Part shown: piece by piece, positions 1-64,000 of the stretch | How the letters are laid out: the number at the start of each line of letters is the position of its first letter | Position numbering within the stretch: the first letter of the stretch is position 1 | Source of the DNA: Sphaerodactylus townsendi | Lineage: Eukaryota | DNA: 64,000 nt | NCBI RefSeq assembly: GCF_021028975.2 | Contig: NC_059428.1 | Coordinates: 138,756,001 to 138,820,000 of the forward strand | Direction: 5' to 3' | Position numbers and translations under genes: made by a program | Notes under the pieces: generated by a model | Database searches by the model: none | Told to the model about the DNA's origin: nothing | What the model saw: only the letters and a program-made list of their open reading frames with translations

Positions 1-886
1 GACAAATGTAGCATTGCCTACGTCTGAAGCTGAATACAGCGCTCTAAGTGAAACTTGTACAGAGTTACAAGGGGTAAAACAACTGTTAAATGATCTGAAT
101 GTGAAATGTATTGAACCTATAGTTGTTCAGGATGATTCACAAACTTGTATCAGTCTTGCAGAGACTGAGAACATGAAAACCAGAACCAAATACATTGGTG
201 TGAGATGCCAGAATGTAAAAGAGATGGTACAGAACAAAACTATTACTTTAAGTTATGTGGAAAGTCAGAATAATCAAGCTGACCTGTTTACTAAAGCTGA
301 ACCTGAATTGAAATTTGAAAGGATGTTACCATTGTTGGGAATTGTAAAAATAACTGAGTGAATTGTATGTAAGTCTACTAACTAGAATATGAGAAGGGGT
401 GTCATGATATATAAAAAAGAGTGAAAAGTTCACAGAAAAGGTCATTTCAAGTTAGCAGAAAGTTTGCCAACCCAAGAACACAGACAGTCAGTCTAGGGGC
501 AAAAAGTAGCAAAGATTGACCTTTAACACAATTGGTGAGTTCAACAGTAATTCTAGACCAATGAGAGGCTGTTGCGTGGGCGGGGAAAAGTAACCCTGAT
601 GTATGCATTTATATATGCTGAGGATGAGATGAGATAGAGATAAAGTCTGAGTTAAATTCTGTGTGTGTTGAACTTTGTTATTGCTGAAGAGTTCTGTATA
701 GTACAATAGTCTTGTATAGATACACTTATATAACCTTGCAACTGCTAAAGTAAAAGCCTTCCTATGGAAAGAACATCTTGAATGGAGAGTATTCTTTTCC
801 AAGGGTGATAGAAGGTTGCAGTGAGTGCAAGAAGACTTCTCATCTTACCAGAGTGACTCCACTTTATACTCTGCTGATATGCAGCA
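1..886 (+). mobile_element. Ty1/copia LTR retrotransposon 3' end (degenerate RNase H, PPT, 3' LTR)
   Basis: ORF 14-361 has copia RNase H motifs (TSEAEY..LSE, DSQTCI, KYIGVR, QADLFTK); polypurine tract GAGAAGGGG 391-399 then TG start of LTR at 400; CCAAT and TATA-like motifs; probable CA end at 886. Confidence 0.8.
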
Positions 887-1127
887 CCTGGGGTTTCTCA
901 GAAGTGGGAGAAACGAAGGAACCCGGCACCAGCCAGCTCACAGCAAAATCTCAAGCAAGGGAGAGAGCAGCAGGAAACCACCCGAAGGAAGGAGATAAAG
1001 ACCCCGACAGCTGGTGTGTGAACAAAGCGCGAGAGGAGGCCTCTACAAGCACCCCAGCCTCCCTCACTGACCATTTCTGGGCTCTCCCTCCAAGGGCAGA
1101 CCAGGAGCTGTTGCAGTCCTCTGGCAT

Positions 1128-1203
1128 TGTAAACCACCCAGAGCCCTTTGGGGATGGGGCGGTATACTAAATTTAAATAATAACAATAACAATAATAATA
1201 ACA
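1128..1203 (+). mobile_element. LINE/SINE 3' tail fragment with (TAA/CAA)n tail
   Basis: tgtaaaccacccagagccc...gggcggtata followed by AT-rich microsatellite tail. Confidence 0.55.
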
Positions 1204-4200
1204 ACCAGCTAAAGATCTGGCAGCTGTGAAATCTACCATAATAAATTCGAGCAGCCACGCGGAGGCCCTGGCAGGTGCTGCAGGCAGCCGGACCGTCCGC
1301 TGGCTCCCCTTCCTCCCCCCATTGGCAAGCCTTGGCGATGCCCGGCACTCCGCTATTTAACAGCCAGTGTGCATCTAAGTCCCCACACCGTTTCCAGCCT
1401 TTCAGCTGGAGGGCAAGCGCACTGCACTTGCCTACGAATTCCTTTCCCAAAGTATGAACTCAGCGGCTGAGACCGTCTTTGAGAGAAGACCAGCAAGGAG
1501 AGTTGCCAGAACAGGGGGGAGCACTTCCACTCCTGAAGACGCTGTCAACATTTCCCCAAAAGACAGGGAGGAGGACCGCCGCCACACAGGAGAGCTGCCC
1601 CCCCCCCAGTCCAAAGATGACCAGGAACCAGCACCAGGCAGTACTCAGAGCTTGGCAGCATCTCTGGGAATGGAAGGGCTCCTTGGCTCCTCCTCCAGAG
1701 GGGGTGCGTGTGTGTGTGTAGTCAAGGATCCCAAGAAGGGAAGAAGGGGCTGTAGTAGAGGTGAATTGGGGCCCAGAAGAAGAAGCAAGGACAGCCCCCA
1801 GAGGCATACCTGGGGTAAATGGCGCCCAGAAATAAATTGTTTCCAGGATGCCCCCCAGGCTCTGCCCCCACCCCCGCCCCTGTCCCACCCCAGGCTCTGC
1901 TTCCCACTATGGACATGGGCAAGGTCTAGGGTGCCCACCCCCAGCCTCAGTGCTTATAAAAGAAGGTCTCCGAGGCTGGAATTGCAGTCTCTTCTGGCCT
2001 GCCTGGAGGAGAGGTCAGAAGAGACTGCAGGCTGCGAGCCCAGCTGGCAGGGGGGGAAGGAAGAGAGGGTGGAGTCCAGGGAAGGGTTGAGGGCGCCCGG
2101 GGACAAGGGGTACCCCTTGTCCCTAGGCAGATACGCCATTGACAGCCCCCCACCCCCTCCAACCTCTCGAGTGGAAACTCAGCCACAAGTCAGCTTCTCC
2201 CACTACAGATGATCCAATACTGCTCACCTGCAGCATAGAGCAAAAGGGAGCCATGCGCTGGACAAAACACCTGGCAGGCCCATCAGAATATCGGCCAGGA
2301 GAGTCTCAGAGGCAGCCCTGCTGTGGTAGGCCTAAGAACGCAAGAGCGGCCAGGAGGGCACACCTAGTCCACCAGCCATTAGCCCTGGAGAGCAAACAAA
2401 CTAGGGACAGAGGCTGAGGCCTTCCCTGGAGCCACTCCCCAGCACTGGTAGCCAAAGGGCCTCTTCCTCCCTATTTGCCTGCAGCCCCTGTGGCCTGTCT
2501 TCTGTGCCTCTGCCCCAATGCCCCTCCCTCACCCCACGGCAGGCAGAGCGGAGCACCGAAGAGCCCGTGGAGGGGCTGACCACTGTGCCTTCACGCAGCT
2601 CCTCTCCTGCTCGTTTCTGAAGAATGCAGAGCTAACGGAAGTCTGTGGTGGCCTCTGCCCCTTCCTAGAGAGAGTTTGCATCTGACCTGGAATTCCCTCA
2701 CAGGAGCCACCTGGAGCCAGTGAACCCTGCGAAGAAGCGGCCAAAATGCAACACACCTGACCCAAGGCAGCCCCACCTGGCCGGATCCCCCCAGGTTGCA
2801 GAACAAAGCTCTGCTTCCTCCTCACAGCCACCCAGAAGACATTCAAAGCAGGAAGCCCCCCCCCCCCCCCCCGGGTCAAACACACTAATAAACTCTGTAC
2901 CCAGGTCACTCTGCAGGCCCCACCCCAGCTCTGAACTGGAGGGTCTAGGAACTTTCCATTCCCCCCCACCCCCACCCCCACCCCAGTCCCCAGAAAGACA
3001 CACCCAAGAGAAGCTATTTTCAAGGGAAGACTGAAAAGGCCTCAGCCGCAATCTGACGGCAGAGGGGATGGTTGGCCAGGCCCCCAAATGCAAATTCTGA
3101 TACTCTGGGTGTTGGGAGAGAAGGACTTTATGCTGTTAAGCTGTTTCCTGCCTCATCCTACAGAGGGGGTTTTACGAGAGAGCCAGTGGCTAGAGAGGGA
3201 CCTAGGAATCGACACTTTTACTGTATCATGCTGGTGCTAGCCACCCGTGCACTCTGCTAACTCCGAATAGGAATAATCTCCAACTACCAGGAGCTCTTAT
3301 TCCCAACGCTGGGAAGCTCTTTGCTTCACCTGCATCCAGCTTCCATGGGGGGCTGAGCAGAGCTGTCACAGAACCCACCCACCCCACTCGCAGCTGCAGG
3401 GGCGAAGAGCGAAAGTGGGGAGCTCACAGGGAGCCTTGAGCCTGGCCCTCTTCTCTGCCCCAGAGGGAACGAGCACTGCACCGGGGGGTGGGGGTGGGGA
3501 TACAGTGTGCAAAATGCCCTCCTGGCCAGAATTATTTGCTTGGTGCACCAAGTCCCTTGCCAGGACCAGCCAAGTTGTTTGGCTGAGCCAGATGATGCAG
3601 GGTTCCTGGGCGCAATACCTGCCTGGACGGCACCCCAACCTTCAGGTGAAACTGATGCCAGGTGGGATAGGGGAATAAACCCCCTACCTGCTCCAGCAAG
3701 ACAATCTGGTGAGGGAGGGGGCTAGGTGCCACGCCAGGGGCAGGGGACCCCGGCGGCCCAGGGCAAAGCTCTTTTGCCCTCGCAAATGACAAAAGGATGC
3801 CCTTAAAAGGAGGAAATCTGCAGTGGCGACCGCGACTCTGTTGTGTCAGGGTGAGAAGGCAGCAGCTGAGCTGCCGTGGTGGGGGCGAGGGAGGTGCTGC
3901 GAGGGGCTGGGGGGTCCAATTACAGGCCTGTTTCCATACTTAGCCACTCTGCAGCACCACCGGCAGCAGCGGCGGCGGCAGCAGAGAATACAGAGCCCAG
4001 CCAGGGCAGCCGGAGAGACCAAATTAACTCAAGGGCAAGCAAGGGGAACATGGGCAGGCGCACGAAGTGGCCAGCTGCCTGGAAGGGCCCAGCAGACACC
4101 ACCGGGGGCCTGCCCCACCACTGTACGGCACCTGGACACGGGCCCTCAGCGGCTCACCCCTGGCACCGCAGGGGGACCGTATGGACAGCCCAGCACAGTG

Positions 4201-5450
4201 TCTCTGTCTACCAGATCTGGCCCCCTGCGCACTGCCTCTTTCAAAGGGCTTCTGGCCCCAAGGACCACCTCCCCGCAGATGCAGAAGTTCCCCCTCCCCA
4301 CAAGGCCCCCCTCCACCAGTAAAGGCTGAAGCGGCATCCCCATGCATGCTGGCTCCCCCGGTCCATCTAGGCCTGGGTTCTTTGATAAAATTAGGCCCAT
4401 TCCCTCCCCTCGGGGGCTCTTCTGCCCCCCAACCCCAATGGTGCAACGAGCAGCAAAGGAAATGCAGCCGAGAGCCTGCAGGTCGCATGGGGGCAAGCAG
4501 GAGACTCACGCAGCAGGTGGCCCCCCAGAGGAAGGCCAGCAGGGGGGCCCCGGAGGACCAGCGCAATCCCCTTACCTGCCGTTCCAAGGAGCAGGAGCGG
4601 AGCCACACAGCAGCAGAACAGCTGCACGCCCTTCATGGTGGCTGCCAGGAGACCTCTCCCCTCCCACGCTGATGTTGAGGCTCCGGAGGAGCAGGCAGCC
4701 GGCTGGCTTGGCTGCAGGGCCCTGACAACTGGTGCCTGCCACTGGAGCGCCCAAGGCCCCTCCCTGCTGCTCCGGCCCCAGCGTCACTCACAGGAACACA
4801 CCAGGCCCCAAATAGGGAGCGAGGCGGAGGGAGCCCAGGACCGGATGGGTGGGGGTGGGAGAAGTCACGGCCTGCAGTCTGTCTGCAGTGCAGTCCAAGC
4901 TGCTAGTCCTCCTGGACACGGGGCAGTGAGCCTGCGTGGTTTTCAAGGCAAGCAACTAACAGGGCTTTGCTGTGGTGACTGTGGACTCCCTTGGTGGCCT
5001 CCCGGCCAAGCACTTACCAAGGTCAGCCCCGCCTGGAGATCTGACAAGATCTGGATCACCTGAACGGGTCAAGTCGGCCCTTGAAAATGCACGTGGCCGG
5101 CCTTTACAGTGCTAGTGGACTTGTGCTCTGGCCCCAACAAGGAAGGGGGTGGGGGGACCCATTCAGACTTTCAGGAACGAGAGTTCAAAGTTAGGAAGGT
5201 TTGGGGGCAACTGTGAGCCTCAGGAAAAACTGCTTTCCCACTCCACCGGGGCAAAGTCAGGGCTGGGGCGGAGTCTGCTTGAGGTGGAGGGGGGTACGGT
5301 GCCATCTCCCCTCCTGTCACTGTGCTGCTTATCCGGGGGCCACTTACACACTTGAGCCTCTGTTAAAGCTCACATCCTAAAAATGTGTGTGTGCGTGAGA
5401 GAGATTGCATAAATCTTCAGATTGTATAAATCTTTTGTCTTATACTAAAG

Positions 5451-5585
5451 CATAGGTGTCAAACTCGCGGCCCTCCAGATGTTATGGACTACAGTTCCCA
5501 TCATCCCCTGCCAGCATGGTGCTGGCAGGGGATGATGGGAACTGTAGTCCACAACATCTGGAGGGCCGCGAGTTTGACACCTGAG
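5451..5585. mobile_element. Palindromic hAT MITE
   Basis: Near-perfect foldback; perfect 8-bp TSD TACTAAAG at 5443-50 and 5586-93. Confidence 0.88.
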
Positions 5586-6168
5586 TACTAAAGATTTCTG
5601 TGGAGATGCTCTTAAAATGACTAGGAAAAAACCCCATGATATACACACAGCACAGCAAAGACCCCGTTCCTTTTCTTGCTTCCTTTTACTTTTACTTACT
5701 CGCTGGTGGAGGAGCCTCCGCTTGTCATGCAGGAAGCCCAGGGTTCAACCCCTGTAAAAAGGGCCAGACAGGCTGTGTTGCGGAAGGAAGCCCTCTGCCA
5801 GAGACCCTGGAACTGGCTGCTGCCAGTTTGAGCAGATCCTGAAGAACCGAGGGCCGGATTCAGCCCCAGGCAGCTTCGCGTGAGCTCCTCCTCCATGGGT
5901 TCCTTGAGCAGAGAAATGGGGGTGCAGCCCAATCCCCAGCACAGAACGAGACAGCAGCACCCCCTGGTGGACAATGGCAATTTGCTTCTCTCCCCTCCCC
6001 TCTCCCCCCCCCTCCCAATATTCATGCTCCTGAATGTGAATATGGCAGCCTGTTTTCAGAGAGCCACATTGAGTGACCGAGGAGACCCGACATTTTCTCT
6101 GTCTGATAGGTAGGACTGGGCTGCACAAGCAATAATTTGTGTTGGGGACAAAAATGAAGGCATGAGCC

Positions 6169-6538
6169 CAGTGGTGGGATCCAAAAATTTTAGTAACAGG
6201 TTCCCATGGTGGTGGGATTCAAACAGTGGCATAGCGCCAACGGGGCTGGGCGGGACATTCAGGGGGCGGGGCATTGATGGGCAGGGCTGTGGCAAGGATG
6301 CAGCTGCTGCGCCGGTCGGTCCTTGGGTGGGAAACGAATGCACGCAGGTGCAAGCTGCCACACACGCCGGTGCACCTCCTGCTAGACTGCTTCAGGTTCT
6401 GCACGCCACTGCTGTGGAGCGGAGGAGGGGCAAAAATCACGTGGCAAAATCACCAATTAGTAACCCCCTCTCGACACACACAAATAATTAGTAACCTACT
6501 CTCGGGAACCTGTGAGAACCTGCTGGATCCCACCTTTG
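6169..6538. mobile_element. Non-autonomous hAT element
   Basis: TIRs cagtggtgggatcc / ggatcccacctttg; degenerate 8-bp TSD catgagcc/catttgcc. Confidence 0.7.
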
Positions 6539-6976
6539 CATTTGCCCCAGAGAGATACACCCCGTCTGCTCCTTCTGCAAAGGATCCACAATCAGGGGTT
6601 CTTCCCACACCACAACCGCTGGTGATGGCACTGTGGAAGGGCTCTGCCCTGCTCTTCAATCCCACCCGACTAAGAGGTCCTTGCAGCATCCGGGAAAATC
6701 CGCTCAAGCCCCCCCCCCCCCCCCCCCGGAAACACTCGACAGTGACTGGAACATCCTGAAAGAACGTAAAAAGTCAGTTCTGATATTGGAAAGGCAGATG
6801 GGTGTTTGAAGGGTGGATATTCTGGAAGTGAGCAGGCATCTGTGCCCTGGCTCTTTCCGGCCCTTCAGGCACATCTGGAAGCTGGGCTGGAAGGGGATTC
6901 CTTCAAGCTGCATCTTCAGCTGCCCGGGGGTGTGTGTGTGTGTCTAAACCAGCCTAAATACGCTTCTGGGGAACTG

Positions 6977-7237
6977 CTGGGTGGAAGCTTTAAAAGGGGC
7001 TTGGACAGATTGATGGAGGAGAAGTCGATTTATGGCTACCTATCTTGATCCTCTTTGATCTGAGATTGCAAATGCCTTAACAGTCCAGGTGCTCGGGAGC
7101 AACAGCCGCAGAAGGCCATTGCTTTCACATCCTGCATGTGAGCTCCCAATGGCACCTGGTGGGCCACTGCGAGTAGCAGAGAGCTGGACTAGATGGACTC
7201 TGGTCTGATCCAGCTGGCTTGTTCTTATGTTCTTATG
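6977..7237 (+). mobile_element. CR1 LINE 3' end
   Basis: tttaaaaggggcttggacagattgatggaggag...ggtctgatccagc...(ttcttatg)2 tail. Confidence 0.75.
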
Positions 7238-7412
7238 AAGCGTTGTCCTGGAAGGAACTGCTGGTAATAAATGTACATCCATTGCCCACAGACAGGTTGG
7301 CCCCCACAGAAGAGGAGCCTGTGTTACACCCCCCCCCCTCAATTTGCAGGGACTGTGAGATGCCCAAGGATGGAAGAACCCAGTCAAGGAGCTTAAAAAA
7401 CAAAGTACAAAC

Positions 7413-7418
7413 TTTATT
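7413..7418 (-). terminator. TFAP4 poly(A) signal AATAAA (3' UTR ~1.05 kb)
   Basis: TTTATT on + strand ~1 kb past the stop, in a U-rich terminal UTR context. Confidence 0.7.
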
Positions 7419-8442
7419 TTGTTTCTTTACAAAGGCACGTGCCTCTTTTTCCCACTTTTTTAACAAAATATAATAGCATCTCAATGAACACGAAGACCTG
7501 AAAATTGTAAAAAAAAAACAAAAACAACCCCTCCCCCCCCCCCAAACCCAAAACAGAGGAAAGTACTGAGAAGCCGCGGAGGCCGGGGAAGAACCTACCA
7601 AATACCACCAGGCTCTAAACATCACTGGCCTAGATCTACAGCCAAATTGGGGGTGGGGGTGTGGAGGGAGGGGGGGAATGGGGGGGACACAACCAAACGC
7701 TGCGCTCACAGAACAGAAAGGCTCACTGGGGGGGGGACCCCCCAGGACGGCGCAACCTTTAAAGGATGCTCCCTCCCAGATCGCGGAAAGGGCTGAAACC
7801 TGAACCGACCCCTGAGAATGGAGGGAAATGTGTCGTCCCGCCACGATGCAGAGGCCACTGGGGTGCAAGAAAAAGCTTGGCGGGGCAAAAATCACACACT
7901 CTGTGCTTGCTTGGAGGGGTCGCACTGGGAGGCAAACCCCTGCTAGCCCACTCCCCGCCCCTGCAGTGAACGGACCCTGAGGCAGGACTGCCCAGAGCTC
8001 TTCAACAGGGGGCTGTTCTTGAAGCCCGCCTATGGAGGGGGAACGAGGCCCAGGAAGAAGTCCATCTCCCGGGGACGCCATGGCTGGCGCCCAGAACCAT
8101 AATGGAGTGCAAAGCTTCAGATAAGTCACAGGAACCTGCAGGAAGAGTTCATGATCTCAGAGTGGCGACAGGTTCCGGATCAGTCCACCTCCGCACACAG
8201 GACAGGCCCCTGGAAAATTCCATTTCTCCCCCCATTCCACCCCACCCCCCTCGCCCAATGCTTGGCTTGCTTTGAACTGAAGAGGTGGTCTTTCGGCTGT
8301 CCAGGTTCTAGCGCTCCCGTGTACAGTATTGAAGGGTCATAAAAGAGACCCAAATTTCAAGGTATTTTGTAAAAATCTCAGCATACTCCTCTGCAACCCC
8401 CTCCTCTCACCCTCCCGCCCCCGCCCTGTCGCCAGGCCGGTG

Positions 8443-8604
8443 TCAGGGCATCTCGGCCTTGCTGTGATCCATGGTGTCGCTGTCCTCTGCTTCCGAGTCA
8501 GAGGCCGTGTCCGAGTTGGACGGGTCGAGGGTCACCCGGACGGGGGTCACTATGACGGCCCGGCGCTGCTCCTCCTCCTGTGTTCCCTCGATGTGCTGGA
8601 TGGC
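8443..8604 (-). CDS. TFAP4: TFAP4 exon 7 (acidic C-terminus, stop)
   Basis: ctccag|AIQHIEGTQEEEQRRAVIVTPVRVTLDPSNSDTASDSEAEDSDTMDHSKAEMP*. Confidence 0.94.
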   Translation of the reverse strand, partial: AIQHIEGTQEEEQRRAVIVTPVRVTLDPSNSDTASDSEAEDSDTMDHSKAEMP

Positions 8605-11600
8605 CTGGAGGTGGGGGGGGGGGGGAGAGAGCAGAGCAGATGAGGTGCTGGGGTCTGATGCTCAGCAGCTGCTCCTGAGGGGCCTACCAAGGCTTCCCCT
8701 GGGGCCCACAGTCGGCTTGGAAGAGGTGGGACACGAGTTTGGAAGAGGTGTGACACAATGCAGCCAGTGGCGGCGGCGGCAGAAATCCCTGGCTCAGGAG
8801 TCCACATTTCCAAGCCTCCACCTGGGCCAGGATCTCAGACAGCAGCCCTTCAGGCAAGCCGCCTGGTTATAATCCCCAGGCACAATACAAGGAGAGTCGT
8901 GGCTGAGGGGTCAGGTGGCCTGAAATAATGCATTCAAAAGTTTCTGCTGCTTTTTTTTATCCCCTTGCTTGTGAGAGAGCAAATTCCAAGCGAAGACGAT
9001 GACTTTGGATTTATGCTCCTGCCCCTTCTCTCCTGTAAGGAGACTCAAGGTGGTCTGCAAACTCCTCTCCCCTCCTCGTGAGACCCCTTGTGAGGCAGGT
9101 GACTGGCCAAGGTCACCCAGCAGGAACGCAGGAGCGGGGAAACACATCCAGTGGGGAATCAAAACTCGGTTCTCCAGATGAGAGCCCGTCTTCTCGTAAC
9201 CACGATACCTGGCTGGTTCTAGAACCAGAAATGCTATTCATTCTGAAGAGAAACAAAGATTGTTTCCCCGCCAGGCCTGGGTTTGTTGCTGATGGGGTCC
9301 TCCCCCCTCCCAGTTCCACGTGCCCTCCTGTGGCTCTTGTGTACCTTCCAGCATCTCTGCTGTCTGCAGTCTAAGCCGGCTTTACTACATAGGTTGTAGC
9401 AAAGCCAGGGTGGCGGCCTCCAGGATGGCTACAGGCCTTGCCCAAATTGCTGCGATTTCCCATCTGCAGCCCACCCACCCCCATGCCTTTTTGTTTATTA
9501 ATGTTTTTAAAACAGCGATTTGTCAATTGCCAATTAATCCCCCCCCCCGGGGGAGGGGGGTGTCTGTGTGGTGGTGGTGGTGGTGGTGGTGGTGGTGGTG
9601 ATGGGGAGCAATGGCCATTGCAGGGAAGGCGCAGCCTTGTTCTGCCTGCATTTGACTTGACAGCCACAGTGGGCGACAAGAACACCACAGAAGTTTGTTG
9701 CTGGGTCGAAGTGACTTGAAGCCCTTTGTTTCCTGATTTGGTGAGCAACTGAAAGGTTTTAACCTCTGGCAAAAGTTGCCATAATAATCACCTTCCCCCA
9801 GACTCTCCTCATGCACCAGGAGGAAGCTGGAGGTTGAAAGACCCCTTGCCTTATAGAGGCCCACTAAAAAACCTTCAAGCCTCCCTGGGCAACCGGGGGG
9901 GGGGGGGGGGGGAAGCTCTCTGTGGCCCAGACATTCTTCTAGAGCAGGGGTGTCAAACTCACGGCCCTCCAGATGTTCATGAACTACAATTCCCATCAGT
10001 CCCTCCCAACGTGAGCATTGGCTATGCTGGCAAGTGCTGATGGGAATTGTAGTTCATGAACATCTGGAGGGCCGCGAGTTTAACGCCTGTGTTTTAGAGC
10101 ATTCTACCACCCAAGCACAGTTGCCCAGACGTTAGTCCTCTACGCAAATTCTGTCCAAAAACTTGGGTCTTCCTGTGTGTGCATGTAAACCATTATCAAG
10201 TTGCAGCCAACTTATGGCAACCCTGTAGCGTTTTCAAAGCAAGAGGCAAACAGAGGGGGTTTTCCATTGGCGGCCTCTGCATAACAACCCTGGGCTTCCT
10301 TAACAGTCTCCCATCCAAGTCCCAACAACACCTGACCCTCCTTCGCTTCCAAGAGATCTGATGAGATCAAGTCAAGGCCTGTTGTCTTGCTACAACTTCC
10401 AGGTTTACTGGATAAAAATGTGAAAAGCAATTCAAATGCCCCCACGAATAACAATGATAATAAAAATCCCACATTCAATTGCAAGTAAACATAGTGGGGG
10501 AGCTGCAACTGGCCAGACTTGCCCACTAAATATGTATTAGGATGTTGTGGGGTTTCCGAGGTGTATGGCCGTGTCCCAGCAGCATTTTCTCCTGACATTT
10601 CGCCTGCATCTGTGTCTGGCATCTAAAGATGATCTTCTGAAGATGCCAGCCACAGATGCAGGTGAAATGTCAGGAGAGAATGCTACTGGAACACAGCTAT
10701 ACAACCCAGAAAACCCTCAACACCCTAGCGATTCCAGCCACGAAAGCCTTTGACAGTACAAATATGCTTTGTTTCTTTTTTTAAAAAAGAGACATGCAAA
10801 GGCTGCACACCGTGTCTCCCAGGACGTGTGAAGCAGTCCAGCTGTACGGAGGAGGAACGTTGCTTGAGGCCTGCCTGGGGAGCCGTCCCCGCCAGCATCT
10901 AGCTTGGTCTGTTTGATCCTCTGTCCGCTGCCTTTTGGGAAGGCACAGGATGTGACCTGCCGTTGGACTCTCCAAGAGCAGACCCTGCCCCCTGGAAAGC
11001 GGCCAATCCCTCACCCCCTTTACCTGAACGATGGTATCCAGGTTTTGCCTGGATGTTGAGATAGTGTTGATCACGGAGGACGGGCCCATGGTTACCACAG
11101 TGACGTGGTGGGAGGGCGGTGGGGCCGGCACAATCACGGTCGGGTGGTGGGTGGGTGCTGGAGGGCCGTGCACAGGCAAGAGCTGGAACAGAGAGAAAGC
11201 CGTTCAGAACTAGGGCAAGGAAGGGAGCTCGGGTGGGGCAAAGCAAGCCCCCTGAGAGAAGCCAGAGCAAGGGTTCTCTCCAAGTGACCCAACCCCCACA
11301 TGTGCCTGGGGCCGGAGGGGACTCGAGCCTTCCCACTGCCTTCAAGCAGGGCTCCTTGTCATGTGAAGTCTGAGGCTTCCTCCAATTTAACCCGTGGAAG
11401 GTGGCCAAGAGGTGCTTCATGCCTGGGGGGTTCTGAAATCCTGCAGAGGACCGTGATGCTCCTCAGACCCACTCAGCACCCCCCCCCCCAATCCAACACT
11501 GGTTCAGGAGAGACCCAAAGAGGCCCACCAGACCCCTAGAAACACCCCCACGTGTCCTCACATGACTGCACAAGAGAAGGGAGTTTGGGGTTATTTATTG

Positions 11601-14600
11601 GTGCTTCCGTAGATTTTAGCATAGGAAGGGGGGGGGGGGGGAGGCATCTTAAGGCTTTTGGCCTCAGCCTCCAGGATATCACCACTAATATGAGTGGCGG
11701 CAGGGGGGTCCCAGTCCTGCACCCTCTTTCCTGGAAAGCACAAATGTCACTCGCCCCATGCTCTCTGCTCCAAAGTGCCACAGAGTAAGGCAACCTTCCT
11801 GCAGGGCCACACAGCCTCAAAAGGAAAGGGCGGGATGGACTCCACTCACCTGGGTGTGGCTCTGCTGCTCCCGCGCCTGCTGCTGCTGCTGCACCTGTTG
11901 AGCAATCACCTTCAGCTTCTCCGGGTACATGTGAGCCTCCAGAGAGCGCACCTGCCGGCCGAGTGGGGAGAGCCTTGTCATGTGTGCCCCAGAGAGGGAC
12001 CATGGATGCTCAAGCTCTCAGCAACTCGCAGGGGACCCCGCCAACCCCCCTCCCCAACTTTCAGTGCTGAGAAGAAAACATTGTTCCAAGGAACGCATGC
12101 CAGAGAGGCAGGGCTGCCTTCAGAATCCCACACAGGCTCGTGACGAATTTTCAAGCTTCCAATCCCAGCCAGGCAGTTCTCCTTCTGTGCCCCCCCCCCC
12201 TTCCCACTGCACAGGCACTTTTTGGCCCCCCAAATAAAGGCAGAAGTCAGACTGAGCATGAAGCTTGGCTGCGAGGCCTTGTGGAAGGAGGGGCTGGGCT
12301 CCTTCTCCAGCCCCCCTCTGTTCCTTTTGTGGGTGCAAAGGGAACCCCAAAAGTAGCTCCATAACAAGCCCCCCCTTGTGAGAGCCCCTCACAAACAGAA
12401 GAAGAAGAAGAAGAAGAAGAAGAAGAAGAGTTTGGATTTATATCCCCCCTTTCTCTCCTGTAGGAGACTCAAAGGGGCTTACAATCTCCTTGCCCTTCCC
12501 TCCTCACAACAAACACCCTGTGAGGTAGGTGGGGCTGAGAGAGCTCAGGAAAGCTGTGACTAGCCCAAGGTCACCCAGCTGGCGTGTGTGGGAGTGCACA
12601 GGCTAATCTGAATTCCCCAGATAAGCCTCCACAACTCAGGCGACAGAGCTGGGAATCAAACCCGGTTCCTCCAGATCAGAGCGCACCTGCTCTTAGCCAC
12701 TGCTCTTAGCCTCTAAGCCATAGCACCTCGCATGCTTTTGGGCCCAGGAAAGGATTTCCCGAACCGGCCCTGTGCTGCTCCCTCCAACCCCTAGCAGTGG
12801 CTCCTGCCTGCCTCCCCGCCCCCAGGCCTCACCTGCTCCTCCAACATCATGCGGACGGAGCGCTCCTTGTCCAGCTGCTGGCGAAGCTCAATCATCTCCC
12901 GGCGCAGGTCTTCGGCCTTCTCGTCCTCCCAGATGTCCGGCGACCCGATGCCCTCGTCCTTGTCCTCTGCCCTCCGCCGCTTCGGGGAGGAACCGCTGAA
13001 CTCCTGCCAAGCAGAATGAGCTGTGGCTGAGCGGCTGCGAGGACGGCAGAAGGAGGGGAGGGGGGAGAAGCCCACCGGGGCCCTTGCGGGAAGGTGGGGA
13101 GTGGGCCGCCAGAATGGGGGAAAACAGGAGCTCCCCCGTGGCAGCCAAGATACCTGGATGAAGCGCTTGAGCTGGGCGTTCTGCTGAAGCAGCCGGGTCT
13201 TCTCCTGCTCCAGAGAGAAGATGTACTCTGCCGTCTGCTGGAGAATGGCTGCCTGCCAGAGGGAAGAAGCAAGTGTGTGGGAAGAGCCGCACTCGCCTCA
13301 GGCTCCCCCTGCAAGGCTGATGGAGGTCGCAGAGATGAGGCTCTCACAGCCCCAGGGCATTGATCCGCTGTTCTGTGCCAGAGCTGACTTCTGTCGACAA
13401 ACTGCCCCAGCCTTCCCTTTGACCCGGACAGCCTAGCGGAACCACAGCACACAGGACATTTGCCCAATATGAGCCCAACGGCTCAGAAACAAGTACCTTG
13501 AGAAACCCAGGCTCCTTGCGTTTGGTGCACTGACAAGTATACCACACCGAACACTGAACGTGCCCAGCCCCTGAAGCCACCCACATGGAAGAAGGGGCCT
13601 GCTGGAACTCTCCGCAGTGCAGGAAGCTGGCCTCCAGAGCATCTGCAGGTCTTGTCTTCACATTGCCAGGAAGGGGAGACATTTAGGCACCTGCCACCCC
13701 TCGGACTCCACCTTACCTTGCTGAGCTTCTCCCCGTCTGTGTGAGGAATGAGGGTTTTCAGGGACTGGAAGCCGGCATTGATGCTCTGCATGCGCCGCCT
13801 CTCGTTGCTGTTGGCAATTTCCCTGCGTATCCGCCGCTCCTGGTCTCGCTGTGTCTCTGGGGTCAGTGGGATGTTGGCCAGGCTGCAGAGGAGGCCGGCA
13901 AGTTAGGAAGCAGGCCCCAGATGGACCCCTGGCCTTCAGACCAGGATTACCCCTCCCCCCAGGCTCAGACCCTCTAAAGAGCAGCAGCCCCCAACAGCAG
14001 CGAGACGGGGCCCAAAACGTGACTCCAGGAGTGGGCGAGGGGACGCAAAGACACTTCCCCTGGCCAGCCTTCAGCCAACCAAACAGCCTCTGCAGTATAG
14101 AACACTTCACTTGGAAGAGCAACTTGAAACAGGAATATTTATGACTGCACAGAGTGACTTCTGTTTGCCACTGTGAAAACTCACAGGCACCCAAATTCCA
14201 GGTCCAGGCAAAGTAAACTTCTTCAACAGTCCCCAGCCAACAGCCTCCTCTGCTCGGGCTGGCCAAGCACCCTCACTGATGGCCGTGCCCCCTCGCTCAC
14301 GGAGACCTGACCCATGCCAACAAAGAGGCCAGTGTGCCCACAATCCCCTTGCTTGATCCCCGAAAGCTGTTCCAGGCATTGCTGCTTGCAAACTTTATTT
14401 ATTTCAAACCTTTGCACGCTGCCTGTTCAAGGCAACTCATCAATGAATGGGTGAAATTGGGAAAATGTACAAATCAATAAAATTTGGAAGCATTCAAGAC
14501 CCAGCCCAGGAAACTGCACCAAATTTCCTGCTCCTGTGACCTGAAGCTAACCTGGCAATTCTCAACTTCGGGGCCCATTACTGGATATTCCCTGCTTGAC

Positions 14601-17600
14601 ACACAAGGGAAAAATCAGAACATAAAAGAAAGACAAAACAGAAATGTCACCTCACCCAATCCTCAATATGTTGGATGCACAACAACAAAATCTTAAAGGA
14701 TGTAAACCCCCCCCCCTTTTTCCCCCTCTTGGCTGGCATACCTGGGGGGAAACCTACTCTTTCATCGGAGTATTATTATTATTTATTAGATTTATAGGCT
14801 GCCTCACCCCCAAAGGGGGTGTCGTCTCGACAAGACAACTTTATGCATAGGTGTATTTATTTTGGGCCTTTTAAATCCATCTTTCTGTCCTTTGCACAGG
14901 TCTCAGGCATATTTCAATGTGTGAGAGGGGACATCAACCGACCCATTTCTGGAGGGCTGGGTTCCTGTCTGGAGGAGAAATCTCAAAGAAGAAGAAGAGT
15001 TTGAATTTATATCCCCCCTTTCTCTCCTGTAAGGAGACTCAAGGTAGCTTACAATCTCTTTTTCTCCCCCCCCCCCCCCACAGGACACTTTGTGAAGCAG
15101 GTGGGGCTGAGAGAGTTCTGAGAGAACTGTGACTGGCCCCAGGTCGCCCAGCAGGAATGCAGGAGCGCGGAAACACATCTGGTTCACCAGATAAGCCTCT
15201 GCCACTCAGGTGGAGGAGTGGGGTATCAAACCCGGTTCTCCAAATTAGAGTCCAACTGCTCTTAACCACTACACCACACTGGCTCTCAGAGTAAAACCAT
15301 CTCCCTGCACTGGCGGACAGAAGCCATGGCAAGCAGGTACCAGGTGTTGCCAAAAGTTTCAAACACCTGATGTTGGGGAACCAGAGAATTCTCTGGTGTG
15401 GGCAGAAGTCCTGTGCTCCTAGCGGGAGGCCACCTCACTTTCAGGACTGCAACTCCCAACATGAGACCATTCCACAGACCCAAGGAGACCCCCGGCCTGC
15501 TGTGAGCCTTCGCCGGGGCTTCCTCAAACTGGCCGAGGCTGCCCCTGAAGCTCTTGGGACAAGCAGCCCCCTTGCCCAGGGTACTCTGTCAAACCAACCC
15601 CAAAGACCCCAAGCAGCAGTGAAATTCTCAAAAGCTTGGGTGTTGTGGGGTTTCCGGGTTGGCTGTGTTCCTGTAGCATTTTCTCCTGATGTTTCCCCTG
15701 CATCTGACGCAGGCGAAACCTCAGGAGAAAATGCTACTGGAACATGGCCATAAAGCCCAGAAACCCCACAACCCCCCAGTGATTCTGGCCATGAAAGCCT
15801 TTGACCACTCTCAAAAGCTTCTTGGGCACTCTTCTTCATCAGATGGGATGCTAAAGAAACCCTCGCCTGCCCCAAAGGAAGCGTAGTGGAGTAAAGAGAG
15901 GGCAAAATGTTGTTTGCGGCCCTGCTTTTCACCGAATGAAATTGGTCCTCAGGGAGCAGTAGGGCCTTTGCCCAGGACCTGCCCCAACCCCAAAGGGCCG
16001 CTTTGGAGGTGGAATGACAGGTCAGGGAAGCTGCGTGGGGCAGAGGCAGCCCCCGCATCACTGACTCAGAGGGTTTATGAGGTGGTTTGCCTTCACCTTC
16101 TCCAGTCGTGTACTGACCTCAGATGGAAGGCCGAGCGGAGTCTGAACCCAGCGCTGCTTCACAAGACTGGGCGTATCAACAATGCCCAGGTGAGAAGAGC
16201 CACCAGTAGCCCTCTAACCACACCTGGGCTTTGGCAAAGCTGTGACCATAGTTACTGGGTGGTCCCTCTGTTGCCACGAGGGACAGGCCACGGTTTCCAG
16301 GGCTCCTGCCTTCTTTGGCTGGACCAGCACCTTCTCCCCACCTGTGGTTGCCAACCACTCCTGCACAAGCGTGGAACACAGACCCCTGCAAAGCCCCACG
16401 GGCGAAGGCAAAAGCCCCACAGGCGAAGGCAAGAGGTGCCCCCACTATTTCTCGCTGCCCCCTCCTGCTGCAGGGTCTGCTGGCATGTAGGAGCAAAGGG
16501 CGGCACGCAAAAGCGGAGAGAGGGTGCAGAACTGGATGAGACTCCTCCATGGGAGTGGGGGGCTGCTGGCGAGGGCCCCCAAACCCACCGGGCCCTGGCC
16601 GGATCCTTCCTCAGGCGTTGCAAAGCACAGCGAGCCAGCAGCACCGCGCGATGGACAGAAACGTCGCCGTCCTTTGGCCGACACACTCCCCTCTCGAGCT
16701 GGCCGGCGGCTGCCGGGGCGGGGGTTCCTTTTGGGGTGTGTGCATGGGGGGAGGCGTGCTGAGTTGGGTCGCGGGCGGGCGGTGGCAGCTGTTTCAAAAC
16801 AAACTTCGCCGGTGCTGTTGCAACCGTCGGCAACGTCCGGGGCTGCCGCTGCTGTGAGGTGGGGGGGGGCGCTTAGGCGGGCGCTCCAGGCTGGGGGGCG
16901 GGGGCGGCCAGGGGAGAAAGAGGGCAGCCCCAGACCGCCCTGGAGGAGCTTCCCAGCGGAGGCCACGGCAGAAGCCGCCCGGGGCTCAGCTGCCCTCCGC
17001 CGGACACGGCTGGAGGGCTGGCGGGTCAGGCGCTCTGTGCATGCTCTGCTCCCGCGCGTCGCCCTCGGGCCGGAGTTGCCCGGGGCCGGCGGCGGGGCCA
17101 CGTGCGCGCCAGGCGGAGAGGCCAGGAGGAGGAGAAGGGCCGGCCTTTGTGCCGAGCGGCGGCGGCAGCGTGGCCGGGCCTCGCACTACATGTCCCGGCA
17201 GCCCGCGGCGGAAAGGCCCGCCCCTTCGGAGGCTGCACAGTCACGGCCAGGCCCGGCCGCAGCAGCGGTAAACACGCGGCCAGGGAGCCGGGGCAGGGGG
17301 GCGGTCGCAGGGGCGCGGGGCTGCTCCGTCGGGGGCGGCACCGGGCGCGCCCCACTCGGCCCCCGCCGCCGCGCCTCTACGCCTCCCCTCCCCCGCAGCA
17401 GCCCCGCGCCCGCCGCCCCCCGCCGTGCCTCTACGCCCCGCAGCACCGGCAGGCAGCGTGGAGGGCGGCGGAGGCAGGAGCAGCAACAGCAGCAGCATGG
17501 CCGGGCCGCCCGCCTCCGCAAACAGAGCCGCAGCCACGTGCGATGCGGCGGGGGGCCCGTCGGTTTCCCCCACCCCTCCGTCGGCGTCTGCAGGGGCCAG

Positions 17601-17724
17601 AGCAGGCTGAGCCGCCCGCGCACGCGCGCACCCACCTGCAGAGCCCGCCGATCACCTCCTTCTCGGACTTCCTGAAGTGCTGCAGCGACGGCACCTTCTG
17701 CGCGGGCACCATGAAGTACTCCAT
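8443..17724 (-). CDS. TFAP4: Transcription factor AP-4 (bHLH-ZIP), full gene span, 7 coding exons, 315 aa
   Basis: join(17636-17724,13717-13882,13154-13252,12833-13003,11850-11951,11024-11182,8443-8604) = 948 nt, all introns GT-AG with matching phases. Protein MEYFMVPAQKVPSLQHFRKSEKEVIGGLCSLANIPLTPETQRDQERRIRREIANSNERRRMQSINAGFQSLKTLIPHTDGEKLSK... is recognisably AP-4, and the beta-TrCP degron DEGIGS is retained. Confidence 0.97.
9004..9205 (-). mobile_element. tRNA-derived SINE, degenerate
   Basis: Similar to 12397-12720. Confidence 0.65.
9568..9600. repeat. (GTG)n microsatellite
   Basis: ~11 GTG units. Confidence 0.9.
9945..10091. mobile_element. Palindromic hAT MITE (same family as 5451)
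   Basis: Foldback caggggtgtcaaactc...gagtttaacgcctgtg; TSD ttctagag/ttttagag. Confidence 0.85.
10175..10375 (-). mobile_element. 5S rRNA-derived Sauria-type SINE
   Basis: Reverse complement of 10305-10372 resembles 5S rRNA (gatctcatcagatctc..gaagc..ggtcagg..acttggatgggagac); an older related copy lies at ~4920-5062. Confidence 0.65.
10538..10760. mobile_element. Penelope-like element terminal repeats in inverted (foldback) arrangement, minimal hammerhead motif
   Basis: Inverted arms; + arm carries CTGAAGA-tgccagccacagatgcaggt-GAAA-tGTC-agga (10637-10675). Confidence 0.7.
11024..11182 (-). CDS. TFAP4: TFAP4 exon 6
   Basis: LLPVHGPPAPTHHPTVIVPAPPPSHHVTVVTMGPSSVINTISTSRQNLDTIVQ, 159 nt. Confidence 0.94.
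11850..11951 (-). CDS. TFAP4: TFAP4 exon 5 (Q-rich)
   Basis: VRSLEAHMYPEKLKVIAQQVQQQQQAREQQSHTQ|gtgagt, 102 nt. Confidence 0.93.
12397..12720 (-). mobile_element. tRNA-derived squamate SINE (Squam3-like) with (GAA)n tail
   Basis: Multi-copy in this window; reversed tRNA-like head (gggaatcaaacccggttc...ctcttagccact). Confidence 0.8.
12833..13003 (-). CDS. TFAP4: TFAP4 exon 4
   Basis: EFSGSSPKRRRAEDKDEGIGSPDIWEDEKAEDLRREMIELRQQLDKERSVRMMLEEQ, 171 nt. Confidence 0.96.
13154..13252 (-). CDS. TFAP4: TFAP4 exon 3 (helix 2, zipper 1)
   Basis: AAILQQTAEYIFSLEQEKTRLLQQNAQLKRFIQ, 99 nt, ag/gt bounded. Confidence 0.96.
13717..13882 (-). CDS. TFAP4: TFAP4 exon 2 (basic region, helix 1)
   Basis: ctgcag|C-LANIPLTPETQRDQERRIRREIANSNERRRMQSINAGFQSLKTLIPHTDGEKLSK|gtaagg, 166 nt. 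Confidence 0.96.
14986..15287 (-). mobile_element. tRNA-derived SINE
   Basis: Same family as 12397-12720. Confidence 0.8.
15638..15806. mobile_element. Penelope-like foldback copy, centre deleted
   Basis: Same family as 10538-10760. Confidence 0.65.
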
Positions 17725-18350
17725 GCCCGGGCGCGGATCGGGGCCGCCGGCGCGTGCGAGCCGCCCGGGAGTGCGCGCCCCCTGCTCGCCTGCTCGCCTG
17801 CCCGCCCGCCCGGCCGCCTGGCTGCGTGCACGGGGAGGGAGGGAGGGCGAGCGAGCCTGCTGGCCTGCCTGGCTGCCTGCGAGCGCGCGCCTGCCAGTGC
17901 GGGGGCGCGCCTGCCTCTCGCAAGGCGGGAAACAGCTGGTGCGAGCGCAGCCCTCTCTCCTCCCCCCCGCCGGCGCCGCCTCCGCCCCCGCCGGCCCGGG
18001 TAAACAAAGGGCCCTCCTGCGCCGCCAGTCCGCCCGGCCCCCCGCACGCCTCGCCCCGAGGAGCCTGCTGCCTCACCTGCCCCGCTGCCCCCCGCCCTCT
18101 GCCCGGGGCAGCCTTGGCCGAGCTGGCCTCCCCCTCCTGCCACCCACCCAGCTCTGGGCCCACCTGGGCTTCGGCAGTCGTGCCCAGCTGAGTGACCGCG
18201 CTCAGGGCGGCCTTTCGCCTCCGCAGCAGCAGCAGCAGTCTGCCCTCCCGGCCCCGAGCCCCCCAGCGCTGCTGCTGCTGCTGCTCCTTGGGCCGCCAAG
18301 GAAGGGCTCGGCTCGGGAGTGGTCGAGGGTGACTGGTTCTGCTCCGCGCT
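16600..18350 (-). promoter_or_regulatory. TFAP4 CpG island / promoter with intron-1 MYC-type E-boxes
   Basis: CpG-dense region spanning exon 1; CACGTG at 17099-17104 and 17535-17540; CAGCTG at 16786, 16987, 17933, 18185. Confidence 0.8.
17636..17724 (-). CDS. TFAP4: TFAP4 coding exon 1
   Basis: MEYFMVPAQKVPSLQHFRKSEKEVIGGLC+AG|gtggg, 89 nt. Confidence 0.95.
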
Positions 18351-19004
18351 TGCCCGCAGGAGCGGCTGGGTGGAGGGTGGCCCCGGGCTCCTGTGTGGCC
18401 CTCCAATCGTGCGGGAGGGAGGGAAGTGTCCTGCATACATACATTCAGGCCCTGCCGAGGGGATCCAGCCCTTCCCAAAAGCAGCAGACGGGGCCCTTGA
18501 CCCCCAGTCTTGCCCAGCAGTTAACAACAGACAAATGCTACCACTGGCTTCAAACAGGGCAGGGAGGGCCTGTGCCCAGAAGGCTCCCCAAATGCCTCTC
18601 CCCTGACCCACACCAAGGGGGCTGCTGAAATGTTGCCGGGGCTTTCTTTTCCCAGCAGCCACCCCCTGTGAGAAGGGGCTCAGTTTTGGGAGACTCCTGT
18701 CCCAGAGCCCGGGTATCTGCACCAGCGGGTATTTGCTGTCTCCATTGAGGGCATCCCAAAGGCCTTTCTCAGTGATGCCAGCTCTGCCTGCAGAGGAACC
18801 CCGGTGTGTATCCAGATCAATCGGGACTTTTGGAGGGCTTTACCGTGCCTGAGACCTGGGCTCCTTCTGGGCAGGGCTGGCCAGCAGCCCCCTCTGGCTT
18901 CTGCAGGATTCACGGCCAGGGGAGGCTGTGAGGTCACCCACGTGGATGTCTTGCAAAGTGAATCAGGCGGAGACACAGAGAACAGGTCCACCCCATGGTT
19001 GCTG

Positions 19005-19187
19005 CTAAGCATGGTGGCTAAAGGGAACAGCCACATCCAGAGGCAGTAAGTCCCTGAACATCAGGAGGCGCCCTCTGTGCTCTGTTGTTGGACCTCCAGA
19101 GGAGCTGGTTGGCCACTGTGTGAGGTGGGATGCTGGAGTAGGTGGACCTTCTCTTGTCTGATCCAGGAGGGCTCTTCTGAGGTTCTG
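19005..19187 (+). mobile_element. CR1-type 3' end fragment
   Basis: ggttggccactgtgtgag..gatgctgga..ggacc..gtctgatccag..gctcttctgaggttct. Confidence 0.6.
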
Positions 19188-20249
19188 TGCAGATTAATAA
19201 CTGCAGGCTCCTGGGTACCTGAAGATCACCTGTTGTCTTTGAGGTGCCATACAATCTGCCTTTTTGTTGTTGTTGTTGTGACTACGGACTAATCTCTCTG
19301 GCACTTGTGTTGATCTGAACACTTCCATCTATCTTCTATTTCACCTGGCCAAATTTCAATCCATGCACACCTTGGGCTCCCCCCACCCGCCCTTGCACAC
19401 TGCTATGGCTTGACATGTGGTCCCTTCCCACCATGATCCCTAGTTTCTGTTTCTCTCTGCACAGCGGGTGAGGAGGAGCTGGGTGCCCCCAGTGGCAGGG
19501 AAGGAGGGGCGTCATCTGACCACTCCCAGCTCCTCCAGTCTGCAGTTCTGTTTTATGCACAGAGGGAACGCTCCCTGGTGCTTCACAGGTTTCAGCCAAG
19601 GCACACGTGGGCTACTCTAGGTGGTTAGACCTCCAGAATTGATGCCTTTCCCACAGCAAGAACTGCTCAGCTGCTCGGAGCCATTTCCTACCTGGCTGCG
19701 TTTGGCCAGCCTGCCCACCTGAGCTTGGTCACCGGCAGATGTTCTTGGAGGTTCACAAGGCCAGTGGTGCCTTTTGGAAGGTGGCAGCTACGGCCAGAAT
19801 CAGCAACAGAACCGCTTGTCTCACCACGGCCGCCTCGCTGGAAACTGCAGAACACGCCTGGCGAGATTGGCTGAAGCCAACAGCTGCTCCCTTCGTGCCC
19901 TGAATGTTTTGCCTGCCTGGAAGGATGGGCTTGGAAGAAAAGGTGGACTTTCCCTTCCAGAGTGACTCCATTTTCCACCAAGACTGAGACGTGCAGAAGA
20001 AGATCACGCGGAAGTGCTCATGTGGGGCTGCAGAGCGGCGGGCGTGATGCTCTTGCAAGGCTGGTGACAGGTAGGGAAAACATCTCATAATTGAGACCTG
20101 AAGGGAGCAGAGAAGGGCCTGAGCAGGAAGGCTGGGCAGCTGAACTAGTATACAGCCAGTCCCCCGAGGATCAGGACCACCCCGGACTTGGGCCAATGCT
20201 ATATCGAGCAAAAGAAGACCTTTAAGTCCACCCCATTGCCTCGGCAATT

Positions 20250-20455
20250 TTATATTTATTTTGTACCCTGCCTTTGTCTCCAAAGTGGCTGGCACAGTTT
20301 GGTCCTCCATTTTATCTTCATAACAACTCTTCAGGTGGATTTAGCCGAGAGCGTGTGATGGGCCCGAGGTCCCCAAGTGAGTCTCCATGCTGTAGGGGCA
20401 GATTTGAATCTGGGCCTCTCATATATTAGTGCAGTATTTTTAACCACTACCCCAC
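20250..20455 (-). mobile_element. Older tRNA-derived SINE
   Basis: Reversed tRNA head (gatttgaatctggg...ttaaccactac) and AT tail. Confidence 0.6.
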
Positions 20456-20909
20456 CCTGGCATAGCCTTGGTTCCTGCCTAGATAAACTTGACAGGATGG
20501 AGGCCGGGCAGTGTCAACTGATTGTTTTCAGTTTTATGTTGTGACTCGCCCTGAGCCCTGCTGGATAGGGAGGGACGTAAACCAGATAAACAAGCAAACT
20601 GCAGTGCCAGCTAGTAGGGAAACGTGCCAGCCATTCCACGCTCATCCCATGCCTGCTAGAAACTCCAGGGTGCCTCGGGTGGCTCTGCAGCAGCCTCTTT
20701 AGGAACAGAGGGATCCCTTCTGCTTCCATCTGCGGCCATGGGGCTGGGCGCATTTCTGTTCATTCAGGCCCAGGGCAGCTTCTTTGCTCCCTGAAATGAG
20801 CCCTCTGAGTTGGAACGGCCAGCCCTGGCACCCCCGCTTCCGCTTTGTGTCTAACAGACTCACATCCTAATATTAAGTTACTATAGAACCTGATGTGTGC
20901 TTCTTGATG

Positions 20910-21380
20910 AGAGCAGCAGTGGCGTAGTGGTTAAGAGCAGGTGGAGGAACTTGGTTTGATTCCCCACTCTGCCACTTGAGCTGTGGAGGCTGATCTGGTG
21001 AATCAGACTAGCTTGTGCACTCCAACACATGCCAGCTGGGTGACCTTATTTATTATTTATTTATTATTTCATTTTTATACCGCCCTCCTCCGGAGGGCTC
21101 AGCAACCTGTGGCTCTCCAGATGTTCATGGACTACAATTCCCATTAGCCCCTGCCAGCATAGTCAATTGGCCATTCTGGCAGGGGCTGATGGGATTTGTA
21201 GTCTATGATCATCTGGAGAGCTGCAGGTTGCAGACCCCTGCTAGTCACAGTTCTTCAGAGCTCTCTCAGCCCCACCCACCTCACAGGGTGTTTGTTGTGG
21301 GGAGGAAGGGAAAGGCGATTGTAAGCCCCTTTGAGTCTCCTTACAGGAGGGGAAGGGGGGATATAAATTCAAACTCCTCC
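20910..21380 (+). mobile_element. tRNA-derived SINE interrupted by a nested retroposon tail and hAT MITE
   Basis: SINE halves 20910-21047 and 21241-21380 are separated by an (ATTT)n tail fragment and a palindromic MITE at ~21103-21240. Confidence 0.75.
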
Positions 21381-24300
21381 TTCCTCTCCCCCTGCGTTCT
21401 CCAGCCTTCCCCTCACAGATATGAAATCCATCAAACTTCTCCCCCACTCCCCAGTTGCCAAGAAGGAAAGCCCAAGGGCAGGCACAGCTCCCCATAGCGG
21501 AGGTTATGGGGAGGCAGGGCATCATAGCTCCCTAGGAGGTCAGGACTCCCACCCCAAGCCCACTGCACTAAGGGGGGAGGACCTCCTTCCAGGCTGTCTC
21601 CAGAGGAAAGAGGCAGAGGTGTATCTGTAGAAAATGGCACCTCCCGCAAACATCTGACACCCATCTTTTAGCTAACTGTACAATACGTGGACCAGCCTCC
21701 TCAGCCGCATGGGCCCACGTATTGTATCCATCAGAAATAGTTTGTATAGATGTGTTTAGATATGAAACAAGTTGCAGAACAAAAATGCAATTTGATGTAT
21801 AATGAAATGTGCACAAGACATACACATGCCTCAACCAGAGAGCATAAAAACCTCTATTTTATGCAGACACTCCAGATATGCCCCTGCAGGAAAAGGATGG
21901 CTGCATGTGAGGAATAGTGAGGGTGGAAATCAGAGCTATGAGACACAAGAGGACAATAAAGAGGGAGGTAAAGACAGAGAACTTCAGCACAGAGGACCAG
22001 AAGATTGATGCTCACGGCAGAGTATGACAAGCAGCCAGCAGAAGAACTCAGGTAGAGAGGCAATATCTGCCAGAGGGACATGGGAGATCAATTGCCCCCA
22101 GGTGCCACCCATTAGATCACTTTTTTTGGGGGGGGGGGGCTGGCAGGCCTGTGGTTGGGAGCCTGCCGCAGGTCTGCCAGGTGCCCCTCGGCCCAGCCCT
22201 GCCAGGCCCGGCTCTGCCAGACTGCCCAGGACCACCGCCACCCTCTTCCGCTGTCTAAGATAAGGTAAGTGCGCAGGGGTGAGGCACCCTGAGCAGGTGT
22301 TGCCCCGGGTGCCATTTCCCCCTGGTATGCCCCTGGTCCCCAGACAGGACTAAAAGGTGACTTTAGATGTTCTGAACTGTTCTGGCAATGCACTTCACTG
22401 GTAAACAATGCAAATTTAAAGGAGTTTGAGAAGTCACTAGAGGGATAGAGACCAATTTTTAAAATAGCACTCACAGAATCCAAGGAACCCTGAGCTGAAT
22501 AGAGGGATCTCTACAAAAGACGTCCTCCTTAGTTTTAGCAGATAGATGCCCATCGGGGCCAGAGTTAGACTGTTTAACAGCCTGACTTTGTATAAGACCC
22601 ATCAGGAAGTGCAGAATTGAACTAGGCTAGAATGAGCGTAGTATTCCCTCAAGAGGAACATGTTTGCAACAAATTGGAACCTGGAGGCAGCTGTCCGTGG
22701 CAACTTTTGCCTTTAGGTGGCCCACTGGCTGAGACACTTAATTGTGTGGCTTACTTTGACCACAGTCACGTACATTCTGGTCACATAGTTATTAAAAAAA
22801 ATGGAAGTGACCTCATCTGCAAATTGCAAGACTGTGCAGCTAGTTAAAAGAAGACAAACCAACCAACGCTGTATTGAAGCAGAAACATTTATAGACATTT
22901 CATCAGATTCCAGTTAGTACTTCTAGCAACTTCTTTGTGCATTTTGTGTCCTTTTAGCCCTGTGATTGACAGCTCCCCACCCCAATAATAGGGAGGGCAC
23001 GTATGTGTCAACTCATACATTTGATGAAGTCTGTGAAAGCAATTGAAAGAAATGTTAAAATGTGGGGTTTTAAGGTGTCCCTGGACTCCAATTTGCCGCA
23101 ACAGACTAAATATGGCTCCCCCTTTGGAACGGAAGGCTCTTGCCCTCGTAGAGGGCTTCTTTAGGAATTGTGGTTCGTGGCAGGAGGGAACTACGATCCC
23201 CAAAAGCCCTTTGCATGAATAATGAGCAGCGACGAGTTCCCTGCCAAGCCTCTTCTGCGCAGCAACTGCACAGGGCTAAGATTCCTAGAAGGAAGAGCGT
23301 CACATTTTGCAGACTGAAGGAAGCTCCATCCTTTCCCCTGGAAACTGGCATCTTTCAAGTGGTGCATTCTTCTCAGGACTGGCTGTTTTGAGGCGTGTGC
23401 ATCTTGGGAATGCTCTTAAGTTGCCAGAGAAGATGAGCAGGTGCCACAGGCAAAGAACCCCCCACTGAAGCCTTGCTTGGCCAGGACTCGCCTAAGCAGT
23501 AAAGGGCTCCCGGGCGAGCTGTCAGCACTCGGGTAGGTGTGCCCTGGGCTCCCTAGGCAGGTGGGCAGCCAGGCTCCTCTTCCACGCAGTGGAGATGAAC
23601 CTGCACCACATGGAAGGACTGGGCCTGCCTGGGACTTGGCTCCAGTCAGCCCACATGCATTCAAATGGCCGGCCCAGCCGCTTCCTGCTAGGCTTGGCTG
23701 CACCTGGGGATGTGCCCTGCCCACGGCAGTGACACTCAGGGTAGGGTGCTTTGTCCTCCTCCTCTGGTGCCAGGGGGCAGGAAAGGGCTCTGTGGGGTCC
23801 AGAAACAGGCCACCACCATTCCCCCTCCCTATGCCTGCTGAGATCCTGGCACCTCCAATCCTGAGGAGAGGTAGGTGGGCAGGCAGTGGCGGCAGCAGAA
23901 CGGATGGCGGCAGGAGATGGAGGCTGGAAAGGTGTAGCCCAGAGGCTGCTTCCTGGGGGGAAGGAAGGGGGTGAGTGGCTGAACACCCCCCCACACCGGA
24001 CCAATTTCAGTGACACCTGGGGCTTGAGCCCCCTTGCATCCCATGGTAGTTCCGCCTCTGGGATGGAGCCTCCGATTTCCTTCCCAGCAGATCTGAAACA
24101 TTCAGGGGATGAACTGAAGGCACTTCAGCTGGGCAAGAGGAGCACCAGCACCGTTTTGGGGTGGGATCTGGCCAGTCCTATCCAAGGGCTGAAAGGATCT
24201 GGATGAGAGGCTCACTTGCCCATCCTGTCACAATCCAGAGCAGGGAACGTGCCTGCCTTTTCGCTGTAGGAAATAGTATCTGAGAGCGCACTACATTCCC

Positions 24301-24624
24301 AATATGACCTCTTTGCTTCATGCAAAATTAACTTGTAGAATTCACCACTACATTAATACATATGTTCTTGGCTTAAAAAGCTTTCAAACAACTTCATGGA
24401 GCCAGGGGCCTCTGTGATAGTCAAATGGAGCTTCCATATTCAGGGGCAGTGTATCTTTGAACGTCAGCAACAGCAGAGTAGGTTGGGCCTTTGTCTCCTG
24501 TTCTCAGACTGCTGCGGGGGGCGCTGGCCACGGGGGATCGGGGTGCCGGATGAAGTGGGCCCTTGATCACACCCAGCACTGCTTCTCTGATGTTCCCAGT
24601 GGCCCCTGGGCATTTTAAAGAGCA

Positions 24625-24845
24625 GGGTATTGTAGTGGTTAAGAGGGCCAGACTAGTATCTGCGAGGCCTGGGTTTGAATCCCCACTCGTGCCATGGAAG
24701 TTCACTGAGTGGCCATGAGCCAGTCATTCTCTCAGCCTAGCTACTTCACAGGGATGTCGTAAGGATAAAACAGAGGAGAGAAAGATGGAAGCTGCTTTGG
24801 GTGATGATTAGGGGAAGAAAGGAAGTGTACAAATTAAAAAAATAA
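24625..24845 (+). mobile_element. Older tRNA-derived SINE
   Basis: A box tagtggttaagag, B box ggtttgaatccc, A-rich tail. Confidence 0.65.
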
Positions 24846-24849
24846 TCCC

Positions 24850-25790
24850 CTCTCAAGCCCAGAGGAGGGATTTCAAGCACTCCTGACAGATGGCTATCCA
24901 GCCCCTTTAAAAACCTCCAAAGAAGGTAGTGCATTTCACCGTCAAACAGCCCTGGCTGTCAGGAAGTTCTTCCTAATGTTTAGGTGGAATCTCTTTTCCT
25001 TCATCTTGAACCCATGACTCGTGTCCTAGTCGCTGGAGCAGCAGAAAACAAGCTTGCTCCCTCACCAACACGACAGCCCTTCAAATATCTAAACATGGAT
25101 ATCATGTCACCTCTTAACCTTCTCTTCACCAAACTAAACATCCCCTGCTCCCTAAGTCTCTCCTCGTAGGGCATGGATTCCAGACCTTTGACCATTTTAG
25201 TTACCCTTCTCTGGACATGTTCCAGCTTGTCAATATCCTTCTTGAATTGCGGTGCCCAGAACTGTACACAATATTCCAGGTGAGGTCTAACCAATGCAGA
25301 ATAGAGAGGTACAATTACATCCCCTGTTCTAGACACTAATCAATATAGCCCAGAATTGCATTGGCTTTCTTGGCTGCCACATCACACTGCCAACTCAAGT
25401 TCAGTTTGTGGTCTAAGACTTCCAGATCCCTTTCGCATGTAGTGTTGTCAAGCCAGGTGTCTGTGCATTTCATTTTTTTCTGCCTAAGTGAAGAGGTGCA
25501 GCGCCAATGGGGTGGGGCGTGATGCCCAGGGTGGAGCCGCAGCAGAGGTGTGGCCAGGCTGCAGGGGGGTGTGGCATGGAATGGGCAGGTGCCACTGCAG
25601 CAGGGGTGCAGGGCATGCGCCCCGGGCAGTTTCCCCCTGGCTCCGCCTCTGCCTAAGTGTAGTATCTTACATTTATCTCTGTTGAAAATAATTTTGTTTG
25701 TTTTGGCCCAGCTCGCTAATCTGTCCAGGTCATTTTGAATTCTGACTCTGTCCTCTGGGGTATTAGGAGCTACCCCTAATTTAAGGGATT
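24850..25790 (-). mobile_element. CR1 LINE, 5'-truncated, degenerate RT C-terminal region
   Basis: IQNDLDRLASWAKTNKIIFNRDKCKILHLG...CERDLEV...QCDVAAKKANAILG...[35 protein letters not shown] are hallmark CR1 ORF2 motifs, with frameshifts. Confidence 0.92.
25491..25651. mobile_element. GC-rich hAT MITE nested in CR1
   Basis: Perfect 8-bp TSD CCTAAGTG (25483-90, 25652-59); TIR aagaggtgcagc/gctccgcctctg. Confidence 0.85.
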
Positions 25791-26469
25791 TAACGATGCC
25801 CTCCAAAATCCATACAGATGAGAAAAACAGGATTTGGGAGTGGGGGCGGGGGGCAGAATGGCTGGCCTTCTGGCCTTGCTGCATTCTCAGGCAAGAGGAA
25901 ACAAGGGATCTGAGAGTTTCAGAGCATCAAGGACTCCCCCAAAGCCAAGGCCAAAAGCACCTGGCAAGAATGTCTCAAAGAGAGCTAAGCAGAAGCCTCC
26001 AGCGCCCACTAGTGGCGGAAGAAGTCCACTGCTGCCTCCTGGAAGCCAGATCGGAAACCCTCATTCCACTGTAGGTTACCAGGCGCCATGTGTGGATTCT
26101 CTAACTTTAGAGGTCAATGCCCAGAACCAGCTTGGGAGAATTAAGCCTAGGCTACCTTGGGCAACTGACACGTTCACCCCTCAGGGGTGAGCTCAACATG
26201 TGATTTTGAGATCTGTACACCAGGATAGTGGGCAGGCAGAGTCAAAATGCCTCCAATTAGCAACAGAACAGCCAGATCTTTTCCAAATCAATTTTTAGAA
26301 TTTGAAAGTGGGGACTGAAAAGGTAACAAAAGCATAAGAACAGCACAATTGTTGGGATCAGAAGTTCCATGGGGGAAGGGGAGAGGGCCGAGTCTCTGGC
26401 TGGGTGGGAATTCTGCCTTTTGGGGAGCCCGGGGGGGGGGGGAATTTAACCAAGGAGAAAGGGGAGCTA

Positions 26470-26661
26470 GGGTCTTGTGGGTTTTCCAGGTTGTATGGCC
26501 ATGCCCTAGCAGCATTTTCTCTTGATGTTTTGCCTGGATCTGTGGCTGGCATCCTCATGCAAGCAAAACATCAGGAGAAAATGCTACTGGAACACAACCG
26601 TACAACCCGGAAAACCCACAACACCCTCGTGATTCCAGCCATGAAAGCCTTCGACAGTACA
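26470..26661. mobile_element. Penelope-like foldback copy
   Basis: Same family as 10538-10760. Confidence 0.65.
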
Positions 26662-26901
26662 CAGACAGGGGAGCTTTTAGGAGGACCGGAGTGGACAAAG
26701 AGGGTGTTTACCTGTCCTCAAGTCTGCCGAGCGGGATAGAGTCGTAGTCTGTGTCAATACCTGAGAGATTCCGTGCAGAGGACACCTGCTGCTGTGTGGC
26801 AATAAAATGTCCCGAGGTCCTGGAGAAGAAAACCCCTGGCCAGCCTCTCGGCCACTGGAGGAGGGGTGAGATGGCACAATTTTGGCTTACAAGACTGTGG
26901 T

Positions 26902-27185
26902 AGAAGAGTTGGATTTATATCCCCCCTTTCTCTCCTGTATGAGAATCAAAGGGGCTTACAATCTCCTTTCCCCTCCCTCCCACAACAAACACCCTGTGAG
27001 GTGGGTGGGGCCGAGAGAGCTCCGAAGAACTGGGACAAGCCCAAGGTCACCCAGCTGGCATGTGTTGGAGTGCACAAGCTAATCTAGTTCACCAGATAAG
27101 CCTCCACAGCTCAAATGGCAGAGCAGGGAATCAAACCTGGTTCTCCAGATTAGAGTGCACCTGCTCTTGACCACTGCACCATTGT
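26902..27185 (-). mobile_element. tRNA-derived SINE
   Basis: Same family as 12397-12720; additional head fragment at ~27360-27430. Confidence 0.8.
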
Positions 27186-27490
27186 AGTGACAGGGACCCA
27201 TTCAAAAGAAGAGGGAAGGAGAGTCAGTGGGTCTCCTGACTGTGACTGAGTGCGCAGTGGGGGCTTCCCACTAGGCAGAGTGGTGGGCAAAAGGGCTGGC
27301 AGCAGGGTGGGGGGGAGCCATTCTGACAAGATCAGTAAAAACAATGGGGTCCACCTGGCTGCTTGAGTGGGGAATCAAATCTGGTTCTCCAGATTAAAGT
27401 ACACCTGCTCTTAACCGCTACACCACACTAGTTCTCCGCATAGGCGCAGCTGGGTGCCTGGCTTTGTAAGCCCCCTGAGGATGCAGAGAT

Positions 27491-28196
27491 TTTAAGATTA
27501 TTTCTAGGGGAAGGATGACACTGTATAAAAATGTTAACCCTAAGATGAAATCAAGTTATTGAGAATCGGTATACTGAGGAAGAAACCTTTGAAAACGCAT
27601 TCAGACGCGTGGTGCGATTCTATACCGGATTCTCAGTTTTAATGTACCATCGATGTATGGACTCAAGACACAGGATACACTAGCTCTGTTGTGAAGTTCC
27701 ATTTAGGAATCACATAAAATGGAAACATCAAATTTCCCTTGGAATTGAACATTGTACAGTCTCATATGGACTTATGAACATTTGCTTTACAATATATGTG
27801 ATGAGAATCTGTGAAGTTCCATTTGGGAACCACATAAAAAATGGAAATGTAAAAATTTCTTGGAACTCATCAATTTGAAGTCTCATATGGACTTTTGAAT
27901 ATACACTTTACAAATGAAATGATGAAGATTGTACATTGATTTGTTTTATTGACACTGGCATGTAAATGTATTGCACTTTATTACTTTCATCAATAGGTTA
28001 TTAGAATAGGGTTAGAATTGAAATAATTGTGTTAATATTTATATGAAAAATATTTGAAAAAATAATTTTGTACAAATGTTGTTGGAATGATTTATTACAA
28101 TTGTCATATATACATAAGTCCAAGTTAGTGTGCCAATTTGATTTGTTCATTCCTGTCATATTATACTTGGCACGCTAGTTTCAATCTTGTTTGCTT
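27491..28196 (+). mobile_element. AT-rich non-coding retroelement carrying the hammerhead (Penelope-like pLTR / retrozyme-like)
   Basis: Sharp AT-rich island flanked by gatgcagagat (27480-90) / gatgcaaagat (28197-207); internal ~120-bp tandem duplication; 3' hairpin; no ORF. Confidence 0.55.
27560..27635 (+). ncRNA. Type I hammerhead ribozyme motif
   Basis: Stem I tgagaatcggtata(27560-73)/tataccggattctca(27621-35), 14 bp with 1 bulge; core CUGAGGA 27574-80; short stem II 27581-90; GAAA 27591-94; stem III a-cgca...ugcg(a)u; cleavage triplet UUC ending at 27620. Confidence 0.7.
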
Positions 28197-29399
28197 GATG
28201 CAAAGATCTCATCAGTGAATCAGTTTCCCACCCAAGAGTTTGGCCACTGAGGAGACCCTCATGCCCCCCCCCCAGCAAATAATTGCTAGCTCCCTAAAAT
28301 GGCTTTCAAAAGGATTTCTCCCAAGACGGAGTCACAGCGAATAGAACACCTGTAGGGAAGGGTGACAGCTAAGGGAGTGGAGTGCTACCTCGCAGGGCCG
28401 TTGCAGAGGAGAAAGGAAGATCATCACATTTGCACTCCTTCAAGTAAATTAGTTTCATTTGTTTTATGCACACTGAGCGCAGGTCTCAAAGCACCAGCTC
28501 GCCAGAAGGAAGAGGCAAGCCCCACCCCTGTGCTGCCCTGGTCAAGTCCAGCACTTGGGGGCCGGACTGGGAAAGGGAAGTCAGAGGGCCAATCGGATTC
28601 CAGGGATCTATCGAGAAGGGGGCTGTTTTTACAGGCACCAGTGAAGCAGCAGCACAGGGGGATGCAGAAGCACACAACTTGAGCCGGGCTGCACCCAAGA
28701 AAGGAGGATACTTGTGGGGCAGCCACCCCATGGCCAGGCCCTCTGGAATGGCAATGGGCTCCACACCCAGTCACAGTGACCCGTTGACTTCGGCAAGAGT
28801 CCCGTGGCCCTGCAATGTTTGGGTTGGTCCTCAGAGAGGGGCCTGAACCTTTTTCAGTTTGTTGAGTTCATCCGTAGGTCAATAAAACATTCTGCTCTTG
28901 TTTTGTCTCAGTGGTCAGCCCAGTGCTCTGAGTACACCCACTGCTCCAGGCCAAATCCCAGCTATCCACCAGCAGAGGTTGGCAAAGATTCTTCCGTGCC
29001 CAAGACTGTGGCAAGTAGCCAAGGGGGAAGAAGGGCCCTGCTCTGCCAGGGGACAATGCTGGATGGAGTCAGCCAAGCAAGGGACCCTTTCCCTACAATG
29101 CCTCCCAAGGGACTTGCTGCCCTCCATCCACTAGGTAATATTGCCCAGCCTGGCATCTGGCTCATGCACCTGCTGCCTGTTCAGCTTCGCCTGTGTTACT
29201 GCAAGCACCTGGGCATTTTCATTTTCTCTCTACCTGCCTCGCAAGCGTGCTTCAGGTTTCCCTACATGCTGAAGGGATTCATTCGGCCACAGGAGGAAAG
29301 AAGCAGGGGTGCCACCTCCGGTCCTGGAGCCATGGCAAGAACTGACCAGGGCGATGCACAGTCCACCTCTCCCGCGTTTTGCACCCAGGCCCTCCAGCT

Positions 29400-31350
29400 T
29401 CTGTTGCAAGCAAGGCCCCACTTCCGGACGGAGGCCCTCCAGGGAAGGACTTTCCCCAGCGAAGCCGGCTCTGTGAAGCGGCCGGACTGGGGCAGGGGGC
29501 GGCCGAGGGGGCCGTGCCCGCCAGCCGCACCCGGAGCCGCCTGTCTCAGCAAGCCGCCCACCGGGGCCCCGTTCCCAACCGCCCGCCTCGGAACCCACCG
29601 GGCGGCCCTGGAGGGGGCTGTGGCCGCCTGGCCTTGAGTGGGTCAGCTGAGCCGCCAGCTGGGGATGGCCGGAAGGGGGGGCGCTTCCTTCGCAGCCACG
29701 CCGGGCAGGGAGGCTCCCCCGTGGGCCCCGTTCAGGAATGCATCTCCGCCCCGGGCCTCCCGCGCCCCCCTCTCCCCCCTCCGGAAGGGCCACTGCCCAC
29801 GCGCGCCTGCACCCACGCCGGACAGACGGGCAGCGCCCTGTCCTTCCTGGGCTCCTTTCTCCTTCCCATTATGTGCCCCCCCTCCCGCGGCAGGAGGCTC
29901 CTCGGCGCCCCCGGGACAAAAGCTGGCCTACTCCACGCATGCGCGCCGCTCTCCCCCGGGCCAGCCGCCAGCGGGGCGCGCATCCCCCCCCCCTCGCTCG
30001 TTCGCTGGCCGATGCGGTCGGCTGCCCAGCCGTCCCGTCCCCCGCCTCGCCGCTCTACCCGCCCTCCTCCTCGGGAGCGCAAGAGCCCCACGCGGGACCC
30101 TCCCCCGGGGATCCCCAAACAGCAACACAGGCGGTGTGTTGTTGGGGGGGGGGGGGCTTGCTGCCCCTGCCCAGAGGACTCCGGCGGGGGGGGGCGGGAA
30201 AGGGGCCAGGGCTGCGCGCCCGTTGTCCCGGCCCGGCCCAGGAAGGGGGCGGGCAGGCAGGCGTTGGGCACCGCCCCTGGCCGCGGGTAGGTGGGGGGAG
30301 ACGGAGACGCGGGCACCGCCTCCTCCTCCTCCCCCCCCCCCCACGCCAGCGCTGGCCCGGGAGAAGGGCTGGGGCGGAGGCCGCGCGGCTGGCGGTGGCC
30401 ACTCTCCCGCGGAGCCGCGAGCGCGCCGGCCCACAAGCGCGCCCCCCGCCCCCCACCTCGCCGGGCGGCGCCCCTCGCCCCCGCGTCTCGCCCGCCTGCT
30501 CGCGCTCCGGAGGCGCAGATGCGGCGCTGCGGAGGGCCGCCCCGTCGGAGCCGCAGCGGCTGGCCGGGCGCCTCGCCCCCCGCTGCCGCCGCTCGCCCCC
30601 CGCCGTCACCGCCGCTGCTCCCCCCGCTATGAACCGCCTTCCGAACGACCCGGGAGAAAAGCCCGCCGGACGCCGCCCGGCCACGACGACGCCCCGGTAA
30701 GGACTGCGCACGGCTACGGGGGAGGGGGGACTGCCGGGTGTCCCCCCTCGACGAAGGCAAGGTGCCGCCCCTTCTGCCCGCTCGCTTCCGCTCGCGGGGG
30801 GGGGGGGGCTCCTACGCCAGCCGGTGGTTCGGCCAGCACTATAAGACCGCGGGGAGGGGGGGAGGAGGGTCGGCTGTCTCCCCTTGAGCCCCCCTCCGAC
30901 TCTGCCGTTTGCCACGCGAGGAGACCCGCTCTAGGTTGCCGGGAGTGATGGGGCTCTGAACATGTGCAGAGCGCCCGGGGCTCAGCCGCCCTAGCCTGAA
31001 GGGTGCAGGCCTGAACCCCCACCCCCCGGGATGGGAGAGGCGAGCGCCTGCGGGTCCGAGCGTCCGGCCACCGACACGGGATTCCTCTGGCCTCCAGTCC
31101 CGGTTTAGCTTCGGAAGGGAGCCCCGTGGTCAGGTGCGCCGCGATCCACGAGGCCGTCGCCGTCCTCATACGGAAGGGCCGGCCGGCCGCCGAACCCCCC
31201 ACCCCCACCCCCACCCCCCACCCCCATCCCGCCAGCTGCGGGCGCGCTTTGCTCGTGCAGGATGAACGTGTGAAGCGGCCCTTCAGGGGACTAACGGGAG
31301 GGCGGCCCCGCTTTCCCTCGCCAGAGGGCGCTGTGGACGTCTCGCGGTAT
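29400..31350 (+). promoter_or_regulatory. GLIS2 CpG island / promoter with putative first exon ending at 30696
   Basis: CpG-dense island ~8 kb upstream of the GLIS2 ATG; donor CCG|gtaagg at 30696/30697. Confidence 0.65.
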
Positions 31351-34300
31351 TGTTCATCTGTCTGGGGGGGGGGGAAGCTTCCTGTGAAATGCCGCCCCCT
31401 CCCCATCGGCTCTGCAGAGGAGAATCCTGTCCAGCGGGCTCCTGAAGGCGGCCGGTGGGAGCTGCTGGTGGGGGGGGGGGAGGGGGCTGCCGCTGCCTGG
31501 CTCGCTCCCTCCCCCCCCCCCCGCCGCTGGGGGGCGGGAACTTGGAAGAGAAACGGATTCTCCTCTGTGCTGTGACCTTTGAGCCCCCGGCGTGGCGGAG
31601 CAGCCCACAGGCCACGCCGGCCACCCCCCTGCAGGCAGGACAGGGCACACTTAGCTGACCTAAGGGGCGGGGGGGCTGGTGCAACACTTAGACTGGGGGC
31701 TCCTGCTGGCATGTGCTGGGGGTGCCAGCAGACAGGCACATGGGGAAAGGGGCTCTTTGGGAGGCCCACGCGTGGCATCTGGCACTGAAGGGGGGCTCCA
31801 CTGGGCCCCTCCTCACCCATAAGTGCCTCCCATCCCTCTTCACAACCTCTGAAGCTGCTGGCAGTGAGTGCTGTGCGTTCTATTGTGGAAGTCAGAGCTC
31901 TTCCTGTTTTTTGGGGCAACCTCAAATGAGGGGGGTACCCCCCACACAAGCATCATCTGACAGCCCTCTGTGTCGCCCCCCCCCCCTTGAACGGAAAATC
32001 TGGCTGCAAGGCCTCCACTGTTGTGTGTGTGGGGGGGGGGGTAGGGAGGAGACGGTTTCAGAGTTTTTCTGTTGTGTCTGCGGCCTCATTTGCCCTGCAG
32101 GGAGTGGCTTGCAACTGTGGCCACTGCCACCGAAGCGAAATGAGCTCCGCTGCCCCGGGGGATCAGCTGGGCATCTTTCTTGCTGCACTCATGGGCAGGG
32201 CCTTCATGTGACTTCAGGTCTGCCCTGGCCCTCCGCGCTGGCCTCCCCAGAGCTCCATCTGGCTGCTTGTTGACAGTCAGCAGAAGAGAGGGCGTCTCTG
32301 TTCCTATAATGTGGAGAAAAAGTCACCCACCCTTGCCCCCTGCTGACTTCTGAGACTCTCTTTTGGCGGGTGGGGAGAGGTGGGATTTCCCAGGTGCCCC
32401 CACCCCCATTCCAGGCCCAGCAATCTGCTGCTTCCTGTTGTTCTGGGGCAGGGCAGCGTTTGGGAGTGGGCTGCTCCCTCTGGGGCCGCCTGCAATTCTC
32501 CAGAGCGCTGCTGTTGGGATGGCTGTCCATATGCGGGAGGGACTTGGGTGGGCCTGGCCCTCTTCGCAGGAGTGTGCGTGGCCAAGACCCAGGGGGCAAC
32601 CACTGGCCTGGTGCTTGCATGCCCCCCCCCCGCTCCCCCTGGGCAATCAGTTCTGTGCCTCCCCCCCCCCCCTTATTTCTGGCTGGCTTGGCCTCCCAGC
32701 TGCGCCTCTGCAGACAGCCTGGGGCCGGGCAGCCTCCCTTTGGCGTCTGCCCAGGTGGAATGCTTGGGATACCGCTGGCTCACGCTGCCTGGAGGCGGAG
32801 CGAGACAGGCACGGGGGGGGGGGGTGTGTGTGCAGGTGCTGGGGGGGGGGAGTCATGCCTTTGGTGTCCAGAACAGTCCGGCCCTCCTCTTGGTCCTTCC
32901 AAGCGGCCGTCTGATGCCCCTTACCTCCCCCCCCCCCCCGCAGGGCCCTCTTTTAGGACCACGCCATGAGTCACTGCTGCTTCCCAGTAGGTTTATTTTG
33001 CTCTCCTGGCTCTCCCCAGGAGCAGCTTCAACCGTATCTTCTTTGTAAAAAATCCCCCCCCCCCAGCCCGCCTGCGCACAAGCTCAAGTCTGGTGTCCAC
33101 GGAGTTAGAGCAGCCTGGGAGCCGGGGCGGGGCTCCTGAGATGACACTTACTTGCCCCACCTCACGTGGTGGCATCAGGGAGGGCAAGGCGTGGTGGCCT
33201 GGTGGTTGGGGCAGAAAGCGGGGGGAGCGGGGTCAGTAGACTGCTGCAGGGGCAAGACTGGTACAGCAGGAAGGGGGCGCTGCCTCCTGTACTTCTGGTG
33301 AGGGGAGGCGCACTCGGGGGTCCCCCAAATGGCTCCTGCGTCCCTTCAACCACCTTGGCTTCTGTTTGGGGCCACAGAGTGGTTGGGCCACTGCTGGTTT
33401 TGGGGGGGGGTGTTTAGAGTGGAGGCAGAAGATGCCACCTCAGCTAGTTTGTCTGCAGACACCCCCCCCCCGACTTTTAGGTCTGTGCACCTGTCCCTTC
33501 GACCCCCCCAAAACCTGCCAGTGGTTGTTGAAGCCGCTTGCTTGGAAGGAGGTGAGTCTCTTCCTCCTGGCCTGGCCAACCGGCTGGGGCAGACATGGGG
33601 CTCATGTCCAGCAGGTTCCTTCTCAGGGCTGCCCCCCCTCCCCACTAAGCTGCCCTCCCTCTTTGTCCACTTGTCATGGAGGACGCAGACGGAGATTTCT
33701 GCCTGGCCCTGGGACCCTGCGTGGTGTGACGATGCCCCAGATGGATGCCACCTGGCCAAGGCCCCATGAGGGGGTGGCAGGACCTTCAGGGGAAGGGGCT
33801 GGACTGATGTGGGGGAGCCCGAGCCCTTCAGCCACTGCATCCCAGCTGGGTCACAAGCTGGCGACGCGCTCCCTTGGTAGTCTTGCCCAGGCAGTGGGTA
33901 GCATTTGGCAGGTTGTCATCACATGACCTGAAGGTGCTCCCCCCCTACTGGGATCAGTGAGGGTCGGTGCAAGATGGCTGGGGGGGGGGAGCTCATGTGC
34001 TTTGGGCCAGCTGAGCCTGGGCTTGATCGTTCCAGCACTGCCTTTCCCCCTTAGCTCCTCTTGCTGCTGGGGGAGGACTGTCCTTCCCCAGCCAAGGCCC
34101 CTCCCAGCAACATCCCATTTCTGCAGGCCAGGGAGGCCTCTTTACCACCACCACCACCCCCCCTCCCCGCAGCTGGCTCTCGCTGGCTCTTCCGGTTCCT
34201 CTGGATTCTAGGGAGGCGTTCCCAGGAATGCTTTGCTCTGGGGCCAGTTTGGTTTGGCAGCTGCAGCCGTTGCCTCCGCTGCCGCCGAGGCAGAGCTGCT

Positions 34301-36254
34301 TCCCAGCAAGTGGGCCCCACCCAGGCTGGCTCCCCGGAGGAGCTCAGGAATCCGGCAGGAGGGAGACTGTGGGGCAGGGAGGGTGGCCACGCCAGCCAGC
34401 CTGCTTCCTGCCCGTGCGGCTGGGGGCGGGGGGGGGGGCACGCCGGAAGGCAGGCGAGTGAGCAGCCAGAGGGGCAGATATTGCAGGACTGGTCCTCAAT
34501 GTCCAAAGAATTCCCTTCCCCACTGGTGTGGGGGGAAATGGCCCCCTCTGGTTGTGCTCTTGCCTGTTTCTAGTGGCCAGTCTGGGGCTGGGCAGGGAGA
34601 CGGGCCCTGGCTGGGTGGACACTGGTGACTCCACCTGGCCTCGGACTTGGTGACCCCCCCACCCCCACCCTGCTCCTGTGAGCAGCTCAGCATCTCCTGC
34701 AGGGGCTGGGGCACTGCCCACGCTTGCCTGCTGGGGCTGAGCAGAGGGGGGTGGGGACTCACCAGGGTGGGAGGGAGGGAGGCGTGGGAGAGGCCCTGGC
34801 AAGGAGGGGCAGGGCTGCTTTTGTGCTCTTTGGGAACAGACTCGGCGGGTTTCTTAGAGGGGGGAGCCTCTTCCTATGGGCTGTTTTGCTCTGCTGAGGA
34901 AAAGCAGAGGGGGCCATTCAGTGCAGAAGTCAGTAGTAGACCTCTGAGCTGCTGCCTGGTTGGGGGGGGGTTCTTCCTGCCCAAGCGGGGGTACCTCTCC
35001 CTTCCCCGACCCCTCCGCCGCCCCATGACAGCCCACAGCCCCCTCTCTGGCTTGCCTGACTGCCCGGGCCAGGCCGTGTGTGGCCTTTTTTCCTCCCGTG
35101 TGGGGGTGGGGGGCACGCAGCCTCTTAAGGTTTCTAGGGTCCAGGTTCTTCTGAACTGTAACCCTCCCCTTCAGTTTCCAGGTGTTCTACAGGTAGCAAA
35201 TGCATCAGCTTGGGGGGTGCTGCTGGGAGGCAAGTTTGCGCGGTGCACAAAGAGAGCACTGAGATCACTGAGGCTGGTTCTTGGTACCCTCTGCTTAGAT
35301 TCACACTCTTCCTGGTGTAATGCATAAACAAGTAAGAAGATTTATTTCTTGACAAGTCAAAGGAACAGACCGGCTGCACAGATCTCCAGGTAGACAAAGG
35401 GGGAAAATGTGACACTTGTTATAGCTTCCGAGAGTCATTAGCCTTTGGTGTCATGTTTGCGGGCACAAATAGGCTTTTGTTGAGTAGCCACTAGGTTGGA
35501 CCCTCTTTCATACCCGGGATTCTAGCCTGCCCTTTCCCCAGAGGGGTCTGCTCCTCCCCAGAGACAGGTGAATCCCGGAGACTCAACCACTCTGCCACAC
35601 TGCCAGGCCGAGCTGCCCTTGCCTTGGCCTGTTTTCCCCCCTGAGAGTTCCCCCTGCTTTCTCCCCGAGGTAGAATTCAGCTCTCCCTTCTCCTGGGGTC
35701 CCTCCTCCAAGGTGTTGGGATGCTGGAGCTGCCTCTTGTGGGCTCCTCTCAGTGTCTGATTTTCCCTTGGGGGTGGGACGGCCTCCTGCTTGTCACAGCC
35801 CCCCCCCCCAGGTCCTTCTGCATTCCTGTGGCTCTGAGCCGTGGCCGCCTGCCAAGCCAGAGTGGGGAGTGGAGCCGGAGCCGTCCTGTTCCTCCCAGGC
35901 TGGCCTATCCAGCAGGTGCGGTCCAAAACCAGGGGCCCGCCGAGTGGAAGTCCTTGCTTCCTGCCCGCTCCCTCCATTCATGCGCCTCTTGGCCGCGGCT
36001 GCAGACGACGGGGTGGGGCGAGTACTGGGCTGGCCAGCTGGCTAGCAAGAAGGGAGGGAGGACGGGCAGGGCAGGGCCGGCCATGGGAAAACAAACCAAG
36101 CTGCGGGCTGCGCACGGAGGACCAGACCAGCCACAGACCCTGCTGGGGAAGGCGCCTTGGAGCCTCTGCAGACGCATACAAGGAGGCCAAGGGGGCTCTT
36201 GGATGTCCGTTTCCTCCGCTTTGAGTAGTGGTTAGAGCTGAGTAGTGGTTAGAG

Positions 36255-36400
36255 CAGTGGTGGCAAACCTTTGGCACTCCAGATGTTATGGACTACAATT
36301 CCCATCAGCCCCTGCCAGCATGGCCAATTGGCCATGCTGGCAGGGGCTGATGGGAATTGTAGTCCATGACATCTGGAGTGCCAAAGGTTCGCCACCACGG
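36255..36400. mobile_element. Palindromic hAT MITE inserted in the head of an older SINE (36240-36566)
   Basis: Almost perfect 146-bp palindrome; TSD ggttagag/ggttaaga. Confidence 0.85.
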
Positions 36401-36766
36401 GGTTAAGAGTGTGCAGCTAGGATTTGGGAGACTCAGGTCCACTTTTCCAAGCCAGTGTGCACTCTCAGTTTTACCTACCTTGCAGGGTTGTTGTGGAGAT
36501 AAAACAGATGAGAAGAACAGTGTAAGGCACTTTGGGTCCCCACTGGGGTATAAGCGATGTAAATAAAGATGCACAAATAAACACCCAGGACTCTAGCCAG
36601 TGGTGGGCACATCTGGACCCGTTTGAGCCCACTTTGTTTTCTCAGAGCGCAGCAGCTCTGCATCCAGATGTTTAATATGTTGGTCCTCAGCACGGTTTAC
36701 GTATGTGTCTCACAGCACGCCCTCCCCCCAGTGCAGGATCCGAGGGGTGCCCTGTTTCATTAGGGA

Positions 36767-36959
36767 TAGGGTTGCCAACTCTGGACAGGGAAATCCGGGG
36801 GATTTGGGGGAAGGCAGCATTTGGGGCGTGAGCTCAGCAGCAGGGTAAAATGCCGCAGTGGCCACGCTCCAAAGCACCCGTTCTCTCTGGGGGAACTAAT
36901 CTCTGTGGTACGGTAATTTCGGGAACTCTCTGGGCCTTTCCTGGAGGTTGGCAACCCTT
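36767..36959. mobile_element. Non-autonomous hAT (Tip100-like TIR tagggttgcca)
   Basis: tagggttgccaact...aggttggcaaccct; related partial copy at ~46405-46550. Confidence 0.7.
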
Positions 36960-38559
36960 CTTGGATTCATCTCGGGCCTAGCAGACAGCCCTAAAGCTTC
37001 CAAGCAGGGACTTGCTTGGGGTCAGCCCCCCCCCCCCCCCTTCAGAAGCCTTTGGGAGAAGGAAGGAAAAGGCAGCAGCATTATCAGAGAAACCAGCCAA
37101 GGCCTGGGGAAAGGGTCTCCCAGCAGGCAGGCTTCTACCTTGCAAGAGCAGAAGCACAGCTGCCCAGTTGGATGCCCGCCTGAGGGACCCGCCGTGGACT
37201 TTCCCCTTAGTGTCCAGGAGGTGGGGGGCAGATCTCTCCTTCTTCCTTTTGGGAGTTCTTTGTGTGATGCATGTCCATCTCTCCCTTGCGCTGACCTGGC
37301 CTCCTCTTTCTTCACCTGCCCCTCAGCCGGTGCCCCCCACCCCCATTGGGGCCTGAACAGGGCGCCCCTCCCATCCTGGCTCCCATTCCCAGTGACGTGT
37401 GCCGTGCCTGTCTTCATTGTGCATGCACTGGTGTGGCGATACAGTTTGCAGCGGTCAGAGTTCAGAAAGGCTAGTCATCCTTTGGGTCTGCCGCAGGCTG
37501 TCCTTTATTGATGGGAAAGATTTGTAGGGCTGCCTCCCTCCCTCCATCCCTCCCTCGCTCCCGGCACTTGGGGCTCCAAATGGGTAACAGCACAGCTGAA
37601 AATAGTTGCCATGAAGCAACAAAAAAAAACACTGGAGGTCACAAACCCCACTTCTTCCCACACTGTCAAAATGGCTTCCCTCTTGGGGCCTCTCCTGAAA
37701 TGCTGTGACGGTGGGGGCTTTTCCGTATTCTCTCAGGCAGGCTGTCCTGAGACTGGGGAGCCACCACTGAAAAAGGTTGCCAGGCTGCCTGAGACCCCCC
37801 CCCCCCCATCCCACCCCCCAACCTCCAGGGGCAGACTGTGCCGCTGGCTTGGGAAGCAGGCAATTCCACCCCATTTGCCCCATATGGATCTTCCCCCAGA
37901 TGCCCTTGCTGGAAGGCAGGGTGTGAGGGCGGGCCAGAGACCAGGGACCAGGATGCACAGGTGACTTTCGAGGTCTTTGTCACACACCCTTTTCCCTACC
38001 TCTCTTGGCAAGTGCAGGTGCTTGGGAGGAAGGGAGCGGTGCCTCTGGCCAAGGGGGGCTGCTCTCCATCAGGCAGGAGGGCTGGTTTGAGTTTCCAGAG
38101 GTGTCAGCAGAGCGTGGCTGCCCACCTCTGCAAACGCCACCTCTTGGCAGGCTCTGGAGGGGGGAGGATGAGGAGCTCAGGGCCTGCCCCCCTTTCCTCT
38201 GCAAAGCGAAGGCCCGGGTGGGGAGGGGAAGAGAAGGTGTTGACCTGTTGTGAGCACCACAGGCAGTGAGTGGACTGCCGAGTGAGTGGACTCTTAGGCC
38301 CAGGTGCAGCCAAAGGGCTGGAACATCTTGCCTGCACAACACCCATGCCCCCCCCCCTCCCCCGGCAAGATGTCCTATTTTTTGCCAAGCTCTGGGCACA
38401 ACGCAGACAGGCAGCATTTCCAGGGAGGCAGGCAGATGTTCAGGGTTCAGAAGCTGGGTGTTGGCATTGCAGCAGGGGGTCCAGCTGCCTCACCCTCTCT
38501 GCTCCTCTGGCAGGTTGGGCAAGGCCTCCTTCCTGCCCCCCTCTCCCTCGCCTGGCATC

Positions 38560-38740
38560 ATGCATTCCCTGGACGAACCTCTCGACCTGAAGCTCAGCAT
38601 CTCCAAGCTGCGGGCGACGAGGGAGAAAAGTGACAAGGGGCTGGGCAGCTGGGTTACAAGGGGCGCACGACCACGAAGTCTCCTGGGGTCTCCTGAGGAT
38701 GGCACCATGCCAGTTCACAGTCCCGGCTCCCCCCCTGACA
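38560..38740 (+). CDS. GLIS2: GLIS2 coding exon 1
   Basis: [23 protein letters not shown]...SPGSPPD+A|gtgagt; upstream acceptor ctggcag| at 38513. Confidence 0.93.
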
Positions 38741-41700
38741 GTGAGTGCAGGGCCCAGGGGGGGGGGGGAGCAGAGTGGGGTGCAATCTTGGGTTGAGGCT
38801 GGCACAAACCTTTGCCTCTGGCTGGCACGGAGGGTTATGGGATGGGGTGCCTCAGGGGCTGCCAAATACCCTCCATTTCCTCCCCCGCCCCATGCCTCTA
38901 TTGTGCAGCAGGTCTCTTGGCACACTCCAAAGGACGTGAGGACTTCTCCTCGCCCCCCACCATTGACCTGAGCCTGTCTCCACCTTCAGGCCTGGACTCC
39001 CCCAGCGGCAGCACCTCCCTCTCCCCGGACAGACCCAGCAGCGGGGAGCTGGTGAGCTCCGCCACCCTCCGAGTGAGTTGCTCTTCTGTGGCTCTATGTG
39101 TGTGTGTGTGGGGGGGGGGAGAAGGGGGAGCGGGGGAAGGGGCCTAAGCAAAGCAGGGTGAATGGAGGCCTGGCCAGTGCCTCCAAGATCCTAATTTGGC
39201 CCTCTGAATTACTACGGCACTGACCGTATGGGGTGCTTCAGGGACTCCAGGTGGACACTCTGCTCTCCCTCCTCCTCCTTCCCCCCACGGAGTGCAAAGT
39301 GGTTTAAAAATGCTGCTGTGCTGCTCCCTACAACAGGCCTGCAAGGTAGGGCATGCGTAAACATGTCCTCTGGTCCCCCTGCACAGGAGCTCCAGTCCCT
39401 GCGCTACATCGAAGGCCTGCAGCGCTCCTTCCAGTTCTTCCTGCCCCTGAGCTCTGGGGGCATGCTGCACCTGCCTGCCTCGGCTTTCCTGGGCCCCCCC
39501 AAGGAGAAGCGGCTCTCCCCAGACCTCCCCCTTCAGAAGCAGCTGGTGTGCCGGTGGGCCAAGGTGAGAGAGGACTGGGTGCATCAAGCACTGCTGGCGG
39601 GTACCTCTGTTCTCCCCACAAGCCACCAAATGCCCCCTTCTTCCTCCTGCCCCCCACAGTGTAACCAGCTCTTTGATCTGCTGCAAGACCTTGTGGACCA
39701 CGTCAACGACTTCCACGTCAAGCCCGAGAAGGACACCGGCTACTGCTGCCACTGGGAGGGATGTGCGCGCCACGGCCGGGGTTTCAATGCCAGGTGAGCC
39801 TGTTCCCGGGGGCCCCTTGCCATGCGACTGCCCAGCTGAGCCCGGAGGGGTGGAATGAGCCACTGCTGATGTGGAGGTTGGCTTGAGCTGCTGCGGAGTA
39901 GGGGGGGAGCCAGGGTCACGTTCCACTCAGCCATAAAACCATGTAACCTCGCAGGGTTGTAGTAAGGGGCCCCCCCTCGCTTCAGCCCCAGCCCCCATCA
40001 GCCAGGATACTCATAAGGAGCTGCCAAGATGCGTCCCTCCTTCCCTCAAGCACCCCCAATGCAGAAGCACTGCTGTGCCTCCTGTCCAGGGAGACTTGTG
40101 TCCAAGGAGGAAGCCCTGGGGGTGGCGGACACAGCCAGGGGTGTGTGTGGGGGTGTGTGTTGGCGTAGCTTAGGCCCGGTTCTTTCCCAAGAGCCTATTT
40201 TTAACATCGGGCCTCTGCCTGACTCAGGAGCTGGCCTGCCTGCCTGCCTTGGGGGGGCCCAGGCGGAGCTGTGAGGGGGGCACCAGGCGGAGAGTCACTT
40301 TTTGAACGGCCTGAAAGGGGGGGGGCAGCCACCATGACCTGGCTGGCCAAAGTAGCCCCTCTCTTCGTCAGATCTTGGAAGCCAAGCAGGGTCTGCCCAG
40401 GTTGGCACTTGAATGGGCGACCCCCAAGGAAGTCCAGGGTTGGGGTGCGGAGGCAGGCGGGGAAACCACCTCTGTTAGTCTCTCGCCTTTAAAACCCCAC
40501 GGATGGCGAAAAAACAAAATGAAAGAGGGGAACCTGGCCCAGTGCCCTCCCTGTGGCTCGGAGGCGGCACTTTGGGCACCTTTTGGGTGGAGGAAAAGGG
40601 GAGAGCAGCGGCCGCTCATTCTTCCCCTCCTGCAGGTACAAGATGCTGATCCACATTCGCACCCACACCAACGAGAAGCCGCATCGCTGCCCCACCTGCA
40701 ACAAAAGCTTCTCCCGGCTGGAAAACCTCAAGATCCACAACCGCTCCCACACAGGTGAGTGGCCAGGTGGGGTGATTAGCTTTTTGTGCGCCATTGCCGT
40801 GGCGGCAGCAGGCCTTCTGTCTCTTCCTCGCACTGTGGCATCCGGCCAGCACGCGTGTGCACGCTTCGCTTGGGATTGCGAGGGTCTGCCAGCTGCCACA
40901 ATTGGTTCCCTTTGTTGCTTGGGAATGCGCCAAAGCACTGGGTGCGGGGGAGTTGCAAACACTCCCACTTGCTGAATCCATCCATGGTGCTCAGCCCCCA
41001 GCCCCTCCTGAGTCTCTGCTGCCTCAATGGCTGTGCTTGGGGACAACCCCAGTGGAACAAGGGATTCCCTCCCGCATCTTGTTAAAAGGGAATCCATCTG
41101 TAATTCTGATAGTACAAAAGAATAAAGGGCTGAGTTTGGTTCTCTGAAGTTTTAACCGGCAAACCAGACAGAATGCTGGGAAGAAACTTTTTTTATCTTT
41201 CTCTGAGAATAGAAAAGATTCTCTTTAGAGCAAGAGAAAAAAAAATATACAGGCATGAAAAAATGGGTCAAACAATTACTGGGAAGATAAATGCTAAAAT
41301 TATCAAAGTTTCTAGCATCGCTTAATCATGTCAGAGCCAGCAATAGCTTTAAAAGCCAATCAGGTTTCAGCTATTGCTGCATTTAGGGGTTATTCAAGCG
41401 GCCAAATTATCTCACCTGGTCTTCTTATGAGACTTCCATCCAGGGAAATCTGGTTTGCTTGTCACAGTTGTGCGTGTCTGTAGTCCTCTTTCTGGACAGT
41501 TATCTTTCTCTCAAGTCTGTTCTAGCATAGTCATCGAGTTATCATCAACTGATTGATTCTTAAATATGAGATAATCAAAGTAAGGGCCAATCAGCAGAAC
41601 ACAGATGAGTTACATCTGATATGGCAAGATAAGAAGGCCAATCTCAGCTGCAATTAATCTAACTTTTCTGCAAGTGTTTCAATTAACCGTCAAAGTCAAA

Positions 41701-42716
41701 AATAGCTTCAAGCAAACACGGTTTACAGACAGCTTAAAAGTGTGTGAACTCTCAGTTAATTTCTAAGCTCTGCAAGAAAAGCGTGGGGATGGTGTAGCTA
41801 CCACACCAGTGCCAGGCAGGGGGTCCCAGAGTGGCACAAGACCCCCACCCCCACCCTGCCAGGGCTGGGATCCTGCCACACATGCTCTTCTCAGGTGTGT
41901 CTGTCCTCTCACCCCTCCCTCGCAGGCGAGAAGCCCTACGTCTGCCCCTACGAGGGCTGCAACAAACGCTACTCCAACTCGAGTGACCGCTTCAAGCACA
42001 CGCGCACCCACTACGTGGACAAGCCCTACTTCTGCAAGATGCCCGGCTGCCATAAGCGCTACACCGACCCCAGCTCCTTGCGCAAGCACATCAAGGCGCA
42101 TGGCCACTTCATCTCCCAGGAGCAGCAGGAGTTGCTGAAGCTGCAGCCGCCTGCCAAGGCCCACCCCGCCGGTGCCACAGACTTGCCCTTCATCAGCGGG
42201 GCGCAGCTGGTCATCCCCAACCCTGCCGCCCTTTTTGGGGGCCACAGCCTGCCTCTGCCCCTGCCGCCTGCCCCACTGGACCTCAGCACCTTCACCTGCG
42301 GTGGGATTGGAGCTGCCGCGCTGCCAGGCCTGCCCGGGCCCATGATGGCGCCCCTGAACTTGGCCAAGAACCCCCTGCTCTCCTCCACCTTCACCGCCAG
42401 TGGCCTGGGACTGCCCATCGTGTCTCTGCTTGCCGGGGCTTCTGCCAAAGCTGGGGCCGAGAGGGGTCACCTGGGCTGCGGCCCCAGGCCAGGTAGAGGC
42501 AGCTGCCCGCAGGGCCCCCAGAGCTGCAAGGAGGCCAACGAGCGGGCTGAGCTGGCCAGGCGTCGGTCCCCCCCAGAGGGCCTCTCGCTGCTTCCAGGGG
42601 CCGTCTTGGACCTGACAACGGGCGTGAACTCGGGGGGAAGCACCGACACCCTGCCTCCGGGCTGGGTGGTCATCCCGACGGGCTCCGTTTTGCCGAAGCA
42701 AGCCGTGGTGAACTGA
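38560..42716 (+). CDS. GLIS2: GLIS family zinc finger 2, full gene span, 6 coding exons, ~521 aa
   Basis: join(38560-38740,38909-39072,39387-39563,39660-39793,40636-40754,41926-42716) = 1566 nt. Start [18 protein letters not shown], five Gli-type C2H2 fingers, C-terminus [19 protein letters not shown]. Confidence 0.97.
38909..39072 (+). CDS. GLIS2: GLIS2 coding exon 2 (alternative start 38912)
   Basis: [41 protein letters not shown]...ATLR|gtgagt; tandem CAGCAG acceptor. Confidence 0.9.
39387..39563 (+). CDS. GLIS2: GLIS2 coding exon 3
   Basis: [21 protein letters not shown]...KQLVCRWAK|gtgaga, 177 nt. Confidence 0.95.
39660..39793 (+). CDS. GLIS2: GLIS2 coding exon 4 (ZF1-ZF2)
   Basis: [44 protein letters not shown], 134 nt. 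Confidence 0.96.
40636..40754 (+). CDS. GLIS2: GLIS2 coding exon 5 (ZF2-ZF3)
   Basis: [39 protein letters not shown], 119 nt. Confidence 0.96.
41080..41766. mobile_element. Possible solo LTR in GLIS2 last intron
   Basis: Abrupt AT-rich 690-bp island starting tgttaa and ending ttctaa, three CCAATC motifs, no ORF; TSD not clean. Confidence 0.45.
41926..42716 (+). CDS. GLIS2: GLIS2 last coding exon (ZF4-ZF5, C-terminus)
   Basis: [59 protein letters not shown]...AVVN*. Confidence 0.96.
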
Positions 42717-44581
42717 TGGGGGCCGGAGGGACTTTGGGGCTTCCCTGGGAGAACTGCAGCGGGGGGGAGGGGTTGCTGTTGCCTCACTTGAGAGGCCACA
42801 TTCTGACTCACAACGGTGGAAGAAAGGGACCATGGCTGTGCCTTGAAGCCTCCAAAAAAAGGCCCATAAGGTCCGTTTGGCTCCCCCTTGCCTCGTGTCA
42901 CGCCCAGACCATTGCTACCCCCTCCCTCTCCCCCCCCCAGCACTTTCCGCAGGACCACCCCTGGGTTTCTGGCTCTTCTGAGAAAAGCAATAAGGCTGCG
43001 GCCAGGAGACCCGGCCACCCTCCCACCCCACCCCAAGCTAGGAACCGTGCAGAGGATGGTTGGCCCTGGGGGGCGGCTGCTCCCCCCAACTCCTTCCCAG
43101 CGCACAGTTCTGCATACTTTTTGCTTCACCTTGGTCATTTGTTGCGGGGAGGGGAGTTAAGCCACCTCTCGCTATGTTCATACATCTGGACAGAAAAAAG
43201 GCAAGCCCGCGATTCAGCCCCTCCCCCCTTCCCTGATCACACCTCCCCATTAGCTTGGGGGGCAAACCCTGTCAGGAGCCCAGCCCCTCCCTTCAGCCAG
43301 AGAATGAGCGTGTGTTGACGGAGGGGGGGGAGGTGCCAATTTGCTGCCCAGACACAGAACCACTTTGGATCCGAGTTGCTGTCTTCCAGCCGCCCCCCGC
43401 CCCCGCTTGCAAGCAGCTCCCCAGCCTCTGCCCGACAAGGTGTGCCAAAGAGGCACGCTGCTCACCTGCCCCCCTTTCCCTGACGTGGAGGAACTGAAAT
43501 ATTCTCTTCCCCCGAGCGAGCTGCATGGTGTTTTATTCAAGCAGCCAAGCAAAAGGCAGCCAAGTGGGAGGGGGGAAGGTGTTCTTTGCTGAAGCAATGG
43601 TATGTTTGTACCCTCCCTGCAATGAGGAATGTCCCTTTCTTCTAGACAGAAAGGGTTGGAGGGCACGCACACCTCCACCCCGAGGAAAGAGACCCTGCCC
43701 AAGAGCCAGTGAGCGTGGTTGCTCTCTTGTGCCACCTGAGAACATGCTCTGGCACTCAGTTAGCATTTGTGGGCCTGCCCCACAGGGCTCCACAGTGGGT
43801 CAGGAGACAGCATAGACTTGTGGCGCTTGAAAGCCACCAAGTGCTGTGCCCTTTGGCTCAAGAACGCACGGCAAGACCTCAAGGGAGTCCTGGTGGGCAC
43901 ACTGGGTGGGCCTGTCTTTGTGAACCTTTCCAGTTGGCAAAGGTGGTCCCTGCGTGATAGTGGAGACAGCAAGCGGCTCTCCAGCTCCCTCGTCTGCTGG
44001 CTGCTTTGTGCCCCACCCTCAGTCTTCTACTTGGCCATGCTGTGCTGGAGGAGCCCTTGTATCTGTTGACTGCCCCCCGGTTTTGGTGGGGTCACTCCAC
44101 ATCTCAGTCCCCGAACAAGGGGGTCCCTGCTCTCCATGTCCTTCTTGCAGCGGGACTCCTGCTACGGGATTCTCTTTGCTCTCTGCTGCAGCCGCCGCCT
44201 GGAGCACCGCCCCCGGAGCCAAACACCTGCCACAAAACGCCCGGGTGCTGTGAGGCAGGTGCCACGCCCAGGCGGGGGAGCTGGCCTCCCGACTGTGAGG
44301 GTCCCCCTGTGGATCCGGTGAGAGAGCAGCACTCTGATGGGTCCCGAGCGTTTCATTTTGTTGACCGACCAGCCGGCCTGCCGGCTGGTGGACATTTCCG
44401 TTTTGTCTGCTGCCCGTCCTTCCCTATCCATCAGTATTTTAACACTTCCTAAGTGCCTTTTGATTGTAGCCTGTTGTTTTCTGCTCTCTCCTTTTCCGTC
44501 CCTCATTGTTAGCATAGTTTCAAACTGAAAGAGATAAGCTATGACCTCACCCTCCTCAGAGAGGATGTTTATCAAGGAAAC

Positions 44582-44587
44582 AATAAA
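44582..44587 (+). terminator. GLIS2 poly(A) signal AATAAA
   Basis: AATAAA ~1.87 kb after the stop, followed by U/GU-rich sequence. Confidence 0.7.
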
Positions 44588-45014
44588 GTGAATCTGAACA
44601 TTTTCTGTGGCTCCAGCTGTTCTCCATTGGGGGGGGGGGGAGAGAAGCAGCAAGCCGTCTTTTCACGGGGTCTGTAGGGTCATGATGAAAGAGCTGCTGG
44701 GTGTCCTGCTTCTTGATGCCCGGGGGGTGGGGGGGTGAGCATAAAGCCATGCAGAGATTGCCCTTAACCGACAGCTCCACGTGATTTCTTGAGAGAGGCC
44801 GGAAAGCTTTGATTTTTGAAAAAACAGGAAAGTTGACTCTTTGGGATCCAACTTCCAACTGGAAAGTGGGGGGGGGGGGAGCTCAAGTTTTTGCCAGCAA
44901 CAGCTGCCCAGCACGTCAAGAGAGTGGGGGGAAACACCCTCCCACATTGCCCCACAGAACCCCCTGCCCCAAAGCCCCCTCAGAACGCTTGACTCACAGC
45001 GACAGAAGGAGAAA

Positions 45015-45020
45015 TTTATT
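45015..45020 (-). terminator. PAM16 poly(A) signal AATAAA
   Basis: TTTATT on + strand 50 nt past the PAM16 stop. Confidence 0.8.
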
Positions 45021-45070
45021 GTTTGGCTATAACTTAAATGGTGCTCAAGGGGAGGGGGGGGAGGGGGGTG

Positions 45071-45157
45071 CTACGTGTCCGGCCTGCGCTCTGTGTCTGG
45101 TCCTCCCTGGGGCTGGGTCCGCAGTTCATCGTCCAGCCGCTCCTTGGCTCTCACCAC
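45071..45157 (-). CDS. PAM16: PAM16 exon 5
   Basis: [28 protein letters not shown]. Confidence 0.94.
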   Translation of the reverse strand: MVRAKERLDDELRTQPQGGPDTERRPDT

Positions 45158-46163
45158 CTGCAGGGCAGAGGCAGGGTTAGTTAGCAAAGGGCGCTTGTCA
45201 GGAATTGCCTGGCAGCCAAGGCAGAACTCCCCTTCTCCCCACACACCCACCTGCCAGGACTAGAGAAGATGCTTTGGGGGGGGGTTGGTTCTCCTCTTCC
45301 CTAATTAACTTTCAGAACCCTGTGAGGAGGGCTAGGGCTTGCGTGCATGTGACTGCCGCCCAGCGAGCTTCCAAGGTGTGAGTGGGGATCTGAACCGGGA
45401 CTTGCCGGATCTTGGTCTGAGCCTGCGGGACCCGAGCCCCAGTCGTGGCTCCTCCCTCTTTCCCACCCTCCCACTCACCTTGGACTGCAGATAGAAGGAG
45501 CCCCCCACGGCCTTGTCGTTCACTTTGAATAGATGCTCGTAGTTCTGCAGGGAGAAGCCGGAGAGGGGCGTCGGTCGGGGGCAGCATTCGGGGAGGTGTG
45601 GGTGGAGGGGGGGGTGTATCCCTGCCCAGTACGCATGCGCACAGCAAGGGGGGTTGTCACCGGTGCCGCCATTTTACCTTCTGGACGAGCTCTGGGTCCA
45701 GCGTGGAGACATTGAGGATCTGCTGGGCTTCCTGCAGAGTTACTCCGGAGGCGCTAGAGGCGGCGGCCTCGGCGTGGGGGCGACCTCGGGCTCCTGCGGC
45801 GGCTTGGCTGGCTGAGGGCCGGAAGGAAGGGTCAGGGCGGGGGGCTACGAGACCCCCAAGACCCCCGGGGGAGGGGGGGAGACCGACTCACCTGCGAACT
45901 CCTGGCGCAGCGCCCGCGCAAAGGCCCTGCCCACCACCTGCACGCCCACCAGCACGATCTGCGCCAGGTACTTGGCCTGCAACGGAAGTTCGCGCCGCTC
46001 AGCACAAGAGGGGGGGCGCTCAGGCGGAGCCCCCTTTCCCCCTCGCGCGGTACTCCGCCCTCCCGCCCCCGCCCGCCGCATGGCGGGGCTTGGAGAGGGA
46101 GGCGCCCTTCCTCCTCCGGAGGGGTCCGAGCTGCTTCCCCCCTCCCCGCCTGCCTCTCACCAT
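45071..46163 (-). CDS. PAM16: Presequence translocase-associated motor 16 (Tim16/Magmas), 5 exons, 124 aa
   Basis: join(46161-46163,45892-45976,45678-45811,45479-45544,45071-45157) = 375 nt: [125 protein letters not shown]-like domain lacks HPD (DKA instead). Confidence 0.96.
45479..45544 (-). CDS. PAM16: PAM16 exon 4
   Basis: [22 protein letters not shown], 66 nt. Confidence 0.95.
45678..45811 (-). CDS. PAM16: PAM16 exon 3
   Basis: SQAAAGARG...[21 protein letters not shown]|gtaaaa, 134 nt. Confidence 0.94.
45892..45976 (-). CDS. PAM16: PAM16 exon 2
   Basis: [28 protein letters not shown]+G|gtgagt, 85 nt. Confidence 0.95.
46161..46163 (-). CDS. PAM16: PAM16 exon 1 (ATG only)
   Basis: ttccATG|gtgaga, phase-0 join to exon 2. 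Confidence 0.85.
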
Positions 46164-46350
46164 GGAACACGGAGGGATCCCGGGGAGGATCGCGCGGCCG
46201 CCGGTCCAGGAGGCACCATCGAGGCGGAGCGGCCGGAAGCGTCCTGGGACCGAACGGCGCCCTCCGGTGGCCGGAGGCCCTCTCGCACGTGAACTCGTCT
46301 CGTGTGAACCATTTTCCTGTTCCTCCCCCCCCACTCCTCAGAGCGTCACC
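46164..46350 (-). promoter_or_regulatory. PAM16 CpG-island promoter / 5' UTR
   Basis: CpG-rich; ETS/GABP-type CCGGAAG at 46233-46239 and E-box CACGTG at 46286-46291. Confidence 0.6.
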
Positions 46351-48012
46351 GCCCCTCCCGAAAGGGGCCCGTGGCTGTGAGCGGGGGAGAGACGTGGGGT
46401 GGGTGTGTGTGGAGATCTCCTGGAATTGGACGACCCCCCGGAGAAAACGATTTCCTTGCAGGGAGGGTGCGGCGACGTTGCCCACCCACCCCCTCGGGCC
46501 CCGCTGCCCTCCAGTTTCCAGGAACTGGCCAGCCTGCAGTTGGCAACCCTCGGGGCCGCTGCGGCGTCTCTTCTGTCAGAGGGCAAAGGCATCCTTGTGG
46601 CTGGGGAGGCTGCGCTGATGCCCAGGGCACGCCTGGCACTGCTCTGAGGGTCTGGCTGTGCCGCTGGGGCGGGGGAGAGCTTGTGTTGTTTTCCGTCGAG
46701 AGCCCCCACCCCCCTCGGCTTGGTTTTGCATGAGCAAGGACTGGTCACCTCCTGCGCTTGTGGCCTTGCTGCATATGGTCCACTTCCACTGAATGGGCCA
46801 AATTCATCCCTGCCTTACAACCACCACCCCACACAGTGGCACAACATCCCCCCCCCCCCCTCCAATCTCCTGGCTCTGCTTTCTGGAGGTGCAGTCGTGT
46901 CTCAGCACCACCATGGTAGCTCCCAAGCAGGACAGTCGGGCCGGGGAGGGGGGCAGCTTTGCCAGCCGTGCAGCACTGCCAGGGGATGAGTGACGGTGGG
47001 GGAAAGCGTGCCTGGGTCAGCCCCATCCATGAGTTGCCAAAAGCTCCTTGGCATGACCAGAATGCCCAGCAGGCTGCAGGGAAGCCAGCAAAACACGGAC
47101 CAGTGGTGATGCGCAATGTTTTGTGGCAGTGAACAGAGGCAGGAGAGCTGGCAAGCTGCTGCTGGCCGCATGTGAGGGGCAGGCAGAAGATGTGCCAGGC
47201 AAGGGGCTTTTCCATCCTGAAGCCCAAGGAGAGAAGTGTCCTGTGGTCATAGGCTGTGCGTGGAACAAGAGGCGCATGAGAGAGAGAGAGAGAATCTGAG
47301 TGTCAAAGCAGTTTGGTCATGTTGTTGCCACATACACAGCTCCGCTGAACCCTTTCCCCGTCCAGCGCTTTCCAGTTCTGCAACTGGGAACCACCTGAGG
47401 GCCAGATGGGAGACGCTTCCTTGTGGCTGCAGTGTGAGCAATGCTGACCCCCTCAGGCGTCCCTGCAGGCATCGGGGGGGGGGGGGGGAACCCAGGCCAG
47501 GGAACAGATGGCAGCACAAGCCTCACAGCAAGGCAAGGGCATCAGCCCCAGAGAGGCCAGACGTCCGGCTTCCATCCTGGAGTGGTGCAGAAGCAGCATT
47601 GGTGGCTGCTGACCAACGACACGCAGCGACTGTGTCTTTTCTCATCCCTCGGGTGTGTGGGGCGGCATTGGGGGTGAAAGGCAGGGCTTGCTGAGGCTAG
47701 CCTTAAGTGTAAATGATGACCCTAGTCAGATGCCAGGTACCCGAGTGGCTGTTTGGAAGGCAGGCAGGCAAGCTAGAAGCAGAGCCTGGAAAGAAATGGC
47801 TGGGCTGAGGAAAGGTCTTGGCACCTCTGGAGGTGGCAGTGGGAGGCCACACCCACCAAGTACCTGGCCCTCCTGCTGGGAAAGTGCCTGAATTGGGGGG
47901 AGGGGGGGCAGTCCAGTTTGTCCGTGACAGTGAGGCCAGACTCCAGTTGCAAGGTGGCAGAGATCCCATCCAGCAGAGAGGCGGTTTGCGGTTCCAAGCG
48001 CAGCTGGCCAGG

Positions 48013-48018
48013 TCAGTC
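48013..48018 (-). CDS. CORO7: CORO7 last exon coding part (D + stop)
   Basis: ctctctgctgctccgcag|GAC TGA. Confidence 0.85.
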   Translation of the reverse strand, partial: D

Positions 48019-51000
48019 CTGCGGAGCAGCAGAGAGACAGGGTGCCAGTGAAGAGGGCGGGAGCGGTGGGCTCTCCTTGGCAGCTAAAGCACCCACCTCC
48101 CAATGGCCCCGGGTGGTCCTCGTGCCCACTGGGGCAGGGGCCAGGGACGGATCCACCTACCCACTCCTCCTCATCCACGCCCTCAAAGGCGTCCTGTGGC
48201 AGGGGGTCCTCGCGGTTGCCCAGCTTGGCCACCATTGCGTTGAGCAGCTGGAAGGGAAGGAAGCCATCATGGGCAGGAGTCTCGGCAGCCTGATCCCAAC
48301 GTTCCTCTCCCCCTCAGCCAGACCCGCCTGGGAAAGCCCTCACCTCCTCTTTCTTCTGCTCGTCAGACTTTTCCTCCAGGTAGACAGAGGACGGGACATA
48401 TTTTCGGCTGGGAAGATCCTTTGGGGCTCTGCTCACTGTGAAAGACGCATGGCAGAGATCAGGCAGCCACCTGGACCCACCGTGGCAGCTCTCTTGCATT
48501 CCTCTGAGATCCTCTCAGCCAGAGATTCCAGCTACATAAGCTGGGAACTGCCACACCCACAGAATTATTATTCCCCACCACCCGACGAGCTCAGGCTGAG
48601 CCCTGTCTGGCCCACCTTGAGCCGGAGCATTGTCAGAAGACACAGAGGTCTTTACAGAACTTCAGAGGGCACTTTGCCAGGGCCACTGCCACTGTCCACA
48701 TGGCACGGAGGGGCCTTTCTGAGCTCCGCCCTCCCTGCTGACCCCTATCGTGGCATCTCCTGTTGGCCACGCCTGCTTCTCACCTGGTGTCATAGTACCG
48801 GGCTGAAGGCTGATCTTGCGGTGTTGTCCATTGGAGCCCTCGAGCCAGGCGGTGGCTGATAAGGCAGGTTCCCACCACACCTCTGTGGCCGGGTAGAGAT
48901 CATCCTGGAAGAACTCTTTCTGCAAAGACCGAGATACATAAAGAAAGCGGTGTTGGTCCTTCTCTTAGAATTCTGTGGTTCATTTGTCCATCACGTATCT
49001 CGACACACAAGGCACCTACGTTCTGTAGGCCAGCGGAGAGGCCTAGTACTGGCACAGAGACCGGCGGCAGGCCTTGAGCCACTGATGTGCTGGCGTCTGC
49101 CTGAGGCGAGGAACAGTGTGTCTGCTGGAGCCAGATGTGGCATTGCTCACCAGTCGATAGTGCACACGCAGCCAGAGCTCTCAACTCGCCCAAATGCCCC
49201 TCAATAAAAGCCCCCAAGTAAACTCCAGGTCTGACCAGTCACAACATCTTGTCACACAAGCGCACTTATGCCTGGCTAGGTTCATGCCTCTCCCTTGCAA
49301 TGCAAGCCCACAGTGCCCTGAGTGGTCTACAGGACACGCACCCTGGTGTCCCCCTTCTGTCCTTCCTTGGGCAACTGCACAGCCTGTGGGTTGCCCTGGT
49401 GGCCCGTGAAAGCAAAAGGTCAGAGCGTGGTGGCACCAGGACACTGTTCCCAACGCAGTAGCCCTTTTGCCTGGAAAAGTTGCCCTCACATGGGAATGAC
49501 GGGCAGTTTTCTCAGAGCTTGGACCAAAGGACTGCATTAGATGTGAGTCTACTAGATGTGATGGCTACTTGTGAGTGCGCACATGGGAGAGGGCCACGAG
49601 GCCCTTTGGAGGTGTGGGATGAGAGAAAAGATCGTCTATCAGACGTACGACTAGTTAGCACTGGAAAGTACACACAGCGAAATAACAGGCAATGCCTCTC
49701 CAAGGGAAATAAGAAGAGAAGAGTTTGGATTTACATCCCCCCTTTCTCTCCTGCAAGGAGACTCAAAGGGGCTCACAATCTCCTTTCCCTCCCCCCACCC
49801 CCACAACAAACACCCTGTGAGGTGGGTGGGGCTGAGAGCTTTAAAGAGCTGTGACTAGCCCAAGCTCACCCAGCTGGCATGTGTTGGAGTGCACAGGCTA
49901 ATCTAGTTCCCCAGATAAGCCTCCACAGCTCAAGTGGCAGAGTAGGGAATCAAACCCAGTTCTCCAGATTAGAGTGTGCTTGCTCTTAATCACTATGCAA
50001 CTGCTGCTCTCCATAAGCAAGCTGAGAGGTCCCTCAGGATCTGTGCTGGGGTTGGTGCTGTTTAATCTGGTCATAATGGTTTAGAGGTAAGCAGAGTTGT
50101 GGCCACGTGTTTGTCAGAAGGAGCTCGCTCCAAAGCAGGCCACATAATAATATATTGTCGAAGGCTTTCACGGCCGGATTCAACTGGTTCTGGTGGGTTT
50201 TCCGGGCTGCGTGGCCGTGGTCTGGTGGATTTTGTTCCTAATGTTTTGCCTGCATCTGTGGCTGGCATCTTCAGAGGTGTATCACAAAGTCTGTTTCACA
50301 CTGTGTGGCTCAGTGGCCAAGTCAGAGCAGTAAAGACAGCCTGAGCGGCCACAGCCTCCATCGGCTGCAGCCCTGTGAGGCATTGTAGTCAGCGAAAGAG
50401 GCGCGGTCTAGTCTTCAAAACAGTTCTGAACACTGTTGTGATCAGCCCATTGGATCCTGTCCTGCTTCACCTCCCGCCGGTGACCTGGGCACCTGTGTCT
50501 GCTCAGACCCGCCCCCCTCCCTCCCTCCTTTTCTCAGACTCATGATCAGCTTGGGAGCCACCTGCTGCTGTAGCTCTTTCAGCTGTTTGGAACGTGGGCT
50601 GTTTTGACACTGGTGAGGGAAGGCAGTTTCTCTTTCCAACAGATTGTGGGACTGGAGGGGTGCCACCCCCCCGCCCCTTTGGGAACTGGGCAGCGAGGTG
50701 GGGTGACATGGGTGGTGGCTTGTGGTATAATGGTGCTTTCAATATTGGCTATGCCTAGTTCTGGTAAAAAATCAGGGTGTCCAACTCTGGCTACAATTCC
50801 CATCAGCCCTTGCTGATAGACACCCCTGGTCTAAATGCTCATTTCCTGATGCTGCTTCATGATAAAAAAATCAACTGGAACCAGAGTCTTGTCCAGGGTG
50901 TGACAATACCTGGAACTGCTTTGGCTGAGCAAGCAGCACTCGGGCCACGGAGAGGGTGCTTCCTCCCCCACCTCCACGCAGGACCCACCCACGTACCTTG

Positions 51001-54000
51001 ATCCTGGGCACGTGGAAGCCTACGGGCTCAATAGAGGTCTGCCTGAGACGCAGGGCCCGGGCGATCTCCACCTCACGCACGTCACACTCCGGCTTGGGCA
51101 GGAACTGGAAGCCCTGGAGAGGTGCAGAGGTCAAAGGGACATGACTGCGAGCTCATGGCACACAACTCATCTCTGGCCACCCCGTCCATCCACTGCACTA
51201 TGGATGAAGAAGGCCTCTCCAGTGACACAAGTGCTCTGCCTGTAGACAGCCACCAGGGGGCAGACTGACAATATGTTTGACAGACCACAGAAACTGGTGA
51301 GAGAAGAGCCAGCTGTGCAGGGATAGTTCTAGCCCCCCCACCCTGGGCTTTCCCCAGGAGGAGGGAACTGAGGGTGTTGCTACTCCAAGGGGTGCAATTG
51401 GGGTCTCCTGCAGGCATTAACACCCCTTCCTCCTCACAACCTCCCCAGCAGAGGAGGTCTTCCGACATCCTGTTTCTAACTTAAGGCGACATCCTGTTTC
51501 TAACGCAAGGCGCAAAGGCACCATCACTTGTCTCCCATTAGAAGGAAAAGAAGAGTTTGGATGCATGCCCCGCTTTTCTTTAAGGAGTCTCAAAGCACCT
51601 CACAAAGCACCCTTTCCCTTCCTCTCCCCACAACAGGCTCCTTGTGAGGTGGGCGGGGCTGAGAGGGTTCAGAGAGAACTGGGACTGACCCAAGGTCACC
51701 CAGCAGGATTCATATGAAAGAATGGGGAATTAAACCCGATTCTCCAGATTAGAGTCCACTGCTCCTCACCACACCACATTGGCTCAGGGAAAGTGCTTCT
51801 GACTATGGAGGTTCTCTTTAGCTATCACGAATGAGAGATGCTCCCTTTGGGGGACAGGTTCCTTTCAGTTTCTAGCTGCAGTTGTAGTCGGCTTTCTTTT
51901 TATCTTTCTGGCCTTTATGGGGAAGGTGGAAGGCATGGATCCCACTGGCTGAGGTCTGCCCTGCTGAAGGACCCAGTGGGGGCAGCAGGAGCCCTCCTTT
52001 CTTCATGGCCCCCCTCCCGCATGGAGGTCTCCTGGCTCCTCTCCTCTGTCATCCCTGCCGGCCTGCTCACCTTGTGGGGCTCGTTGGAGAAGAAGCTGTT
52101 ACACTCCAGAAAGAAGGGTGCCTCGGGAACAATTTCATACACAAAGACTCGGGTGTCCCCCTAAAGATGGGGCAGGAAAAAGAGGCTGGAGCTGAGTTGG
52201 GGGTGGGGGGTGGGCGAGGGACTACAGTCAGCCCTGCCCGGCCCGTGGCTCTTCTGTGCAAAAGCAGGCCAGAGACTTTGGCGCCAACTCTGGCCAGTGC
52301 TAGAGCAAGGCGATGCAGCAGCAGAGGAGTGTAGCCACCAGGGGCTGAGCTTTATGCAAAGTCTCCCCCCTCCCCCCGCTTCCACTGGCCATCCGAGATG
52401 CGCGCAGGAACGCCAACCTGCCTTCCGCCCAGCAATACAGAGCAGAGAATGGGGCTGGGACACACCTCTGGGTTCCAAAGGTGGACCCCGGGCCGGCTGG
52501 CCACCCACTCACCTTGCCTGTCAGGAAGAGCAAACCCGTGTCCATGTCATAGTAGGGGATGAGGGTGGATGGAGAGACGTCGAGGCTGATGTGGGCCACA
52601 GGTCCATTTGCCAGGAACTCTGCACGGTACAGGCAGAGCTGACGTTCGCTATGGCTAAAGAGGTGGGGGAGAGAGTGGATGAGGCCCCTGGGCTGGCTGG
52701 CCTGCCAGCATGTGGCTCCTGGGTCGAAGGGAGATGCTCTGGGTCTTACCTGTCAAAGCCCGACACCAGCAGGTTTTTGCCTCCACACATCCAGACAATG
52801 CGGGCCCCCCGGCCTCCCTCGGGGCCTGGGCCTTCCTGACATGCGACAAGGAGAGAGATGGGAGACTCAAGTGACATTCTGCATGATGTCAGTAACCCAA
52901 ACACCTCTTCCTGCCACAACAGGACTCTCAGCCTGGGGACAGCAGCAAGCCTCTACGACGCCCCTACCCCATACCTTGACCTCTTTCCAGTGACGAAAGG
53001 AGGGGGAACTGCGCCCGGAGCACGAACTGCCTCCCCGGTCCCGCCTCCCCTTGTGACTTCAATGGCGGTGCCCAGGACAAGGCTCCCCGGATGTCCCCAT
53101 TGCAGCTAGGTGCCTGCCTCTTCATCTCCCTTCCCAGCTTAGGTCCCAGAGGGGGCCCAGGCTGCAGTACATCAATCAGGTCAGGGGGAACAGGAGAGGA
53201 GGGCCCTTCCTCCACCTCTGCTTCCAAAGCACCCACAGTTCTCCACGCTCAGAGATGCACCGCTTCCCCGACTGCCTGGGCTCGCTCACCTGCGTGGGCT
53301 GGGCTGCTTGTCGGGGCTCATAAACCCGCACTTTCCCATCCTTGCACACGGTGGCCAGGTGGCATCCGTTTGGGCTCCAGGCCATGCTGAAGATCTGCAA
53401 AGGTCCCCAGAAGAGGTCAGCCCCCTGGTCTCTGGGGCGTGGGGCTTTGTGCAGAGGGCTCAGGCCCAGAGGGGCTTCCTCCAACCCCTCCCCCCAGCCA
53501 AGCAGGGGCCACTGCATCACTAGTGGTGACCCACATCTGGCAGCCCACGCCCTGCTCCTTGGGAGATGCCATGGCTGCTGAGTCCTTCCTCAGAGAAATG
53601 GGGAGAGCCGGTAATCTTCATGGAGGCCGCTCTCTTTCCCCACCTGCCTTCCTACCTGGTCCCCGTGTCCATTGAGAAGCAGCGCTTGTTTCCCTGAGCG
53701 TGCATCCCAGATCCGGATGCTCAGGTCATAGGAGGAGGAGGCCAGGATGTCTGCAGCCAGCGGGTGGAATTTGATGGCGTAAATCTTCTCCGTGTGACCT
53801 GGGAGGGAAGGGTCCAGGGATGCTCTCTGGTCCTGCAGTCCCTCCAGACCTGCCAGGCCAGGGTGAGCAGAGGAGCAGGGGACTCATTGCCCCCCCCCCC
53901 ATCCTGTGGAGCCTCCTACCTCGCAACACAGCCTCAGGTTCTCGCAAGCTCTCCTGCAGCCCTTCCGGTGGGACCCGCCACAGGCGGATTCTGGCATCTT

Positions 54001-57000
54001 CCCCGGCTGCATGAGAAAACCAAGCGGAGGTCCTGAGCCAAGTGCTGGTCTTGGCTGCTCTGGCTGGACATCAGCCGCCGTGGCACTCCAATGCCCACAA
54101 GGAAGATTCAGCAGGGCCTCCTCTGTGACCCCCCCCACACACACACACACACACTAGGGCAGCCTCGGGGTTCCACAGCTCAAAGTCACTCACCAATAGC
54201 CAGGCGCTCCAGATCAAAGGGGTCCCAGCACAGGTCGGAAACTGGAGCCCCGTTCTCGATGGTAGGCAGGGAAACGTCAGGCAAGCGACCCGGCTGGGAC
54301 AGCTAGTGAGGAACCACCGCGTGTGCGTGAGCGCTCGAGAAGGGAGCCTACTCCTCCACTTGCAGGGAGGTCATGGGGAGGGTGGACCCACTTCCTGGGG
54401 CTGCACAGATGCCTTCCCCCAGTTTCTCCAGCACCTCCAAGAAGTGGACAGCCAGCACAGCGAACACCTGGGAAGGAGGGGCCCTGGTGTTTTGGATCCC
54501 AAGGAGCTGGGAACCGAGGTCAGGCAATGGCTTTGTCCCTTGGATGGGGCATGGACTGGGGCAGCTGAGGGGCAGGGGGCAGGCTGGCTGCTTTGGGAAG
54601 CCCTGCCCATCGAACAGCCGCCCCCCCCCCCACCACCGCCTGCCTTTACCTCCAAGATGGCCACCTGCCCTCCTGCAGAGAGCAGCGGGACGGCAACGTG
54701 TCGCTGGTTAGCACAGAAGCCGTCCGACTCGCCTGGCGTGGTGAGGTTCAGCCCCTTGAGGTTGGTGAAGTGGGTGCCGCGGGGCAGGACGGTGCCCTGG
54801 ATGTGGCGGAAGCCGGAGCTGGGGCCTAGGGCAGAAGGCGCAGAGGATGAAAGGCCAGCTTCCCAGGGAGCCTTGCTGGGAAACTGGGCCTCCTAGGTGG
54901 TGGCTAGTGGAGAGAGCTGGCAAAGGCCCGGCCTCCTGCCCCCGCTCCCCCACACAGAGCCGGTCGGGCCCGGGAGAAGAGAAGCCTGCTTACCCAGAAT
55001 GCTCTGCAAGGACCTCTGGCTCGGGCTAGAGACAAAGCCGCTGGTGGCGGAGAGGGATGCTGCCGTGCTGGAGGGAGACGTCGGGGTGCTGGTGGGAGAG
55101 GACAGGCCGCTGCCCGCCTGGGAGAGCAAGAGAAACACTGCCTGTATATTGGAGAAATTGCAGCTAAGGGCCATCTATGCACTTCGAGAAACTTGAGGGG
55201 AACAGTTGGGGGCAGAACAGTCCACGGAGGGGAGGGCGCCTAGGCCAAAGGGCCTCTCCCCAAACAACATTGTCTAGGCACAGACGCCACTGATGGGTCC
55301 TCCGCCCTCCCCGCTTGGGAGCACCAGGTGCCTCCCATGCCCTAAGAGGCAAAGACCCCCGCAGTCCCACTTGGCCCGCTGTCCTCTCAGCAAGGGCTGG
55401 GGGCACCCACGTGTCGACCAGCAGAGCCTCGAGCACTTGGGTTAGGTTCTGGCCTAGCATTCAGAGACAGGGAGGGGTGCCAGCCACAGCAGCGGGGGGA
55501 GGTGGGGGTGGGGGAAATGCTCACGCTGATATCCAGGTCCTCGGTCTTCTTGTCTGGCTGGGGGGAGCCCAGGGTCTGGCTTTCCAGGTGGAGGCTCAGA
55601 ACACAGCGGGAAGTGAAGGTTCGGCTGGTCCGGTGGGCGGGGTGGAGGCTGATGCGCGGGACCTGGCGGGAGAGAGGCAGGAGAAGGCTGCCCGTCCAAT
55701 GTGGAGGGGTGGGGGAAGGAGTTCTTGACACACCCCTGCCCTCCTTGCTGGTGGGGGCAGCTGCTAGGCCAGCCATGGGCCCAAGAGGACTGCGTGGCAT
55801 CAAAGGCTGCTGTTGGCTGGGTCCTCAGTGCTTGGGGTGGGGGGGGCACTGCCATAGCTGGTGTCCTCTGCCTAGGTCTGAAAGTAGCGATGGTTGCCCA
55901 GAAGAGCACTGACTGGGAACATGCCACAGGGCAGATATGCCCTATGAGGGCTGGCATTCACTGGGAGGGAAGTCTGCCTCTGTGCCCGCCTCTTGGGAAG
56001 CCTTGGGGCCACCGCGCAGCCTCTGCCAGGGCTCTCACCTGGCTGACATCTCCTGCCCACCAGGCCTGAGCAGAGGCCGCAGGGACGTTTCCGACGCAGC
56101 TGGGGAACAGGTCCTCCTGGAACTCCTGCGTGGACTGCAAGACATGCGCTCGGTGGGTGTGCGCCACAACAGCCACATCGCCACACCACGGTGCCGCCTT
56201 TCCCTCTGCCCCCTTTTACCTTCCGTGGCACTTTGTAGCTGACGTGCACGATGGCGCTGTCTGTGAGCTGCAGGACCCGCATGACTTCGCAGGCCAGGAC
56301 GTCCAGGGCCAGCTTGGGCACCTGCGCGATCCCGTGGGCCTTGCTCTCGCTCCGGCACTGGCCGACTAGGCAGAAGCACAGTCAGTGGGGGGGGGGGGGC
56401 AGGACTAACAGTCGGGGGGGCACAGCTGCCAGGGAAGGGACCAAAACCAAGGTGGCGACGGCTCAAACAGCTGCCAGCTCTACCCAAGAGGGGCTGTTTT
56501 CTTTCCCTAGACCTGGGAGCCTCCTTTCATTGCTGGGAAAATGTGTCCACCTCTCCATACCCACACAAAGAATGCCTGCAAAACAGAGGAAGCCCCCCAC
56601 CCCACCCCGGCCTCCTCTTCCAGCAGCCCATTTAGCAGCCGGGACTGGCAAGCCAGCACGGTTGGGGCTGGTGTGCTCTGAAGGTCTGTGCTTGAGGGAT
56701 AAGAACTCTCCCTTGGCCCCAAGAGCTGCAGGTCAAATCTGGGGGGACCCCCTCACCTTCTGTCAGCACTGGCTGTCCAGGCAGCACCTCGTAGCAGAAC
56801 AGCATGTCTTCCCCCTGGAAGGCAAGAACAGAAGAATTTGGAGTTTTATCCCCCCTCTCTCTCCTGTAAGGAGACTCAAAAGGGCTGACAATCTCCTTTC
56901 CCTTCCCCATGGCCCCACAACAGACCCCTTGTGAGGTGGGTGGGGCTGAGAGAGCTCCAAAGAGCTGTGACTAGCCCAAGCTCACCCAGCTGGCGTGTGT

Positions 57001-57294
57001 TGGAGTGCACAGGCTAATCTGGTTCCCCAGATAAGCCTCCACAGCTCAAGCGGCAGAGCAGGGAATCAAACCCGGTTCTCTAGATTAGAATGCACCTGCT
57101 CTTAGCCACTATACCCCGCTGACATCTGAGCCCTCTGCACAGGAGAGAGCAGGGTAGGACTGGCCACCCCATTTGGCCCACATGTGTGAAAACCAGGGAT
57201 GGGTAGGAGGAGGAGAAGAATGCAAGGAGTGGCACTCACTTTCCCCATCAGCACCAGGAGGCGAGTGTCGAGGTCAAAGAGCGGGATCAAGGTC
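48013..57294 (-). CDS. CORO7: Coronin-7, 3' part: 19 exons (equivalent to human exons 10-28); 5' exons lie beyond the window
   Basis: 19 GT-AG exons totalling 1993 nt in one continuous frame. WD40 repeats (GHTEKIYAIKFHPLAADILASSSYDLSIRIWD), coronin motifs (EFQEDLFP, KEFFQDDLYP) and acidic tail DPLPQDAFEGVDEEEWD*. Confidence 0.96.
48161..48247 (-). CDS. CORO7: CORO7 penultimate exon
   Basis: LLNAMVAKLGNREDPLPQDAFEGVDEEEW|gtaggt, 87 nt. Confidence 0.95.
48344..48435 (-). CDS. CORO7: CORO7 exon (~26)
   Basis: SRAPKDLPSRKYVPSSVYLEEKSDEQKKEE, 92 nt. Confidence 0.94.
48784..48919 (-). CDS. CORO7: CORO7 exon (~25)
   Basis: KEFFQDDLYPATEVWWEPALSATAWLEGSNGQHRKISLQPGTMTP, 136 nt. Confidence 0.94.
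49711..50010 (-). mobile_element. tRNA-derived SINE
   Basis: Same family as 12397-12720. Confidence 0.8.
50151..50300 (-). mobile_element. Penelope-like terminal fragment
   Basis: tattgtcgaaggctttcacggccgg...gctggcatcttcagagg. Confidence 0.65.
50997..51113 (-). CDS. CORO7: CORO7 exon (~24)
   Basis: GFQFLPKPECDVREVEIARALRLRQTSIEPVGFHVPRIK, 117 nt. Confidence 0.94.
51548..51786 (-). mobile_element. tRNA-derived SINE
   Basis: Same family, more diverged. Confidence 0.7.
52071..52160 (-). CDS. CORO7: CORO7 exon (~23)
   Basis: GDTRVFVYEIVPEAPFFLECNSFFSNEPHK, 90 nt. Confidence 0.94.
52513..52654 (-). CDS. CORO7: CORO7 exon (~22)
   Basis: HSERQLCLYRAEFLANGPVAHISLDVSPSTLIPYYDMDTGLLFLTGK, 142 nt. 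Confidence 0.94.
52750..52835 (-). CDS. CORO7: CORO7 exon (~21)
   Basis: EGPGPEGGRGARIVWMCGGKNLLVSGFD, 86 nt. Confidence 0.94.
53290..53394 (-). CDS. CORO7: CORO7 exon (~20)
   Basis: IFSMAWSPNGCHLATVCKDGKVRVYEPRQAAQPTQ, 105 nt. Confidence 0.94.
53656..53798 (-). CDS. CORO7: CORO7 exon (~19)
   Basis: HTEKIYAIKFHPLAADILASSSYDLSIRIWDARSGKQALLLNGHGDQ, 143 nt. Confidence 0.94.
53920..54006 (-). CDS. CORO7: CORO7 exon (~18)
   Basis: GEDARIRLWRVPPEGLQESLREPEAVLR, 87 nt. Confidence 0.93.
54194..54302 (-). CDS. CORO7: CORO7 exon (~17)
   Basis: LSQPGRLPDVSLPTIENGAPVSDLCWDPFDLERLAI, 109 nt. Confidence 0.93.
54650..54825 (-). CDS. CORO7: CORO7 exon (~16)
   Basis: PSSGFRHIQGTVLPRGTHFTNLKGLNLTTPGESDGFCANQRHVAVPLLSAGGQVAILE, 176 nt. 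Confidence 0.94.
54994..55117 (-). CDS. CORO7: CORO7 exon (~15, S/T/P linker)
   Basis: AGSGLSSPTSTPTSPSSTAASLSATSGFVSSPSQRSLQSIL+G|gtaagc. Confidence 0.87.
55525..55662 (-). CDS. CORO7: CORO7 exon (~14)
   Basis: VPRISLHPAHRTSRTFTSRC...DLDIS|gtgagc, 138 nt; donor in the variable linker is less certain. Confidence 0.8.
56039..56134 (-). CDS. CORO7: CORO7 exon (~13)
   Basis: STQEFQEDLFPSCVGNVPAASAQAWWAGDVSQ, 96 nt. Confidence 0.93.
56220..56365 (-). CDS. CORO7: CORO7 exon (~12)
   Basis: GQCRSESKAHGIAQVPKLALDVLACEVMRVLQLTDSAIVHVSYKVPRK, 146 nt. Confidence 0.93.
56757..56814 (-). CDS. CORO7: CORO7 exon (~11)
   Basis: GEDMLFCYEVLPGQPVLTE+G, 58 nt. Confidence 0.92.
56824..57121 (-). mobile_element. 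tRNA-derived SINE abutting CORO7 acceptor
   Basis: Same family as 12397-12720. Confidence 0.8.
57240..57294 (-). CDS. CORO7: CORO7 exon (~10)
   Basis: G-TLIPLFDLDTRLLVLMGK|gtgagt, 55 nt. Confidence 0.92.
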
Positions 57295-57544
57295 CTGCAA
57301 GACAAAAGAGGGGCATCCGGTGGAACCACAGCAGCTCCGTGCAGGCCAGCAGACACACCTGTGCACTCACACACACAGCCAAGCACGCATGCGGACGTCC
57401 GGCTCTGTCGCTTCGTCAAGCTGGACCTTCCCTCAAGAAACGAGTCTGGGCTGCTCTTATCAGGGGAGCATCCGACAGGCCGTAGGTCCCCCAGTGCAAA
57501 ATTTCCCTGTGGTTTAAAAGGCACCGTGGTTTACAATAAAACCC

Positions 57545-57820
57545 ATGTTGTGGGTTTTCCAAGTTGCACGGCTATGTTTCTAGTAGAAATGGCTGTGTTT
57601 GTATGGCTGTGTTTCCTGTGTTTGTATGGCTGTGTTTCCAGTAGAAAACCCATGGTTGAAAAGAAAACTCACGTTGTGGGTTTTCCAAGTTGTATGACTG
57701 TGTTCCAGTACCATTTCCTCCTGATGTTTCACCAGGAGAAAATGCTACTGGAACATGGCCATACAACCTGGAAAATCCACAACATCCTAGTGATTCTAGC
57801 CATGAAAGCCTTCGACAATT
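57545..57820. mobile_element. Penelope-like foldback copy with local tandem duplications
   Basis: Same family; left arm duplicated. Confidence 0.6.
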
Positions 57821-58141
57821 CATTTGCTTACTTGCTATCTGGGGGTAAGGGAGAACCCTGCCAGCCCCCCTTCCCCCTGCCAGCTATGTGCCCGAAGCAC
57901 CCCTGCCCACACTCTGTGTTCCTCCTTTCCCCAGCCTTGCCTCACTCTCCCAGTTGTGTAGCCTGCGGCAAACCCAACAGATGAAGTGTTGGCCAGTGTG
58001 CTGTGGGAGGCTTCCCCTTATGAATACTCTGGGCTTTGAGCTTGGATTTTTGGGAGAGGCGGTTTGGGTGTGACAACCAGGGGCATCTGTTTGGCCTGGA
58101 TCATGAACAGGGTCTGATCCAGCACGGCTCCTTTGACACTT

Positions 58142-58427
58142 GAGCCAGCGTGGCACAGTGGTTAAGAGCGGGTGCACTCTAATCTGGAGAACCAGGTTTG
58201 ATGCCCCACTCTGTCACTTGAGCTGTGGAGGCTTATCTGTGGAGGTGAACTAGATTAGCTTGTGCACTTGCCAGCTGGGTGACCTTGGGCTTGTCACAGT
58301 TCTTCGGAGCTCTCTCAGCCCCACCCACCTCACAGAGTGTTTGTTATGGGGCGGGGGGGGGGAGATTGTAAGTCCCTTTGAGTCTCCTTACAGGAGAGAA
58401 AGGGGGGATATACATCCAAACTCTTCT
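58142..58427 (+). mobile_element. tRNA-derived SINE
   Basis: Same family, opposite orientation. Confidence 0.8.
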
Positions 58428-58950
58428 GCTAAGCTCTTCTTGTGTTCCGCCTCCACCTGAGGCTTACCCCCAGTGGCGTCATTTGCCCTCGTCCCTCGCA
58501 GCAGGCAAACCAGTTTGGGTGCCGCCGTCTCCTCCCCAGACAGGCCCAGCCGGTCCCTTCGCAGCTGTGAGAAGGCCAGAAGCTCCCCCGGGCGGCAGCG
58601 TGCCTGACAGGCGGTCACATCATCCCGGCACGAGGCCCGGGGGTGGTGCCGGGGCCCGTCTGTGATCCCGTCCACTGGCATCGCAAAGGAGGTTCTGAAA
58701 GGCACCAGAGCCAGCTGCACGTGGGTGGGGTGGGCAGGTTGGCCGCGCTATGCAAGAAGAGGCCATGGAACTATTGGGGACCCGGGGGGGGGGGGGGTAC
58801 ATTGAGAAGGAAAATGGAGAACAGTGCCACCAGTGGGAAGGAAACCGGAGTGGGCCAGCCAAGAAAGGGCACCGTGTGGTGTCACACTCAGGAACAGGGC
58901 CTCACCTGGCAACCTACAAGGGCAAGACGGCAGTGGAGGATACCTCAAAG

Positions 58951-58951
58951 G

Positions 58952-58989
<38 letters not shown>
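58951..58989. repeat. (TA)n(CA)n microsatellite
   Basis: Direct reading. Confidence 0.9.
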
Positions 58990-58994
<5 letters not shown>

Positions 58995-59249
58995 CACCAC
59001 CAGCTTCCTCATGTGGGACACTGCCGGACTCTCCGCTGGCCTGGCCTGGCTCCTCAGGCTCAGGGGGCCAGTTGAGGACACATTGTCAAAGCCTGGGAGG
59101 CGCTGCCACTGGCCAGGAGGCCCCAGCGGCCTACCGAGACCCCAGCTCAGCCAGTCCTGCCCGAAGGCTGACACCCGCTGGCCCTGGCCAGGCGGTCCGC
59201 GCCTGACTGCCCCTGAAACTGGAGACTCCCTTGAGTCGCCACGGCTGAA

Positions 59250-59950
59250 GGCCTCCGAAGAAGGCGGGCGGGGGGGGGGGGGGCAAACTGGGCCCGGAAC
59301 GCTGCCCACCCCCCCAGGGCCCTCAAGGGCTCAGCCCCAAGGCGGCCCTCTCCGGCGCCCCTCGGCTGTCCCCGGGGGCGGGAAACCTCGCGGCCCGCGC
59401 GGGGATCTCGGTGATGCAGCAGCAAGGGAGGGGGCGCTTATTGCCAGCAGCCCCAAAGGGCCTCCCCCTCCGCAGGCAGGCAGGCAGGGAGGACGGCGAG
59501 GCGAGGCGCGTGGCCGGCTGCCGGGGCGGGAGGGCTGTCCGTACCGGGGAGACCGAGCCCCGCCCGCCGGCCCAGCTGCGGCCAATCGCCGCCTCGCCGC
59601 GCCCCGCCCTCCCCGCGCGAGCTGCTGGGCGCCCCGGCACAGCCCCAACCACCGACCGACCGACCAGCCCGGCCACCGCCGCCGCCTCCTCGCCCCCGAC
59701 GGCCGGCCGGACCGCGGCGGCATCGCGCAGCGGCGGAGGGGCGCGGGCCGGGGCCACGCGGCGCTCCAGGCAGCCTCCCCCGGGCGGCGGCACCAGCAGC
59801 AGCGAGGTGAGTCCGGCGCGGGAGCCGAGGGCGGAGGGGGCGCGCCTGGGGAGGGAGGGGGAAGGGGTCCGGAGCCTGAGCAGCGCAGCCGGCGCCCCTC
59901 TGCCCAGACTGGCCGGGGAGCGAGAGTCCGCACCGAAGCAGAGCTGAACT
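59250..59950 (+). promoter_or_regulatory. VASN: CpG island: probable promoter and non-coding first exon (ending 59806) of vasorin, nested antisense in the CORO7 intron
   Basis: CpG island with GC boxes and CCAAT (59582-59586) followed by a consensus donor GAG|gtgagt on +. It lies in the intron upstream of CORO7 exon 10, where VASN sits in mammals. The VASN CDS is not in the window, so the name is inferred from synteny. Confidence 0.65.
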
Positions 59951-60967
59951 CCGGTGCTCCTCTGCAAAATACCTGAACGGGCGGGAGGAGCGCCTGAGCA
60001 TGTACAGAATGCCGCCCTGATGCTCCCCACTGCCCCTCCCTGCGCTCTCAAGTCCTGGGTCAGCCCCCGGAACTGGACCGGGTGTATGGAGGGGGGCACT
60101 CTCTGAGGGTCCTCTGCCGGGGCACGGGGTGGGTCAGGCCAAGAATGGGGCTCGCAGGCAGGCCTTCCCCAACCCCTTTTTTCTCGCGGGACTGCTAGAC
60201 AGTCTGCGATGGCTGCCAGTCAGGAGAAGAAGCCCCCCTGTGGGAGGAGAGCCAATGGGCCAGCTCCCACCCACAGGTTTCTCTGCGACTTCCAGCCAGT
60301 GGGTCAGTACCCCCCACCCCACACACACACACGCTGGGGGTAGAGAGACTCTGAAGTGGGGCACCCTCCCCTGTCTCCAGGCACCCCCATAGACTGGATG
60401 AGCCCCACAGGTGCTTATGAGATCTCCCAGAGATCCACCAGGTGAGTCCCTCCAGAGACTGGCCCTGCTTCTGAGCCAGCACATTGTGGACAAGGGTTCC
60501 GGATGCCCAGCAGCACCCCCTGGCCCAGGTCAGTATTCCCCCCCCCCTTCCACAATGCCCTGCCGCCTGGCACCTCTGCTCCCTGCCAGTTTCAGGATGT
60601 TGCCCTGTAGGCAGCAGGAAGCGGCAGAGCAAGAAAAGGCTTGGGTGGGGTCACGACGCCCCAGACCTCTCCCAGGCATTTCACAGTCGGTCCCAACCCT
60701 CGGCTGCTTTGTTAGTCAACAGGTGCAACTCTGAAGTGCTGCCGGCCCTCCCAGCGCTGGTGGAGGGGAGAGGCGGAGGTGCAGCCAGTGGGCCATTCTC
60801 TGCCATCCCCCGATCAGCTGGGATCTTGTTCTCAAGTTAAAATGTGCACCTTTCCTTCCTTCCTACCCCACAACGATAGTTTTACAATCAAAACTAAAAC
60901 CCAGTCAACCACCTCTGCATCGTGGAGAAAGCTGATTGAGAAATGTGCTCATTAAATACAGTTAAAT

Positions 60968-61120
60968 GTATTGTCGAAGGCTTTCATGGCTGGAATCATT
61001 AGGGTGTTGTGGGTTTTCCAGGCTGTAAGGCCGTGTTCCAGTAGCGTTCTATCCTGATGTTGAAACATCAGGAGAAAATGCTACGGAACACAGCCATACA
61101 ATCTGGAAAACTCACAACAC
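60968..61120. mobile_element. Penelope-like foldback copy, centre deleted
   Basis: Same family as 10538-10760. Confidence 0.65.
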
Positions 61121-61127
61121 TCTAATA

Positions 61128-61636
61128 CAGTGGTGGCGAACCTAGGGCATGGGGTGCCAGAGGTGGCACTCAGAGCCCTCTCTGTGGGCACGCACAGAGT
61201 GCCCCCCCCCCCATATCTAGACTGGCCTGGGCCACTGGGCTCGATTATTAGCATTAAACCTAAGACCTAGTTTTGGGGAAGCAGTGTAGGTAACCCTGTT
61301 AAACGCAGTTAACCCACTGATTTTCATGCGCTGAACTAAAGCACGATCCTTTACCTGGGAGTAAGCTTGGCTGCTGGCAATGGGGCAGAACCGCATTGAT
61401 TAAACCCTCCTAGGGTCGTAATTCACCCATTGGGAGAGTTGCATGGTTGCTTCAAAGCAAAGCCACTGACTACCACCAAGCTTACTCCTTAGTAACGGAT
61501 GCCTTGGAGCCAACTGTTTTTTCTAAACTAAAACCTCAGTATTCAGGTTAAATTGCCGTGTTGGCACTTTGCGATAAATAAGTGGGTTTTGGGTTGCAAT
61601 TTGGGCACTTGGTCTCGAAAAGGTTCGCCATCACTG
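61128..61636. mobile_element. Non-autonomous hAT element (509 bp)
   Basis: TIRs cagtggtggcgaacct / aggttcgccatcactg; perfect 8-bp TSD CTCTAATA at 61120-27 and 61637-44. Confidence 0.88.
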
Positions 61637-61871
61637 CTCTAATACAGTAAAAACTTGAAAAACAACTTGGCTATGACCATAGTCAAAGCCACACACATAC
61701 CCCTCCCCAGGACTCAGGAGAACAGTCATTTATTTGCCAAGCCCCCCACCCTGCGCATCAGCAATGATACCTCACAGCCGGAAAGGCCTTGCCCCAGCCA
61801 TCTGGCCCCTAACCTGGCAAGGGTGTGTGTGTGTGTCTGCCATCTGGTCTCTGGAGGTGACTGGTGCTGTG

Positions 61872-62168
61872 GAAGAAGAGTTTGGATTTATATCCCCCCT
61901 TTTCTCTCCTGTAAGGAGACTCAAAGGGGCTTACAATCTCCTTGCCCTTCCCCCCTCACAACAAACACCCTGTGATGTGGGTGGGGTTGAGAGAGCTCCC
62001 GAAGAACTGTGAGTAGCCCAAGGTCACCCAGCTGGCATGTGTGGGAGCGCACAAGCTAATCTGGTTCATCAGATAAGCCTCCACATCTCCAGTGACAGAG
62101 CGGGGAATCAAACCCGGTTCCCCATATTAGAGTGCACCTGCTCTTAACCACTACGCCAAGCTGGCTCT
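61872..62168 (-). mobile_element. tRNA-derived SINE
   Basis: Same family as 12397-12720. Confidence 0.8.
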
Positions 62169-64000
62169 CAGCACCCAGTACTCAGCTCTAGAGTGCTGCC
62201 TCTCTGTGGCTCAGGTGACGCGTAGGGCACGGGTGGTCCCGGGGCAGCAAAGGGTGTGGCCAGGTACCACTGAAACTCTGAAGGGCAGCTTGCAGGGGGC
62301 CTGGCCCAGGTGCCGAAGGAGCTGGCAAACTTGTTTGAGGCAGCAGGACTCTCTGAGTAGACGTCAGGCCTTGAGAGCATCATGAACCATAGAGCTGGAA
62401 GGGGCCATGCAGGCCATCCAGCCCAGCCCCGCCCCCTCCTCAATGCAGCACCAGCCTAGAGCATCCCAGGCAAGAGTTTGTCCAGCTTCCTTGGCAGCCC
62501 GTTCCCCGGCTGAACCTTCCTGCCCATAACGTAAGCCCACGACTGCGAGTCTTGCCACCGTGTCCCCTCAGCCTGTCCTCCAAGGTCTGACTCGGCATCA
62601 GGGAACTTCATGTGTCCCTTCCGCCCCACATCCTGTTTCCCACAGCAGCCAACCTGATGTCTCCCAGAAGCCCTTGAAAGGAGCAGCTGCCTTTAACACC
62701 TGGCTGCCGCTGAGCATGGAGGCTCCTGTTGGCATCTTGGTGGATAGCAAAGGCGGCAGGTTAATCTGCTGGGTACCCATGAATACTATCTTGTGGATTA
62801 CAAATGCTCTTTGCCACCCAGGGAGTTTTTCGTCCAGCGGTTTCCACCTTTCCCTGAGCCACTCCCCAGTCCGGAGGCTGGGTGAGGCCAGCCCAAGTTG
62901 CCCGTCCACTGGGCAGTCCCGGCTCCCTCCCTTGCCCAGCGGCAGCCTGCTTCCACCACAGCCCTGGAATCCTCATTAGGGGCGAGCTTGCAAGTGTCAG
63001 GGCAGGAGAGAGCCGAGGTGCCGGAGCTGAGCTGCCTCCCACGCAGCTGGCTCTGCGGCAGGCGGGCTGCAGGAATTGCGCCCTTCTGGGAAGGCGGCCC
63101 AGCCGCCCCCACTGCTTTCCTCCCAGGCACCTGAAGGGCGGCCTGACAGGCGGGGGTGGGCCGGGACGCTTCGGCTGAGGTGGGAGGCAGGCTGCTGTGG
63201 GGAAAGTTCTGGAATGGTGGCTGATTGATTGGGAAATGGGGGTCTGCGCTGGGGGGGTGGGGGTGGAGAGGGGCAGAGCTGGCCAGCGAGGGAGGCAGCT
63301 TGTGGCCTCAGAGGGTGAAAGGGGGCAGGAGGCCTCTGGGGCTGGCACAACAGAGTCACGGGGCGACAGCCTGTCACGGCTTCTGGGTCAGGCAGCCGTT
63401 TTCCAATGAGGCAGCCGACCAGATTTTGCATGCTGAGCCGGATGGGGCTAGTAGTGTCATGAGCCAGCCAGCATCCTGCGGCCCAAAAGCCAACAATGCA
63501 GTCTTGGCCACTTGGCCGATCCAAATGACCCACCAGGCCAAAGGCCCAGAGGGACCGGCTGCAGGGCATTCCAAGGGGGACTCCGGAATTGCCCAGCCAA
63601 AGGAGCCCGACCCTTGGCCCCCTCCTCCTCCTCCAAGGTGGATACGTGCCCCCTCCCCCAGTGACGCTCAGCCTAGATGCTGCTGGCTGCAACCTCCTCC
63701 CTCCAGGAGAGCCAGAGTCGAGGCACGCGGCCAGCTCCCGCGCTAGACAATAGCAGCCTTGTCCGTTCTGGGTAGGGGCTGGTGAGAAAAAATACCCAGA
63801 AAGGTAAACTGGTAGAAAAGGGTATTCACTCGCCCAGCAGGACAGAGACGGTGGCCCCACTGAAGTGAGCCAGGGGAAGAGGCTCCTAGCGAGAAGCAGC
63901 TAAATCCTGCAACTGGGGCCAGTTTGTAGGGTGGAAACGCAGGCGGAGTCTTGGTACAAAATTCAGACGGTGTGGCTTGAAGTGGGGCTGGTGGCTGTGC

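Follow-up and report, generated by a model that had tools for sequence, protein, structure and literature searches.

The pseudo-LTRs (pLTRs) of EN+ Penelope-like elements (PLEs), i.e. Penelope/Poseidon, Neptune and the anole Poseidon element PAc, are described as carrying, on their sense strand, a type I hammerhead in which A9 is followed by an unpaired base and G10.1 pairs with C11.1 (PMC4209133, PMC8557442, PMC3846280, PMC11167929). This pair is given as highly conserved in PLE hammerheads (PMC4209133). PLEs are further described with TATA boxes, solo pLTRs and TSDs of 8-10 bp (PMC3846280), with inverted 5'-truncated copies (PMC8557442), and with an optional tail of 30-40 bp that marks two RT start sites in the anole element (PMC8557442, PMC11167929). 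Animal PLE hammerheads are reported to be of the dimer type and nearly inactive alone, the anole one cutting only with its protein (PMC4209133, PMC11167929), and uncut RNA is reported as the main insertion substrate of PAc in vitro (PMC11167929). PLE hammerheads in reptiles and dispersed single motifs have already been published (PMC4209133), and PLE-derived retrozymes and their monomers are recorded in four of five reptile genomes (bioRxiv 10.64898/2026.07.22.740005).

The locus described here lies in a window of 64 kb, i.e. the whole stretch of DNA that was analysed. It consists of an AT-rich mobile unit of 706 bp (27491..28196; 31% GC) whose ends read TT...TT and whose sense strand, judging from its fixed right-hand end, would be the + strand. 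The unit is bounded by two 11-mers (27480..27490 on the left and 28197..28207 on the right) that differ at one of 11 letters and are likely to be a TSD. With random positions 707 apart in the window, such a pair occurred in none of 5000 placements at exact edges, in 11 of 5000 at 5-nt slack and in 87 of 5000 at 15-nt slack. An AT-rich island between near-direct repeats, set in a very GC-rich region, had been announced in the original prediction; the 706-bp unit, its repeats and its AT-richness were all recovered, the right edge being fixed independently by other copies, whereas the 1-kb flanks, with 53-55% GC, are GC-rich yet not extreme. The insert position is intergenic. A Pfam scan of 234 frames placed around it a bHLH gene (exons at 13486-13902, - strand), a C2H2 zinc-finger gene (exons at 39195-42713, + strand), Pam16 (exon at 45335-45673, - strand) and a coronin-type gene (coronin/WD40 exons at 53179-54892, - strand), an order that we take to be that of the vertebrate TFAP4-GLIS2-PAM16-CORO7 block. 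The second CpG island of the window begins 1.25 kb downstream of the element, and no second copy of the element was found within the window.

Words of the element were present in 11 sequencing runs from six organisms and four studies; none of these runs is on record as RNA, which carries no weight as to expression. Contigs of four of these 11 runs (X1, X2, X3 and X6, the last three being large runs) were aligned to 27190-28700 at 80% likeness. Relative to the right flank, the median summed contig depth of the interior was 63 in X2, 45 in X3, 8 in X6 and 2 in X1, and that of the hammerhead 523, 244, 201 and 11, respectively, summed contig depth being distinct from copy number. In each of the four runs, the depth of the hammerhead bin was 5-25 times the interior median; that of a bin at a 3' hairpin was 2.1-3.5 times this median in the three large runs and 1.0 times in X1; both structured ends are therefore common to more copies than the middle. 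The element is one dispersed copy of a family that occurs in many copies in several related animals, a status for which the contigs of all four runs provide evidence.

The right end is defined by two kinds of contigs. In X1 records 7 and 8, the likeness ends at 28195 and 28191 and is followed by 124 and 413 unlike letters, respectively; in both X2 and X3, the contigs of the locus itself start at 28166, a position that, with 31-letter words, places the end of the shared sequence at about 28195. Ends of other copies at 28191-28195 therefore support the right edge and the TSD. A second 3' end class at about 28157 is suggested by one contig (X3 record 22, which stops at 28157 with 635 unlike letters beyond), by an ambiguous joint (27503/28127, whose 32-nt short side would end at 28158 if it is a 3' piece) and by a drop of the depth per element base to 0.31-0.65 after 28158 in all four runs, a step that edge effects could deepen. 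The two classes are offset by 34-38 nt and delimit a candidate optional tail (28158..28195, + strand). At the left end, the likeness breaks off at 27493 (X1 record 2), 27503 (X3 record 17, X6 record 26 and the X1 joint) and 27504 (X6 record 27); because this copy starts at 27491, such stops would be expected of a longer element as much as of a fixed 5' end, and the evidence leans towards the repeated stops at 27503-04 being a real 5' boundary. The left junction was found in X1 record 1, and the right junction at this locus in X1, X2 (organism A) and X3 (organism B), its presence in X2 and X3 making the insertion common to at least two labelled organisms, A and B. No empty-site joint (27490>28208) was listed in the four runs, X6 yielding no junction contig of either kind.

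Twelve joints inside the element were listed in the four runs: eight skip 73-451 nt, one repeats part of an internal duplication, one represents an insertion and the remaining two link opposite strands. Most of them are single contigs with short sides and unread letters between, so that each is weak alone. The opposite-strand joints (27503/28127 and 27941/28105) are single contigs of X1, a run whose library kind is not on record. None of the 12 joins a 3' end to a 5' end head-to-tail, it being understood that contigs show presence rather than absence and that rare arrays could escape. As side observations, the joint 27663>28115 would leave a unit of about 255 bp, and the hammerhead block (27547-27648), at 5-25 times the depth of the middle, suggests that this ribozyme also occurs in other subfamilies or in shorter elements.

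The type I hammerhead motif (27560..27635, + strand) was detected by a descriptor search and is the most-shared block of the family, the catalytic block being kept far better than its surroundings. Its helix I (27560-73/27621-35) has 14 bp with a bulge and begins 69 nt after 27491, in agreement with the original placement of the ribozyme about 70 nt from the 5' end. The catalytic core CUGAGGA (27574..27580) is followed by an unpaired A (27581), a trait of the consensus drawn for PLE hammerheads in PMC4209133 (Fig. S3); then come the helix II region (27582-90), the core GAAA (27591..27594), helix III with six pairs, one bulge and a 13-nt loop (27594-99/27613-19) and a UUC triplet (27618..27620), with a predicted cut after 27620. 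The descriptor had no other match on either strand of the 64-kb window; of 20,000 dinucleotide shuffles of the element, 9 matched it. Rfam misses the motif, with no match at the gathering score and no hammerhead among the six matches at E<=10; it gave no SECIS match either. Elsewhere, a scan of metagenomes for the hammerhead motif returned no locus, a scan of viral contigs returned one and a looser pattern returned four; all five loci, which match the searched motif alone and are without helix I and III, were discarded as chance.

Letters of the other copies were compared within the hammerhead among 40 of 144 rows, which revealed three places in the motif where this copy differs and, among the variable rows listed, no catalytic-core position. 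Position 27590 (11.1) is U in this copy and C in 98-100% of the depth in all four runs; the G10.1-C11.1 pair therefore forms in the family, and by its letters this copy has lost it. At 27584, other copies read T, so that helix II is reduced to two pairs, against three weak ones in this copy (9 nt between the unpaired A and GAAA); at 27626 they read A, which turns the bulge of helix I into an internal loop. CpG decay fits only one of the 31 rows tested (the 11.1 letter; two X1-only rows excluded) and was rejected as the overall cause of the differences. In the predicted ensemble of this copy, from fold models that ignore tertiary contacts, helices I and III form with most pairs at 0.8-1.0, helix II has a probability of 0.0 and the A15.1-U16.1 pair one of 0.03. 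Since neither of the latter forms in this ensemble, the ribozyme of this copy is probably weak or dead. Two further traits were observed. With the family letter at 27584, a complementarity of 5 nt is visible by eye between loop II (27583-87) and the 5' strand of helix I (27568-72), an alternative pairing that could trap the catalytic core in an off-fold, and the loop of helix III contains a CG-rich 6-nt palindrome (27605-27610), possibly a dimer contact.

A single TATA-like box (27524..27531, + strand) was found by sequence scan, 33 nt from the 5' start of the element and 43 nt 5' of the catalytic core, and may act as a promoter in the manner of the pLTR TATA boxes described in PMC3846280. A diverged tandem duplication with a period of about 120 bp, an 11-bp terminal stem (28126-36/28167-77) and the lack of a poly(A) tail had all been foreseen, and all three stood. 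The duplication (27690..27913, + strand) has a period of 121, 1.9 copies and 79% matches; its unit number differs between copies (joints 27713>27840 and 27912>27806), and neither unit folds significantly (z -0.62 and -1.12). The 3' hairpin (28125..28178, + strand), the second most-shared block and a candidate RT-recognition site, has a 12-bp stem including two U.G pairs (z -3.0, with 2 of 200 shuffles as good, for a stretch picked for its hairpin). The longest A run of the element is 3, neither AATAAA nor ATTAAA occurs in it, and no short-repeat tail is present at its 3' end.

The absence of any ORF of at least 60 aa, also part of the original prediction, is correct for Met-started frames and gives way to a stop-to-stop frame of 64 codons at 27684-27875, for which protein searches yielded no homologue. 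A longer + frame (27549-27875) is interrupted by one stop, at which the majority of the depth of the three large runs has a different letter. With an X in place of this stop, the frame was considered as the beginning or the end of a PLE ORF and had no match at E<=0.001 among 1.84 billion representatives; among longer proteins, none of two candidates was retained at E<=1, and its pieces gave no Pfam match and a best Atlas score of 0.76, so that a coding role was rejected. A 26-codon frame 5' of the ribozyme had no match in a Pfam search, the one search applied to it, and a bacterial promoter scan of the element stayed at chance level and is irrelevant here.

We consider it probable that the element is the pLTR unit of a PLE, either copied in trans or remaining after 5' truncation. 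The original prediction had offered a candidate retrozyme or a solo Penelope pLTR, and its pLTR half is the best fit for a multi-copy unit with a fixed 3' end, no poly(A) and a likely TSD. This family resembles the EN+ PLE pLTRs of the sources cited above in its type I hammerhead, which lies on the sense strand, has an unpaired base next to A9 and forms a G10.1-C11.1 pair (lost in this copy); it also shares with them a TATA-like box, the lack of poly(A), a putative TSD within about 7-11 bp (about 10 bp in those elements) and a predominance of single dispersed copies. Possible signs of an optional tail of 30-40 bp and of inverted neighbours may add to the likeness, the 34-38-nt offset between the putative 3' end classes matching the PLE tail and speaking for this reading.

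Several features depart from the published elements. The unit is longer (706 bp) than the rotifer PLE pLTRs, given as about 200 bp, and about 560 nt separate its ribozyme from the 3' end, compared with about 100-150 nt in the anole PLE (PMC11167929). The 56 animal PLE motifs shown in PMC4209133 (Fig. S3) have 2-8 nt between A15.1 and U16.1 and a helix II spanning at least 11 nt. Here, 24 nt (six pairs and a bulge) separate A15.1 from U16.1 where the minimal PLE hammerhead has an absent or tiny palindromic helix III, and the helix II region spans 9 nt, with two pairs by family letters where that type has 3-8 bp. Read from the letters, the proportions are the reverse of those of the animal PLE hammerheads published there: a short helix II with long helices I and III. 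Fungal and protist PLE hammerheads are likewise described with a large helix III and with helices I and II of non-standard size (PMC4209133); the present motif, which is predicted, differs from them in its animal host and in a helix II cut to 2-3 pairs. It also counts against the PLE reading that the second 3' end class comes from one contig, one ambiguous joint and a depth step open to edge effects, that the inverted joints come from two single contigs of one run, and that a link to an RT or GIY-YIG gene is at present hypothetical. Formal PLE membership rests on such an ORF link; in its behaviour, the element is likely to correspond to a PLE pLTR or to a non-autonomous unit that depends on PLEs.

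On the PLE reading, the template would be uncut RNA that includes the TATA box and the whole ribozyme and that starts upstream of this box, because copies keep 130 nt before the predicted cut; this agrees with uncut RNA being the main substrate of PAc in vitro (PMC11167929). Reverse transcription would be primed at either of two sites beside the 3' hairpin, yielding copies with or without the 34-38-nt tail, while PLE enzymes (reverse transcriptase and GIY-YIG nuclease) would nick the target and, through a staggered cut, generate the 11-bp duplication; some insertion events may leave an inverted piece on the 5' side. Movement in trans of a protein-free unit with a fixed start near 27491-27504 is slightly favoured, the alternative being a remnant of a full element after 5' truncation. 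In active copies, the ribozyme would trim or regulate the element RNA. The copy studied here has drifted by a few percent. Taken as a single locus, it is an old insertion that shows no sign of function.

A more far-reaching version, which we hold to be rather doubtful, is that of a discrete protein-free reptile element of 700 bp with fixed ends, borrowing Penelope enzymes and carrying a new hammerhead build: a 2-bp helix II, a long helix III with a loop palindrome and a 13-14-bp helix I with an internal loop. Such a ribozyme would cut as a monomer and would be held off during copying by an alternative hairpin, because 27583-87 of the family is complementary to 27568-72. If true, this would provide a vertebrate retroelement whose ribozyme can be switched, and with it a means of testing what PLE hammerheads do. 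A reptile family with a long helix III and nearly without helix II would be a useful natural variant for the question of the role of hammerheads in PLEs. Its ribozyme build escapes Rfam and probably the usual descriptors too, and is the sole odd feature of the element; as a repeat, it amounts to one more PLE-type family, of a broad kind already known. The literature searched, with reptile retrozyme consensus lists and repeat libraries outside its range, gave no account of this family or of its ribozyme build; the PMC8557442 supplement, searched by term, gave no place for gecko, Anolis or Squamata and one chance motif match in coding sequence.

Alternatively, a LINE (RTE, CR1, L2 or similar) might have mobilized the unit as a SINE-like element whose ribozyme is 5'. 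This would equally place the ribozyme near the 5' end and explain the 3' stem-loop and the 11-bp TSD, and inversions also arise in LINE insertion. This alternative appears unlikely: the element has neither a poly(A) nor a short-repeat tail, and its copies keep 130 nt upstream of the predicted cut, which therefore does not define the 5' end. Its models are the 5'-ribozyme LINEs, whose described ribozymes are HDV-like or twister and not hammerhead, and the schistosome Sm-alpha SINE-like elements. The latter are likewise described as short non-coding mobile units with a promoter followed by a type I hammerhead (PMC6765202), a likeness of layout; the present ribozyme departs from the canonical 6-bp/4-bp proportions.

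An origin as the monomer of a true non-LTR retrozyme would require tandem 700-bp arrays elsewhere, cut at their hammerheads, circularised and reverse transcribed. Animal non-LTR retrozymes are indeed described as protein-free, AT-rich units with a type I hammerhead, a TSD of more than 4 bp and a probable dependence on PLEs (PMC7229834, bioRxiv 10.64898/2026.07.22.740005), all of which agrees with the element; their reported range of 51-972 bp, with vertebrate units up to 972 bp and monomers common, accommodates 706 bp (bioRxiv 10.64898/2026.07.22.740005), and the long helix III could permit cutting as a monomer. The non-coding state, a GC content below 50% and the type I hammerhead expected of a retrozyme were all found. 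Tandem units each with a hammerhead were, however, not seen in these data, where one ribozyme per locus was observed, with none of the 12 listed joints of the four runs running head-to-tail and no tandem copy in the window. Moreover, reptile retrozyme units average 176 bp in the same preprint, a quarter of the present length, and the whole unit is not unusually self-paired (z -1.16, with 4 of 20 shuffles as good). The retrozyme half of the original prediction, and with it the expected circles, is unsupported here and stands little chance in our view; the broader notion of a non-autonomous, ribozyme-carrying retroelement holds as that of a multi-copy non-coding mobile unit.

A solo LTR of an LTR retrotransposon or ERV, or a DIRS terminal repeat, in which the hammerhead would be incidental, is very improbable. 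Size, a TATA box, an internal duplication and a variable interior are common in LTRs, and solo LTRs are marked by TG...CA ends, a TSD of 4-6 bp and a polyadenylation signal. This element ends in TT...TT, is flanked by an 11-bp duplication and lacks a polyadenylation signal; it has just 33 nt 5' of its TATA box, and inverted joints and two 3' end classes are foreign to LTRs. Finally, domestication by the host as a ribozyme or regulatory RNA specific to this locus, close to the GLIS2-like gene and comparable to the conserved intronic hammerheads of amniotes, might be imagined from a position 1.25 kb upstream of a CpG island, from the presence at this locus in organisms A and B and from a 2636-nt X1 contig that extends from within the element into the island, but is scarcely credible for a multi-copy sequence of which this very copy deviates from the family at the conserved helix II pair and has a predicted ensemble devoid of helix II and nearly so of the A15.1-U16.1 pair.

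Some minor observations concern the left flank and run X1. Two SINE-like fragments of very high copy, 84% alike, lie to the left of the element (27121-27188 and 27365-27432), the second attaining 1e5 to 6e6 in summed depth in each of the four runs; in the same region (27302-27451), a single X6 contig skips 148 nt between look-alike motifs, an unrelated feature and possibly an alignment artefact. The squamate host presumed in the original prediction would also fit the flanking SINE. Run X1, whose kind is not on record, has no cover at 27190-27342 and contains a 2636-nt contig that runs from 28067 into the CpG island. Its repeat-to-flank depth ratio is below that of X2 by about 12-fold for the SINE and 30-50-fold for the element. 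From 27390 to about 30700, X1 looks RNA-like, which may be a weak indication that a transcript crosses the element close to the promoter of the GLIS2-like gene.

What the first reader, a model, noticed from the sequence alone, without database searches (positions are those of the whole stretch)
27560..27635. Well-formed type I hammerhead ribozyme between TFAP4 and GLIS2
Seen: every element of the hammerhead fold is present in order on the + strand. There is a 14-bp stem I with one bulged G (tgagaatcggtata / tataccggattctca), the core CUGAGGA, a short stem II, GAAA, stem III (AACGCA...UGCG-A-UU) and a UUC triplet directly abutting stem I, predicting cleavage after C27620. Stem II is weak: either AGA/UUU or, with an extra A after A9, G-U/A-U/A-U, which could reflect CpG decay of an ancestral G-C pair. 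Known: hammerheads occur in Penelope-like pLTRs and retrozymes. Inference: this is a retroelement-borne self-cleaving RNA ~1.8 kb upstream of the GLIS2 CpG island and in GLIS2 orientation, so it could cut upstream or read-in transcripts.
Basis: partly seen in the sequence, partly recalled or inferred. Interest (0 to 1): 0.85.

Follow-up and report, generated by a model that had tools for sequence, protein, structure and literature searches.

The report
Hammerhead-like module in a reptile repeat
A 76-base stretch with the signature letters of a hammerhead self-cutting RNA sits inside an old copy of a roughly 700-base mobile repeat in a reptile genome; it may be a decayed ribozyme of a known retroelement kind, but one of its three stems is very weak and nothing shows that it cuts or affects the gene next to it.

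Summary
The letters are there as described: a 14-bp stem I with a bulged G27627, CUGAGGA at 27574-80, GAAA at 27591-94, a 6-bp stem III with a bulged A27617, and C27620 before stem I.

"Well-formed" is too strong.
- Stem II is three weak pairs.
- RNAfold never forms stem II (P about 0.001) and prefers a fold that buries G5-G8.
- No Rfam hammerhead model matches, even at E<=10 on 106 nt.

The motif lies in a 706-bp AT-rich insertion (27491-28196) flanked by an 11-bp target-site duplication. Contigs from four related organisms show it is a multi-copy family, and the motif bin is its most abundant part. This restores G10.1-C11.1 behind an extra A. They also carry U at 27584, which leaves only two Watson-Crick pairs in stem II.

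A relaxed descriptor finds about 2 comparable motifs per 1.5 Gb of random sequence.

My reading is a decayed copy of a retroelement-borne type-I hammerhead variant (about 0.55). The main rival is a chance motif on a conserved structured module (about 0.35). No RNA data exist, so the proposed effect on GLIS2 is unsupported.

The parts
27480..27490 (.). left copy of the 11-bp target-site duplication (GATGCAGAGAT)
   Evidence: alignment; 10 of 11 identical to 28197-28207
27491..28196 (+). 706-bp AT-rich, ORF-less, multi-copy insertion that carries the motif
   Evidence: TSD. Summed contig depth is far above the unique flank in four runs. A paralogous contig's match starts at 27503. Contigs of organisms B and C run from 28166/28169 across the right junction into the flank, so those species share the insertion. 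No open stretch longer than 64 aa.
27560..27573 (+). stem I, 5' strand
   Evidence: pair probability about 1.0
27574..27580 (+). CUGAGGA, which fits hammerhead core positions C3-A9
   Evidence: unique in the window
27581..27590 (+). putative stem-loop II. The window copy reads AGAAACCUUU. Most other copies read U at 27584 and C at 27590.
   Evidence: never predicted to pair (P<=0.001)
27591..27593 (+). GAA, which fits G12-A13-A14
27594..27619 (+). stem-loop III: AACGCA / UGCG-A-UU, A27617 bulged, 13-nt loop
   Evidence: The CGCA/UGCG part has P 0.67-0.83. The A15.1-U16.1 pair has P 0.01-0.03.
27620..27620 (+). C17; predicted cleavage between 27620 and 27621
   Evidence: position relative to the core letters only; no RNA ends available
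27621..27635 (+). stem I, 3' strand, with G27627 bulged. Most other copies read A at 27626, which gives a 1x2 internal loop five pairs from the core.
27690..27913 (.). 121-nt tandem repeat, 1.9 copies, inside the element
   Evidence: no significant similarity to the motif or its flanks
28197..28207 (.). right copy of the target-site duplication (GATGCAAAGAT)

Best explanation
The 76 nt are a mutated copy of a hammerhead-type (type I, stem I open) module. The module belongs to a multi-copy, non-coding, TSD-flanked repeat family of about 700 bp in this reptile lineage, most plausibly a non-autonomous retroelement of the retrozyme or Penelope-dependent kind.

In the family's usual form the module has these features:
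- the canonical core letters;
- an extra A after A9;
- a very short helix II (G10.1-C11.1, A-U, then a U.U mismatch);
- a stable helix III;
- a helix I interrupted by a small internal loop five pairs from the core.

Inferred, not shown: transcripts of master copies would cut themselves after C17 to trim or release the element RNA.

The window copy is an old insertion shared by related species. It has lost C11.1 through CpG decay (C27590 to T) and has two further private changes. It is therefore probably slow or dead as a ribozyme. No evidence shows any effect on the GLIS-type gene downstream.
For: - All invariant hammerhead letters are in the right order and abut three helices.
- The motif is a property of a repeat family, not of unique DNA. 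This shrinks the search space for a chance match from gigabases to the few megabases of family consensus. I estimate about 0.01 expected, using the rate.
- Nearly all other copies read C at 27590, which restores the canonical C11.1-G12 step and G10.1-C11.1, as predicted in advance.
- The extra base 5' of helix II is a described trait of Penelope-element hammerheads and of some viroid hammerheads (PMC4209133; De la Pena & Flores 2001 as cited there).
- The bin holding the motif (27570-27626) has 2-5 times the summed depth of its neighbours in all four runs (about 4 times or more in X3, X5 and X6), and more distinct contigs. It is therefore the most conserved or most widely shared part of the family.
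- Low GC, a TSD longer than 4 bp and the lack of LTRs or an ORF fit metazoan non-LTR retrozymes (PMC7229834). Such elements and Penelope elements are reported in reptiles (bioRxiv 10.64898/2026.07.22.740005; PMC4209133).
Against: - No Rfam hammerhead model matches, even at E<=10 on 106 nt. The same test also missed the Penelope-type fold-back at 10538-10760, so its weight is limited.
- Helix II is 3 weak pairs here and 2 Watson-Crick pairs in most copies.
- Thermodynamic folding never forms helix II. It prefers GAGG/CCUU in the window copy or GAAG/CUUC with majority letters, and both bury G8 (with G5-N7 in the window copy, with A9 in the majority version).
- The architecture (long helices I and III, tiny helix II) is the reverse of Penelope min-hammerheads. 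It also differs from canonical metazoan type I motifs, which have helix I of 6 bp, helix II of 4 bp and helix III of 1-2 bp (PMC4209133).
- Only one motif per element was seen, with no tandem partner.
- There are no covariation data and no RNA data.
- A relaxed descriptor finds comparable motifs at about 2 per 1.5 Gb of random sequence.
Confidence: 0.55

Rival explanations
1. The hammerhead letters are a coincidence. The conserved module is a three-way or hairpin structure with another role in the repeat family, such as a recognition structure for the mobilising reverse transcriptase or a promoter or packaging signal. It could also have no role at all.
For: - All Rfam hammerhead models are negative.
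- Helix II is not predicted for either version, and competing hairpins bury G8 and neighbouring core residues (G5-N7 in the window copy, A9 in the majority version).
- The majority letter U27584 removes a helix II pair.
- The relaxed descriptor gives 2 hits per 1.5 Gb of random sequence at stem I >=14 and stem III >=6.
- Two other loose hammerhead-like hits occur in this one window. One of them was created by the insertion junction itself.
Against: - At the stringency actually observed (stem I 16, stem III 8, stem II 3 by the same counting) there were 0 hits in 1.5 Gb.
- The family's usual letter at 27590 moves the motif towards the canonical hammerhead rather than away from it.
- cmscan and ARAGORN recognised no alternative RNA family.
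Confidence: 0.35
2. The copy is an active ribozyme that the host has co-opted. It cuts upstream or read-in transcripts before they reach the GLIS-type promoter.
For: - It has the same orientation as the downstream GLI-type zinc-finger gene.
- It lies about 1.8 kb upstream of the GC-rich block that starts near 29.4 kb.
- Related species share the insertion, since contigs of organisms B and C run across the right junction.
Against: - This copy carries the C11.1-to-U change and differs from the family's usual letters at about 6-7% of positions, like a neutrally decaying insert.
- No RNA run holds the locus.
- Hundreds of sister copies lie elsewhere in the genome.
- There is no sign of stronger conservation at this locus.
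Confidence: 0.03
3. The 706-bp unit is a DNA transposon or MITE, and the 14-bp inverted repeat is a DNA-level feature rather than an RNA structure.
For: - The - strand folds at least as well as the + strand (z -3.89 against -2.95).
- A short imperfect inverted match (AAGATT....CTAG) lies near both ends of the element (read directly).
Against: - No terminal inverted repeats were reported at the element ends.
- An 11-bp TSD is unusual for most DNA transposon superfamilies (my own knowledge).
- The inverted repeat is internal, 70 nt from the left end.
Confidence: 0.05

Closest known systems
Non-LTR retrozymes of metazoans (type I hammerhead; Cervera & de la Pena 2020, PMC7229834; Li et al. 2026 preprint 10.64898/2026.07.22.740005)
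   Same: Non-coding, low-GC repeats with a TSD longer than 4 bp and no LTR, PBS or PPT. They carry a type I hammerhead and are reported in four of five reptile genomes sampled. Many families exist mostly as monomers.
   Different: Those elements are defined by tandem units with two or more hammerheads, and vertebrate ones have a very short helix III (1-2 bp) that works in dimers. Here one motif sits in a 706-bp unit. Helix III is 6 bp with a 13-nt loop, and helix II is only 2-3 pairs.
Penelope-like element min-hammerheads in pLTRs (Cervera & de la Pena 2014, PMC4209133; Poseidon of Anolis, PMC11167929)
   Same: Retroelement-borne type I topology, abundant in reptile genomes, with an unpaired base at the 5' end of helix II. 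Penelope-type fold-backs lie in this same window (10538-10760 and 26469-26660).
   Different: Penelope min-hammerheads have a large helix II (6-8 bp), a short helix I (4-5 bp) and no helix III, which is the opposite proportions. BLAST found no sequence similarity between this element and the window's Penelope fold-backs.
Hammerheads of fungal and protist Penelope elements and of bacteria (PMC4209133)
   Same: Type I motifs with a large, stable helix III and no recognisable loop-loop contacts, active as monomers.
   Different: A different host range. No sequence relation was tested.
CChMVd (+) hammerhead with an extra A between A9 and G10.1 (De la Pena & Flores 2001, cited in PMC6155905 and PMC4209133)
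   Same: An extra nucleotide after A9 that is compatible with catalysis.
   Different: A plant viroid type III ribozyme with a normal helix II.
Rfam Hammerhead_1 / HH9 / HH10 (amniote intronic hammerheads)
   Same: Core letters and type I topology.
   Different: No match to any of these covariance models at E<=10. Those motifs are single conserved intronic copies, not repeat-borne.

Membership tests
Hammerhead ribozyme (type I) | Core C3-U4-G5-A6-N7-G8-A9 directly 3' of a helix I strand | tested here: met
   CUGAGGA at 27574-27580, abutting A27573
Hammerhead ribozyme (type I) | G12-A13-A14 followed by the A15.1-U16.1 pair and H17 (not G) abutting helix I | tested here: met
   GAA 27591-93, A27594/U27619, C27620. 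The letters fit, but the A-U pair has P of only 0.01-0.03 in folding.
Hammerhead ribozyme (type I) | Helix II closed by G10.1-C11.1 and long enough to be stable (4 bp in canonical metazoan motifs) | tested here: not met
   The window copy has A-U/G-U/A-U, or G.U/A-U/A-U after an extra A. Most other copies have G-C and A-U only, then U.U. Pair probability is <=0.001.
Hammerhead ribozyme (type I) | Helices I and III present, with the strand ends in helix I | tested here: met
   14-bp helix I and 6-bp helix III, each with a single bulge
Hammerhead ribozyme (type I) | Match to the curated covariance models (RF00163, RF02275, RF02277, RF00008, RF02276) | tested here: not met
   No hit at gathering score or at E<=10 on 601 nt and 106 nt. 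The control Penelope fold-back was also missed.
Hammerhead ribozyme (type I) | Compensatory changes in the helices and invariant core among relatives | not testable with these tools
   Only per-position majority letters from contigs were available. No paralogue sequence could be fetched.
Hammerhead ribozyme (type I) | Site-specific self-cleavage leaving 5'-OH and 2',3'-cyclic phosphate ends | not testable with these tools
   No RNA run holds the locus. All runs laid were contigs, and no molecule ends were reported.
Non-LTR retrozyme | Tandem units, each with a hammerhead (two or more motifs, to release a unit-length RNA) | tested here: not met
   There is one motif in the element, no second copy in the window, and the internal 121-nt repeat is unrelated. 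Tandem arrays elsewhere in the genome were not examined.
Non-LTR retrozyme | Non-coding, low GC, variable TSD longer than 4 bp, multi-copy | tested here: met
Penelope-like element pLTR | Sequence continuity with a Penelope RT/GIY-YIG ORF or with a known pLTR | tested here: inconclusive
   No similarity to the Penelope-type fold-backs in the window. No Penelope consensus library was available.

The most novel reading that the evidence does not exclude
The module is a working, monomeric type-I hammerhead of unusual build: a bulged A after A9, a two-pair helix II, and long helices I and III. It would define a so-far undescribed reptile family of non-autonomous, hammerhead-carrying retroelements with hundreds of copies. 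The ribozyme would be the family's most conserved part, possibly also moving as the roughly 93-96-bp inserts noted elsewhere in this genome.
Probability: 0.3. Interest if true: 0.45.

Novelty: new member of a known kind. Interest (0 to 1): 0.3.

Why it matters
If the family's module does cleave, it adds a structurally atypical hammerhead to the vertebrate catalogue: a minimal helix II and a stable helix III, so presumably active as a monomer. It would also add a reptile lineage to the retrozyme and Penelope story. It would show that current covariance models and descriptors miss such variants.

For this locus the practical message is modest. The copy is an old, mutated insert, and nothing supports a role in GLIS2 regulation.

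The check also gives a calibration for the scan. Loose hammerhead descriptors hit random sequence at about one per genome, so stem II quality and family evidence should be required before calling a hammerhead.

Tried and rejected
- **Rfam cmscan.** I ran the whole window at gathering score, 601 nt at E<=10 and 106 nt at E<=10. No hammerhead or other ribozyme family matched, only chance-level snoRNA and miRNA hits.
- **Sensitivity control.** The Penelope-type fold-back at 10450-10800 matched only miRNA-hairpin models below their thresholds and no hammerhead model.
- **Other copies in the window.** None were found.
- **Exact-pattern scans.** Scans of metagenome contigs and viral contigs with the core plus helix II and III letters, allowing either letter at 27584 and 27590, gave 0 hits.
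- **Protein route to paralogous contigs.** A search with the 44-aa open frame across the motif found no candidate.
- **Earlier scan notes.** Look-ups by sequence and by relatives were blank.
- **tRNA-like reading of the module.** ARAGORN found nothing.
- **Motif flanks as degenerate units of the internal 121-nt tandem repeat.** Alignment scores were within the shuffled range.
- **A second hammerhead on the - strand at 28215 down to 28164** (CUGAUGA, a 6-bp helix II, GAAA). I rejected it. Its core lies in host DNA beyond the TSD, so the motif was assembled by the insertion junction, and its helix I has only 4 pairs.
- **Protein Atlas look-up to name the zinc-finger gene.** The machine was busy twice.
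- **RNA evidence.** No listed run is on record as RNA, and all four runs laid were contigs. Transcript ends at 27620/27621 could not be examined.

Full report
**What is in the sequence**

On the + strand, 27560-27635 reads UGAGAAUCGGUAUA-CUGAGGA-AGAAACCUUU-GAA-AACGCA(13-nt loop)UGCGAUU-C-UAUACCGGAUUCUCA.
- The two outer arms form 14 pairs with G27627 bulged.
- AACGCA/UGCG-A-UU forms 6 pairs with A27617 bulged.
- The letters CUGAGGA, GAA, A27594/U27619 and C27620 sit where C3-A9, G12-A14, A15.1/U16.1 and H17 of a type I hammerhead belong.

**Is it a well-formed hammerhead?**

It is not well formed by the tests available.
- Stem II is A-U/G-U/A-U, or G.U/A-U/A-U after an extra A27581. As an isolated hairpin it has no predicted stability.
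- The hammerhead fold of the 76-mer scores -12.4 kcal/mol against -23.0 for the MFE. The MFE pairs GAGG 27576-79 with CCUU 27586-89 and so buries G5-G8.
- In the ensemble the stem II pairs have probability <=0.001 and the A15.1-U16.1 pair 0.03.
- The - strand folds at least as well as the + strand (z -3.89 against -2.95). The folding signal is therefore that of an inverted repeat.
- None of Rfam's hammerhead covariance models matches at gathering score, nor at E<=10 when only 601 nt or 106 nt are searched, although chance hits down to 7 bits are listed.
- I give this negative limited weight. The same test on the Penelope-type fold-back at 10538-10760 also returned no hammerhead model.

**Chance**

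I used a relaxed descriptor that admits what is seen here: CUGANGA, 0-1 extra base, stem II >=2 pairs including G-U, GAAA, stem III >=3 with one bulge, H17, and stem I with one interruption.
- In the window it finds only this site above stem I of 6 pairs.
- In 1.5 Gb of random sequence (GC 0.42) it gives 2 hits at stem I >=14 with stem III >=6, and none at stem I >=16.
- The window copy scores 16/3/8 for stems I/II/III by the same counting.
- Extrapolated, that is a few hundredths to a few chance motifs per reptile genome. This is negligible for one window but not for a scan with 277 hammerhead notes on this genome.
- The window shows how easily loose matches arise. A CUGAUGA...GAAA motif on the - strand at 28215-28164 is put together from host DNA, the target-site duplication and the end of the insertion.

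**The surroundings**

- The motif lies 70 nt inside an AT-rich, ORF-less block.
- The block is bounded by GATGCAGAGAT (27480-90) and GATGCAAAGAT (28197-207), a 10-of-11 target-site duplication. The insertion is therefore 27491-28196, 706 bp.
- It contains a 121-nt tandem repeat of 1.9 units at 27690-27913, which is unrelated to the motif.
- Upstream are two copies of a very abundant tRNA-derived SINE (27121-27188 and 27365-27432) and another Penelope-type fold-back (26469-26660).
- A TFAP4-type bHLH exon is on the - strand near 13.8 kb.
- GLI-type five-finger exons are on the + strand at 39.2-42.7 kb.
- The motif is thus intergenic, in the orientation of the downstream zinc-finger gene. It lies about 1.8 kb before the GC-rich block.

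**Evidence from other genomes**

Ten public runs from six coded organisms hold parts of the stretch, and none is on record as RNA. I laid the contigs of four runs (organisms A-D) at >=80% likeness.
- The family is multi-copy. Summed depth over about 27505-28205 is tens to hundreds of times that of the unique flank 28254-28700. In X5 it is 3,000-8,000 against about 36-95, in X3 800-2,000 against 21, and in X6 20-460 against 8. The small run X1 is only 2-10 times its flank. Summed depth is not an exact copy number.
- The bin 27570-27626, which is the core with stems II and III, is the maximum in every run. It holds 32,278 in X5, 6,417 in X3, 2,391 in X6 and 376 in X1. That is 2-5 times its neighbours (about 4 times or more in X3, X5 and X6), with more distinct contigs. 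The module is therefore the most conserved or most widely shared part of the family.
- A paralogous 961-nt contig of organism B matches only 27503-27635.
- The insertion is old and shared. Contigs of organisms B and C start at 28166/28169, inside the element's last 30 nt, and run across the right junction into the flank.
- The window copy differs from the letters that nearly all other copies carry at 27541, 27543, 27556, 27584 (A; others U), 27590 (T; others C), 27626 (C; others A), 27636 and further positions downstream. This is roughly 6-7% over 27513-27690.

**What the majority letters mean for the model**

It gives the canonical C11.1-G12 step and a G27582-C27590 pair, provided A27581 is an extra base after A9.
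- An unpaired base at the 5' end of helix II is described as usual for Penelope-element hammerheads and is known from a viroid hammerhead (PMC4209133; PMC6155905).
- A27626 turns the perfect stem I into 5 pairs, then a 1x2 internal loop (G27568 / A27626-G27627), then 8 pairs. Type I hammerheads carry an internal loop at about that height, where it contacts loop II (PMC4209133; PMC6155905).
- U27584, however, removes the third helix II pair. The family's helix II is then only G-C and A-U, followed by U.U.
- With majority letters RNAfold still never forms helix II. It gives a rival GAAG/CUUC hairpin (27579-82 / 27587-90), which swallows G8 and A9, a probability of 0.30.
- Tertiary and non-canonical core contacts are not modelled by such folding, so this counts against the hammerhead reading without being decisive.

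**Weighing the evidence**

Because the motif is a property of a family consensus, the relevant chance space is the few megabases of repeat consensus. At the rate I estimate an expectation of about 0.01, against the whole genome for a motif in unique DNA. Two further results favour a real, conserved hammerhead-derived module: the majority letter at 27590 moves towards the canon, and the abundance peak falls on the motif.

Against it stand the marginal helix II, the negative covariance models, the unfavourable thermodynamics, and an architecture unlike any vertebrate retroelement hammerhead. Canonical metazoan motifs have helix I of 6 bp, helix II of 4 bp and helix III of 1-2 bp. Penelope min-hammerheads have helix II of 6-8 bp and no helix III (PMC4209133). 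Covariation is also completely lacking, because I could not fetch paralogue sequences.

My odds are:
- about 0.55 that this is a decayed copy of a genuine hammerhead-type module;
- about 0.35 that the letters are a coincidence on a structured module with another or no role;
- about 0.25 that this particular copy, with G10.1.U11.1, still cleaves at a useful rate.

**Mechanism proposed (inferred)**

Master copies would be transcribed through the module. The three-way junction would fold with stable helices I and III. The core would cut after C17 (27620 here) and define one end of the element RNA before reverse transcription. This is the role proposed for retrozyme and Penelope hammerheads (PMC7229834; PMC4209133). 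For the Anolis Poseidon element, cleavage was not needed for insertion in vitro, and no reads ending at the site were found (PMC11167929). Even a real motif therefore need not leave visible ends.

**The GLIS2 idea**

There are no RNA data, the copy decays like neutral DNA, and sister copies are scattered genome-wide. I rate co-option at about 0.03.

**Comparison with known systems and novelty**

Retroelement-borne type I hammerheads in reptiles are known (PMC4209133; PMC11167929; bioRxiv 10.64898/2026.07.22.740005). If real, this is a new member with an unusual build. If not, it is an ordinary repeat with a chance motif.

Other first-stage notes in the same genome describe 504-529-bp ribozyme-carrying units and 93-96-bp hammerhead inserts. 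They may be the same family, but I could not inspect them.

**Limits**

- Majority letters were used only position by position and for one 85-nt fold inside a script.
- No consensus of the element was built.

Noticed in passing
window 28164-28215 (- strand): A hammerhead-like string, CUGAUGA, then a 6-bp helix II (GAUCUU/AAGAUU), then GAAA. It is assembled across the right insertion junction, with its core in host DNA beyond the TSD, and its helix I has only 4 pairs. It shows how easily loose descriptors are met by chance.
   Followed up: partly
window 26469-26660 and 10538-10760: Two copies of the same fold-back repeat, with arms of about 71 nt at 82% complementarity. The copy at 10450-10800, the one searched with cmscan, scores 40-53 bits against several miRNA-precursor models (below their thresholds) and matches no hammerhead model.
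   Followed up: partly
window 27121-27188 and 27365-27432: Two 84%-identical copies of a tRNA-derived SINE segment. Its summed contig depth is 10^5-10^7 in four related organisms, far above any other repeat in the stretch. Many contigs join the two copies, skipping the DNA between them.
   Followed up: no
window 27690-27913: A 121-nt tandem repeat of 1.9 units at 79% match inside the 706-bp element. One repeat bin (27741-27797) has the lowest depth of the element, which suggests a variable number of units among copies.
   Followed up: partly
window 13700-13810 (- strand); 39195-42713 (+ strand): A bHLH exon (…RREIANSNERRRMQSINAGFQSLKTLIPHTDGEKLSK) and three exons with GLI-type zinc fingers (best PDB match five-finger GLI, E 8e-28). 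They fit a divergent TFAP4 / GLIS2 gene pair. The gene names rest on my recollection and not on a naming search.
   Followed up: partly
window 27574-27595: In the best-holding run (X1, organism A) the near-identical contigs stop at 27573 and resume at 27596. The only contigs covering the gap carry the family's majority letters. The private letters A27584 and T27590 of this locus were therefore not confirmed by an independent data set.
   Followed up: no
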